A stretch of 64,000 bases of DNA from an uncultured delta proteobacterium (GTDB lineage: Bacteria; Desulfobacterota; RBG-13-43-22): NCBI GenBank assembly GCA_963711835.1, contig CAVQFQ010000008.1, positions 64,239 to 128,238 of the forward strand, read 5' to 3'. Positions 1-64,000 of the stretch are shown here, one piece after another. A program made the position numbers and the translations under genes. How positions within the stretch are numbered: the first letter of the stretch is position 1; each line of letters starts with the position of its first letter. The notes beneath the pieces are model-generated. The model did no database searches. It saw nothing but the letters and a program-made list of their open reading frames with translations, and was not told the DNA's origin.

Positions 1-407
1 TAGCCCTCCTTAACCAATTCCCGGTTCACCCAGGTCCCGTCCCGGAGATACACATAAGCCAGTTCCCGGTTAAAGCGGTCCCTTTTTTCCCCTTCGAACT
101 CAAGCCGGATTTCCTTTCCCAAAACCAGATTACGGTTGAATTGGAAGGCCTCCTGGGCCAGAAATTCGGCCTTCCCCGGTTTTCCCCGTTCCGGAGCATT
201 GATGCCCAGGTAGCGGACCCGCTCCCCGTTGGGAAGAGAGATGGAATCCCCATCGGCGACGAAGGCCACCCTGACCCAGGTCTGGGCCTGGACAGGGCCG
301 GGACCGGAACCAAAGAAAAAAGTGGCCAGAAGCGAGGCCAGGAACAGTGCCTGGCATAAAAAATCTTTTTTGGTCAGGATATGACGGGGCTCCGAATGCC
401 GGACCAT
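1..407 (-). CDS. Thermonuclease (SNase-like) family secreted nuclease, 3' part outside window
   Basis: Not in the ORF track because no stop lies inside the window. Manual translation from ATG 407 gives MVRHSEP...LFLASLLATFFF...VAFVADGDSISLPNGERVRYLGINAPE...EKRDRFNRELAYVYLRDGTWVNRELVKEG, containing the SNase DGD, RYLGINAPE and DRxxRxLAYV motifs. Confidence 0.9.
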   Translation of the reverse strand, partial: MVRHSEPRHILTKKDFLCQALFLASLLATFFFGSGPGPVQAQTWVRVAFVADGDSISLPNGERVRYLGINAPERGKPGKAEFLAQEAFQFNRNLVLGKEIRLEFEGEKRDRFNRELAYVYLRDGTWVNRELVKEG

Positions 408-448
408 GGCGGACAAAAAACCATTTGGTTCGATCTCGCCGCCTTGGA

Positions 449-1384
449 TCACAACGATAAATGACGGCGAAAATAAGCGATGGTCTCTATTAATCCCTTT
501 TCCAAGGCTACCCGGGGGGTCCAACCCAACTTTTCTCGGGCCAGTCTGATATCCGGTTTTCTCTGGACCGGATCGTCCTGGGGCAGGGGTTTATAGTTAA
601 GGGACGAGCTGGAACGGGTCAGGCCTTTGACCTGCTCAGCCAGTTCCAGGATGGTGAACTCCTTGGGGTTCCCTAAGTTGACCGGACCGATGAAAGGCTC
701 CCCTTCCATCAAGGCCATCAGGCCTCGGACCATATCCGAAATAAAACAAAAAGAGCGTGTCTGACGGCCCCGGCCATAGATCGTAATGGGGTCTCCCCGC
801 AGGGCCTGGACGATAAAATTGCTGACCACCCGGCCGTCATTAACGGCCATCCGTGGGCCGTAGGTATTGAAGATGCGGGCAATGCGGATATCCACCCCAT
901 GCTGGCGATGGTAATCCATCATCAGGGTTTCGGCCACCCGCTTGCCTTCATCATAACAGCCCCGGGGACCGATACAATTTACATTTCCCCAATAGGTCTC
1001 TTTCTGAGGGTGGACCGAGGGGTCGCCATAAACCTCCGAGGTGGAGGCTTGAAGAATGCGGGCTTTTACCCGCTTGGCCAACCCCAGCATATTCAGGGTC
1101 CCCATGACATTGGTCTTAACGGTTTTGACCGGATTGAATTGATAATGAATCGGGGAAGCGGGGCAGGCCAGGTTATAAATCTGATCGATCTCCAGCGTTA
1201 TGGGATTAATTAGGTCATGGCGCAGGATCTCGAAATGGGGATTGGCCCGTAGATTGAGAATATTTTCTTTTGAGCCGGTGTAATAATTGTCGACACAGAT
1301 GACATCATGGCCTTGATCCAGCAAGGCTTCACAGAGGTGGCTGCCTATGAAACCCGCCCCACCGGTTACCAATATTTTCTTCAT
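449..1384 (-). CDS. UDP-glucuronic acid decarboxylase (extended SDR)
   Basis: [42 protein letters not shown] and [10 protein letters not shown] motifs typical of UXS. Confidence 0.93.
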
Positions 1385-1407
1385 GGTCTCTCCTTGTTAG
1401 GATCCAT

Positions 1408-1543
1408 AAATCCGAAATTTGAGGTACGAAATCCGAAACAAGCACGAAGGTCAGAAATCCAAATGATCAAAACAGGAACGTTTCGAATTTTGAAATTTGG
1501 TCTTTTGCATTTGTTTCGAGTTTTGAAATTCGGATTTCGGATT
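1408..1543. repeat. AT-rich imperfect palindromic element with ~7-nt periodic (aaatccg/cggattt) arms, copy 1
   Basis: Left arm aaatccgaaatttgaggtacgaaatccgaaacaa is complementary to right arm ttgtttcgagttttgaaattcggatttcggatt. A related copy lies at 38315-38452. Confidence 0.8.
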
Positions 1544-1710
1544 GCCTTTCCCCTCTTTTGACAAAGGGGGGATTTTTCAGATGAGTTAACTTCCGTTTTT
1601 CTTATGGCATGGGGAGACCCTTTTGTCAAGGAAAGGCCGTTTTTTGCCCTTTACCCCCTTGGTATCTTATGTTATTAATCTAAGCCAGAAATAGGAAGAA
1701 GGAGGCTGCC

Positions 1711-2055
1711 GTGTTGAAGGAAAAACTTTCTTATCCCCCGATGATCGAAAGCCTGCCCGATATTGATATCAATCTGCCCGGGGTGCGGGGTAAACTATTT
1801 CAAGGTCCCGGCCTGCAGGCGGTTTTTTTTGAGGTCCGGGACACCGGGTCCATCCCACCCCATCACCATGAAGCTCAGTGGGGTGTGATTTTGGAAGGGG
1901 AAGCGGACCTGACCATCGATGGGGTGACTGAACGCTATCAGAAGGGCGATTCGTATTATATCCCGGCCGGTGTGGTCCACTCGACTAAGGTGCGGAGCCC
2001 CATGAAAGCCCTGGAGTTTTTTAATGAACCGGAACGCTACCGGCCTAAAAGGTAG
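1711..2055 (+). CDS. Cupin domain protein
   Basis: PPHHHEAQWG...YYIPAGVVHS cupin metal-binding motifs; SD ggagg upstream of GTG. Confidence 0.85.
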   Translation: MLKEKLSYPPMIESLPDIDINLPGVRGKLFQGPGLQAVFFEVRDTGSIPPHHHEAQWGVILEGEADLTIDGVTERYQKGDSYYIPAGVVHSTKVRSPMKALEFFNEPERYRPKR

Positions 2056-2133
2056 TCGAACTTTTAATGATTCTTTATTTGGATTTCGAATTTAGCCAAA
2101 CACCCAAATCCCACTAAGAAGAAGGGGCATATT

Positions 2134-3315
2134 ATGGCTGTTGCTGAAAAAATAAAAGGCTTCATGGAAAAATCATCCTGGATCCGAAAGATGTTTGAAC
2201 AGGGGGCCTTGCTCAAGGCCCAGCACGGCCCTGACCGGGTCTATGATTTCAGCCTGGGCAATCCCAATATAGAACCTCCCGAGGCGGTTCATCAGGCCCT
2301 CGAAAAAGTCCTTCGGGAGAAGAAAGCAGCCCTTCATGCCTATATGCCCAATGCCGGTTATCCGGCTACCAGAAAGGCCATAGCCGGCTTTCTCACCCGG
2401 GAGCATGGCCTGCCCTTCAGCGAAAGGGAAGTCGTCATGACCTGCGGAGCGGCCGGGGCCCTCAACGTGGTCCTGAAGGCCCTCTTAAATCCGGGTGACG
2501 AACTGATCGTGCTTTCCCCTTATTTTGTGGAATACCTTTTTTACACCGATAACTTCCAAGGTGTGCCCAAGGTCGTAGCCACTGGGGCCGATTTCCAGCC
2601 TGATCTCCAGGCTATTGAGCAGGTTTTGTCCCCCAAGACCAAAGCCATCTTAATTAACTCACCGAACAATCCCACCGGAAAGGTCTATGGGGCCTCGGCC
2701 ATCTCCGGTCTGGCGGAACTGCTTACCCATTACAGCCGGAAATTCGGCCAGTCCATTTATTTGATATCCGATGAGCCCTACCGAAAAATTATTTACGATC
2801 AGGTGGAGGTCCCCAGCATTTTTCAGGCCTACCCGGAAAGCATCCTGGTCACCTCCTATTCCAAGGATCTCTCCCTGCCGGGGGAACGGATCGGCTATCT
2901 GGCCGTTCACCCTCAGGCCCCGGATAAGGGAGAGCTGATCGAGGCCATGACCTTCACCAACCGGATTTTGGGATTCGTCAACGCCCCGGCTCTGATGCAA
3001 TGGATCCTGCCGGAACTCCAGGGGTTGACCGTCGAGGTGGCCCTGTATCAGAAGAAACGGGATCTTTTTTACCAGGCCCTGACCCGAATGGGCTACGAGT
3101 TGGTCAAACCGGAAGGGGCCTTTTATCTCTTCCCGAAATCACCCCTCCCGGATGATGTCGCCTTTGTCCAGGCCCTACAGGAAGAGTTGATCCTGACCGT
3201 CCCCGGAACCGGCTTCGGCGCGCCGGGTTATTTTCGGATCGCCTATTGCGTCCCGGACGCCACGATCGAAAATTCCCTGCCCGGGTTTGAGAAGGTCATA
3301 AACAAATTTAAATAA
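2134..3315 (+). CDS. PLP-dependent class I/II aminotransferase (aspartate aminotransferase-like)
   Basis: INSPNNPTG, ISDEPY and SYSKDLSLPGERIGY (PLP lysine) motifs. Confidence 0.93.
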   Translation: MAVAEKIKGFMEKSSWIRKMFEQGALLKAQHGPDRVYDFSLGNPNIEPPEAVHQALEKVLREKKAALHAYMPNAGYPATRKAIAGFLTREHGLPFSEREVVMTCGAAGALNVVLKALLNPGDELIVLSPYFVEYLFYTDNFQGVPKVVATGADFQPDLQAIEQVLSPKTKAILINSPNNPTGKVYGASAISGLAELLTHYSRKFGQSIYLISDEPYRKIIYDQVEVPSIFQAYPESILVTSYSKDLSLPGERIGYLAVHPQAPDKGELIEAMTFTNRILGFVNAPALMQWILPELQGLTVEVALYQKKRDLFYQALTRMGYELVKPEGAFYLFPKSPLPDDVAFVQALQEELILTVPGTGFGAPGYFRIAYCVPDATIENSLPGFEKVINKFK

Positions 3316-3383
3316 TGAGTTTTCCCTCATCCTGTTAATTTTTGATAAATTAATTTTTCCGAAGCCCCCATCTCCTATTCACC

Positions 3384-4421
3384 GTGAAAACAATTGCCGT
3401 CGCCCTAAGCGGAGGTATTGACAGCGCCTTCAGTGCTTATCGGCTAAAAAAAGAAGGCTACCGGGTTATCGGACTGCATGCCGATTTCGGTTTGAACCCA
3501 ACACCTGCCCTTCTCCAGGTAAAAAAAGTCGCCCATTTTTTAAGCCTCCCACTTGAAATCCTCCCTCTGCAAGAGGCCTTTCAGCAAAAAGTAATCGATT
3601 ACTTCGTCTCGGAATACCAATCAGGGCGAACGCCCAACCCCTGTGTGGTCTGCAACCGGCAGATAAAATTCGACCTGCTTTTTGAAAAAGCCCTTCAATC
3701 AGGAGCTGAAGGATTGGCCAGCGGCCATTACGCCCGCATCGTCCCCTGCCCCTGGGGAGACGGCCGGACGATCGCCCGGGGCCTGGACCTTCAAAAGGAT
3801 CAATCTTATTTCCTGCACCGTTTGGAGGCTGAAAAACTGGATCGAATTCTCTTTCCCCTGGGGACCTGGACCAAGGGGCAAGTTCGTTCCGCTGCCCGGG
3901 AAATCGGGTTACCTATCTCGCCGCGGGGGGAAAGCCAGGACATCTGTTTCCTCCCCAAAAGCGGCTACCGGGAATTTTTGATCCAAAGGATCGGCCCCGA
4001 AGCATTCAGGAAAGGGGATATGGTTGACCTGGAGGGACGCCTGTTGGGGACCCATCAGGGCCTGCCGGCCTATACTATCGGCCAGCGAAGGGGTTTGGGA
4101 CTGCCCTCTTCAGCCCCCTATTATGTCATCGGGATTGATCCTGAAAAAAATCAACTTCGCTTAGGCCGAAAAAAAGACCTTGAAAAGCCGGACTGCCAAG
4201 TAAATGGATTTCATTGGATCTGCCGACCCGATGATCTCGAAGGACTGGAGCTTTCGGTTCAGATCCGTTACCGCCATAACCCGGTCCGGGCCAGGATCAT
4301 TGGCCGGAATAAGGCCATGGTTTCAATCCGATTTCTGGAGGCTCAGAAGGCCGTCACCCCGGGCCAGGCCGCGGTCCTCTACGTTGACGACCGGGTTTTG
4401 GGCGGAGGCTGGATTGTCTAA
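3384..4421 (+). CDS. mnmA: tRNA 2-thiouridine(34) synthase MnmA
   Basis: SGGIDS PP-loop, GRTPNPCVVCN, SGHYA, KDQSYFL, ESQDICF, TIGQRRG and TPGQ motifs. Confidence 0.96.
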   Translation: MKTIAVALSGGIDSAFSAYRLKKEGYRVIGLHADFGLNPTPALLQVKKVAHFLSLPLEILPLQEAFQQKVIDYFVSEYQSGRTPNPCVVCNRQIKFDLLFEKALQSGAEGLASGHYARIVPCPWGDGRTIARGLDLQKDQSYFLHRLEAEKLDRILFPLGTWTKGQVRSAAREIGLPISPRGESQDICFLPKSGYREFLIQRIGPEAFRKGDMVDLEGRLLGTHQGLPAYTIGQRRGLGLPSSAPYYVIGIDPEKNQLRLGRKKDLEKPDCQVNGFHWICRPDDLEGLELSVQIRYRHNPVRARIIGRNKAMVSIRFLEAQKAVTPGQAAVLYVDDRVLGGGWIV

Positions 4422-5736
4422 AATCGATAACCCCTCCCGGCCGCGTCTGGCCATTCATACCCTGGGTTGTAAAGTCAACCAGTTTGAATCCGCCTGCCTG
4501 GTAGGGCAATTTCAGGCCAAGAACTGGCTAACGGTGCCTTTCAAGGACCAAGCCGAACTTTTTTTAATCAACACCTGCGCGGTTACGGCCGAAGCCCAAA
4601 GGCAATCCACCCAAATAGTCAGGCAGGCCATCCGCCGCCATTCCCAGGCCCTGATCATCGTTACCGGTTGTGTGGCCCAATTATTTCCCCAGGTTTTTGA
4701 AGAAATCCCCGGTGTAGATTACATCGTGGGGACCTTCAATAAATTTTCGATACCGGACCTTATTTCGTCTCTAACCAAGGAGGAATACGCCCGGACAGCC
4801 ATCCTTCCGGAACCGCCCGGCCCTCTCCTTCAAGGGGCCTTTCCCTTAGATTATAATCGGACCCGGGCCTTTTTGCGCATTCAGGACGGATGCAACGCAG
4901 GCTGCAGCTACTGCCTGGTTCCTCAGGCTCGGGGGTCTTCCAGGAGCGTGGCCCGGGAGGAGGTGCACAGGGGCATAAGAGCCCTAGCCGGCCAAGGCTT
5001 TAAAGAAGTGATCCTGACCGGGATTCACCTGGGACAATACGGACAGGACCTATCCCCGGCCACGGATTTGGTTTCGCTGCTGGCGAGCCTCCTCGAAGAA
5101 AGGCCGGAAATTGCATTTCGCTTAAGCTCCCTGGAAGCGCAGGAAGTTTCCCCGGAATTGATGGCCTTATTCAAAAGCCGGCCCAACCTCTGCCCCCATT
5201 TCCATATCCCTCTGCAAAGCGGCGATGATTTCCTGCTCCGGAGGATGAACCGCCGCTATACCCGGGAAGAATACCGCCACCTGATTCAGGCCCTCAACCG
5301 GGAATTGCCCCGGGCCTCCATCGGGACGGATATTATCGTCGGCTTTCCGGGTGAAGATGAACAAGCCTTCCGGCAGACCCTTGACCTGGTCCGGGACCTG
5401 CCTCTTTCCTATCTGCATCTCTTCCCTTATTCCCCCCGTCCCGGGACCTTGGCGGCCCTTATCCAGGATCAGGTCCCCGAGCCCCTGAAGAAAAAACGGC
5501 TCGAGATGTTGAGGGAAATCGACCGGCTGAAGCGGCAAGAGTTTGCCGCTCAGGCCTTAGGGCAGGTCTTTTCGGCCTTGGTTCTGAAACCCTTGAAAGA
5601 AAAAGGGTGGTATGAAACGTTAACAGAAAATTATTTGACGGTCCGGGTTGAAGGAAACCTGAGAAGGAATGACCGCGTCCGGATCCGCCTGACTGCGGTC
5701 GGACCCCAGGGAATCCGGGGGGATTTGGCCGCCTGA
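4414..5736 (+). CDS. mtaB: tRNA methylthiotransferase MtaB (radical SAM)
   Basis: TLGCKVNQFES, INTCAVT and IQDGCNAGCSYC (CxxxCxxC) motifs. The start is probably TTG 4414, overlapping the mnmA stop; the ORF-track start at 4204 overlaps mnmA heavily. Confidence 0.92.
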   Translation: MSKIDNPSRPRLAIHTLGCKVNQFESACLVGQFQAKNWLTVPFKDQAELFLINTCAVTAEAQRQSTQIVRQAIRRHSQALIIVTGCVAQLFPQVFEEIPGVDYIVGTFNKFSIPDLISSLTKEEYARTAILPEPPGPLLQGAFPLDYNRTRAFLRIQDGCNAGCSYCLVPQARGSSRSVAREEVHRGIRALAGQGFKEVILTGIHLGQYGQDLSPATDLVSLLASLLEERPEIAFRLSSLEAQEVSPELMALFKSRPNLCPHFHIPLQSGDDFLLRRMNRRYTREEYRHLIQALNRELPRASIGTDIIVGFPGEDEQAFRQTLDLVRDLPLSYLHLFPYSPRPGTLAALIQDQVPEPLKKKRLEMLREIDRLKRQEFAAQALGQVFSALVLKPLKEKGWYETLTENYLTVRVEGNLRRNDRVRIRLTAVGPQGIRGDLAA

Positions 5737-5743
5737 ATTTTTT

Positions 5744-6044
5744 GGTAACGTTCAAAAGTTGAGGCCTTACGGTTCTCCCGTAGAGGGGTCCGATGGTCTT
5801 GATTTCAAGGTTGTCCAAAGGGCAACCCATCGCCCAAATCCGGCCCAAACCTTAAAGTTAATTCGGTGCCGGGCATACACCCAAGACGATAAACAGCTTT
5901 GGTGTTGGCCTGTTTCTGGACTACCTTATAAACTTCCTGCCCGGGTTCAAGCTATCTGTGTTTTGGTGGACAATCCTTGAAATCAAGACCATCGGACCCC
6001 TTTTCAGGGTGAGATAACTTTTGCCTCAACTTTTGAACAGTACC
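5744..6044. mobile_element. Non-autonomous MITE with nested inverted repeats and 8-bp target duplication
   Basis: Terminal IRs GGTAACGTTCAAAAGTTGAGGC (5744-5765) and GCCTCAACTTTTGAACAGTACC (6023-6044) match at 20/22. An inner IR pair 5785-5817 / 5967-6000 differs by one bulge. AATTTTTT flanks both sides (5736-5743, 6045-6052). Confidence 0.82.
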
Positions 6045-6138
6045 AATTTTTTAAAGTTTCGGCTTCAATCTATGCTATAGTGCCTCTACAGTGTAAACAT
6101 CTAAGGCAACCCAACTATTTCTATGGGGAGGTTTGATT

Positions 6139-6780
6139 ATGTTGGTAAAAGATAGAATGTCTGTTGATGTCCCCACCTTGAGCCCCGACAACACCTTATT
6201 GAAAGCCATGAATCTGGTTCAGCAAAAAGGCATTCGCTACCTGCCGGTAGTGGATGGGAAAAAGGTGGTCGGGATGGTCACCGAGTATGACGTCCGAAAG
6301 GCTGGTTCCTCCGACGCCAGCTCCCTCTCTATTTACGAGCTAAATTACCTCCTGGATAAGGTCAAGGTCTCCAAGTTTATGACCAAGAAGGTCATTACCG
6401 TCTTACCCCAGGAACCCATTGAGGTGGCCGCCAAGAAAATATACGATCATAAAATCGGGGCCTTGCCGGTGGTGGAAAAAAATGAACTGGTCGGCCTCAT
6501 CACCAGTGCCGACATATTGGAAACCTTTATCGAGGTCCTGGGGATCAACGAACCCAGCATCCGTCTTGAACTGGAGCTGGAAAACCGGACCGGGTCCCTG
6601 GCTGATGCGGCCAAGATCCTGAAGGATCTGGGCTTATATCTGGTCAGCGTAATCACCTTGCCGCGTCAGGAAGGCAAGAAAACCCGGACCACTGTTTTCC
6701 GAGTTCAACCGACCGATGAAAAGAAGTTGAAGGACCATCTCCGTTCAGTGGGCTCCCCGATTGTTTCGGTCCTGGGATAA
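6139..6780 (+). CDS. CBS-pair plus ACT domain protein (AcuB-like)
   Basis: Tandem CBS motifs (IRYLPVVD, IGALPVVE), the SSLSIYELNYLL signature and a C-terminal ACT-like ENRTGSLAD. Confidence 0.88.
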   Translation: MLVKDRMSVDVPTLSPDNTLLKAMNLVQQKGIRYLPVVDGKKVVGMVTEYDVRKAGSSDASSLSIYELNYLLDKVKVSKFMTKKVITVLPQEPIEVAAKKIYDHKIGALPVVEKNELVGLITSADILETFIEVLGINEPSIRLELELENRTGSLADAAKILKDLGLYLVSVITLPRQEGKKTRTTVFRVQPTDEKKLKDHLRSVGSPIVSVLG

Positions 6781-6835
6781 CCCCGGACATCCCGATCCCG
6801 GAGCAAACCCGGTTTACGAACTTCCTAAATTTCCC

Positions 6836-7693
6836 TTATTTGGTCAGGCCCCGGCTGATTCGATCTTCAAGAAGAGGGATGATCTTGGGGGAGAGGAGCA
6901 AGGTCTTAATTTTTTCCAAACGGGAAAAGGCAATTTCCCTGGGCATGATTTGATCCTGGAGGCCTTGGGCGATGGAAATCCTTTGCAGTTGAAAGGCCTT
7001 CGGATCCAGACGGCGAACGGCGTTAAAAGTCTTGCGAATCTTGGCCCGGATTTCCAGGTCCTGATCCGGATTATAGTTGGGATTGTGAGCCCTTACCCTT
7101 TCCATAATCCGCGCCAGCAATTTTTTGGCCAGGCCTTCAACCCTTGAAGCCGGTGCTTTGTGAACGGCTTCAAGAATCCTGGCCAGACCCTGAACGGCCT
7201 CGGTCTGACTCCTCCCCTCTTCCTTTGCTATCCGAGAAATACCAGAGGAATAGCCGTCCAGTGCGATAAGCTGGGGTTCCTGCAATAGGTTTTCAATCCG
7301 CCGGGCCAGGACCTCCAATTGGAGATTCGTTTCCCGAATAACCTCTTGGGATTTGGTTTTTAATTCATTCAATCTTTTTGCCCGACGGCCCTCTAATTGG
7401 GTTTCCCCATCCTCACCCTCCCGGGGGATGGTTTCCATGGCCTCCAAGGCCTCCAGTTGAAATTCCCCGATCCTGATCCGGGCGCGGCGTCGAAGGGCTT
7501 CGGCCTCTTGAGCGGCTTCAATAATCAATTCGGCCTGCCTTTTTTCCAGATCCAGGGTAGGCAGCAGATGAAGGATCCGGGTTTCTTCTTTTAGGGTTTG
7601 TATCCGGGAAAGATCCTGGTCAAGGCCCAAGATGGGAAGAGGCTGACAGAAAAAAAACAGTATAAAAAACACCTGGAAAACATTTCTTCGCAC
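6836..7693 (-). CDS. Hypothetical secreted, helical/coiled-coil protein
   Basis: Long ORF. The likely start is GTG 7693 (SD gggag), giving a signal-peptide-like MRRNVFQVFFILFFFCQPLPILG; the ORF-track start at 7879 looks over-extended. Confidence 0.6.
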   Translation of the reverse strand: MRRNVFQVFFILFFFCQPLPILGLDQDLSRIQTLKEETRILHLLPTLDLEKRQAELIIEAAQEAEALRRRARIRIGEFQLEALEAMETIPREGEDGETQLEGRRAKRLNELKTKSQEVIRETNLQLEVLARRIENLLQEPQLIALDGYSSGISRIAKEEGRSQTEAVQGLARILEAVHKAPASRVEGLAKKLLARIMERVRAHNPNYNPDQDLEIRAKIRKTFNAVRRLDPKAFQLQRISIAQGLQDQIMPREIAFSRLEKIKTLLLSPKIIPLLEDRISRGLTK

Positions 7694-8097
7694 CGGCGCT
7701 CCCGAACCTACCTGAACAACCCTCGATGTTGCAAAAGTTTCGGAAGTTACAGATCCGAGGCGTCCAGGGCGAAGCTGTATATGCATACCGCGAGCCCTGG
7801 ACAACAAAGGAAATGTGGCTTCCCAGACTTTCCCGAAGGGTAAAAATTGATCGATATTTTTTAGGATGCTAAATTTCACCTGGAGTGAATTTTGGTCTCA
7901 ACTCTGAAAAGTTAGAAGATACTGTTTTAATTTATAAAAAATCTTTATCGATCAATTTTTATACAACATCGAGGTAATTTCTCAATTTCCGGCCTTATTG
8001 GTGAAGGACTCCCTCCATAAGACAAGGCTTGGTTTGGATGAAAGTTTAAAAATGGTTTTGGCCGATTGGATTATCCCTTCGAATTGGCCCCAAAGAA

Positions 8098-8128
8098 GAA
8101 AGGGGCAGATTGTTGACAACCTGCCCCT
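8098..8128 (-). terminator. Intrinsic terminator after tRNA-Leu(CAG)
   Basis: Stem aggggcag / ctgcccct followed by a T-rich tract on the minus strand. Confidence 0.7.
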
Positions 8129-8139
8129 GCTCTTTAATT

Positions 8140-8226
8140 TGGTGCCGAAGAGGGGACTCGAACCCCTACAGGCGTTCACCTACTAGACCCTGAACCTAGC
8201 GCGTCTACCAATTCCGCCACTTCGGC
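8140..8226 (-). tRNA. tRNA-Leu(CAG)
   Basis: Reverse complement GCCGAAGTGGCGGAATTGGTAGACGCGCTAGGTTCAGGGTCTAG...GGTTCGAGTCCCCTCTTCGGCACCA, with a long variable arm and a CCA end. Confidence 0.97.
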
Positions 8227-8311
8227 AGGTGCTGATTTTTATTGATTTTCAAAACAGGTAAAATTATATAGTAGGGTTGTCTTTCTGTCAAGAATTCTTT
8301 GGGATTTTTCC

Positions 8312-9256
8312 ATGGGTCATTACTTTACCGATATCCATCAGATCAAACATCCTCTTCGATCCCCGGTCCTGACCATCGGAAATTTTGACGGCATTCACCG
8401 GGGCCATCAAAGCCTGTTCCAGAAGGTCCAGGAACGGGCCAGGGCGATTCAAGGCACCTCGCTGGTTATCACCTTTACCCCCCACCCGGCCCGGGTCTTA
8501 CGGCCCAGCAAGGCCCCCCGGCAGATCGTATCGGACGAAAACAAAGTCGCCCTGATCTTTGAGTCCGGGATTGACGCAGTTCTGGCGCTGCCTTTCTCCC
8601 GGGAATTTGCCCAGATTTCAGCCCGGGATTTTGTCCGGGATATTTTGATCGAAAAAATTCAGATGAAGGAAATCGTGGTCGGCTATGACTACACCTTCGG
8701 ACGAAAACGGGAGGGCAACATCCTTCTCTTGCAGCAATGGGGCCAGGAATTCGGCTTCAGCCTGCATATCCATCCCCCGGTGACCATCGGCAGCCATGTG
8801 GTCAGCAGCACCCGAATCCGGGAATTAATTACCTCCGGGGCCATGGAGGAAGCCGCCCTTCTCCTGGGTCGCCCCTTTTGCCTCACCGGAACCATCATTA
8901 CCGGAAAGGGAATCGGGCGATCTCTGCTCGGAATCCCTACCGCCAATTTGGATCCCTTGGAAACCCTGCTCCCCCAAAGAGGGGTCTATGTGGTCCGCCT
9001 GGTGAAAGAAAAAGGTTCCTTTTTTGGGGTCACCAATGTGGGCTTCAATCCCACCTTTGCCGGCAAACATATTTCGGTTGAGACCTACCTCTTCGATTTT
9101 GATGGAGACCTTTACGGGAAAAAGATCAAACTCTTTTTTTTAAAGCGGTTGCGCGGGGAAAAAACCTATCCCGGCCCGGAAGCCCTAAAGGCCCAGATAG
9201 ACAAGGACATCGATCAGGCCAAATCCTGGTTAAAGCAAAGGGGTTATTTTTATTAA
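8312..9256 (+). CDS. ribF: Bifunctional riboflavin kinase / FAD synthetase
   Basis: IGNFDGIHRGH, SSTRIR, GIPTANL, NVGFNPT and VETYLFDF motifs. Confidence 0.96.
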   Translation: MGHYFTDIHQIKHPLRSPVLTIGNFDGIHRGHQSLFQKVQERARAIQGTSLVITFTPHPARVLRPSKAPRQIVSDENKVALIFESGIDAVLALPFSREFAQISARDFVRDILIEKIQMKEIVVGYDYTFGRKREGNILLLQQWGQEFGFSLHIHPPVTIGSHVVSSTRIRELITSGAMEEAALLLGRPFCLTGTIITGKGIGRSLLGIPTANLDPLETLLPQRGVYVVRLVKEKGSFFGVTNVGFNPTFAGKHISVETYLFDFDGDLYGKKIKLFFLKRLRGEKTYPGPEALKAQIDKDIDQAKSWLKQRGYFY

Positions 9257-9467
9257 AGATTTTATTTCCTATTCTCTCTTGGCTGTTTTTCTGGTATTTT
9301 TTTTCTTGACAGCTTTTGTTTCATACTATAAAGGGAAAAACCATAAAATAGGTCCTTTATAACTATCCCACTCTGTGGCAGAGACTATTTTTGCAGCCGG
9401 CCTTTAAACCAGGCCCTGTTTCAGGACCTGGAACACGGCCGGAAGGAAGGCTTAGGAGGTCAGCCCG

Positions 9468-9851
9468 TTGTTCTCCCAGATGTTTCAAGCGGCCCTGCAT
9501 GATTTTTTTTACGTGCTCCTGTTTTTGCTGGTGGCCCTTATTTTCGCCGTGATACCGATCGTCCTTTCCGTCTATGTGGCCCCCCATGTCTACGGAGAAA
9601 AACGGCGCACTACCTATGAAAGCGGTATGCCTCCGGTGGGCACGGCCTGGATCCAGTTCGGGGCCTCCTATTATCTCTTTGCCCTGATCTTTCTGGCCTT
9701 CGATGTGGATGTGCTCTACCTTTTTCCGGTGCTGATAGCTTATGAAAGGAATGGCCAGTATTTTCAACTCCTCGAACTGGCCATCTTCCTCTTTCTGATC
9801 TCCTTGACCATCGTTTATGCCTGGCGGAAGGGGGTATTTCGATGGAGGTAA
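9468..9851 (+). CDS. nuoA: NADH-quinone oxidoreductase subunit A
   Basis: YESG and [14 protein letters not shown] motifs, three TM helices; first gene of the nuo operon. Confidence 0.92.
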
Positions 9852-10357
9852 AAGAGACCCCGGCGATTGTCAAATTTGCCCCGGTCCAGGATATCCTTAA
9901 TCTGGCCCGGGCCAGTTCTCTCTGGCCCATGACTTTCGGGATCGCCTGTTGTTCCATAGAAATGATGGCCGCCGGCATGGCCCGTTTTGATCTGGATCGT
10001 TTTGGAATCATCTTTCGATCCACCCCCCGCCAGTCGGATGTCATGATTGTGGCCGGCACCATTTCCCATAAATTTGTCCCGACCATCAAGACCCTTTGGG
10101 ATCAAATGCCGGCCCCCAAATGGGTCATTGCCATGGGCAATTGCGCCATCTCCGGAGGCCCTTTTGCCTACGACGGGCAATATGCCATCGTCAACGGGGC
10201 GGATAAAATCGTCCCGGTGGACATCTATATCCCCGGCTGCCCCCCGCGTCCCGAGGGGCTGATCCAGGGATTACTTCAACTACAAAAAAAGATTACCCGA
10301 GGCATGCTGGATGCTAACCGAAGGGCAGAAAAAGCAGCTCGAAGATCTAAAAAATAG
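9842..10357 (+). CDS. nuoB: NADH-quinone oxidoreductase subunit B
   Basis: ACCSIEM tandem Cys (N2 cluster), MGNCA and PGCPPRPE. Confidence 0.96.
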
Positions 10358-10805
10358 CCTGGGACAGGCTGTTCCCGAAGCGGAGTTGCTGGAAAGCCTC
10401 TATGGCCGGACCGGCTATCATCTGGAGGTGCGCCTTATCATGCGCGGCATGCGCCGAGTGGCCCGGGAAATGGAGGCCAGGCGTTTTTACCTCGAGACCA
10501 TTACCGCGGTCGATTTTCTGGAAGCCTTTGAATTAATTTATCTTTTTGCCTGTTATGACCAAGAGCCCTTTCGAGTCATGACCCGGATCCGACTCCCCAA
10601 AGAGGCTTCGGCCTTTACCCTCTCGGCCATCTACCCGGAAGCCATCTGGTTGGAACGGGAGGTTTACGACTTTTTTGGGATCCGTTTCCTGGGGCACCCC
10701 AACCTGAAACGGATCCTCTTGCCCGACGAGGTGGATTATTTCCCTTTGTTAAAGACCTTCGGCAAAACCAGGGTCACCGAAGAAATCGACGATATCTTAT
10801 GCTGA
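10311..10805 (+). CDS. nuoC: NADH-quinone oxidoreductase subunit C
   Basis: [26 protein letters not shown] motif. Confidence 0.93.
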
Positions 10806-11926
10806 ATATCCATACCATTGACAATAAGACCCTGAACGAGCGTATTTACTACCTCAACCTGGGACCGCAGCATCCCAGCACCCACGGGGTCTTGCGCCTT
10901 TTCCTGACCCTGGACGGCGAGGTGGTTATCGAAGCCGAGCCGATTATCGGTTACTCACACCGCGGCCATGAAAAGATGGCGGAAAACAGGACCTACGAAC
11001 AATTTTTACCCAATCCCCCGCGCATGGATTATCTCTCCGGCCTCCTTTTCAACCAGGGCTACTGCATGGCGGTGGAAAAACTCTGCGGGATTCAGGTCCC
11101 TAAAAGGGCCGAATACATCCGGGTTATTACCTCGGAATTAAATCGGATCTCCAGTCATCTTTTGGGCGTCATGGCCTTTGTCATGGACCTGGGGGCCTTT
11201 ACCCCCTTTCTTTACGGCTGGGACGATCGGGAAGCGGTCCTGGACCTCTTGGAACGGGTCAGCGGATCCCGTCTGACCTATTGTTATAACCGTTTCGGCG
11301 GGGTGCGCAACGACATCGACAAGGCATTTTATGACGGCACCCGCCGTTTTATCGAACGGTTGCGGGGCCGTTTCAAGGATTATTTCGATCTGATCCACGA
11401 AAATGTCATTTTTATCAACCGGACCAAAGGGGTTGGGATCATCACCCCGGATATGGCCCTGGAGTACGGGGTTACCGGTCCCTCCTTAAGGGCCGCCGGG
11501 GTCCTCTATGACCTGCGCAGGAATGAGCCTTACTCCGCTTACCCGGAATTCGATTTTGAGATTCCGGTCCGGGAAGCCGGGGATGTCATGGCCCGCTATG
11601 AGGTTCGGATCGCCGAGATGGAGCAAAGCCTGACTATCATCGAGCAGGCCTTGGACGGACTGCCCCCGGGTCCGATTCGGGCCCGCGTTCCCCGCTTTGT
11701 CACCCCTCCGGCCGGAGACTGCTACCTGGCCATGGAAAGCGCCCGAGGGGCCGTAGGCTTCTATATCGTCAGCGACGGAACGCGCATCCCCTACCGGATC
11801 AAGGTGCGGGCCCCCTCCTTTTCCAACTTATTCATCCTAACCAAAATTCTGCCGGGTAACTTTGTGGCCGATACCATTGCCATCCTGGGCAGTATCGATG
11901 TGGTGGTTCCGGAGATTGATCGGTGA
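10799..11926 (+). CDS. nuoD: NADH-quinone oxidoreductase subunit D
   Basis: [24 protein letters not shown] (quinone-site Tyr) and C-terminal EIDR. No NiFe-binding CxxC motifs. Confidence 0.96.
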
Positions 11927-12942
11927 GTATTTCAGAAATCGCCATAGTCTATGATACCTTGCAAGTCCTGAAGGCCGTCTACGGATTCCTGGGCTATGAC
12001 GTCACCGTAGCCCTCATCGGCTTGTTGCTGATCGTGGGATTTATCCAGGTCAACGCCCTCTTTCTGATCTGGCTGGAACGCAAAGTGGCCGGCCATATCC
12101 AACTCCGCCCCGGCCCCATGGAGGTCGGGCCCCACGGCCTGCTCCAGACCCTTGCCGACGGAATAAAATTGATGGGCAAGGAATTGATAACGCCCCAGTT
12201 GGCGGACAAACCGCTCTACTGGCTGGCTCCTATCATCATCTTAATCCCGGCCCTGGTCTGTTTCGTGGTCATCCCCTTCAGCCCCCTGCTGCAGGTGCGG
12301 GATATCAATGTGGGCATCCTGCTGATATTTTCGATTTCCAGTCTGACGGGTTTGTCCATCCTGATGGGGGGCTGGGCCTCAAACAACAAATACTCCCTGA
12401 TCGGGGCGGCCCGTTCGGTGGCTCAGATCATCGCCTATGAGATCCCTCTGCTGCTGTCCACCATGTCGGTCATCATCATGTGCAATTCCTTCAAGATGAG
12501 TGAAATCATCGCCGCCCAGTCCTCGGTCTGGTATATACTTTACCAGCCCATTGCCGCCGTCATCTTCCTGGTCGGGGCCACCGCCGAAACCAACCGGGCT
12601 CCCTTCGATCTGGTCGAGGCCGAATCGGAACTGGTTTCCGGGTTCCATACCGAATATACCGGTATGCGTTTTGCCCTTTTTTTCCTGGCCGAATACAGCA
12701 ATATGTTTATTACCGCAGCCATGGCCACGACCCTCTTTTTTGGAGGCTGGCAAGGGCCGGTTTTTCCGGGACTGATCTGGTTTATGATTAAATGTTATGC
12801 CCTGATCTTCGGGGTCATCTGGGTCCGCTGGACCTTTCCCCGGCTCCGTTTTGATCAATTGATGAATTTCGCCTGGAAGATACTGATCCCGGTGGCCCTG
12901 CTTAATCTGATGATTACGGCCATTGTGGTCAAATTGGTCTAA
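11923..12942 (+). CDS. nuoH: NADH-quinone oxidoreductase subunit H
   Basis: [14 protein letters not shown] and [25 protein letters not shown] motifs. Confidence 0.96.
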
Positions 12943-12946
12943 TGAT

Positions 12947-13405
12947 ATGACAGCTCCGTCCAACCTCAAACAATACGGTCAGGAGATCCTGTTCGGATCC
13001 AAGAGCCTGGTGATCGGCATGTGGATCACTTTCAAGCGGCTTTTGCAGCGGATCGTCACCGTCCAGTACCCCCGGCAGAAACTGACCATGTTCCCGAATT
13101 TCCGGGGACATATCGAGGCCATTCGTTTTGACGACACCAAGAGCCACCATTGTGTGGCCTGCGGCCTCTGCGCCCGCATCTGCCCCTCCCATGTCATTAA
13201 GGTCCAGGGCGCCAAGACCAAGGCCAGTGATCTCAAGCGCGGCCAGAATTATTTTATCGACTTTACCAAGTGCAGTCTTTGCGGTCTCTGTGTGGATGTC
13301 TGTCCGGAAAACACCCTGCGTTTCTCCCGGGAGTATGAACTGGCCTTTTTCTCCCGCTGGGACGGCGTCATCGATCTCATGAAGCGCTTGGAGGAATCCA
13401 AATGA
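12947..13405 (+). CDS. nuoI: NADH-quinone oxidoreductase subunit I (2x[4Fe-4S])
   Basis: VTVQYP, CVACGLCARICP and CSLCGLCVDVCP; start assigned to ATG 12947. Confidence 0.94.
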   Translation: MTAPSNLKQYGQEILFGSKSLVIGMWITFKRLLQRIVTVQYPRQKLTMFPNFRGHIEAIRFDDTKSHHCVACGLCARICPSHVIKVQGAKTKASDLKRGQNYFIDFTKCSLCGLCVDVCPENTLRFSREYELAFFSRWDGVIDLMKRLEESK

Positions 13406-13935
13406 ACAACCTCTCGGCTACTATTTCTCCCTGGCTGCTGGCCCAAGCCGCCCTTTGGTTCACCATCCTGATTACCTTGACCGGGTCGCTGCTGGCCGTC
13501 ATCCCCAAGAATATCATCCATAATGTCATGGGCCTGGCCCTGGCCATGTTCGGTGTCACCGGGATCTATCTTTACCTGGGAAGCCAGTTCGTGGCCATGA
13601 TGCAGCTCTTGATTTATGTCGGGGCCATTTGTGTCACCTATATCTTTGCCATTATGCTCTCGCCGCCTCTGCAACAGGAACTGCCCAAGAGGAGAAGGGC
13701 CAAATTTCTCTCGGCCCTGCTGGTCAGCGGCGTAACTTTTGTCGCCATGGCCCTCATGGTGGCCCGACTGCCATGGGAACCGATCCGGACCGTCTCCCGG
13801 GATTGGTCGATCAAGACCTTAGGCCAGGCCTTGCTGACCCGTTATTTTCTGGTCTTTGAATTAATTTCCTTGCTCCTGGCCATAGCCATTATCGGGGCCA
13901 TCCTGATCGCCGGGCTGGACCGGGAAAGGGAGTAG
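13402..13935 (+). CDS. nuoJ: NADH-quinone oxidoreductase subunit J
   Basis: QLLIYVGAI and FELISLLL motifs; hydrophobic. Confidence 0.92.
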   Translation: MNNLSATISPWLLAQAALWFTILITLTGSLLAVIPKNIIHNVMGLALAMFGVTGIYLYLGSQFVAMMQLLIYVGAICVTYIFAIMLSPPLQQELPKRRRAKFLSALLVSGVTFVAMALMVARLPWEPIRTVSRDWSIKTLGQALLTRYFLVFELISLLLAIAIIGAILIAGLDRERE

Positions 13936-13937
13936 CC

Positions 13938-14246
13938 ATGGAAAATCTTTCGCTTTATTTACTCCTCGGGGCCCTGATGTTCTGCATCGGCCTCTTCGGG
14001 TTGCTGCAACACAACTCCTTAATCGGCATGTTGATTGCCACGGAACTTATTTTAAACGGTGCCGGTATGAATTTTATGGCCTTCAATATGTTTTTATCCC
14101 CCGACCCGGTTCTGGGGCAGGCCTTTACGCTCTTCATCATGGGGGTCGCCGCCGCCGAGGCCGCCATTGCCTTGAGCATCATCATTGCCGTCTACCGCCG
14201 CTTTAGGGAAATCCGAGTGGACAGCGTCAGCGAACTGAAAGGATAA
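13938..14246 (+). CDS. nuoK: NADH-quinone oxidoreductase subunit K
   Basis: TELILNG and VAAAEAAIALSI motifs. Confidence 0.95.
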   Translation: MENLSLYLLLGALMFCIGLFGLLQHNSLIGMLIATELILNGAGMNFMAFNMFLSPDPVLGQAFTLFIMGVAAAEAAIALSIIIAVYRRFREIRVDSVSELKG

Positions 14247-14265
14247 GACCTTCGATCACCCGCTC

Positions 14266-15762
14266 ATGGAAACCATCTTCTCCATAAAACCCTTCCTAAC
14301 GGTCTTAATCCCAAGCCTGGCCTCCCTGCTCATTTTGGCCACACCGAAAAAGCCGAATCTGCGGGAGGCCTGGTCGATCCTGGGGGCGGTGGCCACCTGT
14401 TTGACCGTGCTCTCCATGACCCCCCTGGTCCTGGCCGGCAAAGCTGTGGAATACACCCCGTTTGTGATTTTACCGGGGATCTCGATGAAGTTCCGGGTCG
14501 ATGCCCTGGGCATCCTCTTCGGGACCATCGCTTCCTTTCTCTGGATCTTGGTTTCCTTCTACAACATCGGTTACATGCGCTCCCTGAAGGAACATGCCCA
14601 GACCCGTTACTACTTCTGCTTTGCCGTAGCCATCGTCGGCGCCGTGGGAGTGGCCTTTTCCGGCAATCTCTTCACCCTCTATCTCTTTTATGAAATCATT
14701 ACCATTTTCACCTATCCTCTGGTGGCCCATCATCAGGATGACGAGGCCTATGAGGGGGGCCGGAAGTATATGGTTTACCTGACCGGGACCGCCAAGGGCT
14801 TCTTCCTGCCGGCCATCATCCTGACCTATATCCTCTGCGGCACCCTGGACTTTGCCCCCTCGGGGATCGTCAAGGGAATTTTCCCAGCCTCGGCCGACCC
14901 GACCCTGGTCACCATAACCTATGTCCTTTATCTGGCCGGCTTTGCCAAGGCCGCCATCATGCCCTTTCACAACTGGCTGCCCTCGGCCATGGTGGCCCCT
15001 ACCCCGGTTAGCGCCCTGCTCCATGCCGTGGCCGTGGTCAAGGCCGGGGTCTTCTGTACCAGCCGGGTCATGCTTTCGGTCTTCGGGGTGGAACTCCTGG
15101 ACCAGTTGAATCTCGGCATCCCCACCGCCTATGCGGCCTCCTTTACTATTTTAGCGGCCTCGATCATCGCCCTGAGCAAGGATGACCTCAAGGCCCGGCT
15201 GGCCTATTCCACGGTCAGCCAGCTTTCCTATATTATTTTGGGGGTGGCCCTGCTGACCCCCAGCGCCGTCACCGGCGGGCTGATCCATATGGCCAATCAT
15301 GCCTTCTCCAAGATTACCCTCTTTATGTGCGCCGGATCCATTTATGTGGCCCTGCACACCAAAAAAATCAGCGAGATGGGGGGTATCGGCCGGAAGATGC
15401 CCTTTACCATGGGTGCCTTCGGCGTGGCCTCCCTGAGCATGATCGGGGTTCCCCTGGTCTGCGGTTTTGTGACCAAGTGGTATATCGCCCTGGGGGTGCT
15501 GGAGTCCCAGCACCATTTCTTCCTCCTGGTTTTGCTGGCCAGCACTATTTTGAATACCGGTTATTTCATCCCGGTGGTCTTTAAAGCCTTCTTCGATCGC
15601 CCCGGCCCGGCACTGGAAAGCAGCGGGCATTCCAACCCGGAAGGTCTCCGGGAGGCCCCGGCTTTCATGGTCGTTCCCCTGGTCCTGACGGCCCTGGGCT
15701 CGATCCTGTTTGGCTTGTATCCCGATTATTTTTTGAATATCGTCAAGGCGGTTTTCCAATGA
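14266..15762 (+). CDS. MrpD-like proton-translocating antiporter subunit (pump 1)
   Basis: YLFYEI, KAAIMPFHNWLPSAMVAPTPVSALLHAVAVVK and NHAFSK; 498 aa, multi-TM. Confidence 0.9.
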   Translation: METIFSIKPFLTVLIPSLASLLILATPKKPNLREAWSILGAVATCLTVLSMTPLVLAGKAVEYTPFVILPGISMKFRVDALGILFGTIASFLWILVSFYNIGYMRSLKEHAQTRYYFCFAVAIVGAVGVAFSGNLFTLYLFYEIITIFTYPLVAHHQDDEAYEGGRKYMVYLTGTAKGFFLPAIILTYILCGTLDFAPSGIVKGIFPASADPTLVTITYVLYLAGFAKAAIMPFHNWLPSAMVAPTPVSALLHAVAVVKAGVFCTSRVMLSVFGVELLDQLNLGIPTAYAASFTILAASIIALSKDDLKARLAYSTVSQLSYIILGVALLTPSAVTGGLIHMANHAFSKITLFMCAGSIYVALHTKKISEMGGIGRKMPFTMGAFGVASLSMIGVPLVCGFVTKWYIALGVLESQHHFFLLVLLASTILNTGYFIPVVFKAFFDRPGPALESSGHSNPEGLREAPAFMVVPLVLTALGSILFGLYPDYFLNIVKAVFQ

Positions 15763-16007
15763 ACTGGGCCCAACCGATGGAGTTTTTACGAAATCATCTT
15801 AAGGTGCTGATCTGGATCCTCTATCTCCTCATGGGGGCGGCGGTTCTTTTCGATATTTTCATACCCCGCCATGAGGCCCACTTTTTTGGAGATAAGATCC
15901 CCGGCTTCTGGTCCGGCTTCGGGCTGATCGCCTGTATCCTTCTGATCCGCATCATGAAAGGCCTGGCTCACAGCCTGCTGATGAAAAAAGAGGATTACTA
16001 TGGATAG
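15759..16007 (+). CDS. Small two-TM subunit between Mrp-like antiporter genes
   Basis: 82 aa with two hydrophobic helices and a C-terminal KEDYYG; translationally coupled to both neighbours. Confidence 0.8.
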   Translation: MNWAQPMEFLRNHLKVLIWILYLLMGAAVLFDIFIPRHEAHFFGDKIPGFWSGFGLIACILLIRIMKGLAHSLLMKKEDYYG

Positions 16008-17763
16008 CTGGCTTCATCCGGCCCTTTTCTTCATCCTGGGCGCCTTTTTTATCCCCCTCTTAAAGGGCCGGATCAAACAGATCTATGTCCTGGTACTGCC
16101 GGCAGTGGCTTTTTACGATGTCATCAATATGGTCCCCGGTGTCTATGGGGAAATCCAATATCTGGGCTTCAACATCATCCTGGGCCGGGTAGACCGCCTG
16201 ACCCTGGTCTTTGCCCATGTCTTCACCCTGATGGCTTTCCTGGGCGTCCTTTACGGCCTTCACGTTAAGGAAGACGGGCACCTCATGGCGGCCTTTTTTT
16301 ATGTGGGGGGTTCCCTGGGAGTGGTTTTTGCAGGAGACTATCTGACGGTCTTCATCTTCTGGGAGATGATGGCCTTCGCCTCGGTCTTCCTGATCTGGTA
16401 CCGCAAGGTCCCGGCTTCCATCTCGGCCGGCTTCCGCTATCTCCTGATGCACGTCTTCGGCGGCCTGCTGCTGCTGGCCGGGATCTTTCTCCATTATAAA
16501 AATACCGGGAGCCTGGCTTTTGAACTCATCCCCAAGGCCGGAGCCGGCCCGGCTGAATATTTAATTTTGGCCGGTTTTGCCCTCAATGCCGCCGTGTTCC
16601 CCTTGCATGCCTGGCTGCCGGATGCCTATCCGGAAGCCACCGTAACCGGGGCTGTTTTCATGTGCGCCTTTACGACCAAGACGGCCGTCTATGTCCTGGC
16701 CCGGGCCTTTCCCGGCTATGATATCCTGGCCGTTATGGGTACGGCCATGACCATCTATGGGGTCTGCTACGCCACCATCGAAAACGATATGCGGCGGATT
16801 CTCTCTTACCACATCATCAGCCAGGTGGGCTACATGGTGGCCGGCGTCGGTATCGGCACGGAACTGGCCATCAACGGCGCCTCAGCCCATGCCTACGCCC
16901 ACATCCTCTATAAGGCCCTGCTCTTCATGGGGGCCGGCGCGGTGATCCAGATGACCGGTAAATCCAAACTGAACGAACTGGGCGGTCTCTATAAATATAT
17001 GCCCCTTTCCCTGATCTTTTACTGCGTGGGCGGGATCTCCATTTCCGGTTTTCCCCTGTTCAGCGGCTTTGTCAGCAAATCCATGATCGTGGCCGGGGCC
17101 GGCGAGGCCCATCATCCGGTCCTGATGGTCCTGATGCTCCTGGCCTCGGTGGGGACCTTCCTTTCAGTCGGATTGAAGCTCCCCTATTTCGCCTGGTTCG
17201 GCAAGGATTGCGGTCTCCGCCCCAAAGAACCGCCCCGGAATATGCTTTGGGCCATGGGTTTGACCTCCCTGCTCTGCTTTATCATCGGCGTTTATCCTAA
17301 AGTCCTTTATGACCTATTGCCCTTTCCGGTCCATTATCAGCCCTATACCGGCACCCACCTCTCCGAAACGATCCAGATCCTGCTTTTTACCGGGCTGGGG
17401 TTTTTCCTGCTGCTGAAAAGGCTGACCCCGGAACCGAAGATCAATCTGGACTTCGACTGGTTCTACCGCGCCGGGACGTCCGGGTTTATGTGGCTGGCCC
17501 GTAAACCGATCCAGGGCTTCGATTCCGGATGGGGAGAGCTTTACCGCACCGTGGCCCTCAGGATCATGATGCTCCTGGCCGCTTTTTTCGCCTGGTTTGA
17601 CCGCTGGGGCATCGACGGGGTGGTGGATAACCTCGCTTACGGTACCCGGGGGGCGGGCAATAAGCTTCGCCGGGTTCAGAGCGGCAATATTCAATATTAT
17701 TTGGGCTTGGCCCTGGTCACCTTTTTTATTATCATCGGGGTCTATCTGCTTCTATCCTTTTGA
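16000..17763 (+). CDS. MrpD-like antiporter subunit with NuoL-type C-terminal extension (pump 2, occupying the NuoL role)
   Basis: FWEMMA, PLHAWLPDAYPEA, HILYKALLF. The C-terminal FDRWGIDGVVD...RRVQSGNIQYYL plus a final TM resembles the NuoL lateral helix and anchor. Confidence 0.88.
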   Translation: MDSWLHPALFFILGAFFIPLLKGRIKQIYVLVLPAVAFYDVINMVPGVYGEIQYLGFNIILGRVDRLTLVFAHVFTLMAFLGVLYGLHVKEDGHLMAAFFYVGGSLGVVFAGDYLTVFIFWEMMAFASVFLIWYRKVPASISAGFRYLLMHVFGGLLLLAGIFLHYKNTGSLAFELIPKAGAGPAEYLILAGFALNAAVFPLHAWLPDAYPEATVTGAVFMCAFTTKTAVYVLARAFPGYDILAVMGTAMTIYGVCYATIENDMRRILSYHIISQVGYMVAGVGIGTELAINGASAHAYAHILYKALLFMGAGAVIQMTGKSKLNELGGLYKYMPLSLIFYCVGGISISGFPLFSGFVSKSMIVAGAGEAHHPVLMVLMLLASVGTFLSVGLKLPYFAWFGKDCGLRPKEPPRNMLWAMGLTSLLCFIIGVYPKVLYDLLPFPVHYQPYTGTHLSETIQILLFTGLGFFLLLKRLTPEPKINLDFDWFYRAGTSGFMWLARKPIQGFDSGWGELYRTVALRIMMLLAAFFAWFDRWGIDGVVDNLAYGTRGAGNKLRRVQSGNIQYYLGLALVTFFIIIGVYLLLSF

Positions 17764-17806
17764 AATATGAATTTTCAGGTTTAAATAGACAGGGAAGTTT
17801 ACCTTA

Positions 17807-19303
17807 ATGGATTTTTTGATTCCCAATCAGCTTAATTACCCCATTTTGAGCAGCCTTATTTTTCTGCCCCTGGCCGGGGCCCTGGTCATATTTCTGATCC
17901 GCGATGAAAAGGTGGCCAAAATCTGGTCCCTTTTCATCAGCCTGGTCATTTTTGGCCTGTCTTTGCCGCTGTATATCTATTTTGATTCCTCGACTTACAA
18001 ATACCAGTTTGCCGAACATGTGCCCTGGATTCCTTCCTTTAATATTTTTTATACCCTGGGCGTGGACGGCATAAGCCTTCTTTTGATCCTTCTGACCACC
18101 TTATTGGTCCCCATTTGTATCCTGGCTTCCTGGAACTATATTGCCAAACGGGTCAAGGAGTTTCTTTTCTGCCTCCTGCTCATGGAAACAGCCTGCGTCG
18201 GGGTCTTTTCGGCCCTGGATTTCGTCTTGTTCTATGTTATGTGGGAAGCCATGCTGGTCCCCATGTATCTCCTGATCGCCGTCTGGGGCGGGCCGGAGAA
18301 GGTCTATGCCTCGATCAAATTTTTTATTTATACCATGGCCGGGAGCGTCTTTCTGTTGGTGGCCCTGATCGCCCTCTACCTTTCGGCCGGCACCTTCAGC
18401 ATCCCCCAGTTGATGACCCATTCCTATTCCTTCAACTTCCAGGTCTGGATCTTTCTGGCCTTTGCCGTGGCCTTCGCCATCAAGGTGCCCATGGCCCCTT
18501 TCCATACCTGGCTGCCGGCCGCCCATGTGGAGGCCCCGACGGCCGGCAGCGTCCTGCTGGCCAGTGTCCTGTTGAAGATGGGGACCTACGGTTTTATCCG
18601 CTTCTGCCTGCCCATCACCCCCCAGGCCAGTATCTATTTTGCCCCCTATCTCCTCTGGCTGTCGATCATCTCCATTCTTTACGGCGGCTATGTCGCCCTG
18701 GGGCAGAGTGACATGAAGCGCTTAATCGCCTATTCCAGCGTAGCCCATATGGGTTTTGTCACCCTGGGAATCTTTCTTTTCAACCGCCAGGGGCTCGAAG
18801 GGGCCATCCTGCAGATGATCAATCACGGCATTACCACCGGTGCCCTCTTTCTCTGTGTAGGCATTATCTATGAACGCAGCCACAGCCGGCTGATTATGGA
18901 TAATGCCGGTATCGGCAAGATCATGCCCCTCTATGTGGGCTTCCTGGGATTCTTCTCCCTGTCGTCCATGGCCTTTCCCGGGACCAACAGCTTTGTGGGC
19001 GAGTTGCTGGTCCTGATCGGCACCTTTACCGGGCACAAGCTCTTGGGCGCCCTGACCATTCCGGGCGTGGTTCTGGCGGCAGCCTATATGCTGCGCCTGT
19101 TGCAGAAAATCGCCTGGGGCGGAAAAGGAAATCCGGCCTTCCTGGATTTGAACCTGAGGGAGATTATCTACCTGATCCCCCTGGCCCTGCTGGTCCTCTG
19201 GGTCGGTTTCTCCCCGGGTCCTTTTCTGAATATCATGCACACCAGCGTGAACCATCTTATCGAGCAGCTTCAGGCAGCCGATGCCCTGGTCCTGGCCCGA
19301 TAA
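17807..19303 (+). CDS. nuoM: NADH-quinone oxidoreductase subunit M
   Basis: LGVDGIS, WEAMLVPMY, KVPMAPFHTWLPAAHVEAPTAGSVLLASVLLKMG and NHG motifs. Confidence 0.96.
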   Translation: MDFLIPNQLNYPILSSLIFLPLAGALVIFLIRDEKVAKIWSLFISLVIFGLSLPLYIYFDSSTYKYQFAEHVPWIPSFNIFYTLGVDGISLLLILLTTLLVPICILASWNYIAKRVKEFLFCLLLMETACVGVFSALDFVLFYVMWEAMLVPMYLLIAVWGGPEKVYASIKFFIYTMAGSVFLLVALIALYLSAGTFSIPQLMTHSYSFNFQVWIFLAFAVAFAIKVPMAPFHTWLPAAHVEAPTAGSVLLASVLLKMGTYGFIRFCLPITPQASIYFAPYLLWLSIISILYGGYVALGQSDMKRLIAYSSVAHMGFVTLGIFLFNRQGLEGAILQMINHGITTGALFLCVGIIYERSHSRLIMDNAGIGKIMPLYVGFLGFFSLSSMAFPGTNSFVGELLVLIGTFTGHKLLGALTIPGVVLAAAYMLRLLQKIAWGGKGNPAFLDLNLREIIYLIPLALLVLWVGFSPGPFLNIMHTSVNHLIEQLQAADALVLAR

Positions 19304-19377
19304 ATGGAAACGGATAGGGGTCCGCTGAAAAAGGTCCAAGCGCCAATGATTTCGGAAAGAATTAAGGAATAAACTTC

Positions 19378-20796
19378 ATGGATCTGCGGTTATTCATACC
19401 TGAGCTCTATCTTCTTTTTCTGGCCTTGGTCTTTTTTGCCCAATCCCTCTGGAAATCTCCGGCCAAATTAAATCAATCCCTGGCCCTGGGTTTATCGGCC
19501 TTCGGGGTAATCCTCAGTTTGTTAACCTTGAACCAGTCCGGGGAGCTTTTTTACCAGGCCTACCGGGTAGATCTTTTTTCACAGGGCTTTAAAATCCTGA
19601 TTAGCCTGGGCCTCTTTCTGATCATTGTCTTGGGCCGGGACTTAAAGAGTGTTGATGAGCGCCTCCATCCGGAATACTTCATGTTCCTGGGTTTAAGCTC
19701 CCTGGGGTTGACGCTCATGGTCAGCAGTGTGGAACTCCTGACTATTTTTATCGCCATGGAGCTTTCCTCCTTTTCCCTTTATGTCCTGATCCCTTTGCGG
19801 AAACAGACCTTTTCTACCCAGATGGAAGCGGCCATTAAGTACATCATCTTTGGAGCGGCCTCAACCGGGATCATGATTTTCGGGATGAGTTATGTTTTCG
19901 GCGTCGCCCAAACCACCTATTTGGCTGAGCTGATCCGGAAATTCCCCCTCTTGATCAGCCAGCCGGTAGCCCTGACTGGATTGATTATGGTCCTGGCCGG
20001 TTTTTTCTTTAAACTGGCGGTAGTGCCCTTCCATTTCTGGACCCCGGATATTTATCAGGGGGCGGCCAATGAAACGACCAGCTTTATTGCCACCATGCCC
20101 AAGCTGGCCGGGTTGGCCCTTTTGATCCGCCTGGTTTCCATAGGGGGTCCCCAGGCTACGGCCATGATCCAGGTTCTGGTCCTCCTGGCCGCTGTCTCCA
20201 TGACCTTCGGGAATTTGGTGGCCCTGGTTCAAAAAGACCTAAAACGCATCCTGGCCTATTCCAGTATCGCCCATGCCGGCTATGTCCTGCTGGGGGTTTT
20301 AAGCCTGAATACCATCGGTTTTGCGGCCGCGGTCTATCATATTACAGCCTACCTGCTGATGAACCTGGCTTGTTTCCTGGTTATCTGCAGCGTCTCACGG
20401 CAGGGGGAGGATGTCTCGGTCGGGGACCTCTCCGGCCTGTATCGCCGTTCCCCCCTCCTGGCCTTTACCCTGGCCGTGGGGGCTTTTGCCTTGGCCGGGA
20501 TCCCCCCGACAGCCGGATTTACCGGAAAGTTTTTCCTTTTTACCGCGGCCTTGGACCAGGGGCACCTGGCCCTGGTGATCATCGCCGCGGTGAATACGGC
20601 CATTTCCATTTTTTATTATTTGAATCTGGTTCGCGCGGCTTACGGCCAGGATCCCGACGGGTTGCCGGCGGTCTCTTTGAATGTTCCATTGCGGCTTTTG
20701 AGTCTGGCCCTGATCGCCGCTATTTTTCTCCTGGGGGTCTTGCCGGCCTGGTTTATTGACTTGGCCCGAAAGGCCTGCAGTGCCATTATTTTATAA
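19378..20796 (+). CDS. nuoN: NADH-quinone oxidoreductase subunit N
   Basis: EAAIKY, FKLAVVPFHFWTPDIYQGA, AYSSIAHAGY and GIPPTAGFTGKF motifs. Confidence 0.95.
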   Translation: MDLRLFIPELYLLFLALVFFAQSLWKSPAKLNQSLALGLSAFGVILSLLTLNQSGELFYQAYRVDLFSQGFKILISLGLFLIIVLGRDLKSVDERLHPEYFMFLGLSSLGLTLMVSSVELLTIFIAMELSSFSLYVLIPLRKQTFSTQMEAAIKYIIFGAASTGIMIFGMSYVFGVAQTTYLAELIRKFPLLISQPVALTGLIMVLAGFFFKLAVVPFHFWTPDIYQGAANETTSFIATMPKLAGLALLIRLVSIGGPQATAMIQVLVLLAAVSMTFGNLVALVQKDLKRILAYSSIAHAGYVLLGVLSLNTIGFAAAVYHITAYLLMNLACFLVICSVSRQGEDVSVGDLSGLYRRSPLLAFTLAVGAFALAGIPPTAGFTGKFFLFTAALDQGHLALVIIAAVNTAISIFYYLNLVRAAYGQDPDGLPAVSLNVPLRLLSLALIAAIFLLGVLPAWFIDLARKACSAIIL

Positions 20797-20872
20797 ACCA
20801 TGAAGAGTGAAGGCAGAATTTGGTTAAAAAGATAAGAATAAATTTTAAAACCATTTAGTCTAAGAATCTATT

Positions 20873-21364
20873 ATGTTAGCTTCCAATCACCTTCAAGATC
20901 AGGACCTGAAACTACTGGAATCCATAGTGGCCGAACGGGGAACCCATCCCTCTTCGGTCCTTCAAATCCTGCTGGATATCAACCATCACTACCATTACCT
21001 CCCTCGGGAAAGTCTGGAATGGGTTTCCCGGCAGGTCCGAATGCCCATCAATCAGATATTCAGCGTGGCTACCTTCTTCAAGGTCTTCAGTCTGAAACCC
21101 AGGGGCCGGACCTTGGTCCATGTCTGCACCGGAACAGCCTGCCATGTTAAAGGAACGCCCCGCATCCTCGATCGCCTGGAAAAGGAATTAAACCTGAAAC
21201 CCGGGGAGACGACGGCGGACCTGGCTATCACCCTGGAAACGGTCAACTGTGTCGGGGCCTGCGCTTCAGCCCCGGTCGTCCGTGTCGATGAGGCGACCTT
21301 CAGTGAAATGACGCCCTCGAAGGCAGCGGACCTGGTCAAAGAACTATTGAGAAGAGAGTCTTAA
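20873..21364 (+). CDS. nuoE: NuoE/HydC-like [2Fe-2S] subunit
   Basis: VCTGTACHVKG...NCVGACASAP thioredoxin-like [2Fe-2S] motif. Confidence 0.93.
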   Translation: MLASNHLQDQDLKLLESIVAERGTHPSSVLQILLDINHHYHYLPRESLEWVSRQVRMPINQIFSVATFFKVFSLKPRGRTLVHVCTGTACHVKGTPRILDRLEKELNLKPGETTADLAITLETVNCVGACASAPVVRVDEATFSEMTPSKAADLVKELLRRES

Positions 21365-24300
21365 TGGAGCAGTTATTTATGAACCGGCTAACCAGCCTGC
21401 AGGATCTTGAACCCTTACGCCAGTCCATTCTGGAAAAGCGCCGGAAGGTTCGGAAGCGCATCCGGGTCTGCATCGGACCGGCCTGCCACTCCCAGGGAGG
21501 CGAAACCCTGTCCCGGATGATAGAAGCCGCCCTCAAAGAACGCGGGGCAGCGGACGATCTTATGGTCACGCCTACCGGGTGCCACGGTTTTTGCGCCCGG
21601 GGCCCGGTCATGGTGATCGAACCGGAAAATATCTTTTACGAACGGGTCCGGTCGGAGCGGATCCCCGAGATCGTCGAAAAGTCGATCCTGGGGGATGAAC
21701 TGCTGGAAGATCTCCTTTACCTGGACCCGGAGACCAACAAACGGATCGTTCACGAAGCGGAGATCCCTTTTTACGCCCGCCAGGAACAGATCGTTTTCAA
21801 GGACTCGGGCCGGAATTTTCCAACCGATATCGACGATTATATCTCCCGGGGCGGCTACTCGGCCCTGGTCAAAGTCCTTTCCGAACTGACCCCTGAAGAA
21901 GTCATTGAAGAGGTAAAAATTTCCGGTTTGCGGGGCCGGGGCGGGGGCGGTTTTCCGACCGGGACCAAATGGGAATCCTGCCGCAAGTCCCGGGGAGTCT
22001 TGAAATATGTCATGTGCAACGCCGACGAGGGCGATCCCGGGGCCTATATGGACCGGGCCTTGCTGGAGGGCAATCCCCATCAGGTCCTGGAAGGCATGAT
22101 TGTCGGTGCCTATGCCATCGGCGCCAGGGAAGGGTATCTCTATGTCCGCTACGAATACCCCATGGCCACCCAAAATGCCATCTGGGCCATCAAACAGGCC
22201 AAGGAATACGGATTGCTGGGTGAAAATATCTTAGGCACCCCTTTCAGCCTCGAACTTTTCGTCACCCGGGGGGCCGGGGCCTTTGTCTGCGGGGAATCAA
22301 CCGCCCTGATGGCCTCTCTGGAGGGCAAGATCGGGGAACCGCGGGGCAAGCATATCCATACCGTGGAAAAAGGACTCTGGAACCGTCCCAGCAATCTCAA
22401 CAATGTCGAGACCTGGGCTACGGTTCCCCTGATCATCAACAACGGGGGGCAATGGCTGGCCTCCATCGGAACCGAGCGGAGCAAGGGGACCAAGATCTTT
22501 TCTCTGGTAGGCAAGATCAACAATCCCGGCCTGGTCGAAGTGTCCATGGGAACCCCCTTGAGAAAGATCATCTACGACATCGGCGGGGGTGTACCGGGCG
22601 GCAAAGCCTTCAAGGCCGTCCAGTCCGGAGGCCCTTCCGGGGGCTGCATCCCAAAAGACCTGATCGATCTGGCGGTAGATTTCGAAAAACTGAAAGAGGC
22701 CGGTTCCATGATGGGTTCAGGCGGTATGATCGTCATGGACGAGGATACCTGCATGGTCGATGTGGCCCGCTATTTCCTGAATTTTCTGGAGGAGGAATCC
22801 TGCGGGAAATGCGTCCCCTGCCGTATGGGCGTCAAGCGCATGCATGAAATAGTCACCCGGATCTGCCTCGGGCAGGGGCGGGAGGAAGACCTTGAAAAAC
22901 TGAAAGATCTGGGAGAAACGATCAGCGAGGCCGCGCTTTGCGGATTGGGAAAATCCTCGGCCAACCCGGTTTTATCGACCCTAAAATATTTTCGGGCCGA
23001 ATATGAGGCCCATATTAAAGACAAGGAATGCCCGGCCGGTGTCTGCCGCCGGCTTTCGGCCGCCCCCTGTCAGAAAGCCTGTCCGGCCGGAATCGATGTC
23101 CCCTCCTATGTAGCCCTGATCTCCGATGCCCATTATGAAGAGGCCCTAGAAATTGTCCGTCAGGACAACCCTTTTCCCTCGATCTGCGGCCGTATCTGCC
23201 AGCACGGCTGCGAGGTCACCTGCACCCGCGGCGAGATCGACCATTCCATCGACATCATGCACTTGAAGCGCTTCATTTCCGATTTTGAAGCGACCCGGCC
23301 CTGGCGCCTTCCCGAACGGATCATCCCGACCCAAAACGAGAAAGTGGCGGTCGTCGGGGGAGGACCGGCCGGTCTTTCCGCCGCCTATTTTCTAGCCAGA
23401 AGAGGCTATCCGGTAACCCTCTTCGAGGCTGCGCCGGTCCTGGGGGGTATGCCGGCCCTGGCTATCCCCGATTTCCGCCTTTCTAAAAACGCCTTGCAAC
23501 GGGATATCGACTATATCCTGGCCCTGGGAATAGAGGTTAAAACCAATACCCCGGTCGGGGAAAACCCCTCTCTGGAGGATCTTAAAAAACAAGGCTATGA
23601 AGCCATCTTTCTGGCCACCGGGGCCGACAAAGGCCTTGAAATGGGGGTTTTCGGGGAAAACCTCTACGCCGGCGTCGTCGATGCCCTGGATTACCTCAAG
23701 GCCTATCATTTGAAACAGTTGATCAACCCGGGAAAGGAAGTCGTCGTCATCGGCGGGGGCTACGCCGCCATGGACGCCGCCCGGATGGCCTTGCGGCTGG
23801 GGGCCAAGGTTCACCTTCTTTTCCGGCGCTCCGAAGAGGAGCTGCCGGCCGATCCCCTGGAGCTGGAGGCGGCCAAGGAGGAGGGGATCCGGTTTCATTT
23901 TCTGACCACCCCCACAAAATTGCTGGCCAAGAACAACCGGGTAACCGGGGTCGAATGCATCGGGCTCGAGATCGCCGCTGCCGACACCAGCGGCCGCAAG
24001 CGGGTTTTGCCCAGGGAAGGGACCGAATTCATCCTGCCCGCAGATCTGGTTATCCCGGCCGTCGGCCAGACGCCGGATATTTCCCCCTTCAGGGGAATGG
24101 CCTTATCGATCTCACCCTGGAACCTTCTCCAGGTCAACCCTGAAACACTCCAGACCAATTGGCCCCATATCTTCGCCGGCGGCGATGTCACCACCGGCTC
24201 CGCTTCGGTGATTGAAGCGGTGGCGGTAGGGAAAAAGGCCGCCTGGGCTGTTCATAATTTCCTTTCCGGGACCACCGGCAGAATGCCTTTAGCCAAGCCC

Positions 24301-24483
24301 CGCCTCCGCCTGGAAAGGGTGGCGGTATCTCCCGACGAACCTCAGGCTACGGAAAGACCGGCCATGACCCTGGCCCCCGCCTCGGAAAGAAAAAAATCTT
24401 TCGAAGAAGCAGAGCTGGGCTTGAGTGAACGACAAGCGGTAACCGAAGCCAGGCGCTGCCTGCGCTGCGATCTGACGGAGTAA
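21364..24483 (+). CDS. NuoF/HydB-like FMN subunit fused to a GltD/NfnB-like FAD-NAD(P)H oxidoreductase
   Basis: N-terminal [2Fe-2S] (CIGPAC...CHGFC), GLRGRGGGGFPTG, NADEGDPGA, ESCGKCVPCR and HIKDKECPAGVC. Then APCQKACP...CGRICQHGCEVTC, GGGPAG, GGGYAAMD...RRS, AGGD and EARRCLRC. Confidence 0.92.
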   Translation: MEQLFMNRLTSLQDLEPLRQSILEKRRKVRKRIRVCIGPACHSQGGETLSRMIEAALKERGAADDLMVTPTGCHGFCARGPVMVIEPENIFYERVRSERIPEIVEKSILGDELLEDLLYLDPETNKRIVHEAEIPFYARQEQIVFKDSGRNFPTDIDDYISRGGYSALVKVLSELTPEEVIEEVKISGLRGRGGGGFPTGTKWESCRKSRGVLKYVMCNADEGDPGAYMDRALLEGNPHQVLEGMIVGAYAIGAREGYLYVRYEYPMATQNAIWAIKQAKEYGLLGENILGTPFSLELFVTRGAGAFVCGESTALMASLEGKIGEPRGKHIHTVEKGLWNRPSNLNNVETWATVPLIINNGGQWLASIGTERSKGTKIFSLVGKINNPGLVEVSMGTPLRKIIYDIGGGVPGGKAFKAVQSGGPSGGCIPKDLIDLAVDFEKLKEAGSMMGSGGMIVMDEDTCMVDVARYFLNFLEEESCGKCVPCRMGVKRMHEIVTRICLGQGREEDLEKLKDLGETISEAALCGLGKSSANPVLSTLKYFRAEYEAHIKDKECPAGVCRRLSAAPCQKACPAGIDVPSYVALISDAHYEEALEIVRQDNPFPSICGRICQHGCEVTCTRGEIDHSIDIMHLKRFISDFEATRPWRLPERIIPTQNEKVAVVGGGPAGLSAAYFLARRGYPVTLFEAAPVLGGMPALAIPDFRLSKNALQRDIDYILALGIEVKTNTPVGENPSLEDLKKQGYEAIFLATGADKGLEMGVFGENLYAGVVDALDYLKAYHLKQLINPGKEVVVIGGGYAAMDAARMALRLGAKVHLLFRRSEEELPADPLELEAAKEEGIRFHFLTTPTKLLAKNNRVTGVECIGLEIAAADTSGRKRVLPREGTEFILPADLVIPAVGQTPDISPFRGMALSISPWNLLQVNPETLQTNWPHIFAGGDVTTGSASVIEAVAVGKKAAWAVHNFLSGTTGRMPLAKPRLRLERVAVSPDEPQATERPAMTLAPASERKKSFEEAELGLSERQAVTEARRCLRCDLTE

Positions 24484-24488
24484 GGTCT

Positions 24489-25217
24489 ATGCCCGGATCC
24501 AGGCCTCGTATTGATGAACCGAAAACCCCGCTGGGACTGGTCAAGCTTTATGAAAAACCCCAGATCACCGTCTGCGCCGGTCCGGCCCCCCACTATGAAT
24601 GCGGGGGAAAAGGCCTCTATTCCGGTCTTTTTTCCGAAGCCAACCGATTAAACATTCCCCTCGCTTTAGCGCCGGGGAAATGCGGCTGTAGCGGATCCTG
24701 CCTGAAAGGTCCTTATCTCAGCCTGCCCAGAATGGGTCTTTTTTACCAGCAGGTCACGACCGAGCATATCCCCTTTATCCTGAAGGAGACCATACTCCAG
24801 GGAAAGATCCTTTTCCCCATCCTGCGCCTGGATCATCTCCAATCCATAAGGGGGGACCTGATCTGGGAGAAATCCTCACGCTGCCTCATGACCCTGGATG
24901 CTTCATATTGTATGGTTCAGGTAGCCGAGTACCTCATTAAATTTCATGCTGAAGAATCCTGCGGCAAGTGCACCCCTTGCCGCCTGGGCATTAAGCGCTT
25001 GACCGAGGTCATTGAAGGGATCGGACGGGGACGGGCGAATCCGGAGGCCCTCTCGGAAATGGAAACGCTGACGGCCTTGATGACCCAGGCGGCTTATTGC
25101 GCCTTTGCCGGAAAGGCTTCGGATATCATCATGGCCATCCTCTCCTATTTCAGAGAAGAGTTTGAAGCCCATATTAAAGAGAAACGCTGTCCGGTCGGGG
25201 CCTGTAAGATGTTTTAA
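24489..25217 (+). CDS. Fe-S protein: thioredoxin-like Cys domain plus NuoF C-terminal [4Fe-4S] domain, with no FMN domain
   Basis: CAGPAPHYEC...CGCSGSCLKGP, then CMVQVA...EESCGKCTPCR...C...HIKEKRCPVGAC. Confidence 0.82.
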   Translation: MPGSRPRIDEPKTPLGLVKLYEKPQITVCAGPAPHYECGGKGLYSGLFSEANRLNIPLALAPGKCGCSGSCLKGPYLSLPRMGLFYQQVTTEHIPFILKETILQGKILFPILRLDHLQSIRGDLIWEKSSRCLMTLDASYCMVQVAEYLIKFHAEESCGKCTPCRLGIKRLTEVIEGIGRGRANPEALSEMETLTALMTQAAYCAFAGKASDIIMAILSYFREEFEAHIKEKRCPVGACKMF

Positions 25218-25219
25218 AA

Positions 25220-25300
25220 AGCTATCAGCGGTCAGCCGTCACCAATCCCCCTTCCTCGGGGTGGTCGTTGCTGATCGCTGATTACTGACGGCTTAACGCT
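25220..25300. repeat. Heptamer-periodic imperfect palindrome inside the nuo operon
   Basis: agctatcagcggtcagccgtcacc ... gctgatcgctgattactgacggct. Confidence 0.65.
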
Positions 25301-25321
25301 GCTTTAACAGGAGATTTAATC

Positions 25322-27556
25322 ATGTCCAAGATTCACCTGACCATTAACGGCCAGCCGCTGGAGGCCGAATCCGGTCAAACAATTCTCCAGGTTGCCGAAA
25401 GCTCCGGCATCCGTATCCCGACCCTTTGTTATCATCCGGCCCTGCCCCCGGAAGAATCCTGCCGCATCTGCGTGGTTGAGTTGTTTAAAGGGAAATGGAG
25501 TTCCTTGGTGGCGGCCTGCGTTTACCCGGCCCGGGAAGGGATGGTTATCGAAACCGATACCCCCCAGGTTCACAAGGCCCGCCGGACCATCCTGGAATTG
25601 ATTTTATCAGACCACCCCAGTGATTGCATGACCTGCAACTCTACCGGAAACTGCGAACTTCAGGATCTGGCCTATGAATACGGCATCAAGGAAGTCACCC
25701 TCGGCGGCCAGTCCCATTCCTATCCCATAGATCCTGATCCGAACCCCTTCATCCATTGGGATATGAATAAGTGCGTCATGTGCCGCCGCTGTATCCGGGC
25801 CTGTTCCGAAGTCCAGTGTGCCCATGTCCTGACCAAGGCCGAGCGGGGTTTTAATCAACGAATTTCAACGGCTTTCGGGGAACTCCTGGAAAATTCAGGC
25901 TGCGAATTCGACGGCCAATGTCTGGCTTTTTGCCCGGTGGATGCCTTATCCGAGAAAGCCCCGCGGGGGAAGGCCCGCACCTGGGAGATGGGAAAGACCC
26001 GGACCGTCTGTCCCTTATGTGCCTGCGGCTGCCTGTTCGACCTGAACACCAAGGGAGATCAGGTCCTCAAAGTGACCTCCAATTTCAGTTCCCCGGCTAA
26101 TCTGGGCGCCCTCTGTAACCGGGGCCGGTTTGGTTACGAATACCTGAATCATCCCGATCGGCTCAAGGCGCCCCTTTTGAAAAAGGGAAATGATTGGGTC
26201 GAAGCCGAATGGGAGGAGGCCCTGGAGGTAATCGCGGATAAGTTCCGGGCCGTTCAAGAGAAGTTCGGTCCGGAGGCCCTGGGTTTCCTCCTTTCCCCTT
26301 CTTTGACCAATGAGGAACTGTATCTCTGGCAGAAATTCGCCCGGTCATCCCTGAAAACAAGCCGCTTGGCCCATCCGGAGGCCTGCCTATGGGCCCCGGT
26401 AAAAAAAATAATGGACGAACGTCTCGGCCTCTCGGGCATGACCAATCCCACCGGGGACTTGATCAACAGCTCCGGCATACTCCTCCTGGGCTCCCATATC
26501 ATGACCACCCACCCCATCGCCGGGATCAAGATTCGCCAGGCCGTCCAAAAAGGAGCCCGGCTTTTGACGATCGATAGTCAGGCCCATAGCTTCAGCAGCC
26601 TGGCCTATCAGGCCCTGATCGCCCCCTCCGGGACCGAGGAACTGATCCTGAACGGCATCCTTTCCTTCCTAGTTCAACAAACCAAATGGGATCAGGAATT
26701 TGTGGCCCAAAGGACGTCCGGTTTGGAGGGCCTCCGGGAAGCCCTGTCCAAAACAACCCTGGAGAGCACAGCGGCCGAAACCGGACTGCCCTTAAAGAGC
26801 CTGCAGGAAGCCGCGGACTTTGTGGCCCATCACCGGCCCCTGGCCCTGATCTGCCCGCCTCCCTTGAACGGCCGTCCTTTCCCCCCTGCCCTGGTGGAAT
26901 CGGCCTTGAACCTGCAGCTCCTGATGGGAAACCTGGGTAAGTCCGGGGGAGGTCTGGATTTCCTGGTTCCCCAGGCCAACGGCTTAGGGGCCTGGGAGTT
27001 CGGCGCCGGCCGTCCGGACTATACCGACGAGGAGCTCTGGTCGGATCTGAAGGCCGGAAACATTAAAGCCCTATTCCTGGCCGCCGAAGATCCCTACGGC
27101 AACAGCCACCTCTCGCCGGCCCAGCAGGCCCTTCTCAATACCTTGGGCGATGAATCCTTTTTGGTCGTCCAGGATCTCTTTTTGAGCGAGGCGGCCCGAA
27201 AGGCCCAGGTCGTGTTGCCGGCCCTGTCTTACTCGGAAAAAACCGGCACCTTCTTAAATATGGAGCGCCGAGTCCAATTGCTTAAACCGGGCCTTCCGGT
27301 CCAGGGCAAAGGGCTTTGGACCGGGGAACTGCTGGGCCAACTGGCCCTTCGTATGGGTTTGTCCTTCCCGGTTCTATCGGCGGCTGAAACCTTTCAGGAA
27401 ATAGCCCTGACTTTCCCCCTCTGGTCCGGCTTGAATTACAGCCGCCTAGAAAAAGAAGGGCTTTCATGGCCCTGCCCGGATCCCGATTCCAAGGGAACGC
27501 CGATCTTATTTGAATCGGATTTTCCGGTCGGGAAGGTCCGGTTAGTAAAAGCCTAA
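25322..27556 (+). CDS. NuoG/FdhA-like Fe-S subunit with degenerate molybdopterin domain
   Basis: PTLC...CRIC...AAC, HPSDCMTC...C, CVMCRRCIRAC, CEFDGQCLAFCP and CPLCACGC...LCNRG. No canonical FDH C/U-H active-site motif and no C-terminal MGD-binding domain. Confidence 0.88.
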   Translation: MSKIHLTINGQPLEAESGQTILQVAESSGIRIPTLCYHPALPPEESCRICVVELFKGKWSSLVAACVYPAREGMVIETDTPQVHKARRTILELILSDHPSDCMTCNSTGNCELQDLAYEYGIKEVTLGGQSHSYPIDPDPNPFIHWDMNKCVMCRRCIRACSEVQCAHVLTKAERGFNQRISTAFGELLENSGCEFDGQCLAFCPVDALSEKAPRGKARTWEMGKTRTVCPLCACGCLFDLNTKGDQVLKVTSNFSSPANLGALCNRGRFGYEYLNHPDRLKAPLLKKGNDWVEAEWEEALEVIADKFRAVQEKFGPEALGFLLSPSLTNEELYLWQKFARSSLKTSRLAHPEACLWAPVKKIMDERLGLSGMTNPTGDLINSSGILLLGSHIMTTHPIAGIKIRQAVQKGARLLTIDSQAHSFSSLAYQALIAPSGTEELILNGILSFLVQQTKWDQEFVAQRTSGLEGLREALSKTTLESTAAETGLPLKSLQEAADFVAHHRPLALICPPPLNGRPFPPALVESALNLQLLMGNLGKSGGGLDFLVPQANGLGAWEFGAGRPDYTDEELWSDLKAGNIKALFLAAEDPYGNSHLSPAQQALLNTLGDESFLVVQDLFLSEAARKAQVVLPALSYSEKTGTFLNMERRVQLLKPGLPVQGKGLWTGELLGQLALRMGLSFPVLSAAETFQEIALTFPLWSGLNYSRLEKEGLSWPCPDPDSKGTPILFESDFPVGKVRLVKA

Positions 27557-27602
27557 CGAAGAGGTTTGAAGTTTTTTTCACCTCTTAAAGAAATAAAGAA
27601 AT

Positions 27603-27628
27603 GGTGTTGGGAGGGACCCCCCAACACC
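27603..27628. terminator. GC-rich hairpin after the nuo operon (terminator or REP-like)
   Basis: ggtgttggg ... cccaacacc stem; no clear U tract on the plus strand. Confidence 0.45.
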
Positions 27629-27687
27629 TGGATCCGGGATTCAATTCCCTATCCAACCCGACCCTCTAAACCTTGTTTGGGGGCACC

Positions 27688-30144
27688 ATGATTCCCTTTC
27701 TATCCCGCATCCGGCGGAGTTTGGCCCTTAAAATGGGCATCTCGGTTGGCATTATCCTTCTGATCTCCATCAGTAGCTTCACTTTTTTCAACATTCGGGA
27801 GCTTAAAAAACAACTCATCCACCGTTTGATGCTCCGGGCCGACCGCTTCAGCGAAACGGTTCAGCGGGCCACCCGCTTCGGCATGCTGATCAACGACCGG
27901 GAGCATGTGGCCCGTATCATTGAAGCCTTGGCCGCTCAGGAGGGTATCGAGGGCATCCGGGTCTTCAGCAAAAAAGGGGTCATCATGTATTCCTCCAGGG
28001 TCCTGGAGGCCGGGACCTTTCTGAGTAAGAAGGATCCCCCATGCAGTTCCTGTCATGAATCCTTGGAACCCCTGGAACATCTACCTTTGAAGCAGCGGGC
28101 CCGCTTTGAAAAAGGGAGCGGGCAGAAACATGTCCTCAATATCATCACCTCCATCCCCAACGAATCGAGCTGTTTCACCGCGGCTTGTCATGTCCATACC
28201 CCGGCGGAACGAAAGCTCGGGGTGCTGGAAGTGTCCATGTCCATGGTCAAGATCGACGAGGAAATCAAGCGGAATGTTCGCGGCACCCTGCTCTTTGATC
28301 TCCTGCTCTTTCTTTTTATCACCACCATTATCATTGCCAGCCTCCTCCTTTTCGTAAACCGCCCTATCAAGCGTCTGGTTCAAGGAGCCAAAAAGATCGG
28401 AGAAGGCCGTTTAAAGGAGGTCATTTCCATTGATTCCCGCGATGAGATCGGTGAGTTGGCTCGGGCCTTTAATGAGATGAGCGAACGGATCTCTTCCTAT
28501 ACCCAGGATCTGGAGCGCATGGTCGCCGAACGGACCGAGGATTTCCGGAAATCCGAGGAAAGGTACCGCCTTATCTTCCAAGGCTCCCAGGACGGGATCC
28601 TCCTGACTACCCCGGAGGGAAAATTATTAGAGATCAATCCCACCGGCGTCTCCCTGCTGGGACACGATTCCAAACGATCGGCCCTGGAGCATTTTAATTT
28701 GCATGCCCTCTTTGTTAATTTTGAGGATTGGCATCTGGTCCGAAAAACGATTTCCCAGGGAGGTTTCATCAGCGATTTCGAAACCCTGCTGCAACCCCAA
28801 CCGGGTCTGACCATAGAGGCCTTGCTTTCCGCCCATGTAATCAAAGACGCCTCCGCCCAAATGCTCGGCTATGTATTGCTTCTCAAAGACGTTACGGATA
28901 AGAAAAAAGCCGAACGTCTCTTGCTCCATGAAAAACAGACCATTGAGGGTATCCTGGAAGGGTCTCCCATAGCCATGTTTGTTGTGGATCATAGCCATCA
29001 GGTCATCCACTGGAATAAGGCCTGTGAACAATTGACCGGGAAAAGCAAGGCCGAGATGATCGGCACACAGGGCCAGTGGAAGGCCTTCTATAACCAACCC
29101 AAGCCCCTTATGTCGGACTGGATTATCGAGGAAAATAGCAACGGCCTTTATGAATCGTACGGCGATAAAAATTTGAAGGAATCCCCCTTTATCACGGGGG
29201 CCTTTCAGGCCGAAGATTTTTTTCCTTTCCTGGGTCAGGGGGGCCGGCACCTTCTTTTTTTATCGGCCCCGATCCGCGATCAGGAGGGCCAGATTCTGGC
29301 GGCCATAACCACACTTCAGGATGTAACCGAACAGCGCCGGGCCGAAGCGGTTATCCAACGGAACATCCGGGAGATCGAACAGGCCTATGAGGAATTGAAA
29401 TCAACTCAGGAACAGCTTATTCAATCGGCCAGACTGGCTTCTTTAGGAAAACTGGCGGCCACCATCGCCCATGAGATCAACAATCCTCTGGCCGGGGTTT
29501 TAAATTATATCAAGTTGCTGATTAGAATCTTTCAGAAGGATCCTCTCCCCCTCGACCGTCTGGAAGATATTCGGGCTTTCCTGTCCATCATGGAAAAAGA
29601 AACGACCCGGAGCGGCGAGATCGTCAAAAATCTGTTGTCCTTTTCGCGGCCTTCGGTGGTTCGTCTGGAAGCCACCCCGATCAATGACATAATCGAGCAG
29701 GCCCTGAATATCCTAACCCACAAGATTGAGATCTCCGGGGTCCAATTGAAGCGGGATTTGGGAGCAAATTTACCGCCGGTAATTTGTGATTTTAAACAGA
29801 TCCAACAGGCCTTGATGAACATCATCATCAATGGGGTGGAAGCCATGCCGGAGGGCGGCACCCTGACCATCGCCAGCCGTACCCTGTCCGAGGCCAACAT
29901 GGTTGAGGTGGAAATCCGGGATACCGGCATGGGCATCTCCAAGGAGAATTTGAAAAACCTCTTCGAACCTTTCTTTACCACCAAGGCCGAAGGGAAAGGG
30001 GTGGGCCTGGGACTTTCGGTTTCCTACGGCATTATCAGCAAGCATGAAGGGGTTATTCTGGTGGAAAGTAGCCCTGGACAGGGTACCCAATTTCGGGTAC
30101 GTTTACCCATACAGCCGGGAGAGGGCAACAAGTCCCCGGGATAA
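27688..30144 (+). CDS. Sensor histidine kinase (periplasmic heme-c motifs, HAMP, two PAS)
   Basis: Two TM helices flank CSSCH and CFTAACH. HAMP (RDEIGELARAFN), H-box AHEINNPL, and G-boxes DTGMGI, FEPFFTTK and GLGL. Confidence 0.93.
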   Translation: MIPFLSRIRRSLALKMGISVGIILLISISSFTFFNIRELKKQLIHRLMLRADRFSETVQRATRFGMLINDREHVARIIEALAAQEGIEGIRVFSKKGVIMYSSRVLEAGTFLSKKDPPCSSCHESLEPLEHLPLKQRARFEKGSGQKHVLNIITSIPNESSCFTAACHVHTPAERKLGVLEVSMSMVKIDEEIKRNVRGTLLFDLLLFLFITTIIIASLLLFVNRPIKRLVQGAKKIGEGRLKEVISIDSRDEIGELARAFNEMSERISSYTQDLERMVAERTEDFRKSEERYRLIFQGSQDGILLTTPEGKLLEINPTGVSLLGHDSKRSALEHFNLHALFVNFEDWHLVRKTISQGGFISDFETLLQPQPGLTIEALLSAHVIKDASAQMLGYVLLLKDVTDKKKAERLLLHEKQTIEGILEGSPIAMFVVDHSHQVIHWNKACEQLTGKSKAEMIGTQGQWKAFYNQPKPLMSDWIIEENSNGLYESYGDKNLKESPFITGAFQAEDFFPFLGQGGRHLLFLSAPIRDQEGQILAAITTLQDVTEQRRAEAVIQRNIREIEQAYEELKSTQEQLIQSARLASLGKLAATIAHEINNPLAGVLNYIKLLIRIFQKDPLPLDRLEDIRAFLSIMEKETTRSGEIVKNLLSFSRPSVVRLEATPINDIIEQALNILTHKIEISGVQLKRDLGANLPPVICDFKQIQQALMNIIINGVEAMPEGGTLTIASRTLSEANMVEVEIRDTGMGISKENLKNLFEPFFTTKAEGKGVGLGLSVSYGIISKHEGVILVESSPGQGTQFRVRLPIQPGEGNKSPG

Positions 30145-30269
30145 GAGACAGGGTTCATGGGTTCAAATTGTTCCCGGACCTTGTGCCCTCGGCCTTCTGC
30201 CTTTCCCCCTACAGCCGGAAATCTTATTCCTAGTGACTTGGATCTCTATCCGCAACCCGTTTTTAGGAG

Positions 30270-31628
30270 ATGATGATGAGTGAAGTTCCGAAAATTTTAG
30301 TCGTGGATGATGAGCAGATTGTTCGGGAATCCCTGGCCAACTGGCTCAAGGAGGACGGCTACCAGGTCGAAACGGCTGAGAGCGGTCCTCAGGCCCTGGA
30401 ACGGATTCAATCGGCCTCGTTTCATATCGTCCTGCTGGATCTAAAAATGCCCGAGATGAACGGCATCCAGGTCCTGCAGGAAATAAAAAAGAACTTTTCC
30501 GACATTGAGGTGATTATCATGACCGCTTACGGCTCCATCCATACCGCCGTTGAAGCCATCAAGGAAGGGGCCTTCGATTATATTGTAAAACCGTTTGACC
30601 CGGAAGAGGTAGGTCTCTTGATCCGTAAGATCCTGGACCACAAGAATTTAGTCCTGGAAAATATCCTGCTGCGTCAAAAACTGGAGGAGAAATATGAATT
30701 TGAGGACCTGATCGGCAAGAGCGCGGTCATGCAAAACCTCTTTGGCTTGATCCGGAACGTGGCCCCCACCCAGGCCACCGTCCTGATTACCGGCGAATCG
30801 GGAACCGGAAAGGAACTGGTCGCCAAGGCCATTCACACCCTGAGCCCGCGCCGCTACCAGCCTTTTATCGCCCTGAGTTGCGGCGCCCTGCCCGATACCC
30901 TTTTGGAAAGCGAACTTTTCGGCTATGAGAAAGGGGCCTTTACCGGGGCCGGGCATACCAAGAAAGGACGATTTGAATTGGCCGACGGAGGCACCCTGTT
31001 TCTGGATGAGATCGGTGAGATCTCCTTAAAGACCCAGATCGATCTGCTGCGGGTCCTGCAGGAGAAGGAATTCCGCCGCCTGGGAGGGACCGAGGTCATC
31101 AAAGTCGACGTGCGCATCATTTCCGCCACCAACCGCGATCTTCCGGAAGCCTTGCGTCAGGGCATTTTCCGGGGCGATCTTTTTTACCGTTTGAATGTGG
31201 TCGCCATCCCCCTGCCCCCGCTTCGGGATCGGAAGGAGGATATCCCGCTTTTGGCCAAACATTTCCTGAAACGGTATGCCATCGAAATCAACAAAAAGGT
31301 GGACCGCCTGGAGCCCCGGGCCTTGGAGAGCCTGATGAATTACAACTGGCCGGGCAATGTCCGGGAATTGGAGAACGCCGTGGAAAGGGCGGTGGTTATC
31401 AGCCAGAGCCGCGAATTAACGGAAAAAGATTTTGCCTTCCTCCAATCCGGCCCGACCCCTCTTGCGGAAGGAGGGATCAAAAATCTCCAGGAACTGGAAC
31501 GGCTTCATGTCCTGAGGGTCCTGGATGAAAATCATTGGAATATCTCCAAGTCGGCCTCTGAATTGGGCATAGATCGGGTCACGCTTTACAATAAAATAAA
31601 AAAATACGGCCTTGAAAGAAATCCATAA
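30270..31628 (+). CDS. Sigma-54-dependent response regulator (NtrC/AtoC family)
   Basis: Receiver (VVDD, LLDLKMP), GESGTGKE, GAFTGA and a Fis-type HTH. Confidence 0.96.
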   Translation: MMMSEVPKILVVDDEQIVRESLANWLKEDGYQVETAESGPQALERIQSASFHIVLLDLKMPEMNGIQVLQEIKKNFSDIEVIIMTAYGSIHTAVEAIKEGAFDYIVKPFDPEEVGLLIRKILDHKNLVLENILLRQKLEEKYEFEDLIGKSAVMQNLFGLIRNVAPTQATVLITGESGTGKELVAKAIHTLSPRRYQPFIALSCGALPDTLLESELFGYEKGAFTGAGHTKKGRFELADGGTLFLDEIGEISLKTQIDLLRVLQEKEFRRLGGTEVIKVDVRIISATNRDLPEALRQGIFRGDLFYRLNVVAIPLPPLRDRKEDIPLLAKHFLKRYAIEINKKVDRLEPRALESLMNYNWPGNVRELENAVERAVVISQSRELTEKDFAFLQSGPTPLAEGGIKNLQELERLHVLRVLDENHWNISKSASELGIDRVTLYNKIKKYGLERNP

Positions 31629-31675
31629 AAGAGATCGCCATAGAACCCGTTATTCACCTATTACCTATTGGGGAA

Positions 31676-32203
31676 ATGCCGGAGGACGTCCTCTTGGCTG
31701 TTTTTGATGCGATTCCGAAGGCCTTTGGCCTCCCCTGTCTTATCAGTCCTGCCCTTCGCCTACCCCCCCAGACCTTTGACCCTCAAAGGAACCAATACTA
31801 TGCCACGGCTATCCTGAAGAAGGTCCTCAAGCACCTCCCTAAGAATGCCTTAAAAATTCTCGCGATTACCACGGTGGACCTTTTTATCCCCATCATGAAA
31901 TTCATCTTTGGCGAGGCCCAGTTCGAGGGCCGGGCCGCCCTCTTTTCTACCTATCGTCTCCGCCCTGAATTTTACGGCTTCGACCCCGATCGCCGTCTTC
32001 TGCTTGGCCGTTCTTCGAAAGAGGCGGTCCACGAGTTGGGCCACACTTTCGGTTTGACCCATTGTTTTAATCCGGAGTGCGTCATGCATTCCTCCTCTCT
32101 GATCCAGGAAACCGACCGGAAAGGAGCCGTATTGTGTCCTACCTGTCGGGAGCTTTTTGAATGGACCTGGGCCAAAAAAGATAATCCGGTTGATTCCCCC
32201 TGA
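31676..32203 (+). CDS. Archaemetzincin family Zn metalloprotease
   Basis: RNQY, FIFGEA and HELGHTFGLTHCxxxxCVM...D.K...LCxxC. The true start may be about 12 codons upstream (ATA 31640). Confidence 0.92.
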   Translation: MPEDVLLAVFDAIPKAFGLPCLISPALRLPPQTFDPQRNQYYATAILKKVLKHLPKNALKILAITTVDLFIPIMKFIFGEAQFEGRAALFSTYRLRPEFYGFDPDRRLLLGRSSKEAVHELGHTFGLTHCFNPECVMHSSSLIQETDRKGAVLCPTCRELFEWTWAKKDNPVDSP

Positions 32204-32257
32204 ATCATCTGATAGAGATACGTCAGAGTCGAAACGAATAGGTTTTCAGGAGCGCCA

Positions 32258-33100
32258 ATGGTCCGAGAAATTGAGGTTGCCGCCGTCACCCAAGCCGTAA
32301 AAGCGTTATCCATAGAAGCCAATGAAGTCCTGGGCGAGGATGTGCTGAATTGTTTTCAGAAGGCCTTTCGAAACGAAGAATCCCCGGTCGGCCGGGAACT
32401 TTTAGGGCAACTGATTGAAAATGCCCGGATCGCCCGGGAAGAGCGGGTACCCATCTGCCAGGATACCGGGTTGGCCGTTATTTTTCTCGAAATCGGCCAG
32501 GATGTCCACCTGGTGGGCGGAGATCTGAAAGAGGCTGTTCATCAAGGGGTCCGGGAGGGCTACGGAGAAGGTTACCTGCGAAAATCCTCCTGCCATCCCT
32601 TTACCCGGGCCAACACCGGCGACAATACCCCGGCGGTAATCTATTCGGATATCGTGCCCGGAGACCGATTGAAAATCTGGGTGGTTCCCAAGGGGGGGGG
32701 AAGTGAAAACATGAGCCGTCTCTTTATGCTCCCTCCTTCAGCCGGACTGGCCGGTGTCAAAGAGAAGATTGTAGAAACGGTTAAAGAGGCCGGACCCAAC
32801 CCCTGCCCTCCGACCATTATCGGTGTCGGTATCGGAGGGACCTTTGAACAGTCCGCCCTGCAGGCCAAGAAGTCCCTGCTCCGACCCCTGGGCAGCCCTA
32901 ACCCGGATCCGGAGTTGGACCACCTGGAAAAGGAAATCTTAGGTCTGATCAATAGGCTGGGAATCGGCCCCCAGGGATTGGGAGGACGAACCACTTCCCT
33001 GGCGGTCCATATCCGGCTTCTGCCCTGTCATATTGCCAGCCTGCCCGTGGCGGTTAATGTCCAGTGCCATGCCAGCCGGCATAAGGAGACGGTCCTTTAG
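32258..33100 (+). CDS. Fe-S fumarate hydratase / tartrate dehydratase alpha subunit
   Basis: PICQDTG, KGGGSEN, GPNPCPP and CHIASLPVAVNVQCHA motifs. Confidence 0.95.
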   Translation: MVREIEVAAVTQAVKALSIEANEVLGEDVLNCFQKAFRNEESPVGRELLGQLIENARIAREERVPICQDTGLAVIFLEIGQDVHLVGGDLKEAVHQGVREGYGEGYLRKSSCHPFTRANTGDNTPAVIYSDIVPGDRLKIWVVPKGGGSENMSRLFMLPPSAGLAGVKEKIVETVKEAGPNPCPPTIIGVGIGGTFEQSALQAKKSLLRPLGSPNPDPELDHLEKEILGLINRLGIGPQGLGGRTTSLAVHIRLLPCHIASLPVAVNVQCHASRHKETVL

Positions 33101-33222
33101 TACGGGAAAACGTTCGGCGTTCAGGGTTCGGAGTTCGGGGAACCCATTTTTACACTTTTTTTGATTCCCCGCAGGAGCCTGGGGCAAGCCTTCTCTTCCA
33201 AAATTTTACTGGAGAAACTGCT

Positions 33223-33780
33223 ATGCCAAAAACTGTTTATTTAACCACCCCCCTGACCGATGAGATGGTCTCCTCCCTCGAAATCGGCGACCAGGTCCTG
33301 CTAAGCGGGATCATCTATACGGCCCGGGACGCGGCCCATAAACGTTTAATCGACCTCCTGGAGGCCGGAAAACCATTGCCCTTCGAGATCCAGGGGCAAG
33401 TAATTTACTATGTCGGGCCTTCTCCGGCAAAACCGGGGCGGGTTATCGGGGCCGCCGGGCCAACCACCAGCTACCGGATGGACCCTTATGCCCCGAAGCT
33501 TCTGGAATTAGGATTAAAAGGTATGATCGGCAAGGGCAAACGCTCTCCGGCAGTAAAAGAGGCCCTGATGAAACATCAAGCCGTCTATTTGGGGGCCACC
33601 GGCGGGGCCGGGGCCTTGATTTCGAAGTCCATCAAGGCCTCGGAGGTCATTGCCTATGATGAATTGGGACCCGAAGCCATCCGCCGGATGCGGGTCGAAA
33701 ACCTGCCGACCATTGTCATCAATGATACCCGGGGAGGGGATCTCTATGAGGAGGGAATAAGGCGCTATCAGCAGGTCTAA
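33223..33780 (+). CDS. Fe-S fumarate hydratase beta subunit
   Basis: TARDAAHKR, GPTTSYRMD, IGKG and LGPEA motifs. Confidence 0.95.
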   Translation: MPKTVYLTTPLTDEMVSSLEIGDQVLLSGIIYTARDAAHKRLIDLLEAGKPLPFEIQGQVIYYVGPSPAKPGRVIGAAGPTTSYRMDPYAPKLLELGLKGMIGKGKRSPAVKEALMKHQAVYLGATGGAGALISKSIKASEVIAYDELGPEAIRRMRVENLPTIVINDTRGGDLYEEGIRRYQQV

Positions 33781-33939
33781 CTATTCCTTCAGCCCTCAAA
33801 ATTCTTTCTTGAAAAAAGAAATTAATCAATATATAGTGGTTAAGAATTCCTTAGGCCCTTTATATTGTCCTGAGGACGGTCTTTCGTTTTGGTTAGGGGG
33901 TTTCCCATGCTAATTCTTAAACCAAAGGAGGGCTCCAAA

Positions 33940-34443
33940 ATGTCCCAAAGAAATTTCAATCAAAAAAAGGGGGGATGGAGGCCAGTCCTCGGTGTCTTCG
34001 GGTCTTTTTTGCTCCTGCTGACTTTAGGTTGCAGCCAAAATTCCAGCTCCAGCAGCGGCACTACCACCGGTTCCGGCGGTTATAGCGGCGGCTCCGGCTC
34101 CGGTTGGGTGGTAACCGTCACTCCTGCCCAGACCACCCTGCCGGTTTCGGTTTTCAGCTCCATTGTCACCCTGAGTACCACTACCGTAGTAATTGCCATC
34201 CGGGATTCATCCGGGGCCTTCCCTCCCGAAAGTTCCGTAGTCTCTCTAACCTGTTCCAGCGGTGCCTTTGGATTTGCAGGTACCGATTACAGCCGGCCGG
34301 TCACTTCCAAATCAGTCACCATCATTAGAGGGCAAGCCGTCGTTGATTTTATTGCCGGAGCTACCCAAGGCCTGGCCAGCATCAATGCCCTCTTTCAGGG
34401 AGTCAGCGGAACAGCCACCATCAGTATTATTCTAAGAGAATAA
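33940..34443 (+). CDS. Lipoprotein with Ser/Gly linker and probable Ig-like domain
   Basis: SD aaggagg and ATG 33940, lipobox LTLGC, SSSSSGTTTGSGG linker and a beta-rich C-terminus. Confidence 0.7.
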   Translation: MSQRNFNQKKGGWRPVLGVFGSFLLLLTLGCSQNSSSSSGTTTGSGGYSGGSGSGWVVTVTPAQTTLPVSVFSSIVTLSTTTVVIAIRDSSGAFPPESSVVSLTCSSGAFGFAGTDYSRPVTSKSVTIIRGQAVVDFIAGATQGLASINALFQGVSGTATISIILRE

Positions 34444-34554
34444 GGAAAACCAAAAGATTCCGAAGGCGACGGGGACCGACAACCAACCGACCTGCCGTCA
34501 GGGAATGTTTTTGCCTGCCGGTTTCCGCGGCTGAGCCTATAATTGTGCCCGGAA

Positions 34555-35151
34555 TTAGAGCGCTTGCAGAAAATCCCGATCCGCGAACATCGTCTCGATC
34601 AGATCAAGCATCGAATCACTGAAGCTCTCATTATAATTGTCCTGGGAAAGGCTGCGACCAAAGCGCCTGGAGGAGCCGGCATAGGTTTTATTTAAGAGCA
34701 CCTTCCCGGCCTGGTCTTTGACCAGCACTTTCAGTCGGACCACCGTTTCATAGGACCGGGTCTCCAGGGACCAAAACCTGATGATGGCGCCGCTGATGAT
34801 CCTATTGGCCTGATTCGGGCCCTCGGCCAAGGAAAAACCCATTCCCTGAAATTCCTTTCTGAAAGCCGTGGCCACGAGCTGAGCGGGCCCTTCCAAATCC
34901 GAAGTCAGGATCCGGGTGGTATTGCCTTTTTCTTGATTTTCCCCAACCTGTTCCGGCTGACCGGTTTCATTCTTGAAGACCTCGAAAAAAATCTTTGACC
35001 CCGGGGTCGTAGCCGGTCCTTTTTTAATAATGGCAGTCGGTTTGAATTTGACCTGGATCGTCTTTTTTTCCTCTTCGCCGCCCCAGGCAGTCAAAGGAAT
35101 AATAACAGCCAGCCCCAACAATACTATAGTAATCCTGCCGATCAGCCTCAT
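34555..35151 (-). CDS. Secreted hypothetical protein (possibly YajG-like fold)
   Basis: Signal peptide MRLIGRITIVLLGLAVIIPLTAWG with SD ggaggg; the family guess is weak. Confidence 0.65.
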   Translation of the reverse strand: MRLIGRITIVLLGLAVIIPLTAWGGEEEKKTIQVKFKPTAIIKKGPATTPGSKIFFEVFKNETGQPEQVGENQEKGNTTRILTSDLEGPAQLVATAFRKEFQGMGFSLAEGPNQANRIISGAIIRFWSLETRSYETVVRLKVLVKDQAGKVLLNKTYAGSSRRFGRSLSQDNYNESFSDSMLDLIETMFADRDFLQAL

Positions 35152-35342
35152 AGTTTGCCCTCCTTTTGTTTTCTTCCTTGATAAATCCATCCGATCATTT
35201 TGTCAATTTATCTTTTCTCCTTTACCTTATTCTATCCGCTTGATGATTTGAAAGCCTGCCGGGGTCTCCTATGGACCCCCCTTCCCAATCAGCCGGATCA
35301 GGGCTGAGAAACCCGGTATCAATTTAGCTTTTTATAAAATTT

Positions 35343-35503
35343 TTGGCACGGATTTCACGGATTCCACTATGCTTGATTTTCCCCCTGCGGAAGGACCGCA
35401 GGGGGAAAATCATCCAGCCGCCGGAGGCCGGAAGGCAAGGGATTGGCAACATTGCAAATCCCTTTCATAACTCAACCGTGTTTATCCGTGAAATCCGTGC
35501 CAA
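35343..35503. repeat. Nested palindromic element (20-bp perfect terminal IR enclosing hairpins)
   Basis: ttggcacggatttcacggat (35343-35362) / atccgtgaaatccgtgccaa (35484-35503). Inner 17-bp perfect stem 35374-35412 and a further stem 35437-35464. Confidence 0.85.
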
Positions 35504-35562
35504 GAAAAATTAGCTTTGACAAATTTTCAAACACCTAACATGTTACTATAAAGAGTAAATCG

Positions 35563-36777
35563 TTATTCACAGATTTTTTCCTCATTCCAGCTCACCCGCA
35601 GCCTTTCAAATCCCCCTTGGCGGATGGCGCTGCGTATGGCTCCCATCAAGTTCTCCATAAAATGGAGATTATGGACCGCCGCCAGATAGACGGCCAGGGG
35701 TTCCCTGACCTGGAAGAGATGTCTCAGAAAGGCCCGTGAATGGTTCCGGCAACAAGGGCAGGCGCAATTTTCCTCAATGGGACGGGGATCCTTTTTAAAG
35801 GCCTCATTTAAAATGCGAAGCCTGAACCGTTTGGCCTCCCTGGCCAGGAAGGTCCCGGTGGCGGCCAGGCCTGTAGGAACAATGCAATCAAAAAGATCGC
35901 ATCCCCGGCGGACCACTTCAAAGATATCGTCCACCATACCCACCCCCAGAAGGTGGCGGGGCTTCTCCTCAGGGAGAAGGGGGATGGACCAGTCCAGGAC
36001 CTGGGCCATATCCCTCTTTGATTTTCCCAGGGAACCTCCGATAGCGTAGCCGTCAAAGCCTTGCCCGGCGATAAACCGGGCGCTTTCCTGTCTGAGGTCC
36101 TGAAAGGCTCCGCCCTGGACAATGCCGAATAAAGCCCGCCCGGCTGAAGGCTGGGCTTGAAACTCCCGTAGAGAACGTCCGGCCCAGCGGTGAGTTCGTT
36201 CCATAGCCTCCCGGGTTTCCCGGTAATCATGCAGCGGAGAGGTACATTCATCCAGGACCATGATCAGGTCGGCCCCGAGACTCAGCCCCCAGGTCACCAC
36301 TCCCTCCGGGGTAAGGCGATGAGGCGATCCATCCCGATAAGAGGTAAATTCAACACCTCCCTCGTCGATCTTTACCAGGGGTTTGCCTTTTGGGGCCTTG
36401 AGATGACCGCCCCGGTCCTGTTCTTCGGGAAAAATGGAGGCGATTTTTCCCACCCCATGCACTTTAGCGGCTCCCAGGCTGAACACCTGAAATCCGCCCG
36501 AGTCGATCATGATCGGCTTATCCCAACCCAGGAAGCGGTGCAGGCCTCCCATTTCCCTGATAAGATCTTCACCGGGTTGCAAATCCAAATGAAAGCAATT
36601 AGCAATAATGACCTGGACGCCTACCTGCTTCAGCTCGGATGCCGGTATATTTTTCACTGCACCCAGCGTGGCCACGGGAACAAAAGCCGGGGTATCAATG
36701 AGGCCATGAGGGGTGGTAATTCTCCCTGTCCTGGCCCGGCCTTCTTCGGCCAGAATTTCAAATGAAAATGGAGTCAT
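35563..36777 (-). CDS. tgt: tRNA-guanine transglycosylase
   Basis: TPAFVPVAT, DSGGFQVFSL, LDEC, GIVQG, PRHLLGVG, FDC and Zn site CACPCC...H. Confidence 0.95.
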   Translation of the reverse strand: MTPFSFEILAEEGRARTGRITTPHGLIDTPAFVPVATLGAVKNIPASELKQVGVQVIIANCFHLDLQPGEDLIREMGGLHRFLGWDKPIMIDSGGFQVFSLGAAKVHGVGKIASIFPEEQDRGGHLKAPKGKPLVKIDEGGVEFTSYRDGSPHRLTPEGVVTWGLSLGADLIMVLDECTSPLHDYRETREAMERTHRWAGRSLREFQAQPSAGRALFGIVQGGAFQDLRQESARFIAGQGFDGYAIGGSLGKSKRDMAQVLDWSIPLLPEEKPRHLLGVGMVDDIFEVVRRGCDLFDCIVPTGLAATGTFLAREAKRFRLRILNEAFKKDPRPIEENCACPCCRNHSRAFLRHLFQVREPLAVYLAAVHNLHFMENLMGAIRSAIRQGGFERLRVSWNEEKICE

Positions 36778-36968
36778 TGGATTTAGCCCGGCAGCCCTTC
36801 CTTCTCCTGAGACACATAGGTCCTCCTTTATTTTTTTTCCAGGTTATTCGCCCCGGTAAAATTGTCAAGGTGCTTTTTGGGGCTGCCTGCTTTTTGACCA
36901 GAATTCGCTTGACAGGGATGCCGGACCGTGTTTACCTTTTTTGTTTTTAATGGAAGGAGTCTTATTTT

Positions 36969-37685
36969 ATGAGAATCGATGGACGTAAACCGGACCAAAT
37001 GCGTCCGGTGCGCATACTACGCAATTTCATCAAGCATGCCGAGGGATCGGTCCTGATTCAGTTGGGAGAAACCAAAGTTATTTGCACCGCTTCCCTGGAG
37101 GAAAGGGTTCCTCCGTTTTTAAGAAATTCCGGGAAGGGCTGGATCAGCGCCGAATATTCCATGTTGCCCCGGTCGACCAAAACCAGAAAACCCCGCGAAG
37201 CCACCCAGGGCCGCATTGGAGGCCGGACCCATGAAATCCAGCGCCTGATCGGCCGTTCCCTGCGCTCCGTGGTGGACCTGAGCCTGCTCGGCGAGAGGAC
37301 TTTCTGGCTGGATTGTGATGTCATCCAGGCCGACGGCGGCACTCGAACCGCCGCCATCACCGGGGCCTATGTGGCCTTATATGATGCCATTGAGTACCTC
37401 AGAAAACAAATCTCCATTCCCCGAGACCCCATTCTCGATTCGGTGGCCGCCATCAGCGTCGGCCAGGTGAACGACCGGATCTATTTGGATCTGAATTACG
37501 AGGAGGATTCCAAGGCCGAGGTGGATTGTAATTTTGTCATGACCGGCCAAGGCCGTTTCATTGAAATCCAGGGTACGGCTGAAGGCCGGCCCTTTTCTAA
37601 AGAAGACTTTGAGAAGATGATGGAGACCGCCACCCTGGGGATCGACGCCCTGACGGCCCTACAACACCAGGTTCTTGGTTCATGA
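36969..37685 (+). CDS. rph: Ribonuclease PH
   Basis: [38 protein letters not shown] and EIQGTAE motifs. Confidence 0.97.
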
Positions 37686-38284
37686 CCCTGATCCTGGCCA
37701 CCGGGAACCAGGGCAAGGTCCGGGAGATCGTCACCGGTCTGGCCCTCCCCTCCCTGAGTTTTAAATCCCTGAACGATTTTTCCGGCCTTCCTGAAATCAT
37801 TGAGGACGGTCTTTCTTTCCTGGAAAATGCCCTGATAAAGGCCCGGACCATCAGCCGCCTCCTTGGGCTGCCGGTTCTGGCTGATGACTCGGGTCTGGAA
37901 GTGGATTTTCTTAAAGGCGCACCCGGGATCTGTTCGGCCCGCTTTGCCGGTCCGGAAGCCACGGACCGGGCCAACAATGAAAAACTTCTTTCCCTCATGC
38001 GGGACGTTCCGGACGATCAGAGGACGGCCCGATTCGTCTGCGTCATGGTCCTCACCCGCCCTTCCGGGGAATGGCTTCAGGCCGAAGGGATTTGCCGGGG
38101 CCTGATCACCCGGAGCCCCTTGGGCGATCAGGGTTTCGGGTATGACCCGGTTTTTTATCTGCCTGATTTTCAAAAAACCATGGCCCAATTGCCCCTGGAG
38201 ATAAAAAATAAAATCAGCCATCGGGCCCGGGCCCTGGAAAAAATCCGCCCTGGCCTGGCCGCCATGGTGGAGAACCTCGATTAA
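37682..38284 (+). CDS. rdgB: XTP/dITP diphosphatase
   Basis: [21 protein letters not shown] and KNKISHR; conserved rph-rdgB-tRNA-Pro order. Confidence 0.95.
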
Positions 38285-38314
38285 TCAGGATGTTAGAGTA
38301 TTTTTCGTATTATA

Positions 38315-38452
38315 AAATCCGAATTTCGAAACACGAAATTCGAAATAAGCACGAAATTTCAAAATCCAAATAATCAAAATAAACCCGTTTCGAGTTTCGA
38401 AATTTGCTCATTTGAATTTGTTTCGGATTTCGATATTCGGATTTCGAAATTT
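38315..38452. repeat. AT-rich heptamer-periodic palindromic element, copy 2
   Basis: aaatccgaatttcgaaacacgaaattcgaaataagcacg...ttgtttcggatttcgatattcggatttcgaaattt; colinear similarity with 1408-1543. Confidence 0.8.
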
Positions 38453-38585
38453 ATTATGTTACTCGAACTTTTTTCTATCTGTCATCCGCTAAAAGTCACC
38501 CATATCCAGTATCAGCCATCAGGTATCGGGTATCCGGCATCTCCCTCTTGTCTTTACCGGGGGATTGTGATAGAAAAATAACCAT

Positions 38586-38663
<78 letters not shown>

Positions 38664-38771
38664 TTCGCAACCTGAGACCTCGGCCTCTTTGCGGCAACAG
38701 AAATCAAATTTCTTTTCCAAAAATACATCCCATGATTCCGGCCCCTAATCGGATTATCTGAATCGGATCCA

Positions 38772-39314
38772 ATGGCCATCATTCACGTTCCATTTCCCTT
38801 TTCCCTAAAAAGCAAGGCCCCTGGACAGGCCCTCCTCCTGATGGCTATCCTGGCCTTGATCAACCTGGCCGCCTGCCCGTCGGTGCATTCCTTCGAGCAG
38901 CCGGAGGTTTCCTTAAGGCAGGTCCAAATCATCCAGGTCTATCAAAATGCCGCAGATCTTCAGGCCACCCTTGAAATTTATAACCCCAACGCCATCGGGA
39001 CCCGCGCTACCGGATATTGGTATCAGATGGATGTGGAAGGGCAGAAATTGGCCATGGGGGAATCCAACCGGCCCTTCGACATACCGGCCCTGAAAACCTT
39101 TGTCCTGACCGTACCGGCCACCATCTATTTCCGGGACCTGACGGCACCGGCGGGCAAAAACCCCTTTCAGGACAATCTGTCCTATCTCTTCTTCGGCCGG
39201 ATCTATCTGGACACCTTTTTCGGAAAAACCACCCTGCCCTTTTCCCATCAGGGCGTTTTCAACCTCTCTGATTATCTGAGGGATCAAACCCGCCGACTCT
39301 TCCAGGGGCTCTAA
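38772..39314 (+). CDS. LEA type 2 (WHy domain) lipoprotein
   Basis: Lipobox-like LAAC, PEVSL and the LEIYNPN signature. Confidence 0.8.
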   Translation: MAIIHVPFPFSLKSKAPGQALLLMAILALINLAACPSVHSFEQPEVSLRQVQIIQVYQNAADLQATLEIYNPNAIGTRATGYWYQMDVEGQKLAMGESNRPFDIPALKTFVLTVPATIYFRDLTAPAGKNPFQDNLSYLFFGRIYLDTFFGKTTLPFSHQGVFNLSDYLRDQTRRLFQGL

Positions 39315-39315
39315 G

Positions 39316-40923
39316 ATGGAGACCTCCAACGGTTCCCCCGCCACCCAACAGGTCGCCAAATCGGCCGGATCGGTGGGGATTGCCGTTTTCTGCAGCCGGA
39401 TTTTAGGATTGATCCGGGAGCAGGTCATGGCCGTTCTCTTCGGGGCCGGCTATTATATGGATGCCTTTGTGGTGGCTTTCCGGATCCCCAATTTACTGCG
39501 GGACCTTTTCGCCGAAGGCGCCCTGTCGGCCGCCTTTGTTACGGTCTTCACCGATTACGATCAGAAAAAAGGCCCGGAGGACACCTGGCGGCTGGCCAAC
39601 AACGTCCTGCTGGCCCTGACCCTGCTGCTTTCCCTGATCACCCTTTTGGGCATGATCTTTTCCGAGGAAATCATCAAAATCATGGCCCCGGATTTCAGCA
39701 AAGTGGCCGGGAAAACCGCCCTGACCCAACTCTTGACCACGATCATGTTCCCTTTCCTGATCCTGATCTCGGCAGCCGCGGTGGTCATGGGGATCCTGAA
39801 TACCAAAGGCCGCTTCTTTATCCCGGCCATGGCTTCCACCTTTTTTAATCTGGGCTCTATAGTCGGTGGTGTCTTGCTGGCCTGGGGGGCCCCGGCTTTT
39901 GGCCAGCCCCCGATTGTCGGCATGGCCGTGGGAACCTTAATCGGCGGATTTCTCCAACTGGCTATGCAGTTGCCTTCTCTGAAGAGAGCCGGCTTCGAGT
40001 GGCGGCCCCGTCTCTATCTCAGGGACGAAGGCTTGAAGCGGATTATGATCCTGATGATCCCGGCGATGATCGGCCTCTCCGCTACCCAGATCAATATTTT
40101 TATCAATACCAATTTTGCGGCCCGCTGTGCCGAGGGCAGTGTTTCCTGGCTCAATTATGCCTTTCGTCTGATGCAATTTCCGATCGGCGTCTTTGGGGTG
40201 GCCATCTCCATTGCCACCCTGCCGCTGGTCTCCCGCCAGGCCTCTCAGGGGGATTTGGCCGGCCTGAAAGCGACCTACGTCTCCTCCCTGACCATGGCCT
40301 TTCTGCTGACACTGCCGGCCTCTTTCGGGCTGGCCTTCCTGGCCGAGCCCATTATCCGGATTATCTTTGAGCACGGCCGTTTCAATGCCCAGGATACCCT
40401 CCATACCGCCGAGGCCCTGATCTATTATTCCGTCGGGCTCTTCGCCTATTCCTCGATCAAGATCACCGTGCCGGTTTTTTACGCCCTCAAGGATACCCGT
40501 TATCCGGTCCTGGCCAGTTTTCTGGCGGTAGCCACCAATATTATTTTTATTTCCCTGACCCTGGATTATTTCCAGCACCGGGCCATCGCCTTTTCCACCT
40601 CGATTACCATGATCATCAATTTCGTTTTTTTAAGCGCCGTGCTCTACCGCAAGGTCAAGGGCTACGACCTGGCCACCCTGTTATCCTCCCTGTTCAAGAT
40701 CGCCCTGGCCTCTTTCCTGATGGGCTTATTCGCCTACCTGCTTCATCAGGCCGCAGGCCTCATCCTGGATCAGACCCGGCTTTTAAACCAGATCATTTCC
40801 CTCCTGGTGGTTATCACCCTGGCGGTCTTCGTCTATTTTCTCCTGATTCGCCGGCTGGGGGTAGGGGAATACCGGGAGGTCATGGAAATGGTGCGGAAAC
40901 GGTTCCTGGGCCGGAAACTTTAA
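39316..40923 (+). CDS. murJ: Lipid II flippase MurJ (MviN)
   Basis: SRILGLIRE, DAFVVAFRIPNLLRDLFAEGALSAAFV and YAFRLMQFPIGVFG motifs. Confidence 0.96.
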   Translation: METSNGSPATQQVAKSAGSVGIAVFCSRILGLIREQVMAVLFGAGYYMDAFVVAFRIPNLLRDLFAEGALSAAFVTVFTDYDQKKGPEDTWRLANNVLLALTLLLSLITLLGMIFSEEIIKIMAPDFSKVAGKTALTQLLTTIMFPFLILISAAAVVMGILNTKGRFFIPAMASTFFNLGSIVGGVLLAWGAPAFGQPPIVGMAVGTLIGGFLQLAMQLPSLKRAGFEWRPRLYLRDEGLKRIMILMIPAMIGLSATQINIFINTNFAARCAEGSVSWLNYAFRLMQFPIGVFGVAISIATLPLVSRQASQGDLAGLKATYVSSLTMAFLLTLPASFGLAFLAEPIIRIIFEHGRFNAQDTLHTAEALIYYSVGLFAYSSIKITVPVFYALKDTRYPVLASFLAVATNIIFISLTLDYFQHRAIAFSTSITMIINFVFLSAVLYRKVKGYDLATLLSSLFKIALASFLMGLFAYLLHQAAGLILDQTRLLNQIISLLVVITLAVFVYFLLIRRLGVGEYREVMEMVRKRFLGRKL

Positions 40924-40964
40924 TCTTGACAATTTTCCCGAATTCATTAAAAAGTAGTCCAGGT

Positions 40965-41052
40965 GCCTGGGTGGCGGAACTGGTAGACGCAAGGGACTTA
41001 AAATCCCTCGGTCCTCGTGGCTGTACCGGTTCGATTCCGGTCCCAGGCACCA
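40965..41052 (+). tRNA. tRNA-Leu(TAA)
   Basis: GCCTGGGTGGCGGAACTGGTAGACGCAAGGGACTTAAAATCCCT...GGTTCGATTCCGGTCCCAGGCACCA. Confidence 0.97.
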
Positions 41053-41094
41053 GATTATTTTTTTTATTCGGCAGGACCGTAATTTGTATCTTAG

Positions 41095-41310
41095 TTAATC
41101 CCTGATCCCTTTTTCTTTTCGGGTGCTGATCCCGAGCACCGTCCAAAGAGGTCAAAGACCTGTGAAGGCTGTTATAAGGGCTATGGCGGCAACAACCAAT
41201 ACCCCTATACGCCACCCGGTGCTTAGAGGCGCCAATAACCCCGCCAGGATAAGGGCCAATCCGACAACGATCCTTATTCCCTTATCGATTCCGCCAACAT
41301 TCTTTTTCAT
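41095..41310 (-). CDS. DUF2892 (YgaP-like) membrane protein, probable selenoprotein (UGA at codon 53)
   Basis: SD ggagggg. Translation MKKNVGGIDKGIRIVVGLALILAGLLAPLSTGWRIGVLVVAAIALITAFTGL-UGA-PLWTVLGISTRKEKGIRD*. The UGA (41152-41154) sits at the Cys of the family GxCPxxxxLGIST motif. Confidence 0.82.
41122..41140 (-). promoter_or_regulatory. Candidate bacterial SECIS hairpin
   Basis: GGTGCT-CGGGATC-AGCACC begins 11 nt after the UGA and has a G-containing apical loop. Confidence 0.6.
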
Positions 41311-41439
41311 TTTTCACCCCTCCCTTCTGAATCTCTGATTTTTGTTTCTGCTGGACTGATGGCGGCCTCCCTGAAGTTTTGGGGGAAATCGGGCATGGTC
41401 CCCGTTTTCAGCCCGTCAGCCTGTCCCCGGAAAGAGCGT

Positions 41440-41710
41440 TTAAAGAAAAACCCGGTAATCCACTCTTAAAACCTTAGCCAACAGACGCGCATTTTTCTTT
41501 CCAATTGGCCGCTTGCCGTGTTCCATCATGGACAAGTGCCGTTGCGGTATCCCGCTCAACTCGGAAAGCCGGGTCTGTGTCATCCCCTCTTTGGTTCGGG
41601 ATCCCAGCAGGGAAACCCCCGGAAGGTCTTCTTTCCGGTATTCGGGGAAAGCCTCCCGCCAAGGAATCGAATCGTCAGGGTCAATAAAGCCCATCTCTTT
41701 CAAGACCTCT
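41440..41710 (-). pseudogene. C-terminal fragment of an XRE-family HTH protein (antitoxin-like)
   Basis: DSIPWREAFPE...GMTQTRLSELSGIPQRHLSMMEHGKRPIGKKNARLLAKVL. The native N-terminus is replaced by unrelated upstream sequence. Confidence 0.72.
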
Positions 41711-41905
41711 ACTGACGATGGCAGTAAATTTGTTGGAGGCGATGTTGGACAAGGTGTCAATTTGAAGAAACCTCTGGTCATTCAAATAGACCCTCGGTCG
41801 CCGTTCTCGAATAGAGAGGGGGTCAATGACCAAGTCGACCTTGACCCCATCGATCACCATCGAGAGGAATTGGGGGCCCTGCTTTATTTTCCTGAAGGGG
41901 TTCCA
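41705..41905 (-). pseudogene. Fragment of an AbiEii-like nucleotidyltransferase toxin
   Basis: IDGVKVDLV...IDTLSNIASNKFTAIVSR resembles the AbiEii KxxAxxxR region; too short and fused to the HTH fragment. Confidence 0.55.
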
Positions 41906-42150
41906 TATATCTCGACCATCCGGGTCCACTTTGTTCGGGTATAGGGCCTAAGCTTCAGCCTGGGCAGTTGTCCGGCGATTTCGCCTATTGTAAAAAATTT
42001 CAAGGTATCCACAACCCGGGCGTATTCCAAGAACCGGCTCATAAGCCAAAAATACAAAGAGGTGTTCTTCCGCTCCTGCAAACAAGACCGGAGCGTCGCC
42101 TCTTCGGTGAACTGAGGATAGTCCCAAAATGCGGCCTTCAGGAAAATCAT
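41884..42150 (-). CDS. Small putative antitoxin partner of the AbiEii-like gene
   Basis: FWDYP...RFLEY pattern; the 3' end overlaps the toxin start. Confidence 0.55.
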   Translation of the reverse strand: MIFLKAAFWDYPQFTEEATLRSCLQERKNTSLYFWLMSRFLEYARVVDTLKFFTIGEIAGQLPRLKLRPYTRTKWTRMVEIYGTPSGK

Positions 42151-42363
42151 GAGAAAAAACCCTCCCAATAAGGATTATATCTATAAAAGGTGAATTTAAC
42201 AACCAGGATAACCTCGGCGAATTAACCGAACGTTGCCGACAGGTCTCTCTCCGTTTTCCATTAGGTAGCCTCAATGGAACCTAACTTCGTTTTCCAGAAT
42301 TTCCCAGACAGCTACAATGGACCTGGGCCATCGCCAACTTTTTTGGAGATGATCACAACGCGT

Positions 42364-42977
42364 TTATGGCAGATAATCCTTTTTTAAAATCGAAAAGTCC
42401 TTCAGGTAATATAGCCGGATATCGGTCCGATCCTGAACCTCCATGTTCAGGGTGGTCTGTTTGGTCACCTGAATGCGCGACCCAATGAATCGGACCACGG
42501 GGATATGCGATTTTTTGACCAGGGCCATCGCCTCGGAGAGGGCCCGTTTGGTATTCTCGGGGCCGGCGACCAGCACCGAGGTCTGCATTTTCTGAAGGGC
42601 CTGGATGGCGCCCGGCTGATTGCATCGGAAGAAATCTCCGTAGCGCGCCCGGAGTTGATCGGCTGTTTCCAGGGGAAGCATCGTGACCAAGGCGTCACCG
42701 GCAAAGGTATTGATCGAAACACCCTCATCCTTCAGGATGAAATGATGCTCAATTCCGGTTCCAGGATCCCTTCGATGTGGTGGTTTCCGGCATCAATAGT
42801 GATCCGGGAACCGTCAATCGTGACCAAGGGGGCGGCTTGGCGGCAGGCCACAGCGACAATAAGGAGCAGGGCGATAAGGATAATCTGCTTCTCCGGCCTG
42901 GACAAAAAGAATCCTTTATGAAGGTGCGGTCGATCTTGATCGGAAGTCTTTTTAGCCGGTATTTCGGTCATAATCAC
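42364..42977 (-). pseudogene. Hypothetical lipoprotein split by a frameshift near 42752
   Basis: ORF 42732-42977 carries lipobox AVAC. The frame of ORF 42364-42690 stays open upstream through EHHFILKDEG and overlaps it. Confidence 0.55.
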
Positions 42978-43320
42978 CAGCCCTTCTTCCCTTCTCCAAT
43001 TTGCAACTGCAGGCCTGATCCGGAATTACCGCTAACCTACTAAAATTAGAGTTTGTCCAAGGTTAGGCGATTTTTAAGCTATCCATTCGTCGAGGGCTTT
43101 GGGTGATATAAAATTTTAGAAGATTTCCCTTCGCGTTCATTTCTCTAATCCTTCGAAAATTGGGTAGTGGGAGGGCATTTATTCTTAAAATAATTTTGGC
43201 CAACAAACCAAATTCACACCGGGTACGAAAATCCCAGGATTTTCTTTCTTTCGACAAGTTCACTCAGTAACTACGTTATATAGGCCTTAAACCTGAGAGT
43301 CCCCTTCGACAGGTGAGCCC

Positions 43321-44280
43321 CTAATTTTTGGGGAATATGGACCGCAGATCGGATATGAGGATGCCCAGGTCTCGATAAGGATCTGTACGTCCGGCGGAAA
43401 AACGCATCAGGATCTCATTAAGGTCTGCGGAAAGGTAGGGGAACAACTTGCGCAGGTTGGCCACCCGATGCTGAAACATGAGCGACATATCATCTGAAGT
43501 CAATGTCTCCCCGAAGTCGGGATACTTCTGAGGTTGCTGTCTGATATCATGTGCCGAGTGTCTGCCCTTTCCCGCTGCCTGCAGAAGGATGTTGCCCAGA
43601 GAAAACAAATCATAGTTCGGATGGCTGATCAGGTAGTCAAAATCGATCCAGATATAAGCGTTCGAGTGGTTTTTAAGCAGAATATGGTCTGCCCGGATAT
43701 CCCCGTGCTGCAGTCCCTTTTTGTGCAACTGGGCGATGGCCTCGATGCACCCGATCACCGATTGTATTATTCCGGGAAATAGGTTTCGGTAATACTCCCG
43801 GTGAGGCATATCAATCCGGCGTAAAAACTCGTAAAGTGATTGACCGGGGATAAAGTCCAGGATCCGCACCAGGTTGCCGACCGTATCAGGTACTGATACC
43901 CCCTGCATAAAAAACGGGTGGCCGCACATTGCTTCAAGGACCGCAGATTCCTTCTCGGCGCTTCGCCTACAGTGAAAGACTTCCGAACCGATTCGACCGG
44001 TGAAGGTTTCCTCGAATTTCAGCTTGATAACCTTACGTTCACCGCTGGTTAAATCTAGGGCGATCTTAACCCAGAACTTGGGTTGGTCGTCTATTCCAAA
44101 ACGTCCTTCCCGAGCGTTTCCCAAAACCAGATAATCGTTGCCGGCAAGTCGCAGGACATGTCCGTAGTCGATTGACATGAATTCTGATGTGTCCTCGAAT
44201 ACTTTAGATTTTTCATCCGCAGGCCGTCCGCTCTTTTCCATGATACGGTCTTTGAGTGATTCTGGGTTCTCGAAAATCAC
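43321..44280 (-). CDS. Protein kinase-like protein
   Basis: KVIK, catalytic loop HGDIRADHIL, WIDFD and DLFSLGNIL motifs. Confidence 0.82.
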   Translation of the reverse strand: MIFENPESLKDRIMEKSGRPADEKSKVFEDTSEFMSIDYGHVLRLAGNDYLVLGNAREGRFGIDDQPKFWVKIALDLTSGERKVIKLKFEETFTGRIGSEVFHCRRSAEKESAVLEAMCGHPFFMQGVSVPDTVGNLVRILDFIPGQSLYEFLRRIDMPHREYYRNLFPGIIQSVIGCIEAIAQLHKKGLQHGDIRADHILLKNHSNAYIWIDFDYLISHPNYDLFSLGNILLQAAGKGRHSAHDIRQQPQKYPDFGETLTSDDMSLMFQHRVANLRKLFPYLSADLNEILMRFSAGRTDPYRDLGILISDLRSIFPKN

Positions 44281-44687
44281 AGTTTTGTCTTTCCTCTCTT
44301 AAGGAGTAGTATATCACATGCCTGAAAAATGAGATGAAAATAACCTTTCGACAGGAAGTTTATGAGGAATTCAAGTTTTTTGCTAAATTAAATCAAGGAT
44401 TCGGGTAAAGTCCCATTGCCATGTTTATTCCGCATTAGAGTTGGAGGCCGGGGAGTTTTTTCAGGGGGCCGGGCTAATCGTCGAACCTGGGGCTGCGCAG
44501 GAAGCCAAGGGCTGATTTTAAAAGGCTCGTGGGGAACTGACCGGCCTTTTTGTTTCCGGGTCCGGGGAAGTGGGGAGAGAGGGCCTTGACTAAAAAAGTG
44601 CGGAAAGAATGCGGACAAACCACCGGTTGACCTCCAAAACAGAAAAAGGGGCCGAAACCCTCACGGGCTTCAACCCCTTGAATTTAC

Positions 44688-44775
44688 TGGTGCCGGAGGT
44701 CGGAATTGAACCGACATGGTCGCGAGGACCGGGGGATTTTGAGTCCCCTGCGTCTACCAGTTTCACCACTCCGGC
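44688..44775 (-). tRNA. tRNA-Leu(CAA)
   Basis: Reverse complement GCCGGAGTGGTGAAACTGGTAGACGCAGGGGACTCAAAATCCCC...GGTTCAATTCCGACCTCCGGCACCA. Confidence 0.97.
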
Positions 44776-44807
44776 AGGCTGGCTAAGACAATCGGACAAC
44801 CTTAAAA

Positions 44808-44836
44808 AGTATAGAAATTTGTCCCCGAACTGTCAA
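44808..44836 (-). promoter_or_regulatory. Sigma-70 promoter for tRNA-Leu(CAA)
   Basis: TTGACA-17 nt-TATACT on the minus strand; a divergent TTGACA at 44876 precedes tRNA-Ala. Confidence 0.7.
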
Positions 44837-44919
44837 GAAAAAACCCCGGACATAAACTCTTTTTCAAAAAAGTTATTGACACTTATCAATAAGATATAGT
44901 ATCTTAATTTTTCTATTTT

Positions 44920-44995
44920 GGGGCTGTAGCTCAGCTGGGAGAGCGCTTGACTGGCAGTCAAGAGGTCGACGGTTCGATCCCGTTCAGCTCCACCA
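44920..44995 (+). tRNA. tRNA-Ala(GGC)
   Basis: GGGGCTGTAGCTCAGCTGGGAGAGCGCTTGACTGGCAGTCAAG...GGTTCGATCCCGTTCAGCTCCACCA. Confidence 0.97.
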
Positions 44996-45005
44996 AAGCA
45001 CAATC

Positions 45006-45050
45006 AAGGAGTTAATCCTGCCGCATCAGGAGGGATTAGCTCCTTTTTTT
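45006..45050 (+). terminator. Intrinsic terminator between tRNA-Ala and the ABC permease
   Basis: aaggagttaatcct / gggattagctcctt stem followed by a T run. Confidence 0.75.
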
Positions 45051-46275
45051 ATTCATAATGCAGGGCATCGATGGGGTTAAGGCGGGAGGCCTTATGGGCC
45101 GGATAGAAGCCGAAGAAGATGCCCACGGCGGCGGCGAAGGAAAAGGACAGCAGCAGGGCCCCGTACGAGATCAGGACATTCCAGCCGGAGAAGGAGGCCA
45201 TCACTTTGGCTCCGATAACCCCCAGGGCCACTCCGATCAGCCCGCCCACCATGCTCAGGACTATCGATTCGGTCAGAAACTGAAAAAGGATATCGGTTCC
45301 CCGGGCCCCCACGGCCATGCGGATGCCGATCTCCCGGGTCCGTTCCGTTACCGAGACCAGCATGATATTCATGATGCCGATCCCGCCCACCAGCAGGGAG
45401 ACCAGGGCGATGGAGCCCAGCAGCAGGGACATGATCCGGGCCGATTCTTCGGCCGCGGCCATGAGCTCGGTCAAATTCCGAACCGTAAAATCCGGCAATT
45501 GCCCCGCTTGGGTCCGATGCCGCTGCTTCAGCAAATCGTTGACCTGGCTTTCGGCCTCGGCCATGAGTTCTAAGGCCTGGGCCTGGACCAGGATAATCCG
45601 GACCGTTTTCGGCAGGCTGCTGCCGAAGACCTTTTTTTGGGAAGTAGTCAGGGGGATGTAGACCACATCATCCTGATCATCGCCCCGGGGCGAAGGCCCT
45701 TTCTTAGAAAGCACCCCGACCACGCTGAAGGGCACCTTCTTGATGCGGATGATCTGGCCCAGGGGATTTTCCGTACCGAACAAGTTGTCCACCACCGATT
45801 GGCCCAGGACGGCCACCTTAACCGCTCCGCTGATCTCCGGCTCAATAAAATTGCGGCCCGAGCCCAGGGGCCAATCCCGGATGTCAAAGAATGAGGGGGT
45901 GGTGCCGGTGACGCTGGTATTCCAATTCTGATTTCCGTAGACCACCTGGGTCACTCCTCCCCAGGTGGGGGCCACCTCCTTCACCGCCGGACATTCATCC
46001 TTGATGGCCTTGGCGTCGTCCGAGGTCAGGGTGGAAACACTGCCCAGGCCCATCCGGGCCCCGCCGGCCGTGGTGGCCCCCGGAACCACCATGATCAGGT
46101 TGGAGCCCATGCTGGCGATCTGCTGGGAGATCATCTCCCGGGCCCCCGAACCGATGGCCACCATGACGATCACCGCCCCGACCCCGATAATGATCCCCAG
46201 CATGGTCAGGAAAGAGCGCATCTTGTTGATTCGTAAGGCCCTTAAGGCAACCTTTAAACTGGAAAGAGGTCTCAT
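45049..46275 (-). CDS. MacB-family ABC transporter permease
   Basis: RSFLTMLGIIIGV, VGGIGIMNIMLVSVTERTREIGIRMAVGA and LNPIDAL motifs. Confidence 0.95.
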   Translation of the reverse strand: MRPLSSLKVALRALRINKMRSFLTMLGIIIGVGAVIVMVAIGSGAREMISQQIASMGSNLIMVVPGATTAGGARMGLGSVSTLTSDDAKAIKDECPAVKEVAPTWGGVTQVVYGNQNWNTSVTGTTPSFFDIRDWPLGSGRNFIEPEISGAVKVAVLGQSVVDNLFGTENPLGQIIRIKKVPFSVVGVLSKKGPSPRGDDQDDVVYIPLTTSQKKVFGSSLPKTVRIILVQAQALELMAEAESQVNDLLKQRHRTQAGQLPDFTVRNLTELMAAAEESARIMSLLLGSIALVSLLVGGIGIMNIMLVSVTERTREIGIRMAVGARGTDILFQFLTESIVLSMVGGLIGVALGVIGAKVMASFSGWNVLISYGALLLSFSFAAAVGIFFGFYPAHKASRLNPIDALHYE

Positions 46276-47015
46276 CTCGGCCCTTCCTCCATCTGCGAAA
46301 GGCAGGCGGGTTCGCTGATCCGGGCTGGTTCCGAAAGGCCGTCTTGGATAACCTGGCCGTCCTTAAATAAGATGACCCTCCGGGTAAAACGGGAGATATC
46401 CGCTTCATGGGTCACCAGGATGATGGTCATCTGCTGTTCTTCATTGAGCTGGGTCAGGAGCTGCATGATCTCCAGGCTGGTTTTCGTGTCCAGATTCCCG
46501 GTGGGTTCGTCGGCCAGGATAATCGAGGGCTTGTTGACCAGGGCCCGGGCAATAGCCACCCGCTGCTGCTGCCCTCCGGAGAGCTGGTTGGAATGATGCT
46601 CCTCACGCCCGGCCAGACCCACCGAGGCCAGGGCTTCCCGGGCCCTCTGGTGGCGTTCCCGAAAAGGCAGGGCGCCGTAGATCAAGGGAAGCTCCACATT
46701 CTCCAGGGCCGAGGTCCGGGACAGAAGATTGAAACCCTGGAAGACAAAGCCGATCTTCCGATTCCGGAGATGGGCCAATTGATCCTGGCTCAAAGACCCG
46801 ATCTCGATCCCGTCTAAGTAATAGGAACCCCCGCTGGGTACATCCAGACAGCCCAGGATGTTCATAAAGGTCGATTTCCCGGATCCGGAGGAGCCCATGA
46901 TCGACACAAACTCCCCGGCCGCAATGGAAAGAGTCACCTGGCTTAAGGCCGGGATCTCAATATCACCGACCTGATAAATCTTGGTCAGATCTCTAACTTC
47001 GATTAAAGGGGCCAT
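46272..47015 (-). CDS. MacB/LolD-family ABC transporter ATPase
   Basis: GSSGSGKST, LSGGQQQRVAIARAL, ADEPTGNLD and VTH; start at ATG 47015. Confidence 0.95.
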   Translation of the reverse strand: MAPLIEVRDLTKIYQVGDIEIPALSQVTLSIAAGEFVSIMGSSGSGKSTFMNILGCLDVPSGGSYYLDGIEIGSLSQDQLAHLRNRKIGFVFQGFNLLSRTSALENVELPLIYGALPFRERHQRAREALASVGLAGREEHHSNQLSGGQQQRVAIARALVNKPSIILADEPTGNLDTKTSLEIMQLLTQLNEEQQMTIILVTHEADISRFTRRVILFKDGQVIQDGLSEPARISEPACLSQMEEGPR

Positions 47016-47043
47016 CGGTTTTTCTTCCACCTCTTCCCGGCCC

Positions 47044-48251
47044 TTAAAAACGCATGCCCCTCGAGGCTCCCGACGATTGGCCTTGAGAATTTTTGCTTTT
47101 ATCCTCTTTCTTTTGCCGGAGTTCACTGATGACCAGATCGCCTTCCTTCAACCGGCTGCCGAGGATCTCGGTGAATTGCCCGTCGGTCAGGCCCGGCCTT
47201 ACCGAAATCGGGACCGGTTTGTTCTCCGGACCTACCATCCAGACCAGGGGACCCTTCTTCTGTTTCTTGGGCTCGGCCGCCCCGGTCTCCCGGCGGGCCG
47301 GCTTGAAACGCAGGGCGGCATTGGAGACCTTCAGCACGTCTTCCTTCTCTTCGATAATGATGGCCACATTGGCCGTCATGCCCGGTTTCAGCTTCAGCTC
47401 CGGGTTCTTGACCCGCAAGACCACATCATAGGTGACTACATTCTGGAGGGTGGTGGCGGCATTCCGGATCTGGACCACCTGGGCCTTAAAGGGTTCTGCC
47501 GGGAAAGGCGTCCACGGTAAAAGAGGCCTCCTGCCCTGTTTTCACCCGCCCGATATCGGCTTCATCCAGATTGGTGTGCACTTCCATATCCTTCAGGTCC
47601 TGGGCTATGACAAACAGGGTCGGGGCCTGCAGGCTGGCGGCCACGGTCTGGCCCACGTCCACGTTCCGGGCCACCACAATGCCGGTGACCGGGGAGCGGA
47701 TGGTGGCGTAATTTAAATTGGTCCGGGCCGAAGCCAGGTTGGCCTGGGCGGTCTCAATCTGGGCCTGGGCGGCCTTCACGGCCGCCTGGGATAACTCATA
47801 TTTGGTCTGGGCCTGATCCAGATCAAACTGGGAAACCAGTTGGTCCTGATAAAGGCTCCGATAGCGGTTCAAGGTGCGCAGGTTGTCCTGCAAGCTGGTC
47901 TTCTCCCGCTCCAGACCGGTCCGGGCATTCTTTCAGATCGGCTTCGGTCTGATCCACCTTGGCCTGAAAAAGGGCCGGGTCGATCCGGGCGATCGGCTGT
48001 CCCTGGCGCACCAGGGAGTTAAAATCGGCCGTCAGCTTTATAATAGTCCCCGAAACCTGGCTCCCGACCTGGACCAGGGTCACCGGATTGACGGTCCCGG
48101 TGGCAATCACCTGGGCGGTAATGGCCCCCCGCTGTACCGGTTCCGTCTTATACTGAACCTTCGGGTTCCGGCTGCCTATGTACCAATAGCCCCCGGCGGC
48201 CACTCCGCCTAATAAAATAATCACGCCAATGACTATCACTATTCGTTTCAT
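47044..48251 (-). pseudogene. MacA-like periplasmic adaptor, split by two +1 frameshifts (possible assembly errors)
   Basis: Three ORFs join into one adaptor (VQVGSQVSG; IRSPVTGIV...GQTVAASLQAPTLF; LKPGMTANV) if one base is removed near 47932 and one near 47492. Confidence 0.85.
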
Positions 48252-48296
48252 CAACTTTCCTTTTCTTTGGACGGGACTCATTCCAGCCGCGGTCCC

Positions 48297-49592
48297 TTAA
48301 CTATTCTCCCGGCCCAGAGATCGTTCGATTTTGAAGCGGGCCTTTTTGTAATCGAACAGGGACTGCACATAATCGGTTTCCGCTTGAGACAAAGAGACCC
48401 GGGCATCGTTGACTTCCAGCATGGTCCCTACCCCGGCCTTATACCGTCCGGAAGCTAAATCCAGATTTTCTTTGGCCTTCCGCAGGGATTCCTGCGCAAC
48501 CTCAATCTGTTTCTCGGCCGAGACCATCGTTAAATAATACCCTTCCAATTCGGCCAGGAGTTCCTGTTTCCGGGTCTGCTCGTTGGCCTTGGCCTGCCCC
48601 AGGGCGGCCCGCACCTCCGCCAGTCTCGATTGGGTCAGGAATCCTGAAAAAAGCGGGATGTTCAATTGGATCCCCAGGACCCAATTGTTATCCGTTAAAC
48701 CGATATCGTCTGCATTGTCATAGCCGTATTTGGCCGTACCGGTCAGTCGGGGCCAGAAATCCCTCTCAGCCAACTTTTCCTGGGCCTCCCAAAATTTTAC
48801 CACCGCCCGCAGCCGGTTCAAGGAAGGCTGCTTTTCAAGGGTTTCCTGCCTGAGATCATCCAGATTCCAAGCCACCTGCCCGATCTCCAGGTCATCCTTG
48901 AGACGGTAAAGCCCATTTTCCCTGGGCCGTTCCAGCCCCATGGCTTTTTCAAGGAGCACCCGGTTGAGCTGGGCATCATTGCCGGCGCTTAATAAGGCCT
49001 TCTGGGCCTTGATGACCTCCACCTCGGCCTGGGTAACATCGATCCTGGCTTTCAAGCCCACCTGATAAAAACCCTGGGCCTGCCGGAGAGCGGCCCGGGT
49101 CCGTTCCAGGTCTTCTTCCCGGACCTTGACAATCCGGTCCGCCAACAGGACCCCATAATAGGCCTGCCGGATATCATCCATCACCAGCAGACGCACATCT
49201 TTCAAATCCCAGGCATAGGACTTCAAATCCTCCCGGGAGGACTGCACCTTGGATTCCCGCCGGCCGAAATCATAAATATTCTGGGACAGGCCCAGATAAT
49301 ACGAATAAAGATTGCTGTCGGAAGCATTACTATTTTGGCTGGTGCCCGAGAGGCTCCCTTTATACCGACTGACATCCGTCTCCAGGAACAGGTTGGGATA
49401 ATAATCAGCCTGGTTTTGCCTGACCCGGGCCTCGGCCCCTTCCACCGCTTTCGAACCCGCCGTCAGTCGCGGGTTCCTGGCCAGCCCCAGGTCCAGACAG
49501 CGCTTTAAATCCCATTCCTCCGGCCCCTGGGCCCAGCTTGAACCGGCCAATAATAACAGCCCCATAAAAAAAAGAAGAACGCCGCGTTTCAT
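48297..49592 (-). CDS. TolC-family outer membrane efflux protein
   Basis: Signal peptide, two OEP repeats, RYKAGVGTMLEVNDA; first gene of the efflux operon. Confidence 0.92.
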   Translation of the reverse strand: MKRGVLLFFMGLLLLAGSSWAQGPEEWDLKRCLDLGLARNPRLTAGSKAVEGAEARVRQNQADYYPNLFLETDVSRYKGSLSGTSQNSNASDSNLYSYYLGLSQNIYDFGRRESKVQSSREDLKSYAWDLKDVRLLVMDDIRQAYYGVLLADRIVKVREEDLERTRAALRQAQGFYQVGLKARIDVTQAEVEVIKAQKALLSAGNDAQLNRVLLEKAMGLERPRENGLYRLKDDLEIGQVAWNLDDLRQETLEKQPSLNRLRAVVKFWEAQEKLAERDFWPRLTGTAKYGYDNADDIGLTDNNWVLGIQLNIPLFSGFLTQSRLAEVRAALGQAKANEQTRKQELLAELEGYYLTMVSAEKQIEVAQESLRKAKENLDLASGRYKAGVGTMLEVNDARVSLSQAETDYVQSLFDYKKARFKIERSLGRENS

Positions 49593-49937
49593 ACCATCCT
49601 CACGTTTTGAATTTGATCCGACCTGTTCCCGGCGGCTGATAATCGCCAGGCCGGTGCATTCCAATCCCTTTTCTTTTGAGATCTCCGACCGTTTGAATTT
49701 GCCCCGGAGGTGTCGCCTGCCGACCGCCTATTTACCTCGATGTTAAGTTTGGAGGTTAGATAGACAACCCCCAGCAGACTGAAAGGTTAAAATATCGAGT
49801 CCTTGAAACGTTAGCACCCGTTTAATTGAGATAAACCCTTTATCGATCAATTATGAACTTCGAGTAGGGTTAAATCCAGCCAAGGTCAGTCCCCAAATTC
49901 CCTTGACAGGTCCGGGTGCTCATCATACAACTCTTAT

Positions 49938-51296
49938 ATGAAAAAGTCCTCCCCGAATGTGATCTTAAATGATATCATAAAACATGCCCTCCAAGCCATA
50001 GATCCCTACCATCTCGTCCATCAATCTCTAAAGATAAGGCGACACACGCTGACGATTAATCCTCCCGGCTGCCGACCCTTGACCTTAAACATTAAAGATA
50101 AAAATCTCTGGGTTTATGGCCTGGGGAAAGCGGCTGCCCCCATGGCCAAGGCCTGTGAGGAACTATTGGGTGACCGGATGGCCGGAGGAATGGTCCTGAC
50201 CAAAGATGGTCACGGCCTGCCCTTAAAAAAGCTCAGGCTCCGAGAAGCCGGCCATCCTGTTCCCGACCGACGGGGATGGAAGGCAACCCGGGAAATGGTC
50301 CGAGAATTGAAAGGGTATAATGAAAACGACCTGATCCTTTTTCTGATTTCAGGAGGCGGATCGGCCCTGTTTTGCTCCCCGGCCCCCGGGATCAGCCTCA
50401 GGCAAACAAAAACGCTGACCCGGGCCCTGCTTTTAAGCGGGGCCTCCATTGAAGAAATCAATGCCGTCCGCAAACACCTGTCTCTGGTCAAAGGCGGCCA
50501 ATCGGCCCGCCTCAGCTATCCTGCCCAGGTCATCCTCTTGGGCATTTCCGATGTGGTGGGCGACCCCTGGGAGGTAATCGCCTCAGGCCCTTTTTACCCG
50601 GACCCTTCCACCTTCAACGATGTTAAGGAGATCCTCATCAGGTACCGCCTCTGGAATAGCCTGCCTCCGGGGGTAAGAAATCATTTGAATGAGGGTTTTC
50701 GGGGAAAATTTCCCGATACCCCCAAGGAAGAAGATAAAATTTTTCACCGGGTGCGTCATGTCTTGTTGGGAAACAATCTGCTGGCCCTCCGAAAGGCCAA
50801 GGCCCGGGCTGAAGCGCTGGGATTCCCGACCCTGATTTTAACCTCCCGCTGGACAGGGGATACCCATGAGGCGGCCCGCGCCCATGGGGCTATTATCCAG
50901 GAAGTCCTAAACTCGCACCACCCCTTGGCTCCCCCCTGCTGTATTGTGAGTGGAGGAGAAACAACCTTAAAGGTCACGGGAAAGGGCAAGGGAGGACGCA
51001 ATACTGAAATGGCCCTGGTCCTGGCCCGGGAAATTGCCGGGCTGAAGGGCATCCGGGCAGTCTGCCTGGCCACCGACGGGACCGATGGCCCGACTGATGC
51101 CGCCGGGGCCTGGGTAAGCGGGCGGACCTGTGATAAGGCCAAGAGGCTGGGACTTTCTCCGGAGGCCTTCCTGGAACGAAACGATTCCTATTCCTTCTTT
51201 CAAGCCCTTAACCAGCTTATCTTAACCGGTCCGACGCGATCTAACGTGATGGATGTGCGGATCATGCTCTTTCCGGCGAAGGCAACTTTTGGTTAA
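49938..51296 (+). CDS. Glycerate 2-kinase (DUF4147/MOFRL family)
   Basis: GKAA, AGHPVPD, ISGGGSAL, RKHLSLVKGG, SDVVGD, GGETT, GGRN, TDGTDG and TGPTRSNVMD motifs. Confidence 0.94.
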   Translation: MKKSSPNVILNDIIKHALQAIDPYHLVHQSLKIRRHTLTINPPGCRPLTLNIKDKNLWVYGLGKAAAPMAKACEELLGDRMAGGMVLTKDGHGLPLKKLRLREAGHPVPDRRGWKATREMVRELKGYNENDLILFLISGGGSALFCSPAPGISLRQTKTLTRALLLSGASIEEINAVRKHLSLVKGGQSARLSYPAQVILLGISDVVGDPWEVIASGPFYPDPSTFNDVKEILIRYRLWNSLPPGVRNHLNEGFRGKFPDTPKEEDKIFHRVRHVLLGNNLLALRKAKARAEALGFPTLILTSRWTGDTHEAARAHGAIIQEVLNSHHPLAPPCCIVSGGETTLKVTGKGKGGRNTEMALVLAREIAGLKGIRAVCLATDGTDGPTDAAGAWVSGRTCDKAKRLGLSPEAFLERNDSYSFFQALNQLILTGPTRSNVMDVRIMLFPAKATFG

Positions 51297-51548
51297 AAAA
51301 AGCGCAAATTGTTGAAGCCGCCCTTCTAAAAATCAGACAGCCTCCCTGCTCACCTTTCTTAACCCCTTTATTTTTTTGAATTTTTCCAATCAGGCCGGCA
51401 AGGTATATATTTTGCAGAATTATCTATTTAATAGATAGTTATTTATCGGGAAAGGGGGTGAGGTTTAAACAAAAACGGGTCCCGGTTTCTGTTCAACTTA
51501 ACAACAAACCCGATAAAGTTCTTGTCGCATCTAAACTGGAGGTTAGAG

Positions 51549-51689
51549 ATGACAAAGAAGGGACGTCTGTTCTTTATTTTTTTATTGGTCATGGCCTTAA
51601 GCCTGCCCCTGTAGGCCGCCCCGTTAATCGGAACCTATGAATCACCAGGGGACTTTACCGCCGGAAACTGGCTGGAAAGACTTTATTAA
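51549..51689 (+). pseudogene. Remnant of a secreted-protein gene (signal peptide interrupted by TAG)
   Basis: SD ggagg; MTKKGRLFFIFLLVMALSLPL*AAPLIGTYESPGDFTAGNWLERLY*; followed by a terminator. Confidence 0.45.
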
Positions 51690-51730
51690 CAAGAAAAAAA
51701 ATAGACCCTACGCTTTTCTCTCCTCCCCCT

Positions 51731-51775
51731 AAGAGGCAGGGTTCCCGACGGACCCTGCCTCTTCCTTTTTCTCTT
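51731..51775 (+). terminator. Intrinsic terminator
   Basis: 12-bp stem aagaggcagggt / accctgcctctt followed by a pyrimidine tract. Confidence 0.7.
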
Positions 51776-51888
51776 CCTGGCCATCTTCCCTTCAGGGACC
51801 TTATGGCAGATCACAACGAACTGGAAATGCCGTCCACATCGGGCGATTTTCATTGACTGCCGAAGGAAAAATTTCATAAAAGGTTATC

Positions 51889-52689
51889 ATGAATGGCAAC
51901 ACGGTTAAGCTGATCTATTTTTCCCCCACCCGGACCACCAAAAAGATTTTGCAGGGCATTGCCCAGGGAATGCCGGTCAGTCGGATCGAGCATCTCGATT
52001 TGACCCCGCCCCAGGCGGCCACCCAACTATTGGATGAGATAACCGAGGAATTAACCATTCTCGGCGCACCGGTCCATGCCGGCCGCTTGCCGATCGAGGC
52101 GGTCCGGCGGTTTCGCCGACTAAAGGCCAGGCAAGCCCCGGCGGTCGTGGTGGTCCTCTACGGAAATCGGGAATATGAAGACGCCCTGCTCGAATTAAAA
52201 AATTTGGCCGGCGAACAGGGATTCAGACCGGTTGCCGCCGGGGCTTTTATCGGTGAGCATTCCTACTCCACGAACGGCACACCCATCGCCGTTGGTCGGC
52301 CTGATGAGGCGGATCTGAACAAGGCCAAGGAATTCGGTCAGAGGGTTTTCGGAAAATTACTCAATAATCGAGGAATGGACCGGATGGCCGCCTTGGAAGT
52401 ACCGGGGAATTTCCCCTATAAGGAAAGGATGGAACGGCCCCTTGAAGCGCCCGCGACTCGGGAAGCCCTTTGCACCCTTTGTGGAACCTGTGCTTCGGTC
52501 TGCCCGACCGCGGCCGTTGTCGTAGAGAATTCGGTGATTACCGAGCCGGAACGATGCATCATCTGCCAGGCCTGTGTGAAAAATTGTCCGACCGGGGCCA
52601 GGGTGATGGAGGTCGAAAGGATCAAAAAAGTAGCCGACTGGTTATACACCCATTGCGCCCGACGGAAAGAGCCTGAAATATTTTTATAA
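51889..52689 (+). CDS. Flavodoxin-like plus 2x[4Fe-4S] ferredoxin protein (EFR1 family)
   Basis: YFSPTRTT, YGNREYEDALLEL, GEHS, CTLCGTCASVCP and CIICQACVKNCP motifs. Confidence 0.9.
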   Translation: MNGNTVKLIYFSPTRTTKKILQGIAQGMPVSRIEHLDLTPPQAATQLLDEITEELTILGAPVHAGRLPIEAVRRFRRLKARQAPAVVVVLYGNREYEDALLELKNLAGEQGFRPVAAGAFIGEHSYSTNGTPIAVGRPDEADLNKAKEFGQRVFGKLLNNRGMDRMAALEVPGNFPYKERMERPLEAPATREALCTLCGTCASVCPTAAVVVENSVITEPERCIICQACVKNCPTGARVMEVERIKKVADWLYTHCARRKEPEIFL

Positions 52690-52803
52690 CCGGCTATTCC
52701 AAAATTCCCTTCGCCTGGTCAGACCCCAATCCCCCACAGGGGCGATCATCGGCGCCGGCAGCATCGTTTCCCAGGAATTGCCGGAATTTTCATGGATTGT
52801 TTT

Positions 52804-53260
52804 TTAGACATACCTGGGGCGGGTTTTGGTCTTTTCATAATAGTGCTCCAGGCCTGTTTCTTTGATTTTCTCGTTGATTAACACCCAGGCTTTATTCAGT
52901 TGTTCGTCAAAGTTGGTTCTATTACAAGGGAACTCGTCACACTGGTAGCAGTAATCAATCTGCTTTTCCTGGTGGCAGCGGCGTACCCCACAGGTTTTAA
53001 AAAGCTTGCACTGCTCGTTACGGCATCCCCTGCAGTTTTCCGAAGCCAGGTAATCCAACATTTCCTTGAAGGCAGGATATTTTTTAAAAATCGGGTCACC
53101 CAGCAGGGTTTCAAATCGTTTGGCATAGATGTCGAAATTCCCCAGTTTTTCTTTGAGTTTCAGACTGTACCGGCGGATATCGCCATCCACATGGGCAAAA
53201 CATTTTTCACAGCTCAGGCCGCAGGGGGCCAATGACGCCTTAATTTGTTCATAATTCCAT
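52804..53260 (-). CDS. DUF3795 Cys-rich protein (apparent +1 indel just after the ATG at 53260)
   Basis: APCGLSCEKC, CRGCR...C...C...C and CYQCDEFPC. The SD aaggag precedes ATG 53260, which is out of frame by one base. Confidence 0.82.
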
Positions 53261-53403
53261 AACCTGTCTCCTTTCGTTAAATGAAGTCAATTTGATTATA
53301 GCGGTTGCATTTTGGAAACAAAAGTGGCATAAACGACATTCTAATAGGTGATATCGGCATTTTTCTATTAATTGAGGGAGATTAAAAGAAATGATCCACA
53401 AGG

Positions 53404-54411
53404 GTGAAATCAATGAAAAAAGTAACCATTCTTGGACTTTATAACTCCATGGCCACCACTATTTTCGGTCCCATGGATATCTTGAACCAGGCGGGAAGGC
53501 TCTGGAACCGGGTAAGCAAATCCCCTCAAACTCCGTTTTTTGACGTCACCATTGCCTCAGCGGACGGACAACCCATCCAATGCCTGAATAAAGTCCAAAT
53601 TCAGCCCCATTGCAGTATCGAGACCATTCATAAAACAGATTTGCTTGTCATTGCCTCGGCCACTTATATCGATCAGATTCTTCAAACAAGCCCCGAGCTG
53701 GTTCCCTGGATCCGCCGGCAATACGACCAGGGCGCCCATGTGGCCAGTATCTGCACGGGAGTATTTTTACTGGCGGAAACCGGTTTGCTGGACGGAAAAT
53801 CAGCCACCCTTCACTGGGGGTTTACAGAGGTGTTCCGCCGGAGATATCCCCGGGTGAATTTAAAATCAGACCAAATGTTCATCGACCAGGGGCGCCTCTA
53901 TTGTTCGGCAGGAGTAAATGCCGGTATGGATTTATCCCTTTACCTGGTGGAAAAATTTTGCGGCCGACAAACCGCTATGCAGTCTGCCAAGACCATGATC
54001 CTGGATTTGGGACGGGAAAGGCAGACCCCTTACAGCAGTTATCTTTTTTCCCAGGACCATGGCGATCCTCTGGTCATGAAGGCCCAGAAGTGGATAGAAC
54101 AGCATTACACGCAATCGATTGATTACGACCGGCTGGCAGGGAAATTCCGGATGAGCCGCCGTTCATTGGAACGCCGGTTCAAACAGGCCACGGGTAGCAC
54201 CCCTTTGGGCTATCTGCAGCAATTACGGGTGGAAAACGCCAAGCGCCTTTTGGAGGACGGCAGCCAAACCTTCGATGAGATCACCTATCAGGTCGGGTAT
54301 GAGGATATTCCCTTTTTCAGGAAAGTATTTGTCAGGCTGACAAGCCTGCGGCCAAAAGAATATCAGCAGCGGTTTGCAGGGTACTCCGCCAAACCCGTTC
54401 TTCAGACCTGA
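53404..54411 (+). CDS. GlxA/FtrA-type AraC regulator with DJ-1/PfpI domain
   Basis: SICTGVFLLAETGLLDGKSATLHW and a C-terminal AraC HTH (MSRRSLERRFK...VGYED). Confidence 0.94.
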   Translation: MKSMKKVTILGLYNSMATTIFGPMDILNQAGRLWNRVSKSPQTPFFDVTIASADGQPIQCLNKVQIQPHCSIETIHKTDLLVIASATYIDQILQTSPELVPWIRRQYDQGAHVASICTGVFLLAETGLLDGKSATLHWGFTEVFRRRYPRVNLKSDQMFIDQGRLYCSAGVNAGMDLSLYLVEKFCGRQTAMQSAKTMILDLGRERQTPYSSYLFSQDHGDPLVMKAQKWIEQHYTQSIDYDRLAGKFRMSRRSLERRFKQATGSTPLGYLQQLRVENAKRLLEDGSQTFDEITYQVGYEDIPFFRKVFVRLTSLRPKEYQQRFAGYSAKPVLQT

Positions 54412-54690
54412 CGCCTTTTTTGCACAAAAACTGCAAAACTGAGCCTCAAAACTGGGCTCGTTATCCCCTGGTTCTATGACACCGGGAATGACGGCATCTT
54501 GATTTTCTTTTTGACGAAGTCCCCCGGGAGACGTTACTATAGAAGCCGTAATACCGTATTCCCGCCGAAGGCGGGCTTCTCCCTGGTTGGGATTAGAACA
54601 CCTGGACGCCAGCCAAGCTAAGGTTTCGAAGTTTTTCTCTGGCCGATTGCCCTTGGATCTGTAACTGATCCGGCCATTGAAGGAGGAAGT

Positions 54691-56274
54691 ATGATTCACG
54701 GTGGTTCAGTAGATTTTTTTAATGCGGCGGATTATTTCATTGATCGAAATGTCCGCGAAGGCCGGGGCGACAAGGTCGCAGTCTATACCGATTTTCGCAA
54801 TTACACTTTTAAGAATCTCCAGAAGATGGTCAACAAAACCGCCAATGGACTGCGCGAGCTTGGCGTACATGTCGATGATCGTGTTATGCTCCTTATGCTC
54901 GATGTACCGCAGTTCTATGGGATCTTCTGGGGCGCCATCAAGATTGGAGCAGTGCCGATTCCGATCAACACAATGCTCACACCAGATGACTACGAATATT
55001 ACCTCAACGATAGCCGGGCACGGTTGCTCGTTGTTTCCGAGTCCCTTGTCCCCCTTATTCAGCAGATCAAGGGGAACCTTTACTATCTGCGTGATCTCAT
55101 CGTCATCTCTGAGACTGAAGGGGCTTTTACACCTTTTAAGCAGATGTACCGGCACGCTCCTGAGACCATCAAGACAGAATTCACCATGAAAGACGACGTA
55201 GGTTTGTGGCTCTACAGTTCGGGTTCAACTGGAGCACCCAAGGGCGCCATTCATTCACAATACGATATGGTGGCGGTTTCCGAAGGTTTTGGAAAGGGCA
55301 TTCTCCAGTTGACAGAGAATGACCTCATCTTTTCATCGGCCCGCCTTTTCTTCGCCTATGGCCTCGGTAACAGCAACTATCTGCCTTTCGGCGTAGGGGC
55401 ATCGGTTGTGCTCAACGCGGCACCTCCAAAACCGGAGAACGTCTTCCAGTATGTGGCAAAATATAAACCTACCGTCTATTTCGGTATTCCTACTCTTTAC
55501 GGTCAGATGCTGGAACACATTGAAAAACAGGACAAAGAAAAGGGCACCAAGGGCGACCCCAAGGTCGATCATCCTTTCAAGTCGGTACGTCTTTGTGTTT
55601 CAGCCGGCGAAGCCCTACCCCCAGACATTTACTCACGCTGGAAAGAACGTTTCGGTATTGAGATCATCGATGGTATTGGAACTACAGAAATGCTCCACAT
55701 CTTTATCTGCAACAAGCCTGGTGAGGTAAAACCGGGCTCCACCGGAAAACCCGTTCCCGGTTATGAGTTGAAGCTCATCGATGAAAACGGTTTTGATGTC
55801 CCTGAAGGTGAGATCGGCATGCTCCTCGTCAAAGGTGGAAGCGCGGCCCAGCAGTACTGGAGAAAGCGGGAAAAGACAAAGGCCACTATGCAGGGTGAAT
55901 GGATTATTACGGGCGACAAATACTATATCGATAAAGAGGGATACTACTGGTGCGCAGGCCGAGGAGATGACATGCTTAAAGTCGGCGGTATCTGGGTATC
56001 ACCCGTTGAGGTCGAAAACTGCATTATGGAACACCCCGCCGTCCTCGAAGTGGCCGTTACCGCAAAGAACGACGAAAAGAACCTTGTCAAGCCCAAAGCT
56101 TGGGTAGTGCTCAAAGAATGGCGGACAGAATCCCCTGAACTGGCGAAAGAAATTCAACTATGGGTTCTGGACCGTATGGCAAAATACAAATATCCCCGTT
56201 GGGTTGAATTCGTCAAAGAGCTTCCCAAGAGCGCCACAGGCAAAATTCAACGCTTTAAACTGCGGGATAATTGA
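54691..56274 (+). CDS. Benzoate-CoA ligase family acyl-CoA synthetase
   Basis: WLYSSGSTGAPKG, LFFAYGLGN, SAGEALP, DGIGTTEMLHIF, GRGDDMLKVGGIWVSPVEVE and ATGKIQRFKLR motifs. Confidence 0.93.
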   Translation: MIHGGSVDFFNAADYFIDRNVREGRGDKVAVYTDFRNYTFKNLQKMVNKTANGLRELGVHVDDRVMLLMLDVPQFYGIFWGAIKIGAVPIPINTMLTPDDYEYYLNDSRARLLVVSESLVPLIQQIKGNLYYLRDLIVISETEGAFTPFKQMYRHAPETIKTEFTMKDDVGLWLYSSGSTGAPKGAIHSQYDMVAVSEGFGKGILQLTENDLIFSSARLFFAYGLGNSNYLPFGVGASVVLNAAPPKPENVFQYVAKYKPTVYFGIPTLYGQMLEHIEKQDKEKGTKGDPKVDHPFKSVRLCVSAGEALPPDIYSRWKERFGIEIIDGIGTTEMLHIFICNKPGEVKPGSTGKPVPGYELKLIDENGFDVPEGEIGMLLVKGGSAAQQYWRKREKTKATMQGEWIITGDKYYIDKEGYYWCAGRGDDMLKVGGIWVSPVEVENCIMEHPAVLEVAVTAKNDEKNLVKPKAWVVLKEWRTESPELAKEIQLWVLDRMAKYKYPRWVEFVKELPKSATGKIQRFKLRDN

Positions 56275-56309
56275 TTAAATGTAAAACTGTCAAAACTGGG
56301 GTCGGACCC

Positions 56310-56783
56310 CTATTCCAACCCTTCTTTCAAAGCCGCAGAGGCAATCAGCAACAACGCCCCTGCGACTAAGAGAGCCCACCCCCATCGGATTTGAACGGAT
56401 TGCACCGCCTTATCCGCCAAACCGCGGAAAGGATTGCCGGCCAGGCGCATCGCCATTTTTTCTTGAAGGGCGGCTAATTTAAATTGAATAGTTATAAAAG
56501 TTATGGCCACAACACCGAGACTTAAAAAACCGGTGACCCAAAGCCGATTATATCGCCCGGTTAAACTTAAAAATATGGAGATGATGGCCAGTATTAAAAT
56601 GATGGGGCCATCCCATTGGGTGTGTTGGAAATAATTCATGGACCCGATAACCGGATAGCTGATAATCGGAGTGAAGACCCCAACGAATAGCAGACTTGAC
56701 CCAATGAGTCCGAGGAGTTGCTTCGGGTCTCTGGAAAATTTAATCGGGGGTCTTGTCTGAAAGCTATTATGGCTCTTCTGCAT
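56310..56783 (-). CDS. Hypothetical 4-TM membrane protein
   Basis: 157-aa hydrophobic ORF bracketed by short inverted repeats. Confidence 0.75.
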   Translation of the reverse strand: MQKSHNSFQTRPPIKFSRDPKQLLGLIGSSLLFVGVFTPIISYPVIGSMNYFQHTQWDGPIILILAIISIFLSLTGRYNRLWVTGFLSLGVVAITFITIQFKLAALQEKMAMRLAGNPFRGLADKAVQSVQIRWGWALLVAGALLLIASAALKEGLE

Positions 56784-56887
56784 TAATTTTTTCTGCCGGC
56801 TTATTCGAACTGGATTTCCCCTACTCTATGCCGGTTTATCCCGGCGCTTTCGGTCCGACCCCCATTCAATGACCCATTCAATATAGG

Positions 56888-56993
56888 TATTTTCAAGGCC
56901 TATATCGTCGTTTTCGGCCTCGAAAAGAGCACGGGTAACGAGCAATAAGAGAAAGAATAACTATCCGGATTTTTTACGGTAGGAAAAAATCCG
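56888..56993. repeat. ~105-bp dispersed direct repeat, copy A
   Basis: Near-identical to 60756-60862; an interrupted relative lies at 58026-58125. Confidence 0.9.
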
Positions 56994-57962
56994 GGGATTG
57001 AGGCAGTTGGGCGGGATTTCTCCCTTAAAAAAAGCCTCCAGGTTCCGGGCTGCTATCATGCCCATCTTGGTTCGCGTCTCCAGGGAGGCGCTGCCAATGT
57101 GCGGCAGAAGGATCACATTGGGCATCTCAAGCAGGGCGGGATGGATTTCCGGTTCATGTTCATAGACATCCAGGGCGGCCCCGGCGATCTGCCCCTTTTT
57201 AAGGGCCTCTACCAGGGCCTGTTCATCAATGACCTCTCCACGGGAGGTATTAATGATATAGGCGGTCGGCTTCATGAGAGAAAATTCCCTGGCCCCCATC
57301 AAGTGGTGGGTTTGCGGTGTAAGGGGCACATGGATGGAGACAAAATCGGATGCCTTGAGCAGGGTTTCCTTGTCCAGGCACCGGGCATTAAACCGTTTGT
57401 CAACCTCCGGATCCACTTGGCAGTCATTGGTATACAAGATCCTCATATCAAAACCGGCGGCCCGTTTGGCCACGGCCATTCCGATGCGTCCGAACCCCAT
57501 CAGCCCCAAGGTCTTGAGGTGGACGTCCGTGCCTAAAAAAAGCAGCGGCGCCCAGCCCTGGTATTTTCCGGACCGGGTATAGGCATCGCTTTCCGTAATC
57601 CGCCGGGCCACGCCGAGCAGCAGGGCCATAGTCAGGTCCGCAGTGGTATCGGTCAGAACCCCGGGGGTATTGGTGACGGCTATTCTGCAGTCCGTGGCGG
57701 CCTCCAGATCAATATTGTTATATCCGACCGCATAGTTGGCGATGATTTTCAGGCGATCACCGGCCCGATCCATCAGTTCGGCGTCGATCCTGTCGGTCAG
57801 CAGGGGAAGGAGCCCGTCGATTCCTGAGACCCCATCAAGAAGCTCCTGACGGGCGAGGGACCGGTCATAAGGGTTACAGGTGAGATCGAAAGTGTTTTCC
57901 AAAAATTCCATCGCCACCGTCGGCAGCTTGCGGGTTACGAATACCTTGGGTTTCATAACCAT
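56961..57962 (-). CDS. D-2-hydroxyacid dehydrogenase (glyoxylate/hydroxypyruvate reductase family)
   Basis: AVGYNNID, NTPGVLT, GFGRIG, INTSRG, LDVYEHEP and PHIGSA motifs. Confidence 0.94.
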   Translation of the reverse strand: MVMKPKVFVTRKLPTVAMEFLENTFDLTCNPYDRSLARQELLDGVSGIDGLLPLLTDRIDAELMDRAGDRLKIIANYAVGYNNIDLEAATDCRIAVTNTPGVLTDTTADLTMALLLGVARRITESDAYTRSGKYQGWAPLLFLGTDVHLKTLGLMGFGRIGMAVAKRAAGFDMRILYTNDCQVDPEVDKRFNARCLDKETLLKASDFVSIHVPLTPQTHHLMGAREFSLMKPTAYIINTSRGEVIDEQALVEALKKGQIAGAALDVYEHEPEIHPALLEMPNVILLPHIGSASLETRTKMGMIAARNLEAFFKGEIPPNCLNPRIFSYRKKSG

Positions 57963-58319
57963 CCCCTCCTGGTACTTTTAACCTTTCTATCCACGGACGC
58001 ACCCAGCGCGGCATATCCCAAACACATTCCGAGGTCGGGCCAAGATAAGTTCTTGATTATTCAATTTCAGCGTCCCAGAAGGAGGCGTTTCCAATACCTA
58101 TATCATCCTTTTCGGCCCCGAAAATTGCCTTATAGTGAGCAGGACCCTCCCGGAGCTGATACCCCTTAGTCCCTTCTGTGACATCTCTCCCCTTGGCCCG
58201 CCCCCATTACAAACCCTGCTTAAAAACCTGGATCGAGAAGAGAGAAAAAAATAGTAACGGAATTATCGGAGCTACGTCCCGTTCCTACTTTTTTGATTTA
58301 TATTCTGGAAGGAAGCGCC

Positions 58320-58380
58320 CGCCAACAAAATCAGCGTGAAGCTCGCTTTGTGGCCGATCCGCTGGATTGACTTGTTAGAT
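58320..58380 (-). other. Integron attC site (61 bp)
   Basis: Minus strand ATCTAAC-aagtcaatccagcggatc...cgctgatttt-GTTGGCG: an RYYYAAC...GTT imperfect palindrome at the 3' end of the cassette gene. Confidence 0.75.
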
Positions 58381-58648
58381 GAGATTTTGTCATTTTCGAC
58401 TTTAACGGGTATTTTTCCGGGTTTTCGAGATTATCAATTTCCAAATCTACATCTAATTCCGGCCAGTATAAGTGATAACCGTGAATCAATTGAACAGTCT
58501 GTATCGATTTCAGGGTTTGATCTCTAAAATAGGGATAATCCTTGTAGCTGAGAAAGTATTCTCTTCCTTTGACAAATAGCCAAATGCCAAAAGGCGTAAT
58601 ATTCTCAACGCTTACTAAAATGGTTTCGCCATGCCTGGACGATTTCAT
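58331..58648 (-). CDS. DUF2442 family protein (TA-like partner of DUF4160)
   Basis: VENITPFGIWL...FLSYKDYPYF...HLYWPELDVDL...PEKYPL; likely ATG 58648; the C-terminus reads into attC. Confidence 0.85.
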   Translation of the reverse strand: MKSSRHGETILVSVENITPFGIWLFVKGREYFLSYKDYPYFRDQTLKSIQTVQLIHGYHLYWPELDVDLEIDNLENPEKYPLKSKMTKSHLTSQSSGSATKRASR

Positions 58649-58848
58649 CTTTATGCTCCTCAACGATGCCTTGGATTTCACTCAGTTTTTTTCGGATTCA
58701 GCTTGTGATGGACAGCCAACGACACAATGGGTTCCAGCCAGAATTTTGCCTCTCCGCTTTCACATGTCACGTGGATATGGATACGAACTTCTTCGTTTGA
58801 CAGGAAATAAAACCGGTATCCTTTTTCTCTGAAAACTGAAGGACTCAT
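58605..58848 (-). pseudogene. DUF4160 family protein, frameshifted at an A7 run
   Basis: MSPSVFREKGYRFYFLSNEEVRIHIHV...AKFWLEP. A7 at 58686-58692 causes a stop at 58678, whereas A6 would give ...LSEIQGIVEEHKDEIVQAWRNHFSKR*. Confidence 0.82.
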
Positions 58849-58892
58849 ATTTTAAATATTACCATATAACTTAAGTTTCTGCCTTTATTTCC

Positions 58893-59017
58893 ATCTAATG
58901 GCGGAATTGAACCGCAACTGCAGACGGCGCCTGGGGCGAACGCTTGCGATTGATCCTTTTAGCGCCGGCAAGTCCGATCGCCCCCCAGGGGGTGCCCGTT
59001 CGAATGACTTGTTCCCG
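58893..59017 (-). other. Degenerate attC site (~125 bp)
   Basis: Minus strand gggAACAAGTCATTCGAAC...GGTCAATTCCGCC-ATTAGAT; both core sites are mutated. Confidence 0.55.
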
Positions 59018-59148
59018 TGTACCGACCGCCAGCTGAAGAAATGGTATCTTCCCGATTAAGGTCCAGGGCTTCTCATGGATCCCATTAAAGAGTTAAAAGC
59101 AGACTTGATCCCTTCAATGCGATGAAGTCATTCGCCCCGATAGGTGTT

Positions 59149-59763
59149 TCAATCGAGAGGAAACGAGCCGGTCTGGAGACTCCCCCCGCGGCGATAAACA
59201 CTGACGATGGCGCCCTTGCTGGTGGTGCCGGAGCTCACGAGCGTGAGCATGGTGGGCACGGCGCCGGCGCCGAAGAGACGTTTGCCGGTGCCGAGGATCA
59301 CCGGAAAGGTCAAAAGCCGGTATTCGTCGATGAGGTCGTTCGCGATCAGCGTTTGGGCCAGGCCGCAACTTCCGTGAACCTGCACCTCGCGGGAAAAACG
59401 CTTTTTGAGGTCGACGACTTCTTTGGTGACCTCTCGAACCTGTGAGGTTTTACTCCAGCTAAACGTTGTCCGCGTACGGGAAGCCACAAATTTCGGAAGT
59501 GAATTGAGTTTGCCGGCAATAAGGTCATTGGGATCCAGGACCCTCGGCCAATAGGCCGAGAAAATATCGTAAGTGGTCCGCCCAAGAAGGAAGGCATCCG
59601 CCTTCGAGAAAATCTCGACCATAGTTTTCATCATGTCCGCATCGACATGGGGAACGAGCCAGCCGCCATGAGGAAAGTTCCCACTCGTGTCCTCGTTCGG
59701 GCCGCCGGGCGCCTGCATAACGCCATCGAGCGTCAGGAAAGTAGTCAGGGTAAGTTCAGCCAT
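59149..59763 (-). CDS. Dihydrofolate reductase-like (RibD C-terminal) protein
   Basis: TLDGVMQAPGG, LLGRTTY, VHGS and LIDEYRLLTFPVILGTGKRLF motifs. Confidence 0.92.
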   Translation of the reverse strand: MAELTLTTFLTLDGVMQAPGGPNEDTSGNFPHGGWLVPHVDADMMKTMVEIFSKADAFLLGRTTYDIFSAYWPRVLDPNDLIAGKLNSLPKFVASRTRTTFSWSKTSQVREVTKEVVDLKKRFSREVQVHGSCGLAQTLIANDLIDEYRLLTFPVILGTGKRLFGAGAVPTMLTLVSSGTTSKGAIVSVYRRGGSLQTGSFPLD

Positions 59764-59781
59764 GAGGTTCTCCTATTTTGC

Positions 59782-59988
59782 GAACCTGTGCCTCGGTCTG
59801 CCCGACCGCGGCCGTTGTCGTAAAGGATTCGGTGATTACCGAGCCGGAACGATGGATCATCTGCCATGCCTGTGTGAAAAATTGTCCGACCGAGACCAGA
59901 GTGATGGAGGTCGAAAGGATCAAAAAAAATGGCCGATTGGTTACGCACCCATTGTGCCCAACGGAAAGAGCCTGAAATATTTTTGTAG
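59782..59988 (+). pseudogene. Duplicated 3' fragment of the EFR1 ferredoxin gene
   Basis: About 90% identical by eye to 52484-52689, with a Cys-to-Trp change and a frameshift. Confidence 0.9.
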
Positions 59989-60051
59989 CGGGAAGCTGAG
60001 CCTGAGCCCGTAGTATGGGCGATTGGGTGCACCCAGCCGTTATGCCGTTTT

Positions 60052-60690
60052 TTAATGGCAGTCGTCACAAACCTCTCCACGCAAGCCTTCAAAACCCTCT
60101 CGTGCGATGATCGGCACCATGATTAGTGCTGCCACGGGGTCAGCCCACCACCAGCGAAAAAGCGCATTAAGCGCAAGTCCTCCAAGAAGAATGGCCGAAA
60201 GATAGGCACAAAGATAAGTCTGTCGGGAGTCTGCCTTCATAGCCCGGCTTCCCAGGTTTGAGGCCGACAGGCGTTTTGCGCGAGCGAGGAGAGGCATGAT
60301 GATGAGCGAGGCGACAGATAAACCGATACCAACGAGGCTGGTTTGCGGCGGCTCATAAACGAGGAGGGACTTGATGGCATCGAAGGCAACGTATGCTGCG
60401 AGGATAAGAAAACTAATGCCCACGAGCTTGAGAGCAATCTTTTCGCGGCTTTCATCGTGAGTTGGAGAGGATAGCCTCCAGAGGAGCACCGAGCCGGAAA
60501 GACTTTCAATAAGAGAATCGACGCCGAAACCTACCAGTGCGATACTACCGGCAAACCATCCGGCACCAATAGCAACACCGGCCTCAACCATGTTCCAGCC
60601 GATGGTAAAATACTCAAGTTTTCGGCCATGCCGCAAATGCTCTGTGCGTTCAACAGAAGAGCAATGAGAACACCCATCAGTATCAGTCAT
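60052..60690 (-). CDS. Short cation diffusion facilitator-type transporter
   Basis: GSIALVGFGVDSLIE, ADSRQT and WWWADPVAAL; Cys/His termini (CSHC, CDDCH). Confidence 0.85.
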   Translation of the reverse strand: MTDTDGCSHCSSVERTEHLRHGRKLEYFTIGWNMVEAGVAIGAGWFAGSIALVGFGVDSLIESLSGSVLLWRLSSPTHDESREKIALKLVGISFLILAAYVAFDAIKSLLVYEPPQTSLVGIGLSVASLIIMPLLARAKRLSASNLGSRAMKADSRQTYLCAYLSAILLGGLALNALFRWWWADPVAALIMVPIIAREGFEGLRGEVCDDCH

Positions 60691-60755
60691 ACATTTCTCC
60701 TATTTCTGCTTTCGTATTCTTGCTGTTCTGGTGGTATTCTGAGGTCGGGCTTAGA

Positions 60756-60862
60756 TATTTTCAAGGCCTATCTCGTCGTTTTCGGCCCCGAAAAGAGCAC
60801 GGGTAACGAGCAATAAGAGAAAGATTTACTACCCGGATTTTTCCGGTTTAGGAAAAAATCCG
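60756..60862. repeat. ~105-bp dispersed direct repeat, copy B
   Basis: Near-identical to 56888-56993; ends 9 bp before the RAYT left inverted repeat. Confidence 0.9.
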
Positions 60863-60871
60863 TGAATTCCA

Positions 60872-61945
60872 GGGGACGTTGGTTCTAGATTGCATATTCA
60901 GGGCGGCGGAGTTCAGGCAACTCCTTGGAGTTGGCCAACCGGGTAACGGAGGAAGTGCTGGCCCCCAAGTAACGCGCCACTTCGGCCCCCGAATATCCGA
61001 ATTTCTTGACCGCCAGTTGGCAAAAAAGTCTTCGGATCTTTACCACCTTTCCGACCCGGCTTCCGGATCGAACCAAATCCCACTCCACCCCTTCTGAACG
61101 AGAAACCCGGGAAGACAATTTTTTGAGGTCGATTTTCCCGGCCTTGAGTCTGAGGGTTTCCTGCAATTTTCCCTCTGCCTGGGACAATACCTCTGCAATG
61201 AACTCTCCGCCGCCCAAAATCCGCTCATCCGAGGCCAGCCGGTCCCCATGCCTCCGCAGGGACAGCACCTGGGACCAGCCTCCGGCGCTCCGTATCAAAC
61301 CTCCGCCAACTAAATCCGGCCGCCTGCCCATCGGCACCCCTTCGGCCACGAATCGCTCATACCCGATTCGGGCCTTCGATATTTTTCGACCGAAAAAAGA
61401 GAGGACTGTTTCCGTTTCCTGCCATTCCCGCTTCTCTTTCCCCACCAAGGTCGAGTGGCCGGTCCAGGGATATTCTTTCAGCTCAGCCAGGTCGGTCACC
61501 ACCCCGCCCCGCAGGGGATTCAGGTGAATATAGCGCGTCAATTCCAGGAGGTAGGGCTCCTCCTCGCAGACAATGGATTTGTAGCGGTTCTGGAAGAGAT
61601 GGCCGTATCGCCTGTGCCGTCGATTAAAGTTGACCACATATCCGGTCATTAGTTTTCTCATATTCGAAGCGAGAGGCCATTTTGCAGTCCGGACTAAAAG
61701 ATGGAAATGGTTAGGCATCAACGACCAGGCATAAACCACCCAGGACTTTTCGCTGACCAGTTCCTCCAGGCGAGTCAGGAAGTCCTCCCGGTCTTTGCGA
61801 TTGCGGAATATTTTGCTTCCTTCAATCCCCCGGGCCATTACATGGTGCAAAACCCCTGGCGCATCTAATCGGGCTTGTCTGGGCATGCCTAATATTTACC
61901 ACCCTTTTTTGCTTCTTGTCAATGCAACTTAGAATCAACGTCCCC
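60872..61945 (-). mobile_element. RAYT-type element bounded by 24-bp inverted repeats
   Basis: ggggacgttggttctagattgcat (60872-60895) and atgcaacttagaatcaacgtcccc (61922-61945), 21/24 complementary. Confidence 0.8.
60885..61886 (-). CDS. REP-associated tyrosine (Y1/HUH) transposase with C-terminal HTH
   Basis: MPRQAR...HHVMARG, LMPNHFHLL (HUH), GHLFQNRYKS, RYIHLNP (catalytic Tyr) and a C-terminal SGAEVARYLG HTH. Confidence 0.92.
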   Translation of the reverse strand: MPRQARLDAPGVLHHVMARGIEGSKIFRNRKDREDFLTRLEELVSEKSWVVYAWSLMPNHFHLLVRTAKWPLASNMRKLMTGYVVNFNRRHRRYGHLFQNRYKSIVCEEEPYLLELTRYIHLNPLRGGVVTDLAELKEYPWTGHSTLVGKEKREWQETETVLSFFGRKISKARIGYERFVAEGVPMGRRPDLVGGGLIRSAGGWSQVLSLRRHGDRLASDERILGGGEFIAEVLSQAEGKLQETLRLKAGKIDLKKLSSRVSRSEGVEWDLVRSGSRVGKVVKIRRLFCQLAVKKFGYSGAEVARYLGASTSSVTRLANSKELPELRRPEYAI

Positions 61946-62081
61946 TTTTAACGGTATTATAATATGCGTAACAGTTTAGTCCTTTTTTACTTTTTTTGAA
62001 TCTCCGCTCACAATTTTCTTGACTTGTGGGCTTTTTTTGGTCTAATAGTATGAGTAAAAATACTCATTTAATGGAGGGACT

Positions 62082-62357
62082 ATGAAACGAAAGGATATTT
62101 TACTCAAACGGCAGGCCCGCCTTAAAGAGGACCTTACGGCCATGCTCGATAGCTTTGTTATCGGGACAGTGGCCAAGTCTCCTTCCATGACCGGTCATAG
62201 CCTGACGACCAAGGTGCAAGGGAAAACGGTAACGCTCTATGTCCGAAAAAGCATAGTTCCTATGGCTTTGGAGATGAGTAAACAGTATAAGAAACTCTGG
62301 ACGCTCATACAAACTCTGTCCAAGGTCAACTGGGAAATCCTGAACCTGGACCGGTAA
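62082..62357 (+). CDS. IS-associated small accessory protein
   Basis: SD ggaggg; LTTKVQGKTVTLYVR; lies inside the IS, 2 nt before the transposase. Confidence 0.75.
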   Translation: MKRKDILLKRQARLKEDLTAMLDSFVIGTVAKSPSMTGHSLTTKVQGKTVTLYVRKSIVPMALEMSKQYKKLWTLIQTLSKVNWEILNLDR

Positions 62358-62359
62358 GA

Positions 62360-63895
62360 ATGCCTTACGCCTATCCGCCCCGAGATTTCGAATGTCTCTA
62401 TAGACACCATTGTCCGTATCTGGATGGATTGTCTACTACCTGGGTTTTTGAAGAATACCGGCAGGCCGCCGATCAGTACCAGGAACATCTGCGGATTATC
62501 GAAACGTTAGGCGATGGTCTAAAAACAAGAGATGACCAGATACGCCTTCTGGAACGGGAAAATGCGGAACTTAAAGCCAAACTGACGGCAGTCCACCAAC
62601 GGCAATTTAAAGTCAATAAAAAGAAGGACTTAAAAAGCAGCGAGCCGGTTGCCTCGTTGTTGATGGTGGAGAAGAAACGCGGGGCGCCGGTAGGTCATCC
62701 GGGCTGGTTGCGGCCCAAACCGGACCATATTGACCGGACCGTTCAGGTACCGGCTCCGATCGTCTGTCCCCATTGCCGTTCCGATACCTTAACGTTGATG
62801 GAAGAAACCACGGAACATCTTCAGGAAGATATTGTCATCCAGCCCAGAACCGTGGTCACCCAATATCTCCATGGGCAGGCCTTCTGTCCCCGGTGCAATC
62901 GTCCGGTTGTTCAGGCCGGCGAGGATGAACTGTTGAACGCCCCTATCGGGCCGGTGGCCAAGTCCACGGCTGTTTATTTACGCTATCGAATGGGGATTCC
63001 TTATAGAAAAGTCACTGCATTGTTCCGGGAGTTGTTCGGTTTAAAGTTTGTTCCGGCCTCAGCCCTGGGTTTTGATCGGAAAGCCGCTGACCGGGGTAGG
63101 CCGATCTATGAGGATTTGCGCCAGAAGATCAGGGCCTCCGACGTGGTCCATGCCGACGAAACCTCATGGCGCAATGACGGCCTGAATCATTATGTCTGGT
63201 ATGCCGGTCATGAAAACTTGGCCTTCTTTCACCTTGATCGGCACCGCTCCGCCGAGGTGGCCCGGTCTATCTTCGGAAAGAATTTCCAAGGTACGTTGAT
63301 ACGCGATCGTTATGCGGCCTATAATGGAATCGGCCTGAATTGGCAAGCCTGTTTGGCTCATATCATCACCAAGGCCAAAGAAATCAAAGGGGAACAGGCC
63401 CTCCTGCCGGATTCGGAGCAAGATCCATACGTCAATCCTTTCACCAGCGGCCTCAAGGATCTCTGCTCCAAGGCCTGCGACCTAGGCCAGAAACTAAAAT
63501 CCGCTGACCTCTCCTACCCGTCGGTCAAACGGATCGAAAATCAGTTCCTTAAAAAACTTACCGGCCTCTGCCAACAACCGCTTGGTTTCAAGCCTGCCGA
63601 AACGCTACGTAAGTATCTTCTCGGCCCTGAGCAGAAAAACCTCTTTACCTTCCTCCGTATCCCTGGTGTCCCCCCTACCAACAATCAGGCCGAACAATCC
63701 CTGAGGTATCTGGTCATCTTCCGTAAGGTCTGTTTTGGAACCCGCTCCCAAAGCGGGCTTGAGACCCATAGCCTCCTTCCCAGTCTGGTTCACACCGCTA
63801 TAAGGCAAGGCATCCATCCCCGGGAGTTTCTCCAAACCCTCCTGACCGCCGATACGGCCTCGGCTCAAAAGGCCCTTTATAATAATTCCAGTTGA
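62360..63895 (+). CDS. IS66 family transposase (TnpC-like)
   Basis: Coiled coil, GAPVGHPG, CPHC...CPRC Zn finger, HADETSW, RDRYAAY, QACLAHI and PTNNQAEQSLR. Confidence 0.94.
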   Translation: MPYAYPPRDFECLYRHHCPYLDGLSTTWVFEEYRQAADQYQEHLRIIETLGDGLKTRDDQIRLLERENAELKAKLTAVHQRQFKVNKKKDLKSSEPVASLLMVEKKRGAPVGHPGWLRPKPDHIDRTVQVPAPIVCPHCRSDTLTLMEETTEHLQEDIVIQPRTVVTQYLHGQAFCPRCNRPVVQAGEDELLNAPIGPVAKSTAVYLRYRMGIPYRKVTALFRELFGLKFVPASALGFDRKAADRGRPIYEDLRQKIRASDVVHADETSWRNDGLNHYVWYAGHENLAFFHLDRHRSAEVARSIFGKNFQGTLIRDRYAAYNGIGLNWQACLAHIITKAKEIKGEQALLPDSEQDPYVNPFTSGLKDLCSKACDLGQKLKSADLSYPSVKRIENQFLKKLTGLCQQPLGFKPAETLRKYLLGPEQKNLFTFLRIPGVPPTNNQAEQSLRYLVIFRKVCFGTRSQSGLETHSLLPSLVHTAIRQGIHPREFLQTLLTADTASAQKALYNNSS

Positions 63896-64000
63896 TCTTT
63901 TTTCTTTCTGTCAGGCATAATTACTATCAACTGTTTCCCGGTTTAATCTGTCTATGAACTTGTTTGGGACAACTGTTCCCTCAAAAAAAAGGACTAAACT

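Follow-up and report, generated by a model that had tools for sequence, protein, structure and literature searches.

The window, a 64,000-nucleotide stretch of DNA, very probably contains a real, selenocysteine-encoding gene whose Sec-type DUF2892 subfamily is missing from the published lists checked. The gene lies on the minus strand, starts with an ATG at 41310 and runs for 71 codons (Table 1). Its translation reads MKKNVGGIDKGIRIVVGLALILAGLLAPLSTGWRIGVLVVAAIALITAFTGL-U-PLWTVLGISTRKEKGIRD-stop, where U marks a TGA at codon 53, the sole internal stop, after which PLWTVLGISTRKEKGIRD follows. That this UGA is recoded as selenocysteine (Sec) is, in our judgement, highly likely. An earlier note on this DNA had described a 71-codon frame with a lone internal UGA at codon 53, naming no strand, together with a Shine-Dalgarno (SD) sequence and a DUF2892/YgaP-like affiliation. 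The frame is borne out by the minus-strand translation, and no gene was found on the plus strand of 41095-41310; the SD corresponds to the purine-rich GGGAGGGG, and the affiliation to a full-length match of the read-through protein to PF11127 (YgaP-like_TM, DUF2892 in NCBI names; 72.5 bits over model positions 1-66 of 66, with a Pfam gathering cut-off of 25.3 bits). PF11127 is the only Pfam match of the 71-codon protein, and the host genome has no other PF11127 match; the DUF2892 family is present in 9 of 14 control genomes. NCBIfam 20.0 (June 2026) gave no match for the 71-aa query or for three other UGA forms. From this locus the ORF caller yields only a 52-aa piece that ends at UGA53.

Table 1. 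Positions in the window of the selenoprotein gene and its predicted elements.
Feature	Position	Strand	Basis
DUF2892/YgaP-like two-helix membrane protein gene, 71 aa if UGA53 is Sec	41095..41310	-	Translation; PF11127 match; low-confidence structure model
In-frame TGA, codon 53, at conserved Cys column; predicted Sec codon	41152..41154	-	Translation; homolog alignments
SECIS-like hairpin GGTGCT-CGGGATC-AGCACC, 6-bp stem, 7-nt loop	41122..41140	-	Folding; homolog comparison
Shine-Dalgarno-like GGGAGGGG, purine-rich, just 5' of gene	41317..41324	-	Read from sequence
True stop codon TAA	41095..41097	-	Read from sequence

A tRNA-Leu(TAA) gene (40965-41052, +) is convergent to the selenoprotein gene, and an XRE-type HTH gene (PF01381; 41440-41781, -) adjoins it. 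Together with a small ORF upstream, the HTH gene resembles a toxin-antitoxin pair (41440-41929, -). No promoter-like excess was seen around the selenoprotein gene. None of the sequencing runs searched contained this strain (best share 0.18); two read contigs from relatives span the UGA, the list of their differences being incomplete. One contig of run X2 joins 41053 to 41451 and skips the selenoprotein gene, a weak join with a 24-nt side.

Homologs were gathered from relatives, from genome contigs (17 of 64 parts scanned), from 301 Nitrospirota genomes and by a metagenome pattern search that demanded an N-terminal motif and TGA-Pro-Leu, with no demand for a hairpin, and gave 18 loci. Counts were made after duplicates and rows in which the column could not be recognised had been dropped. 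At one column, TGA is found in 35 distinct genes and TGC or TGT in 78; the UGA is not the one-off nonsense mutation that the earlier note had named as a possible refutation. The note had placed a conserved family Cys at the UGA position and had proposed comparing UGA and Cys homologs there. The TGA genes include those of 19 genomes in two phyla: five from the window's phylum (the host G000, G012, G040, G055 and G081) and 14 from Nitrospirota, which we infer, from genome draws that do not overlap, to be a different phylum. G624 has a second copy of the gene, also with TGA and hairpin. Among the 13 best matches in the 301-genome Nitrospirota sample, 12 have TGA at the column. Frameshifts occur in three of the 35 TGA genes (L090, L096 and L099); L090 retains the stem, in which a G-C pair has become A-U through change on both sides. 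G453 and G586, considered as TGA carriers, were excluded from the counts, as both are Cys forms in which the TGA ends the gene.

The earlier note had also called for a check of the Sec machinery. The host genome (3.9 Mb, 89% complete) encodes tRNA-Sec(UCA) and contains selA, selB and selD, each over its cut-off, with selD having a TGA of its own. By motif scan, many other genes with a UGA plus a hairpin lie on contigs C4, C5, C16, C17, C19, C21 and C24 of this genome, which is selenoprotein-rich; by their motifs these UGA genes resemble those for formate dehydrogenase (two), HdrA (three), NiFeSe hydrogenase, and Grd/Prd-like, UGSC-motif and rhodanese proteins. Outside the window, near position 9906 of contig C23 (-), a gene for a NuoE-like subunit has an in-frame TGA in a T-V-A-U-L-G-A-C motif, with a hairpin. 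The host genome also contains dsrA, and the host is therefore probably a sulfate-reducer-like anaerobe. Beyond the host, for which the full set was examined, selA alone was checked, and it is present in all 19 TGA genomes. In the Nitrospirota sample, selA occurs in 146 of 301 genomes and in 11 of 11 TGA genomes, and it occurs in 0 of 18 next-best Nitrospirota genomes with a Cys form; the genomes are kin, hence not independent, and these co-occurrence counts give no clean statistic.

The hairpin begins 11 nt past the UGA, exactly where the earlier note had put its GGTGCT/AGCACC stem. Its loop begins 17 nt past the UGA and has a G at position 2, and these two features, along with the 7-nt loop and 6-bp stem, are shared with the bacterial SECIS consensus model as given in the Fig. 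2 legend of PMC13188914. The bare hairpin, at -7.2 kcal/mol (-11.7 kcal/mol including a lower stem), falls just short of the -7.5 kcal/mol of that model, and it represents a predicted SelB site only. Folded alone, the hairpin has z-scores from -0.08 to -1.76, and 15 to 98 of 200 shuffles fold equally well; single-sequence folding, being no better than shuffles, was dropped as evidence. The significance of the hairpin comes instead from comparison across homologs. A hairpin test adapted from the SECIS model in PMC13188914 (stem of at least 5 bp, loop of 3-9 nt, G in the first two loop places, a distance of 16-37 nt to the codon, an energy no higher than -5 kcal/mol) was passed by 32 of 35 TGA genes versus 0 of 78 Cys genes, and by 10.5% of 4000 random TGAs of the host genome.

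According to the mechanism that we propose, SelB carrying Sec-tRNA would bind the hairpin, its predicted site, and insert Sec53, and translation would continue to the TAA. Sec53 would then sit where helix 2 ends; both termini being rich in Lys and Arg, the positive-inside rule makes a cytoplasmic position probable. We hold Sec insertion and this placement of Sec53 to be very likely. The AlphaFold model, which is of low confidence (mean pLDDT 65.9, pTM 0.38), contains helices at residues 5-26 and 31-50 and a short third helix at 54-59; alignments and model both give two hydrophobic helices, the conserved Cys column falling where the second one ends. No PDB chain matched by sequence, and Foldseek returned no match at E <= 0.001. 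A homodimer prediction for the Cys relative P0002 with a 40-row alignment gave no answer (score 0.00).

Residues recoded to Sec tend to be catalytic or redox-active, and Cys/Sec53 is therefore likely the working residue of DUF2892. Stand-alone members of the family have no established function in the available portions of papers that name it. As compared to stand-alone Cys-type members (PF11127; Azospira suillum Dsui_0042, Bradyrhizobium bsr5776), the protein has the same two-helix plan, the same G-x-C-P column and a full-length Pfam match, but here UGA/Sec replaces Cys, an internal hairpin follows, and the second Cys is absent; its inter-helix loop is also longer than in many proteobacterial DUF2892 forms. 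Another Cys residue is present in only 1 of 32 Sec forms, whereas a second Cys 9-14 residues on is found in 63 of 74 Cys forms. In a third step, the selenol would form a Se-S adduct on accepting sulfane sulfur or an oxidant, and would pass its load to a soluble thiol partner, for which a TusE/DsrC-type carrier, a rhodanese or thioredoxin are candidates; an outside partner is proposed because the Sec forms lack a second Cys to resolve the adduct.

Gene neighbours were scanned at 30 Sec loci plus the window (126 hand-picked neighbours; raw counts with no background rate) and at 42 Cys loci (112 neighbours). Antioxidant or sulfur-relay neighbours (superoxide dismutase, catalase, thiol peroxidase/redoxin, rubrerythrin/ferritin, rhodanese, sulfite-oxidase-like and TusE/DsrC) occur at 9 of the 30 Sec loci, with TusE/DsrC at four; none was present at the other 21 or in the window, and no operon is conserved across the 30 Sec loci. 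At four Nitrospirota loci (L040, L100, L141 and L147) a stress cluster near the Sec gene comprises Fe/Mn superoxide dismutase, TusE/DsrC, an 84-88 aa protein and PfpI, with rhodanese, thiol peroxidase or catalase also present at some loci; the 85-aa protein of this cluster has no Pfam or NCBIfam match. Among the Cys loci, seven have an MBL-fold neighbour, and five of the six MBL-fold neighbours tested further match the sulfur-dioxygenase part of Blh, under the full-length cut-off. In published work, a Cys DUF2892 gene is induced approximately 10-fold in sulfide oxidation (PMC5358917), deletion of the Azospira Cys gene delays sulfide oxidation only slightly (PMC5358917), and other Cys DUF2892 genes share one operon with an FAD oxidoreductase and TrxC (PMC6710368) or lie near a rhodanese gene (PMC5295598); the excerpt of PMC9163753 does not mention DUF2892. 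From these neighbours and papers on Cys forms, we tentatively propose, at somewhat less than even odds, that the protein is a membrane-anchored selenol that relays sulfane sulfur or absorbs oxidants under sulfide or oxidative stress.

The main rival to sulfur relay accepts the selenoprotein but has its selenol bind a soft metal or a heme/Fe-S partner, or gate a path for small anions, a role proposed for E. coli YgaP. YgaP is a homodimeric membrane rhodanese, in which a rhodanese is fused to a two-helix membrane domain; its C159, located where the second helix ends, moves on thiocyanate binding, and an export role was proposed (PMC4730233). YgaP shares the Pfam family with the window protein by name, but the 71-codon gene has no rhodanese domain, has its own SD and stop, and finds no sequence match in the PDB. 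The window UGA column may, by analogy, be the C159 column, an equivalence drawn from the F-C-G context and the shared Pfam family rather than from alignment, which weakens the comparison. Cytochrome P460 genes adjoin or lie near the Sec gene at 4 of 30 loci (L084, L139, L140 and L141), Crp/Fnr regulators stand ahead of the Cys form at 7 of 42 loci, and one homolog has U-x-U, all of which would suit metal or heme binding or anion gating. No metal-resistance operon recurs among the Sec loci, however, and we regard this rival as somewhat less likely than relay.

Sec recoding itself is best judged from what follows the UGA, for which a set of 30 in-frame main-clade genes was used (leaving out the three frameshifted copies and two divergent forms). 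Pro54 is present in 30 of 30 genes through all four Pro codons, and upstream, change at four-fold sites is nearly saturated (mean modal base 0.46, range 0.33-0.61, 17 sites). Such retention of residues despite synonymous variation argues against UGA53 as a true stop, which would leave a truncated 52-residue protein or a pseudogene passed down within a single clade and which we consider very improbable, even though it would fit the 52-aa products in databases. The protein collection stores this gene in the 52-aa form (P0004), and 51 of its 65 matches stop exactly at the column, mostly at 52 aa (DNA was inspected for some of the 51); two of these 51, MDI6802172.1 and MDA8103951.1, carry the NCBI label 'DUF2892 domain-containing protein'. 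A true stop would also agree with both modelled helices finishing ahead of the UGA, with TGA serving as a normal stop in the host genome (as in ATGA, where the end of the RNase PH gene and the following ATG overlap), with the three frameshifted copies, and with Cys at the column in a 97%-identical protein. It is harder to reconcile with the stop at the column being always TGA in the 35 genes counted, with selA in 19 of 19 genomes, with the lack of any terminator-like site in 40900-42400, and with the frozen wobble bases of the hairpin.

In those wobble positions, the four-fold modal base reaches 1.0 at Val58, 0.93 at Leu59, 0.97 at Gly60 and 0.93 at Thr63, and all 30 genes use AGC for Ser62. 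Codon 57 ends in G in 29 of 30 genes, whichever of six amino acids it specifies; in the one gene with T, the partner position shows a C-to-A change, giving a T-A pair. A similar L-G-[IF]-S-T peptide in four Cys genes is encoded by other codons. Formal covariation on 25 sequences found 86% of cells paired and two-sided change in three of seven pairs, with a score of 0.074, no higher than that of slid controls (up to 0.084); as the stem is nearly invariant, little covariation is to be seen. On these sequence comparisons, the hairpin just 3' of the UGA appears to be under selection. An alternative genetic code, with UGA read as Trp, Gly or Cys, is the least probable reading of all, since the sole UCA-anticodon tRNA among 48 is tRNA-Sec and ordinary genes end in TGA, although the entries P0002 and P0003 show C at position 53.

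Those two entries, known as protein records only, bear on how the clade evolved. P0002 is the protein 97% identical to that of the window, and L113 is a DNA-confirmed Cys form within the Sec clade, with a broken stem and a selA-positive genome; the three Cys forms indicate that Sec is replaceable. In a quick tree (112 rows, 62 columns, Sec/Cys column masked, many open forks), P0002, P0003 and L113 nest among Sec rows (group support 82, with three more Sec rows unresolved at the base). Sec/Cys labels change 8 times on this tree versus 28.1 when shuffled, and at least three changes are forced by well-supported branches. Reversion to Cys is the simplest reading of these three forms. Two divergent homologs, L021 (G055:C27:19850-20038, +), with W-U-G-A-C and a different pairing register in its hairpin, and L030 (G040:C18:4224-4433, -), with two in-frame TGAs (Y-U-A-U), a strong hairpin and a selA-positive genome, are placed among Cys forms on long branches. 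Each may be a separate origin of Sec, as a single case; hairpins of their kind are found at about 5% of random TGAs, and no further copies of either type were found in class-level searches (one genome each) or in a 401-genome phylum search. Among 20 family relatives searched with the window protein, G012 alone carries a UGA form, a distribution that makes the gene look accessory, and its sharing between the window's phylum and Nitrospirota suggests transfer, in either direction.

Published selenoprotein lists were checked for the family. PF11127, DUF2892 and YgaP are absent from the 119 selenoprotein families of the 2026 table (Table 1 of PMC13188914), in which Haft and Tolstoy 2025 families appear; BSepDB Table S2, Haft and Tolstoy 2025 and Deng et al. 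2026 could include the family. The three terms were likewise not found in the available deep-Sep text and four supplements (PMC12013277), where a positive control for the supplements worked, or by term search in the Haft and Gwadz preprint and the BSepDB main text. Full-text literature searches did not find DUF2892 with selenoprotein or YgaP-like with selenocysteine, and the papers that pair YgaP and selenocysteine are unrelated by title. Predicted membrane selenoproteins listed in Table 1 of PMC13188914 (YeeE/YedE, SaoP, the SO_0444 family and a putative mercuric transport protein) are alike in having a Sec/Cys pair, UGA homologs, a downstream hairpin and truncated entries, but belong to Pfam families unrelated to PF11127.

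New bacterial Sec families are regularly reported, so the finding extends a known system and overturns none. It adds one family to selenoprotein lists, would correct dozens of entries cut at 52 residues, and makes DUF2892 function testable directly with one point mutant. More speculatively, and with the odds somewhat against it, DUF2892 may be a minimal sulfur-relay catalyst of the membrane in which the single active residue changed to Sec more than once, with reversions to Cys: in a large single-Sec clade common to Nitrospirota and the sulfate-reducer-like phylum, and in separate U-x-x-C and U-x-U forms with their own hairpins. If this is true, these proteins would rank with the smallest integral membrane selenoproteins, and a catalytic residue would be named for a bacterial and archaeal family.
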